A stretch of DNA of 20,000 nt from Raillietiella orientalis (Eukaryota), in NCBI GenBank assembly GCA_036172245.1, contig JAYWIR010000113.1:117572-137571 (forward strand), written 5' to 3'. The notes under the pieces were generated by a model. That model searched no databases, had not been told where the DNA came from, and was given only the letters and a program-made list of their open reading frames with translations. Made by a program: the position numbers and the translations under genes. Positions 1 through 20,000 of the stretch are shown here, piece by piece (position 1 is the stretch's first letter; each line of letters opens with the position of its first letter).

Positions 1-829
1 GATGCGCTGTGGTATCCGAGAAGAAGGGGGTTCGCCGATGACTGACGCATGAGTGCGACTAGCGGTCGCACTCTTGCCATGCAGCTGACGTCCCCAGAGT
101 GCTCTTGTGGTGGAGGAGCTGAGCGCGTTAGGCACACGGGGGCACTCAAAAGTTCTACAGAAATAAAACGCATGCATGGAGCCAGTAAGTTGATTCGCCT
201 CCTTTCTTTGAAGGGAGTGCAGCCGATGTAGGCGAGGTAGAGGAGAGAGCACCGAATCGGGCTGCGTTCGGGCTGCACGTGAGTCATTCTCGGAAGTCGA
301 AGGGAGCAACGTCGTATGACTGGCATGCATCTTCGTTCTAGATTAGGACTTCTACTCTTGGGTTTACAAGAGTACTTCTGGGTGTTCTGTCTACAACTTT
401 TCCTTCCCGAGAACGTGGATTCCCAAAATCGTAGTATTATTGCGTTCGTGAAGATGACACGGCCGTAGGTCACTTAAAATCACGCGGTTGTTGTCGAAAT
501 TTTCTTATATTGCATGCCCAAGATGGGCGCTGTTTGGTGGATATGTCTGCAACATATGAACGCAACATGAAGTTATGTGTTTTTATGAGGCTTTCTTTCT
601 CTGGGAGAGGTTTTGAAACCTGGTGATACGTATTTTGTGGCTTTCTGCGTGTCCCTCAAGCCATTCACGTTTGCATGCATGCATTCGTAAGTTCTGCACA
701 AAGTTGCTCCCATAGCGTTTCCCCATTCAGGTACAGCAAAGAGCGTATTTCCTGTAATACCAAGAACATTGAAAAGGCGGTAGCGCCACCGTCTCTACCA
801 CGTTCAAGACACGAGGAGCTTAGAAGCCT

Positions 830-2507
830 GCTGCCACCTATTTCGAACTGCTGCTGAGAGCATACAGGCTGACATTGTCTGCCCTACCAAGCTCGTGCCC
901 CGGTACGCTGGACATGTCGGCGTATGCTGCTGATCTTCTGCTCCTGCTAGGCATGTCAGATTCGGCTTTGGCAGTAAAGAATTCCTTCGACTTGCTGAAC
1001 CGCGGAACAGGATTACGGGTGAACAGGACGAATCCGCCGCTGGCTACGGTTGGTGAAACGTGGGCAGGATGATCTTATTGGATCCGACTGGGGATACCCA
1101 CGAAGAGGTACTTGAAGTACTTCGGCGTTCTATTAAATGACTTCTGTTAGTCAGAAGCCTGATCAGGTCGTCTCCAGAAAGTGGAGTTGGCGATCGGCCC
1201 GTTCCTGGAAGACAAGTTCCACTTGCAGCAATGGACAGCGGTGTGGAACGCGTTTCTGGTTTCCTTAAATCGCCCCCTTCTTCTTGTTTGGCCGTAACCC
1301 ATAAGATGAGAAAGAGAACAAAGAACCTCCTGGGCATCGTTCTGTAGGGCGGCGGGAGGCCTTTTTTGCTTCTGGAGGATTTGTAAGCTTCCCGTCGGGA
1401 CGGAGATTTCAGCGTCCTTACGCAAGATCCCGTAACGAAACAGCAGCGATGGCGCAGCCTCGCTATCGCAGCAAAAATATGTAGCACTCCTTAGTGCGTT
1501 CCGATCCACCTCATCGCTAGACGTGTGTCCGGGACTGATGGACTAGCATCTCTTCTGTGCTCCAGCCGGAAAACAAGATGCGGCCTTCTCCGGGACGCAT
1601 CATCATCCTCGCAAACGAGAACGGGTAAAAAGACTGTAGCCGCGCCAACTCCAGCGCATGAATGGAAGAAACAGTTGGCTCGTGGGCTGAGTTAAAGCAG
1701 CCTAGTGAAGAATCTTGCAATTGCCTTTGCCCGGCATCTACATCGACTGTGCGCTACGGAACATGATCGAGGATCCTTCCAGAAGCACGTGGAAGGAGAC
1801 AACCCTACTGACCACGGCGCTGCCCTTCCTGAGAATGGCGCTTCATGACGGCCGAAAACCCAGGAGTGAAATTATCTGCCGGATAGCGGGCAAGGAGAAT
1901 GGGTTAAATGGGTGGACCATGATGGAACTGGCTGACGTCGCGACTCCAAGCGTTCTCTAGCTCGGAATCCAGAGATGAACGAGCTGCTTGGCCTTTTACT
2001 GGATGATCTAAAGTGGCCTGTGTGATTTAGACACGCAACCAACCTCCCTCTCAAGTTGCAGGAAACAGCTCTGCTTTTGTTGCACTGGGGGCTTCCCTGA
2101 TACGCGCGCCGCCACCACTGGACGTTGAGGAACCTGGGAGAGAACTGTACAGTGTGCGGGGAGAAGGAATCCTTCCTTCACCTGTTTCTGTACTGCGCTG
2201 TTCTCTGGACCCTGTCGGAACGTTTTGCTACGACCCTCCGGATACCGGCAGTACCCGCACAGACGCTGTGAGACTCCACTTCGTGCGAGACGCCCTGCAA
2301 CCAGCATCAACCCTGGCAGCGCTCTACTGACTCTGAGGGAGTGTGGCTGGGTGATGAGCGTTTAACAGAGAAAGAAGAGCTGTGGACACCATCGATCACG
2401 CTGGTCGCAACCTGCGAATCGCGATCGGCTGGTCCCATCTGGGAGCCATGACGAGAAAACTCGAGGGCATCCTGGAAAACATAGTCTCTCCCCCCAGCGG
2501 GCTGTGA
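830..2507 (+). pseudogene. ORF2 remnant (RT domain 5 to C-terminal zinc finger), many stops and frameshifts
   Basis: YADD is mutated to YAAD. Fragments 875-1072 and 1715-1960 match ORF2 of segment F. TGA at 2505-2507 aligns with the natural stop of D2 and F. Confidence 0.85.
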
Positions 2508-2694
2508 TCGCTTCTTGACTCTCCAAATAGTTTCTTTTTGTTTGTTTCATTTATTTCACTTTTTGTTTTACCCCCTAGCCCCTCCGCTGCCAAGAAGAGT
2601 CAGGCCGGTCTGTGGACCGGCTTTCTAACACGTCCCATGAAATATTGGACGAAGCGCGGCCTATTACCGCAAATGTACAGTGTTTATAAATAAA
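830..2694 (+). mobile_element. Segment A: 5'-truncated, heavily decayed L1/Tx1-like non-LTR retrotransposon, family 1 (RT C-half to 3' end)
   Basis: Translation ATYFELLLRAY..LPSSCP..AYAADLLLLL aligns with STYFDLVLRAY..LPSSCPAVAAYADYLLLLL of the 17062-18312 ORF. Colinear with copies C, D2 and F through LLLHWGLP, the U-rich 3'UTR, the hairpin and the terminal TTTATAAATAAA (ends 2694). Confidence 0.9.
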
Positions 2695-2950
2695 CGGTCC
2701 AGCGTGACTAAGTGAGAACTTCCCCGTGTCCTTCTAGGGAGCGGACGTGGTTTGGCATCGCACCGCGCTCTAGTTAGCCTAAAGCATTTTGGTAGTATTG
2801 TCTGGTGTGTGGGAGCGCCTGTGTCGCATGTCAGAAATGCCTGAGGACACCGCGATGGAAATTGGAGGAGGAGAGGCAACTTGCTCCCCTCCACCCATGA
2901 AAGGGGAGGCATCCGCTCCCACGGAGTCCTGAAAAGCAACTGGCTGCCGG
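2695..2950 (+). mobile_element. Segment B1: 5'UTR and first codons of ORF1 of a family-1 element (same type as E1), 3'-truncated
   Basis: Begins with the head motif and has GCGGACGTG at 2741-2749. ATG 2828 reads MSEMPEDTAMEIG, matching MASLPEDTAMEVG of ORF1 at 15571. Confidence 0.85.
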
Positions 2951-3073
2951 ACACGAGTGTGTAAAAAACTCACTTGAGAGCGGGAGAATTCAATCGAGTG
3001 CGGACGTGTTCTTCTTTGCTCTCGTCTCCAGGCTTTCGTTTGCTTCGTCCTGTTGTCGTGCATTTTGACGAAG

Positions 3074-5022
3074 ATGTCGACCCAACCCGAAGCTACTGAA
3101 GTTGGAGAAGCAGCACCCGGATCTGCAATCGCGGAACCGACAACCGCCTTCTCTTTGTCTGCCTTGCCATTGGCGAGAAGTTTTGCTGAAGTTGCTGCCG
3201 CAGCAGCCGTCAAAGGGGAACCACCCGACGATTCGGAATTGCGGGCATACGTAGCATATGGCTATAGACCCGCTCTCCGATGCAAGGTGAATGGGTTTCT
3301 TTCTTCGCTTGACGGCAATCAGTTCAACGATGAGCTGACCCGTGTTGGCGTGCGGGAGGAGACCTTCTCGCCATAATGCCCGTAAAAGAAATGGGCTATT
3401 TCAAGGTGCGCTGCACAGACGCTGCACATGTGTAGCGCTTGCTGCGCACCCCTTTGTCGATCCGTGGACAGAAGGTCTTCCCGGCTGCCAGGGATGACTC
3501 GTTCGTGGCGGAGATTTTCGACATCGAGTCGGAAATCTCCGACACTGATATTAGGAACGCGTTGGCGAAATTCGCCACGATCCATGCGCCGTGATGGGTG
3601 CGTAGCAAAATCAAGGACTTCCCGTCTATACAGAGCGGAGTTGCTGGAGTCCGGCTTACAACGCCAGACCTCCGTTGCTGCCCACCAAACTACAGGTGAA
3701 AGACACGGTCGTTCACCTGTGGTTCGTGGGCAATGTTCGAACGTGCAAGCAATGCGGGAAGAAGAGACATTCTTTGCATAAATGCCCCATTGGGAAATGT
3801 CGCTATTGCAAGCTTTCCGGGCACCAATTAGGAAATTGTCCGGATCTTTTTCAAAAAAAGGCAGCCGCTGAGCTTCGACGAACCAAACGTAAAGCGGAAA
3901 AAAAGAAAATATTTGCGAAAAAGCCGAAGAAATTAAGGCAGAAATCTCGAAATAACGCAAGGCGGAATGCCTCCCCAAAGCAGCGGAAGTACTCGCACTC
4001 TAGGCCTCGCGGGCCTTATCTCGCGGCGGGGGAGCCGCAAAAGAAAGGGCACGGGGAATCCGGGGCAATGGAAGGTCCTCCTAAACGCAATAGCAGATCC
4101 GCCGAAGCACGCACGGCTCTATCGGAGTTCGAGCAACCGGCGGGGACGCCAATGGACAACAGCAGTAAGGACACTGCCAGTACTGCAAGTTCCATTCCTT
4201 CAACACCTTCAGTGGCTGAGAAGCCCAAAGCAGGTAAGAAGGGTTGTGCCATGCCGACTTCGATAGTCGGCAAATTAAAATCCGCGCCGCGGGCAAACGA
4301 TGCGAAAGCGGAGAAAGATCCGACAATAGGAGAGTAAGCTCTCGACTGAAGCGGAAGCGATGCCGACGATGGGGTTAAGAGCCCTACCAAAGGCAGCGCC
4401 GATGACGAGCGTGTCGAAGTCATCGGAAGTGCTCGCGTCCAAAGACGCAAACGCCTCCAATGATGGCAATAGAGAATGGACGGTGGTAGAAGAAAGCGGA
4501 AAAATAAACAAAGCTCAAGGAACGCACTACAACCTTTATCGACGGCGCCACGTGAAGCGAATAACCGTCATGAAGTCAAAAAGACTTCTGCAAAGGTTCC
4601 ATGAGGAACTGCCCGTAACCACGCGGACATTGCGCTCGCCGGGAAAGCAGCCGTCAAAAAGAGCGACGCTATGGTGACGGACTCCTGTCAGTTTAGCAGA
4701 ACCTGCCACTTCTCCGCGGTTGGCCAAATGCCGATCGACAATGTGCAAGTCGGACTCCGAAGCGGGGGCCGACCTGAACGCAGAGACCAGGATAACTCGT
4801 TCGAAAGCGTGTGCGTAACCGTCGAAACTAAGGAGCCAGACAACGCACGCCGCGGAGCAAAGACAACTTTCCACCAAACCCGGCGGAGTTAAACCTAGCG
4901 TGGAGCGTGATACATGCAGCAGGAGGGAGGAGGGTGGCGACCGTCTACTCCAGCCGGTCGTGCTGCTCGCCGTCCGCTCGCCGAATTAAGAGAGCAAAAA
5001 GCCGCCGCCTTCCCAGCAGTAA
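3074..5022 (+). pseudogene. ORF1 (gag-like nucleic acid-binding protein, two CX2CX4HX4C knuckles), disrupted
   Basis: MSTQPE..RSFAEVAA N-terminus; CKQCGKKRHSLHKC and CRYCKLSGHQLGNC in ORF 3675-4337; low-complexity C-half; TAA 5020-5022 aligns with the ORF1 stops of D1 and E1. Confidence 0.85.
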
Positions 5023-5433
5023 CGCGGGGAATCGCGTCTTCTCCTCATCTGTCCGTCGCGTGTTAAAACGTGAACGGACTCCAGAACGAAGAAAAGAGGC
5101 GATTAGCAGCGAAAGCCCCGCGGTCCTTCGACCTCGTGCACCTGCAGGATCTTCACGTAATCTCCGACGAGCAGGCTGCCATAATCGAGGGACGCGCAGG
5201 CGGAACGCTACATTGGCGGTGGGGCGACGCACACAAGAACGGCGTCGCGTTCCTCGTAAGAGGAAAAATGGCGAAAGCGGTGCGTGAGTTCGTTTCCACG
5301 AAGACATACGGATACGCCAACTTGTCTTCCTTTCGGTAAGCCAGAGTGATGCTCCTTTCGAAAAGGAGAGATCTCTGGAAAGTGAACATCTGGCGTCCGA
5401 TCACGATCGTGAATACGGACGCCAAGTTGATAG
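5022..5433 (+). pseudogene. ORF2 remnant: APE endonuclease N-terminus fused by deletion (~5320) to an RT domain 1-2 fragment
   Basis: C*NVNGL..FDLVHLQDLH..NGVAFLV (APE), then ARVMLLSK..WRPITIVNTDAKLI (RT), closely matching 18020-18125. Confidence 0.88.
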
Positions 5434-7222
5434 TTGCCACACGGTCAAGCAGGGGCGTTTATCATGAATTCTCTATAATTCGTGTTACGAGACCTTACAA
5501 CGGCCCAACCAACAGGACCTGCCAAGTTGACAGTACGCACACCGGCGCGACACTCCTCGGCAGCAGAGGGGGATGGGAGGAAAAACCAAAAAAAAATAAA
5601 ACATAAAAAACAAAAGATGCTGGAGGGCCGGGAAAGGATCACGGTCCACTGGAAAAGGGGTCCATCCTTTTGAGAATTTTCGCGAGGTCCGTCCGTATAA
5701 TTCCAAGGTGGGACCATCTGGTCGCAATCCGCAGGTAGCGGACTGCAAGTACGACGGCATCCCTGTCTTGGCTCGGTCTCCTCACGTCGCTCCAGCACGT
5801 CACTATCCCGGTGAAACAGCAAAGTGCAGCCAGTGCAGCAGCTGGTCGCAGGGCATCCTGCACGAACAGAAGCCGAAAAACGCCTCTGGATTGGCTGCCC
5901 TCCTGGATCCAAAGGGAGGCACGAAGACGCTCGCACAGGGGTCGGAGGGCAGCACAATCAGCAAGGAGGTGGGAGAGCGTTTCCCGCTCCCCACACCTTA
6001 TGCAGTCCGGACTTACTGGACCCCTGGTTTAGTGGTGCTGGCGTGCGTTCCACGGTAGACCCCAATGCGACAACAGGAGCGTCGACTCCTGCCACTTCAG
6101 AGGGAGGATCGACGAACCAACGAATACCGGGGACCACTTCAGTCCATCCATCGGTGTGCCGAGCAGGTCGCCCCATCTCAAGAGTCCTCTCGACTGGACG
6201 CTTGGGGTACTAACGTTTGCCAGTTTGTCCATGGACCAGACGCTCATCAACCTTTCTCTGCCTGCAATACGGCAAAATATTTGCCACCTAGGATTGAGGT
6301 TGCTGGAGAGCGCCCTCCTAAGGAAGAACAACGCCGTAGCTAGAAGTGTTGTCTCTGCATACGTACTTCTTACGGGAAACTAGATGATATTTCGCAGATT
6401 GCAGCAAGAGTAGGCTCCGTGTTGCAGGCATTTCCACTTATCTTGATTGCTGCCATTAATCTTTGGTCACGTGCAAGTGGTCTCCTAAAGCCATGCGGAA
6501 AAGTTGGCGGGGCTGCATACCATTTCGCTGTTTTCCTTATCCAGAGTTGCCACCCATCCCAAGAGAAGTCCGCATCTCTTGAGCTTCGAGCTAGAGCACA
6601 GAAGATCACAAGCGAGACCTTCCGTTCCAGATACACAGCTGCAAAGAAGTCGGGACAAACGCAACATTGGGTGCCCCATAACATTGCTGCGATGGCCAGG
6701 GTGTGCCATCGTAGCTGAATCTCTCCTCGCTCCAACGTCAAGAGACCAATACCGTCATCACAACGTGGAGCACACAAGTCCTTCAAGAAGACACGGGGCC
6801 TCCCTCTTACCCTAAGGAACAAGTCTCCGGAGGTCCTTCGTCAGCTTCCTCAACTTCCGAGGGACGAAGCATACAAAAAGCAGGGTGCGAAGTATGGAAG
6901 TCGCGTAAGCGTTCCACACTGCGGCCCGTTCCGGAAGAAGAAACTTGGCTTACAGGAACGGGCCGATCGACGTTTCCACTTTTCGGATGCAGCCGGACCA
7001 CACATACGAAGGGGAATTGTCCCCAAACGGCACACCAAGGTACTTCAAGCACCTCGCCGTGGGAATCCCTAAACGGACCCAGTCCTGCTGCCGAGCCCAC
7101 GCCACGCCTACTGTCACCATCGACTACTTCGTACTGTTAACCGGCAGTCCAGTCCCGCGGCTAAGTAGATCGAAAAAATCTCCAAGCGCCTCTGTGGGGT
7201 GGACACGGAAACAGGAGTACCA
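5433..7222 (-). mobile_element. Segment C: family-1 3' portion (post-YADD RT, thumb, zf-RVT, 3'UTR, tail and head motif), decayed
   Basis: GDFFDLLSRGTGL, LKDLCAPRCDDGIGLLT, LKWQESTLLLSHWGLP and DALRPAAALAALCC all match segment F. 3'UTR hairpin at 5519-5563. Confidence 0.9.
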
Positions 7223-8938
7223 ACCTCACGAAGTTGCTGAAGTGTTCCGGAAGGCCTAGCATCTCCAGAACCTTCAGCAGCATCCCATGGTCGATGGAGT
7301 CGAAAGCCTTCTCCATGTCAGTGAACACCAGCGCCAGATTATCGCCGACGTATCGAATGAGTACGAAGGTGGACTGGGCACACTTGACATTGTCCGACAT
7401 GTGACGTCCAGGGATGCACACGTTTGGACCGGAGAGATGAGCCTCGACATGACCTTGCCTAAGCGGTTGGACCAGATCTTCGCCAACAAGTTGGCATCCG
7501 AGTTCAATATCGAGATTGACCTCCATTGAGCGACCTGCGTGAGGTCGCCTCCTTTTGAAAACAATCCCATCCGACTCTCGTAGAAGGACTGTGGAAGTCT
7601 TCCTTCTTCGAGGATGCAGAGGGTCAACTGGTGGAAAAAACGCAGGTAGGCATGCAGGTACCGCTGATAGTGAGTGATGGGTACGCTGTCAGGGCCCGCT
7701 GTCACGTCCTTCCGTAGTTGACCAAACGCAGTCTTCACTTCGTCTTCGGAGAATTCCTCCTCCAGTCTGTTCCGCTGGAGATCGTCGGTCCTCTTCTCGA
7801 GGTAGCTCAGAAAGGCCTGTTGACTAGAGCGACAGAGATGTTGTCGCCTGAAGTGTTTCGTGTAATGCCTGTGAAAGGCATCCACGATGTCCTCAGACGA
7901 CTGTCGCTTTTTACCGTCGTACTGGATGCAGAAGATATCTGTTGCCACATTTCTCTTCTCCAGCATTCCGACTTCCACTTTTATGTTGTTGAAGACGTAC
8001 CGACTCTGGTACTGATCGAAGTACTTTGAGAGTAAGCGATCTTGGATGTTCAGCTCCCGGTACGCCTCCTGCCTCAAGCGCCTATTCCCGAACTGCATGT
8101 TTGCAAACAGGTGTATCCTGTGTTTCAGGCTGTCCCAGTCGGCGACTCTTCGGATTGTTGTTGCCTTCAGAATCGTCTCCAGGACAGCCTGATTTCCGGG
8201 ATGGGTTTCGAACCAGGCGAACATGCTGATGAGCGCCGCCCTGGTGCCTTGCCTCCGCCGAGGATTCTCCGTTCTTAGGGAAAACCGCACCAGGGGGTGA
8301 TCGAACACCGTGGTCATAATGTCTCGAAAACCCAGGATGCGATTCCAAAGTTCGGTGCTGTGCAGGACGTTATCGATCGGCTCGTGACTTGCAGTTCGTC
8401 ACACCAGTCCGAACTCTTCGGATAACAGGCGATACGCCGTCCTTCCTCTGGCGTCTTCGGAGTAAGTGATCTCATCCAATATGTTGAGATCGCCAGCAAC
8501 AATCATGACGTCCTTGGAAGCAACCTTTTCACGGAGTGCTGCATGCAGCGCCTCCGCACAACGATGTTTCAGCCTGTGCGGCCCGTACACGTTCACCAGG
8601 ATGAGGTGAACAGTAGCGGACCAGGCCAGTCGCACGCCGATGATTCGTCCGGGTTGGGGACAGAACACTTCCAGAATAGTGAGGGCCAAGTTGTTCTTAA
8701 TTAGGACTGCCACACCCTGCGTGTTCCGTTCTCCCTCGCTGACGAAAATCTGCCGGTTGAATCGCCGTTCCATTTGCTGACTAATCTCGAGACCCATCTT
8801 GTGGGTCTCCTGCAGGCACACTATGTCTTGTTGTGCAATGGTCCGCACAATCCTTTTTCTTTTTCTCTAGTCGACCATACCGTTTACATACCACGAGGCG
8901 ATGTTCAGCCTCCTGGTGGTCGATACGGAAGAGGCCAT
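7223..8938 (-). pseudogene. Family-2 ORF2 (APE endonuclease and RT domains 0-3)
   Basis: MASS..LNIASWYVNG, IVCLQETH, GVAVLI, NVYGP, AGDLN, IDNV, FDHP, then AGPDS, WRSISILNSD and DMEKAFDSIDH. In-frame stops at 8867-8869 and 8399-8401; frameshift near 7415. Confidence 0.92.
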
Positions 8939-10668
8939 AAAAGGGGAAGACCTATTTCTTGGCCTTCCTGAGCTTCTTATATCTAAGAGAGCGTGCTCTT
9001 CCAGACAATGAAGAAGCAGCGGGCTTCTCGCTGCCGCGTCACTGTCTGTTCCGGTGAGGTCGGTTACTTCCGCTTCCTCCGTCGAGTGTTCGGCCCGCGC
9101 GATCAGTTTTCGAGATAGCGTCTCTATCTGGACCTTTGCGTAGAAGTTCGCCTTTACGTCGAGAAGCTGTTCCTCTATCTTTTCGCGTTCAGCGACCTCC
9201 ACAACCTGGTTGATGTTCTCTTGTGCAGTGCAGATCTTCTGCAAGATTTTCTCTTGCTGGGGACCGCTCTGCACCTCTAGGATCTCATTAGCCAGTGATG
9301 CCAACTCCTCCATAGATTGCAGGGCCTCCTGCGACACCGGAGTGGCTTCGGCTATTTCTTCTTCCGCGCCTTTCTGCGAAACCTCCATCTTCTCGCCTTC
9401 TTGCTCTTCACCTTCCAGGATAAGAGGGGTTTCTTGCTCCTTGACGAGCATCCTCCTCTTTCCTTTCTTCCCTACCTGTATGAAGCCGTCTTCCGATACC
9501 GGGACGGCTTCTTTCACCTTCTTCGCCCTTCCTGCCTTCTGAGGCTGTTCCGCCTCCTTGGTGTTTCTCTCTCTCACGGGAGAGAGACCTCGAATCCTTC
9601 TGCAGTTTGCAAACTCCGGATAGCTCCATTTGGCATGTCCGTATTTCTTGCAGAAGGAGCACACCTCCGGCTGCGGGCAGTTTCGGACTTGATGTCCTAC
9701 TTTGCCGCAGCGGAAACAACGACACGTTGGGCAAGCGCCGGCCCTGTGGCCGAACTGCTTGCACCCTGTGCAGAATATCGGCTGTTGCCTGTAACCCACG
9801 TTCACTCCTTAGGATTGTTCGTCAAGAACGGCTAATCCAGGGATCACAGCTCCCTCTTTCAACTTCATTTTGGCGATGATGTCGCCAGAAAATATATTTC
9901 CAGAGAAGTTCTGGAATTCGAGGTCCAGAACTTCCCCATACTGCTCCAAAAATTCCACACCGTTAGTTGCGGTGTGAATATGGAGATGTCGTTCAGAAAC
10001 ACGGTTGTGTATGGCATCTCGCCAGCACCAAAAACCATCCTCCCTTGTATATTGATCCCCTTCTGGATCAATCGCTCTCTAATATTTTCACAGTCTGTGA
10101 AGACTGTGAACCCGTTATTTGCCGGTATGATCGCCTGTATGCGATCAAAATTGATATCCGTCTTATCGAGGGACAGATACACCTCCCTGATATTACTGAA
10201 CTTGATCAGTCCAGCCTTGAAAATAATGGGCTTCTCATTCGGCCCTAACTCCACGATCGGCCGATCCACCTTTTGGACTTTACCGCATAGCGGCTTCCCG
10301 AATTTTCTTGGTGGGTGGACACTCGTTTGTCCAGCCGCCACCGACGCATAGGAAAAGGGCTGCGCCGCCGCAGCCGAACAAGATGGCGTCTCGCCCTGAA
10401 CCGCGTGGACGCCCGCGGGTCCTGCCTGGGACGCCGCCGCCGCGAGCGCAACCCTCGACGTCGCCACCGTTGACGCCGCGGGCGGCACCCGCGCCATCAC
10501 CGCCGCGGGCGCGACCTTCCCCGCCGCGGGCACGACCTCCGCCGTCGTCGCCGCGGGCACGACCCTTGGCATCGCCGCCGCCGGCGCAGCAAAGCCCACC
10601 GCGGGCGCGATTCTCGGCATGCCTGCCACCGCCTCGCCGTTGCCGCACGTTACCTTCATGGCTTCCAT
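8905..10668 (-). pseudogene. Family-2 ORF1 with RRM-like region and three zinc knuckles (third degenerate)
   Basis: SYASVAA; TTVFLNDI..(frameshift ~9947)..LEQYGEV; CTGCKQFGHRAGAC, CFRCGKVGHQVRNC, CSFCKKYGHAKWSY; acidic, coiled-coil-like C-half. Confidence 0.88.
10430..10625 (-). repeat. Imperfect GC-rich coding repeats in family-2 ORF1 (R/E/K-V-x-P-A-A units)
   Basis: Recurrent CCGCGGGC on the + strand; peptide PRIAPAV/PRVVPAA/AEVVPAA/GKVAPAA/ARVPPAA/SRVALAA. Confidence 0.75.
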
Positions 10669-10834
10669 GGAGCACGACGGTCTCTCCACTCATCCTCTAG
10701 GTGCCTGTATCCTGGAAGCTGGTCTTGTTGCACGGGACTACTGCACGTCTTTTGCCGCGATCTCCTCGCCGCTTCTTTTGTAGCTTCGTCTGGAAAACTT
10801 CCCCTATCCGGGCACACACGAGCACAATTAACTG

Positions 10835-11612
10835 GTTATGTTGTCGAGCGAACAATACTTTGAGCCGCGAAGCAAGTTTACCGACTCGTCAGGAGCGGAG
10901 CGATCTGGCGACTGTCAAGAAGGTGACTCCGTTGCCGTAGTTGAAAGGCATAGCGAAAGCAACGCCCGCAGAGAACGCAGCGAAAAACCCCGAAGGTTTC
11001 CGCAACTACTGTCGCGGAAGCCTCCGAAAATCGCGAAGGCGAATGGAAGGTTGTGGAGACGAAGAAAGAAAAATCTGCAAAAAAAGCTTCGCAACATCCA
11101 TCCCTGAGCTTTTCCAAAGAACAAAGCAGTAGCGCGCATACGAAAACACGCGCAGCTTGTGCTCCTTCCCAGGAAAAAGCCAGCGCCTTCAACGTGTGCA
11201 AGTTTGCTTCTGTGACCACCGAGTAGACCATTCCGGTGAAATCGGACGGATGAAAGCGCACGGCGATCGTGCGAGCATCAGACTACGCAAAGGAGTCCGA
11301 TAGCGCCGCTGAACAACGCGTTCCTCGCGCGGGATCGTGCGCCTTCAGGGCTTCCGCCCTGAGGCGTAACACACACGCCTCGGAACGGCAAGGGCTTACC
11401 CCGGAACCCACAGGTTCTGCACCCGGTGAGGACCACTCGATTACGTGCAGCACAGTTTATACCGGTGGCGAGCGCGCCCTCCAGCCCGTCGTGTGCTTAC
11501 TACCCGTTCTCCGGGAGACGAGAGCATTATACCCTCGCTTTCCCAGCCGTGATGAGGGCAATCGCGCCATCTAGTCGTGTTGCCGAGAAGTCTTGGAACG
11601 TCAATGCAGGTG
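10835..11612 (+). mobile_element. Segment D1: ORF1 C-half and ORF2 start of a B2-like element, decayed
   Basis: LKGIAKATPA..ASENREGEWKVVE aligns with LRALPKAAPM..ASNDGNREWTVVE (4360 ORF). AFPAVMRAIA..SWNVN (~11537-11605) aligns with AFPAVTRGIA..C*NVN of B2. The 5' boundary is approximate. Confidence 0.75.
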
Positions 11613-12275
11613 GCAAGGTGGCAAGTCTCCTGCTGCATCGAGGGACGCGAGAAGTTGATCAGCGGCTGGACAACAGGAGAACTGGCTAACGCCACGACAC
11701 CGAGCTTACAGCCGCGAAGACTAAGAAGATGGGGCGAGCTGCTGTCCATCCCTATGGATGTGCAGAAGTGGCCCCCGCTTCTTCAGAAATCCAGGATCCT
11801 GCCCCTTAATTGGAAAGAGTCGGCGTTGCTGTTGTTGCATTGGGGTTTACTCTGCAAGGCACGCCGCTCTCACTGGACAAGAGAAGTTGTGGATCCTGCG
11901 TGTGTAAGGTGCGGAGAACGGGAATCGCTCTCCCACCTTATTGTGGACTGTGCTGCCATGCGTCCCCTTTGGCAACAGTTTGGGTCGATCCTCGGTCTCC
12001 CTACGGGCAGTTCCCCTAGACACGTTCTTCGGCCCCTCTTCGTGAAGGACGCCCTGCAGCCAGCCGCAGCCCTTGCAGCCTTGTGCTGCGTCCGAGGCAT
12101 CGTGGCGGCATTGAGCGACACCAACAAGGAAGGAGTGGGTCAACACGCGAGTGATGTCATCCCATATGCCCAACGCTTCTTGCGAAGAGCTGCTGGATGG
12201 CCCCAAATGGGGAATCTACGGATGGACCTCGAGGGCTTCCTTCAACGGATGGGCCCTCCTCTCAGCGAACAGTGA
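11613..12275 (+). pseudogene. ORF2 C-terminal domain with zf-RVT-like CX2CX7HX4C; frame open but 5'-truncated
   Basis: CVRCGERESLSHLIVDC; natural TGA at 12273-12275. Confidence 0.88.
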
Positions 12276-12351
12276 TCCCTTCCCTGCACCCCAACCTCAT
12301 TTGTTTGTTTGCGTTTTTGTTTTTATTTTTGTTTTTCCTTATCCTCTTTCG

Positions 12352-12396
12352 CTGCCGGGGAGTGCCACGCCGGGCTGCGTCCCGGCGTCCCGGTAG
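12352..12396 (+). other. Conserved 3'UTR RNA stem-loop (also 15768-15812 -, 5519-5563 -, decayed at 2587-2630 +)
   Basis: Outer stem CTGCCGGG/CCCGGTAG, GAGTGCC bulge, inner stem ACGCCGGG/CCCGGCGT with CTGCGT loop; compensatory changes between copies. Confidence 0.8.
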
Positions 12397-12485
12397 GTCC
12401 CGTGCATAATGCCGTGAGCGGGGCCAGGTACCGCAATTTTAGAGTTCTTTATAAAAAAAAAACCCCGGGCGTACCCGGGTGGTAA

Positions 12486-13625
12486 CGCCGAATCCCCGGG
12501 GCAGACGTTACACAGGGAACTGTTCGCAGAACTCCCGGACCGAGTCCTTAAATAGGTATCATTCCGCGATACTCTGGATGCTGACGCCTCGCAGGAATTC
12601 GCGAAGATGTTCTTTCGCTCCTGACAGGCGCGGCGAGTCCCCTGGCATACGCCAATCCCTGGATGGCGGTCCCTTGTCGCGCATGCGCATCTCGAATGCT
12701 AACCGCGAATCTTTTGACAGCGTCGATCCTAGTGTCCTTCCTTTTCCAAACCGTGTGCACAGGTTTTCGTCGAGGAAGACGTGGTCCACGCTGCTGACCA
12801 TCTCGCTTATTTCTGTCAACAAGTTGCGCGCGCGCCTGGCGGCGCACAACTCGTTGATCGCGCTACCCTGTGCTCCGGGCTGATCTGAGAGCAGACGGAC
12901 GTTGAAATCCCCTGCTATCAGATGCGCCTTCCGCACGTCCGCATCCTCCAGCCATTCGCGCTTCAAGGTTTCCAGTAACGCGTTGCGCTGGTGGTATCCC
13001 TGTTTACCGCTAGGAGCGTACACATTGGTGACGATGGGGGCGATCGAATCGGACCATCTGAGAATCAGTTGGCCGATCCGTCCGTTGTCCCCAAAGCGCA
13101 CGCACTTCACGGCAGCGTTAATGGCTGGCTTTAGGAAGAACTCGACCCCACAAGGGTTGCGGGCGCCGCATCGCCAGTACAACCGCACTTTCGCGATCGT
13201 TTCGATCTCCTGTCCGTCTTTTGCGGTGATGACGTGGATCTCCTGCAGAAGCACCAGGTCGAAATCTCGCAAGGTGGCGGCTGTATCTCGTCTGCTTCCA
13301 TCGTCGTGCAGCCCGATAACATTCCAACTGGCCCCGCAATTCCGACGGCGACAGACGAGTCCAGGTGATATACCTGGGAACCTGGCGGTGGTTCTCCCGC
13401 CACCTTTTAAGGCGGGTCGCTGGACAGGGTTGGCGTCTTGCCCACCAACTCCTCATCCTTCTTTCGTGCCGACGTCTCCATCTGCCCGTACGAAGGGGGT
13501 GTTGTTCGTACCTGTTGGCCCACATCCATTGGTGCGGGTGGTTCAGGTTCGGCGGTTTCAGAGGGCATTGCTGACCCCTGGTTACCCCTCTTCCACCCCC
13601 CTTCCATTTCCTTCTTTCTCTCCAA
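12486..13625 (-). mobile_element. Segment E2: end of ORF1 plus full APE endonuclease and part of the linker, family 1; truncated at both ends
   Basis: ASWNVIGL, DLVLLQEIH, NVYAP, IAGDFN, VDHVFL (ORF 12559-13272 and its upstream extension); homologous to 19585-20000. Confidence 0.9.
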
Positions 13626-13696
13626 CCCCTCTTCGCGCAGCCCGTTGACGTTCCAACAGGCCGCGCGAATCCGACGGCGACTGGCGAGCCCAGGTG

Positions 13697-15571
13697 TTAG
13701 TCCAGGGTAAACGGCGATGCGGCGTCCGCCACCTGCTGGGACGGGACGCTAGGTGGAGGGGGAGGAGGGACAGGTACTGAAGGCACCTTTGCCTACTCTT
13801 CCATCGGTGCCGGCGCGTCGGCCGGATCACCCGCAGGTGGAGTCGCGCCTACCTGTTCGCCTTCCTCCATGGGTTCGGGCTGCTCAGGTTTCGCGACTGC
13901 AGGGAGGACTTAACCCCCCTGCTCTCCCTCCTCCATGGGGGTGGCCGTCTCCACGGCTTCCGGGCGTGGGTATTCCCCTTTCGGGATTCCCACGCTGCCG
14001 CTTCCTTCCGGTTTCTCCTCCTCGCTGGTGGAGGGGTGGCGCCTCCTGGGTTTCTGGGACTTGCGTCCCGACTTCCTGGGGGGTGCCTTCGAGGAGGAGG
14101 GTCCGCTTCCGGCCCCCAGGTCGCACTCACCTGCGGGGGCCGTCTTCGTCGGAGCCGATGTGCGTACGCCCTTGCGCGACGGGGTTTCGCGCTCGGCGAG
14201 CGTTGCTGCGAGCTCCTCCGCCGCTTTCTCGAAGGCCGCGTCTTCGCCAGGGGCGACCGTTGCCGCGGGCTGCTCCGCGACCTTATCGAGCGCGGCGTCA
14301 TCGTTGACGGCGAACGTTGCCGCGGGCTCCTCCGCGACTTTATCGAGCGCGGCGTCCTGGCTGTCGGCGCGCGAGTCTCGCGTATCACCGTCTAAACGTA
14401 GAATGGGCTCGTCCACGCGAGTATTCATCGCGTCCGCATCAGCTGTTCCGCGAACATTGCCGCGGGCGGACTCGGCAAGAACGGCTAAGCGTTCCAGTGC
14501 CACCGAGCATTCGCGAAGTTTTTTTTTTGAAAGCGGCGCGGCTTTTTTCTTGTTGCCGGCAGTTTTCTTCTCCGAATTTTCTTCTATAATCACTTTCTTT
14601 TTTTTCTCTTTTCTGGCCTGAACCAGCTGCCGACCCTTCTCCATTCCCGCGTCCACGGGAGCTATTTGCTCCGACGTCTGTACGGGAGGAAGGGAGGCTG
14701 GCAGTTGGGAACGGCCATTTTCGCGAGCTGGTCTTTCTACCAACTTTCCACGTTTTCCCTGCGCCTTTTTGGCGGCAGGGGGCACCGGGGAGGAACGCTT
14801 GGGGCACACGCGCCGAACGTGACCCTTCTCGCCGCATATGTGTCACACAATGTTCGGGCACCATTTTCGTAGATGCCCTACTGCATTGCAGTAGCCACAA
14901 AATTGGCGTTTCCCCACGTACCAGAGGTTCAGCGCTTCTTGGCAGACCTCCAGCTTGTGGGGAAGCGCACCACCCTCTTTTACTGTGATACGCGCCGCAG
15001 CTTGACCTCCGAAGAGGCTATTGTAGCCTTGGAAAATCGTGGACTTCGGCCACAACGCGTGCACTTCTCCGTGGTTTTGAAGCAGTTCTCGAACCGCTGA
15101 CCTCGTCATGCGACTTGAGATCCCAGTGAGATGGACCATCACCGAGCGGTCCATCGTTATCGGCAAGATCTTCCGACCATCAACGATCAGCGGGTCGGTG
15201 ATCAGATGTCGGGCCAAGGTGATATCCTTGCATACCACCTCGACCCGCTGCCCGCCGCTGAGGACGCAGAGGCCGTCGAGATCTTTTTCAAAAATATTGG
15301 CGTTCTGCAGCGCCTTCGTAAAGGCGCGTTCAGTTCGCCCATCGAAGAGGTTGCCTACCTTGTAGACTAGCGAGGGTTTATACCCAGCTTTCTTGTAGGC
15401 TTCCATCTCGGCCATGGCTTCCACGCTACGCGCGGCCACCATGGCGCTCCATGACCTCGTCGTCGCCGGGGACGATTCCGTGGCGCATGCCCCTAATCCA
15501 GTAGGCTGTGGGGACGAACAAGCTTCCATCACGCCTACTTCCATCGCGGTGTCCTCTGGCAAAGATGCCAT
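13697..15571 (-). pseudogene. Family-1 ORF1, ~625 codons in a single frame with three internal stops
   Basis: RSWSAMVAA; RRM-like VHLTGI..LLQNHGEV; CGYCNAVGHLRKWC and *HICGEKGHVRRVC. Internal stops at 14843-14845, 13910-13912 and 13793-13795; conserved TAA at 13697-13699. Confidence 0.88.
14186..14356 (-). repeat. 57-bp x3 tandem coding repeat in ORF1 (19 aa)
   Basis: DAALDKVAEEPAATFAVND / DAALDKVAEQPAATVAPGE / DAAFEKAAEELAATLAERE; TTATCGAGCGCGGCGTC at 14283 and 14340. Confidence 0.9.
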
Positions 15572-15708
15572 CGGACACCGACGGTGTGCACGCACAAATC
15601 ACTCAAGAAGAAAAAACACACGCTTTGCCACGCAGGCGGAGCGCAGGAAAAGCACGTCCGCTCTCCACAGCGGGGATTCGGCGTTATCACCCGGGTACGC
15701 CCGGATCG

Positions 15709-18700
15709 TTTATTAATAAACTTTACATGCATGGTACAAGGCCCCACCACGGCCGTAAACACAGGACCTGTCGGGACACCGGAACGCAGCCCGGAGTGGC
15801 ACTCCCCGACAGCGAAGAAGGATGGGGATAAGACAAAAAGTAACATAAAAAGAAACAAACAAAAAGAAGTTGGAGGGCAGGGAAGGGATCACTGTTCGCT
15901 GTGGAGAAAGCCCATCCGTCGAACGAAGCCCTCGAGGTCAGTCTGCATATTCCCCAGTTGGGGTTATCCGGCAGCACTTCGCCTGCAGCGTTGGGCATAA
16001 GGGATTACATCCCTCGCGTGTTGACCCACTCCTTCCTTGTTGGTGTCGCTCCATGCCGCCATGATGCCTCGGACGCAGCACAAGGCTGCAAGGGCTGCGG
16101 TTGGCGTCAGGGCGTCCTTCACGAAGAAAAGCCGAAGAACGTCTCTAGGGGAACTGCCCGTTGGGAGACCGAGGATCGTCCCAAACCGTTCCCAAAGGGG
16201 ACGAAGGGCAGCACAGTCGACAATAAGGTGGGGAAGCGACTTCCGCTCCTCGCACCTGACACACCCAGGATCCACAACTCCTCTTGTCCAGTGAGAGCGG
16301 CGTGCGCTGCAGGGTAAACCCCAATGCAACAACAGCAACGCCGACTCTTTCCAGTTAACAGACAGGATACTGTATTCCTGAAGAAGCGGGGGCCACTTCA
16401 ACACATCCATAGGGATGGCCAGCAGCTCGCCCCATCTTCTTAGTCCTCGCGGCTGGACGCTCGGGGTCGTTGCGTCTGCCAGTTCTCCTGTTGTCCAGCC
16501 GCTGATCAACTTTTCGCGTCCCTCGATGCAGGAGGAGACTTGCCACCTTGGCGTCCAACTGCTGTGAAGTGCCCTCTTCAGGAAGGACAGCGCCGTAGCT
16601 AGACAGGTCGTCTCTGCCCACGTGCATCTTGCTGGACTCTCCAGGAGATTCCGCAGCGTGCAGCGGGTGTAGGGGCTGCATCGGAGACGATTCCACGTCT
16701 CGTGGCTTGTCTGGTTAACCACTGCCCACGTTCCAATATTTTCTTCCAGCCAGGCGGAAGAGTTGGCGGGGCAGCAAACCATCCAGCTGTTCTCCTTGGC
16801 CAATGTTGCCATGCTCCCGAGCAGTAGGCCGCATCTTCGCATCTTCCGGCTACGGCTGAGAAGAAAAGACGCGAGTCCATCGCACCGGGACACACGGCTG
16901 GCCAGGAGGCGGGGTAGAGTGCACCAAGGGGTGCACCACATCTTCGCTGCGATGGCGAGGGTTCGCCACCGCAGCTGCTTCTCCACGCGCTCCTGCGTCA
17001 GGAGGCCAAGACCGCCGTCCCGACGCGGAGCGCACAAGTCCTTCAGTGGGACTCGGGGCCTCTACTTGCCCCAAAGGGCGATACGGAGGAGGTCCTTCGT
17101 CCTCTTCTTGGATTTCTCGGTGGGGGGGCAAACAAAAAGCAAGGGGCGGAGGATGGGGGCCGCAAAGGCGTTCCCAACCGCGGCCCGTTCCGGCAAGTGA
17201 TACTTGCCTTCCAGGAACGGGCCGATCGCCGCCTCGACTTTTTGGAGGCAGCTGGACCACGCTTCCGCAGGGGAGTAGTCCCCCAACGGCACACCGAGGT
17301 ACTTGAAGCACCTCGCTGTGGGGATACCCAGACGGACCCAGTCCTGCTGCCCTGCCCACGCCGCACCTATTGGCACAACCGACGACTTCACCCTGTAAAC
17401 CTGCAGTCCGGTCCCGCGGCTGAGCAGATCGAAGAAGTCTCCGACCGTCTTCGCCGGGGTGGACATTGGCAACAAGAGCAGAAGATAGTCGGCGTACGCT
17501 GCTACGGCGGGGCACGAGCTCGGCAAGGGGGCCACAGTCACCATGTACGCTCTAAGCACCAAATCAAAGTAGGTGCTAAAAAGCAGGGGGCTTTCGCTAT
17601 CGCCCTGCCTTATGCCCCGCCGCACCGGCACGCCATACACCTTTTGACCGCTGAAAGAGACGGTAATTATCGCATTCCGCCAGCAAAAGCGCAGGTAGGA
17701 AATCAGGGAGGGTGGAAAGCCCATGCGACCCAGGAGCTCCAAGAGAAGTTCCTGGTCTACACAGTCGAACGCCTTGTGGAGATCGACTGCGAGCGCTAGG
17801 GCCCCCTTCCCCGCCCGGGGGTCCCTTCCCAGCCCGGCTGGCGGCCCCAATGTGGGGTTGCCGACTTTCCCTATCCCTTTCTTCTCTCTTCTCTGCAGGT
17901 GCACCCATGTGCTTGCGAAGAAGAGGTTGGCATCCATACTTCGCCCGGGAACAGCATAAGTCTGCTCCGGGCTAATTACGGATTCTGCCACCTGCCCCAG
18001 ACGCGAAACCCATAGTTCTGCTATCAACTTGGCGTCCGTATTCACGATCGTGATCGGACGCCAGTTCTTTAAATCCCTGAGGTCTCCACCTTTCGGCAGG
18101 AGCCTCACTCTGGCTGACCGAAACGAGGCGGGAACATCGCCTTTGTGTCGGATCAGCCTGATGAACTTAAGCAGCAGGGGTGCCAGCTCTTCCTCGAAGC
18201 TCTGAAAGAACTCCGCGGGCAAGCCGTCTTCCCCTGGCGCTTTACGCCTCTTGAGCCTTTTGATACCGGCGAGAATTTCGCCGGTGGTAAAAGGCTCGTT
18301 GAGGCTTTCCATCTCCCCCTACCCTAGTGCCGGGGCGCCATCCGGAAGCAAGCGCCGAGAGGCGTTTCGATTGGGGGCTTCTGGCGTAAAGGGAGGAATA
18401 GAAATTCCGCACGAGATGCCGTACCGACGCCGGGGACGAACATTCCAGGCCCTGGTCGTCCAGCAAGCTAGCCGACCCGGAATGCCAGGCTTGGCGTTCG
18501 GCACCGGCGCGGTACTCGGCCAGGCGACGGACATTTGGGGTTCTTTCGTACCTACGAGCCTGTAAATAGGCCCGATGGTTGCGAGCACCCTCGCCGAATC
18601 CAAGGGGCAGGCGATCCAGGGGGAACTGCTCACAGAACTCGCGGACCGATTCCTTAAAAAGTTCCCAGTCCTGGAGATTCCGGAGCGTGACACCTCTCAG

Positions 18701-18744
18701 GTATTCGCGAAGGTATTCCTTCCCACCTGAGAGTCGCGTTCAGT
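15709..18744 (-). mobile_element. Segment F: 5'-truncated family-1 element (linker, complete RT, zf-RVT, 3'UTR, AATAAA)
   Basis: Best-preserved ORF2 in the window; ends TTTATTAATAAA directly abutting the head of E1. Confidence 0.93.
15889..18744 (-). pseudogene. ORF2 reverse transcriptase and C-terminal zinc finger
   Basis: KAPGEDG, WRPITIVNTD, DLHKAFD, GIRQGDSESPLLF, YADY (YADD mutated), FKYLGVPL, GGLGL, CVRCEERKSLPHLIVDC. In-frame stops at 17062-17064 and 15964-15966; frameshifts near 18315 and 18470. Confidence 0.95.
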
Positions 18745-18750
18745 TGAAAA

Positions 18751-20000
18751 TCGAACGCCTTGTGGAGATCACTGCGAGCGCTAGGGCCCCCTTCCCCGCC
18801 TGGGGTTCCCTTCTAAGCCAGGCTGGCGGCCCCAATGTGGAGTTGCCGATTTTTCCTTTCCCTTCCTTTTGACACCTCTGCGCGTGCATCCATGTGCTCG
18901 CGAAGAAGAGGTTGGCATCCATACTTCGCCCGGGAACAGCATATGTCTGCTCCGGGCTAGTTATGGATTCTGCCACTTGTTCCAGACGCGAATCACATAG
19001 CTCTGCTATGAACTTGGCGTCCTTATTCACGATCGTGATCGGACGCCAGTTCTTTAAATCATTGAGGTCTCCCCCTTTCGGAAGGAGCCTCACTCTGGCT
19101 GATCGAAACGAGGCGGGAACAATCGCCTTCGTCTCGGTTCAGCCTGATCAACTTAAGCAACAGGGGTGCCAGCTCTTCCGCGAAGCTCTGATAGAACTCC
19201 GCGGGCAAGCCGTCTTCCCCTGGAGCTTAACGCCTCTTGAGCCTTTTGATACCGGCGAGAATTTCGCCGGTGGTAAATGGCTCGTCGAGGCCTAACATCT
19301 CCTCCTCTTCTATTTCCGGGGCGCCATCCGGAAGCAAGCTTCGAGAGGCGTCTCGATCCGGGGGCTCCCTGGCGTAAAAACAGGAACAAAAACTCCGCCC
19401 GAGATGCCGTACCGACGCCGGGGACGAACATTCCCGGCCCTGGTCGTCCAGCAAGCTGGCCGACTTGGTTTGTTAGGCTTGGCGTTCGGCCCGGCGCGGT
19501 ACTCGGCCAGGCGACGGACATTAGGGGTTCTCTTGTACCTACAAGCCTGTAAATAGGCCCGATGTTTGCAAGGACCCTTGCCGGATCCGAGGGGCAGGCG
19601 GTACAGGGGGAACTGCTCGCAGAACTCCCGGACCGAGGCCTTAAAAAGATACCTATCCGTAAGTTTCTGGAGACTGACGCCTCTCAGGAATTCGCGAAGG
19701 TGTTCCTTCGCACCTGAGAGTCGCGTCCAGTCCCCTGGCAGACGCCAGTCCCTGGATGGCGGTCCTTTGTCGCGAGGCCGCACCTCGAAAATTAACCGGG
19801 AATGGACCGACAACCTCGACGCAACTTTCCCCCGTTTGCCGACCCGTGAACACAGGTCAGCGTCGAGGAAGACGTGGTCGATGCTGCGGACCATTCCCCT
19901 CTCACCCGCGAACAAGTTGCGCGCACGCATGGCGGCGCACAACTCGTTCATCGCGTTCACCTGTGTTTCCGGCTCACCTGTTAGCAGGCGGAGATTGAAA
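18751..20000 (-). mobile_element. Segment G: family-1 ORF2 fragment (EN C-half, linker, RT domains 0-3), continues beyond the window
   Basis: FNLRLL..IDHVFL..SVHS, then WRPITIVNKDAK..ALALAV. 18751-19731 is a diverged direct repeat of 17765-18744. Confidence 0.92.

Follow-up and report, generated by a model that had tools for sequence, protein, structure and literature searches.

A head-like motif behind the 3' ends of LINEs in a nested cluster: a candidate terminal repeat

Self-insertion produces clusters composed only of LINEs, such as the centromeric and telomeric arrays of the Zepp type, by a mechanism that is not understood. Zepp and ZeppL are L1-clade elements of green algae in which copies are inserted into copies, with nested clusters and tandem arrays (PMC8226300 and PMC3446292). 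The elements described here are alike in this and in having an ORF2 with AP-endonuclease (APE) and reverse-transcriptase (RT) domains and a putatively gag-like ORF1. Zepp, however, ends in poly(A) (PMC3472496, in Table 1), whereas the LINE family of our locus shows none, and in the literature other than the primary Zepp papers we came across no mention that Zepp tails are followed by a head motif.

HeT-A and TART, the telomeric LINEs of Drosophila, likewise form head-to-tail arrays. Danilevskaya et al. reportedly proposed in 1997 that the 3' end of HeT-A promotes transcription of its downstream neighbour, giving a terminally redundant RNA. TART has direct repeats at its 5' and 3' ends, between which a template jump is proposed to occur (PMC1636488). 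In HeT-A and TART it is 3' sequence, brought to the 5' end, that is shared, the tails have poly(A) and new copies are added at chromosome ends; in our locus, by contrast, a head-like segment stands behind the tail and copies lie in both orientations. R2 offers a different parallel, since Luan and Eickbush are said to have shown in 1996 that a 3' extension of R2 RNA can, by pairing with the target, determine where reverse transcription begins. A 9-nt overlap at one of our junctions (J3, below) fits a target-pairing RNA extension of this kind, but R2 has an endonuclease of the restriction-like type and is directed at host 28S sequence, whereas the present LINEs are of the APE type and their putative target is the element itself.

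Two further systems share parts of this arrangement. L1 transcripts that run past their own signal take sequence from downstream along to new sites (3' transduction), although the transduced flanks are arbitrary sequence followed by poly(A). The R region of retroviruses is a short terminal repeat behind the poly(A) signal that guides strand transfer, but it acts in extrachromosomal reverse transcription. Finally, in TRE5-A of Dictyostelium (AB-ORF1/ORF2-BC) a module of the LINE 5'UTR is also present in the 3'UTR; this B-module differs in being 290 bp long and in lying within the 3'UTR, ahead of the C-module. TRE5-A inserts at tRNA genes, and the B-module is considered irrelevant for retrotransposition (PMC3159450). 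We rate the motif behind the LINE tails as a variant on the known kinds represented by Zepp, HeT-A/TART and R2.

The window (the whole 20,000-nt stretch of DNA analysed here) is a nest of decayed AP-endonuclease LINEs, and self-BLAST and tblastn show that 833–20000 is filled by at least seven LINE pieces lying on both strands (Table 1). Nested self-insertion clusters as described for Zepp and ZeppL are thus present. An Exo_endo_phos domain lies at the ORF2 N-terminus in G (12559–13452, E = 5.2e-6) and D (8399–8866, 1e-10), and RVT_1 is found in F (17062–18318, E = 7.5e-19), together with RT relatives. The ORF1 of D matches zf-CCHC (22.6 bits, cut-off 20.8), and a zf-RVT match in E is under its cut-off (20.3 against 27.5 bits). 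Judged by their endonuclease and RT domains, the window elements are APE-type LINEs. Such elements are characterised by a 3' end in poly(A) or a simple repeat and by target-site duplications (TSDs), but in the window no poly(A) stands behind the motif described below and no TSD was recognisable; 3' repeats are also lacking in some green-algal L1 families, five of the 15 tabulated (PMC3472496, Table 1).

Table 1. LINE pieces and tail–motif junctions in the window; a slash separates tail from motif.
Feature	Position	Strand	Description
Element A	833..2694	+	5'-truncated LINE: RT C-terminal part, ORF2 end, 3'UTR; ends TTTATAAATAAA
Element B	2695..5432	+	5'UTR, ORF1, endonuclease, RT start
Element D	5458..10830	-	near full-length decayed LINE: 3'UTR, ORF2 with stops, APE, ORF1 with CCHC
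Element E	11464..12462	+	chimeric or internally deleted LINE; tail ends TTTAT + A10
Element G	12487..15708	-	head, 5'UTR, ORF1, APE endonuclease; truncated about 3.2 kb from head
Element F	15709..18744	-	ORF2 (RT, C-terminal domain) and 3'UTR ending TTTATTAATAAA
Element F'	18751..20000	-	second copy of EN-RT segment
J1	2683-2719	+	TTTATAAATAAA / CGGTCCAGCGTGACTAAGTGAGAAC; motif 2695..2719 (25 nt), continuous with 5'UTR of B
J2	5457-5433	-	CATGATAAA / CGCCCCTGCTTGACCGTGTGGCAAC; 25-nt motif behind D tail, adjoins antisense RT of B
J3	12463-12498	+	TTTATA10 / CCCCGGGCGTACCCGGGTGGTAACGCCGAATCCCCG; 36-nt motif behind E tail, then antisense ORF2 of G
J4	15708-15671	-	TTTATTAATAAA / CGATCCGGGCGTACCCGGGTGATAACGCCGAATCCCCG; 38-nt motif between F tail and G 5'UTR

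The pieces are related to each other at several levels. The ORF2 pieces of F match element A at 48–55% identity (tblastn), residues 5–46 of the G ORF1 match 2813–2941 at 51% (tblastn), and 18751–19731 of F' match 17765–18744 of F at 88.6%, the two being joined through about 7 nt of filler. In E, 11464–11572 resembles the start of the B ORF2 and 11614–12462 the ORF2 end and 3'UTR of F at 86.5% (self-BLAST). We considered E as the inverted 3' half of G itself and rejected this, the 5' part of E overlapping a region retained in G. The ORF1 frame of D opens at 10689, and its 5' limit is uncertain (about 10.8–11.05 kb). The sequences on the 5' sides of D and E do not resume B and G where these are interrupted, so neither D nor E is a clean nested insertion, which counts against the explanation favoured below.

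In all four cases an LINE tail, an A/T-rich box ending ATAAA or TA10, is followed by a homologous motif of 24–38 nt. The count is complete for the window, because self-BLAST and tblastn find exactly four LINE 3' ends in it, those of A, D, E and F. The motifs of J1 and J4 run on into homologous 5'UTRs and ORF1, whereas those of J2 and J3 stop short and an antisense LINE ORF2 comes next. No poly(A) stands behind the motif at any junction; the only candidate is the A10 that precedes it at J3. On these points the first-pass annotation, which had described a motif behind every tail, its continuation at 2695 and 15708, its end at 5433 and 12498 and the lack of added poly(A) at three junctions, was borne out. 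Its extent for the J3 motif needed correction, in that the last 9 nt (12487–12495, GCCGAATCC) are common to the motif end and the target's own antisense ORF2 sequence; they are identical to the homologous site in F (9/9) and nearly so in F' (8/9). J2, in contrast, shares only about 1 nt with its target; extended pairing is therefore not a general feature, a point against the explanation favoured below. We also considered the 25 nt of J2 as a continuation of the B RT. This was rejected, as the similarity of B to other copies breaks off at 5432, exactly at the motif, and the contigs of a related genome listed below instead carry ordinary RT sequence from 5429 onwards.

Those contigs come from one DNA run (X1; word share 0.13) and are mostly diverged relatives of the window sequence: 12 of the 372 are at least 99% alike and 233 are below 90%. 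Among the X1 contigs listed there is a fifth junction, in which 37 motif-like letters stand behind position 2695 and the sequence then resumes at 6033. A joint from 5962 to 2403, if it belongs to the same contig (both have depth 2), would make this a short solo insert inside ORF2 with both flanks visible. The solo joints J2, J3 and X1 sit in three different LINE ORF2 contexts, with motifs of 25, about 36 and about 37 nt, respectively. Their unrelated contexts support the idea that the retrotransposed unit includes the motif, which moves along with the tail, and these three joints, each a tail with 25–37 nt of motif, point from the DNA to a repeat at the 3' end of that unit.

Two observations make the similarity of the motifs hard to ascribe to chance. 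Firstly, alignments of the first 26 nt were compared with 20,000 pairs of random 26-mers from the window, giving p = 0.0059 for J1–J2, 0.72 for J1–J3, 0.014 for J1–J4, 0.0059 for J2–J3, 0.084 for J2–J4 and 0.00065 for J3–J4. Secondly, a degenerate pattern with up to two mismatches, circular in being derived from the four motifs themselves, recovers only the four known sites, where 0.72 are expected and four were reached in one of 200 shuffles. Identity between subfamilies is 52–68% for the motif and 62–67% for the 3'UTR, and the closest pairs are J3–J4 (34/38) and the E and F 3'UTRs (75%); the earlier suggestion that motif divergence tracks tail divergence therefore stands. Motif and tails having diverged to about the same degree, the motif is element-encoded and not a host RNA gene. 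A single ancestral junction that was segmentally duplicated, chance similarity and a host multicopy RNA gene are, taken together, scarcely credible to us. The 86.5% match of E and F over 889 nt, tails and motif included, speaks in their favour, but differing downstream contexts at all junctions largely refute this group of readings. Also against them are tails only 62–75% identical in different elements, with the motif differing between subfamilies likewise, and the chance tests above. Rfam gave no ribozyme or RNA gene, only three weak matches to miRNA models far below threshold.

We tentatively favour an explanation that we regard as quite possible, while stopping short of calling it probable: the retrotransposed RNA ends in a segment identical to the head of resident copies, and this segment pairs with the nicked target, heads yielding tandems and microhomology yielding solo inserts. 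The LINE RNA would lack a copied poly(A) and end 25–40 nt past the A/T-rich box (TTTATAAATAAA), its terminal segment being identical in sequence to the stretch that precedes the 5'UTR in resident copies. In target-primed reverse transcription the terminal segment would base-pair with the nicked target strand. If a resident copy were nicked within its matching segment, the new copy would land exactly tail to head with one motif shared, and a head-to-tail array would result; chance microhomology elsewhere would leave a tail, 25–37 nt of motif and foreign DNA. What we infer from the junctions is where the RNA ends, that it pairs with the target and whether heads are preferred. The 9-nt overlap at J3 fits priming by RNA–target pairing. 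The idea of a head-identical RNA is plausible, although no more than five junctions, read in DNA from copies that are all decayed, support it.

The earlier proposal that the family may target its own heads draws on two of the five tail junctions, which lie exactly at a head; the other three lie at different ORF2 positions. In favour of the proposed terminal repeat that guides priming are the motif travelling with the tail at J2, J3 and X1 and the J3 overlap. True terminal redundancy would demand that the RNA begin with the motif as well; against this, the 5' motif is never found apart from a tail, both heads being at the same time tail motifs (J1 and J4). The pattern search detected no motif away from a tail elsewhere in the window, so the putative head is never seen without a tail before it. 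D is the only 5'UTR-bearing copy with no preceding tail, and no recognisable motif was found in its 5' region, the limit of which is uncertain; its 5' end gave no convincing alignment with the heads of B and G (local scores of 20–25, near noise). We count both observations against the explanation that we favour.

They suit a simpler reading, in which the motif is the last 25–40 nt of the element and the 5'UTR starts after it. Tandems would then form when RT, on reaching the 5' end of its template, jumps to the 3' end of a second RNA, or by insertion beside an existing end, and there would be no redundancy. Signs of template switching are present in the window, namely the 980-nt repeat with filler of F and F' and the chimeric E, and the green-algal L1-clade families cited above show that such elements can lack a 3' repeat. 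A fixed end would be expected, however, yet the solo junctions end at three different lengths, and at J3 and X1 the sequence remains collinear with a stretch that, on this reading, would be the 5'UTR of a neighbour. We consider this reading fairly improbable.

The varying length would be natural under passive read-through, in which transcripts of active copies in head-to-tail arrays run 25–40 nt, sometimes kilobases, into the next copy and leave progeny with part of that neighbour's head; the motif would have no targeting role and tandems would arise otherwise. L1 3' transduction is a precedent, and the E motif is nearer to the G head than the E 3'UTR is to that of F. The former match is not significantly above the 86.5% of the whole E–F match, however, and read-through leaves unexplained both the missing poly(A) behind the motif and the overlap at J3. 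This too seems rather unlikely. If the motif did come from array neighbours in this way, the locus would be a case of ordinary 3' transduction in a repeat nest.

The A10 between tail and motif at J3 could be a remnant of poly(A); the motif would then belong to the target, which speaks against the head-identical RNA. It is one of two points in favour of a fixed self-target with a long TSD, in which insertion at a resident head with nicks staggered by 25–37 nt makes the motif duplicated target DNA; the other is the pair of precise tail–head junctions. Such a model predicts a second motif copy, and none flanks an element in the window. The antisense LINE behind the short motifs would demand 5' inversion every time, the sense segment predicted on the left is absent from 1–832 (no tblastn match) and the X1 insert, if one contig, lies inside ORF2 and not at a head. 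The long TSD, raised earlier as an alternative, is weakened accordingly and we hold it to be highly improbable.

The box ahead of the motif may be read in two ways, AATAAA being a putative poly(A) signal and also readable as a TATA box that precedes the motif end by about 30 nt. As in HeT-A, the box in the 3' end of each copy might serve as promoter for the copy behind it, with transcription starting about 30 nt further on, close to the motif end, and the units being defined from array transcripts. TATAAATA (2685–2692) and TATAAAAA (12450–12457) do lie 27–37 nt ahead of motif ends of the J2 and J3 types, and J3 retains TATAAA, not AATAAA. J4 (TATTAATA) and J2 (CATGATAAA) are poor TATA boxes, however, and a promoter alone gives no reason for solo inserts that end 25–37 nt past the box; we judge it very unlikely. 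The explanation with a head-identical RNA can be taken further, to an LTR-like logic without LTRs: the box would be the element's own poly(A) signal and possibly the TATA box of the next copy, and the R-like repeat of 25–40 nt would prime on resident copies, so that the family is its own target and forms head-to-tail arrays. We consider this extension doubtful.

Our interest in these readings lies in what they would mean if true. Pairing between resident copies and a short 3' segment encoded by the element would be a simple, testable mechanism for self-insertion, and the LINEs would be a living intermediate between LINEs and terminal-repeat elements, an idea raised for HeT-A. The LTR-like logic would add a possible route to LINE clusters of the centromere or telomere type.

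Folding of tail plus motif gave no significant structure (z from -1.74 to +0.88), which we likewise count against the favoured explanation. A CCGGG-CGTA-CCCGG hairpin is present in the E/F/G motif only.

Exact motif patterns had no match in viral or metagenome contigs, and a conserved RT stretch had none in genome or viral contigs. The pattern for the ORF1 start matched one viral contig (L001), which we take as chance. A protein-profile search found 42 loci in metagenomes and no match in the genome contigs. All 42 are only 22–36% identical and so belong to other families; they have no UTR sequence in common with the window, and checks for self-repeats in them showed nothing comparable. The nearest named protein matches are 21–41% identical and are plant, fish and oomycete entries; the sole close protein match is P0001, at 71%.

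The 20 kb window has 56% G+C and is nearly all nested, decayed LINE copies, mapped by self-BLAST and tblastn within the window; stops or frameshifts are present in every copy. Pfam places AP-endonuclease domains in copies G (12559–13452) and D (8399–8866), a reverse transcriptase (RT) domain in F (17062–18318) and a CCHC knuckle in ORF1 of D, with only a sub-threshold match to zf-RVT in E. The sole part without LINE homology, in which a 157-residue open frame had no Pfam match, may be the edge of the LINE cluster.

Extents of the LINE copies (A–G), the two short motifs and the non-LINE segment in the window
Feature	Coordinates	Strand	Remarks
Non-LINE segment	1–832		without LINE homology (self-BLAST, tblastn)
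A	833–2694	+	5'-truncated; terminates in tail
B	2695–5432	+	head through start of RT
J2 motif	5433–5457	-	25 nt
D	tail 5458 to ORF1 frame opening 10689	-	5' limit beyond 10689 not fixed
E	~11464–12462	+	chimeric or internally deleted
J3 motif	12463–12498	+	36 nt
G	~12499 (interior point) to head at 15708	-
F	tail 15709 to 18744	-
F'	18751–20000	-	repeats EN-RT segment of F, 88.6%

Just four LINE 3' ends lie in the window, those of A, D, E and F, and the first-pass annotation was right that each is followed by a motif related to the family's own head: all four tails lead into a homologous motif with conserved columns GC.T..C...GTG..AAC. At junctions J1 (2695) and J4 (15708) it runs, as claimed, into homologous 5'UTRs and ORF1; at J2 and J3 it halts, and antisense RT sequence of B and antisense ORF2 of G follow. 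The annotation had noted no added poly(A) at three junctions; none stands behind the motif anywhere, and A10 precedes it at J3 only. Pair scores for the first 26 nt, set against random 26-mers of the window, gave p values of 0.0059 (J1–J2), 0.72 (J1–J3), 0.014 (J1–J4), 0.0059 (J2–J3), 0.084 (J2–J4) and 0.00065 (J3–J4). A degenerate pattern with up to two mismatches found only the four sites in the window (0.72 expected), a circular result since the pattern was built from these motifs; at three mismatches it was at chance level (nine found, 8.1 expected). RNA folding of the motif gave no significant structure.

Motif identity between subfamilies is 52–68%, against 62–67% for the 3'UTRs, in keeping with the earlier statement that the two diverge together. 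Between E and F/G the motif is identical at 34 of 38 positions, the 3'UTRs are 75% identical and the whole 889-nt match 86.5%. Because its divergence resembles that of the 3'UTRs, we read the motif as element-encoded. An Rfam search at the motif found no family. It is most improbable that the motif comes from a host RNA gene, or that its recurrence is due to chance or to duplication of a genomic segment. A GCCGG...CCGGC hairpin, conserved in the 3'UTRs of A (2602–2624), E (12367–12389) and F (15776–15800, minus strand) about 70–90 nt before the tail, may serve the reverse transcriptase as a recognition element.

A fifth junction comes from X1, the only sequencing run with related sequence (word share 0.13). 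It represents a relative with another genome, 233 of 372 contigs being less than 90% alike. One contig matches the tail of A up to 2695, continues for 37 letters, ACCCCGGCGTGAGCGGGTGGCACTCCCCAGCGTCCAC, which are another motif variant plus the next 5'UTR-like bases, and rejoins at 6033. A second joint, 5962 to 2403, has the same depth, which suggests a single contig; provisionally, if so, a tail fragment of ~330–370 nt with its motif lies within antisense D-like ORF2. Other X1 contigs run past 5429 with ordinary RT sequence, so B is broken exactly at the motif start. A further X1 contig, of 519 nt, covers the head-to-head D/E region (10589–11105) at ~91% identity, so the region is unbroken elsewhere too, and this odd junction is either common to the relative or a piece of a larger repeated unit.

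At three junctions the tail and 25–37 nt of motif occur together in unrelated contexts. This shows that tail and motif travel as one, and the mobile unit thus has the motif at its 3' end. Passive read-through from tandem masters is an unlikely source of the motif. The annotation's alternative, a long target-site duplication (TSD) at a fixed self-target, is weakened and now very unlikely: the window holds no second flanking motif, and 1–832 contains no sense LINE segment.

The motif's end point varies (25, ~36 and ~37 nt). At J3 its final part, GCCGAATCC (12487–12495), is shared with the target itself. The antisense ORF2 sites homologous to this target read GCCGAATCC in F and GCCGGATCC in F', and homology begins exactly there; the same 12 nt are present after AAC in the head of G. 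We estimate the chance of this 9-nt overlap at about 4^-9. An overlap so far beyond chance argues that the J3 joint arose through base pairing between the 3' part of the motif and the target. The overlap at J2 is just ~1 nt, so a long one is no general rule.

The variable ends and the J3 overlap fit a model, essentially that of the first-pass annotation, in which the retrotransposed RNA would extend past the A/T box and be primed where a nicked target pairs with the extension, any poly(A) remaining uncopied. Resident copies bearing the same segment would be the best-matching targets, and priming at their heads would yield single-motif tail–head junctions as at J1 and J4. R2 likewise uses downstream homology. 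The model gains new support from the J3 overlap; it is plausible, resting on five junctions of dead copies, and we hold it tentatively, as possible rather than probable. Of the annotated terminal repeat priming at resident heads, the 3' placement of the motif stands, but the motif was never seen at a tail-less 5' end: a pattern search of the window found none. D, the only candidate solo 5' end, showed no recognisable motif, its boundary not being fixed. Since the motif occurs at 5' ends only behind tails, both terminal redundancy and a plain 3' terminus beside the next copy fit. The latter, in which tandems would arise when the RT jumps from the end of one template to the end of another, agrees with the lack of a recognisable motif in the 5' region of D and is a minor possibility. 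Any preference for heads would rest on the two of five tail junctions that lie exactly at one.

The A/T box reads TATAAATA at J1 (2685–2692) and TATAAAAA at J3 (12450–12457). Both also read like a canonical TATA box, ~27–37 nt upstream of the short-motif ends, and from its letters the A/T box may be a TATA box, whether in place of a poly(A) signal or alongside that role. HeT-A has a promoter in its 3' end; a similar promoter in tandem is distinctly improbable here.

Our limited literature search turned up no account of a LINE in which the element's own head segment regularly comes after the tail, and we do not claim that none is in print. The observation that the motif follows every tail is real. 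Among the L1 elements of green algae, Zepp and its Zepp-like kin form nested self-targeted clusters and tandem arrays of 3' ends (PMC8226300; PMC3446292). Table 1 of PMC3472496 gives Zepp a poly(A) end, whereas the LINEs here have none behind the motif. TART has direct repeats at its 5' and 3' ends, and a template jump from one to the other has been proposed (PMC1636488). In TRE5-A, a module of the 5'UTR recurs in the 3'UTR (PMC3159450).

D and E are not clean nested insertions, since neither B nor G, the copies they interrupt, picks up again past the 5' ends of D and E. The recurrent layout is a tail and head (1..n) facing an inverted tail and head (1..n'), where the left-hand values are 2738 and 25 and the right-hand ones 36 and ~3210. 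In F and F' the EN-RT segment stands twice as a direct repeat of 980 nt (17765–18744 and 18751–19731, with ~7 nt of filler). It looks as if the RT switched from one RNA template to another, or as if a 5'-truncated copy had inserted into a 3'-truncated one. Together with chimeric E, the layout and this repeat point to frequent template switching or DNA-end priming. Known processes include twin priming as well as the 3' transduction of L1. At 11464–11614, E switches from a B-like ORF2 start to an F-like C-terminal part of ORF2, and GGTGGCAAG is present twice at this joint. G carries a 124-nt duplication of its ORF2 start (13298–13421 and 13627–13750, 73% identical) and, in ORF1, 3.1 repeats of a 57-nt unit (14193–14369).
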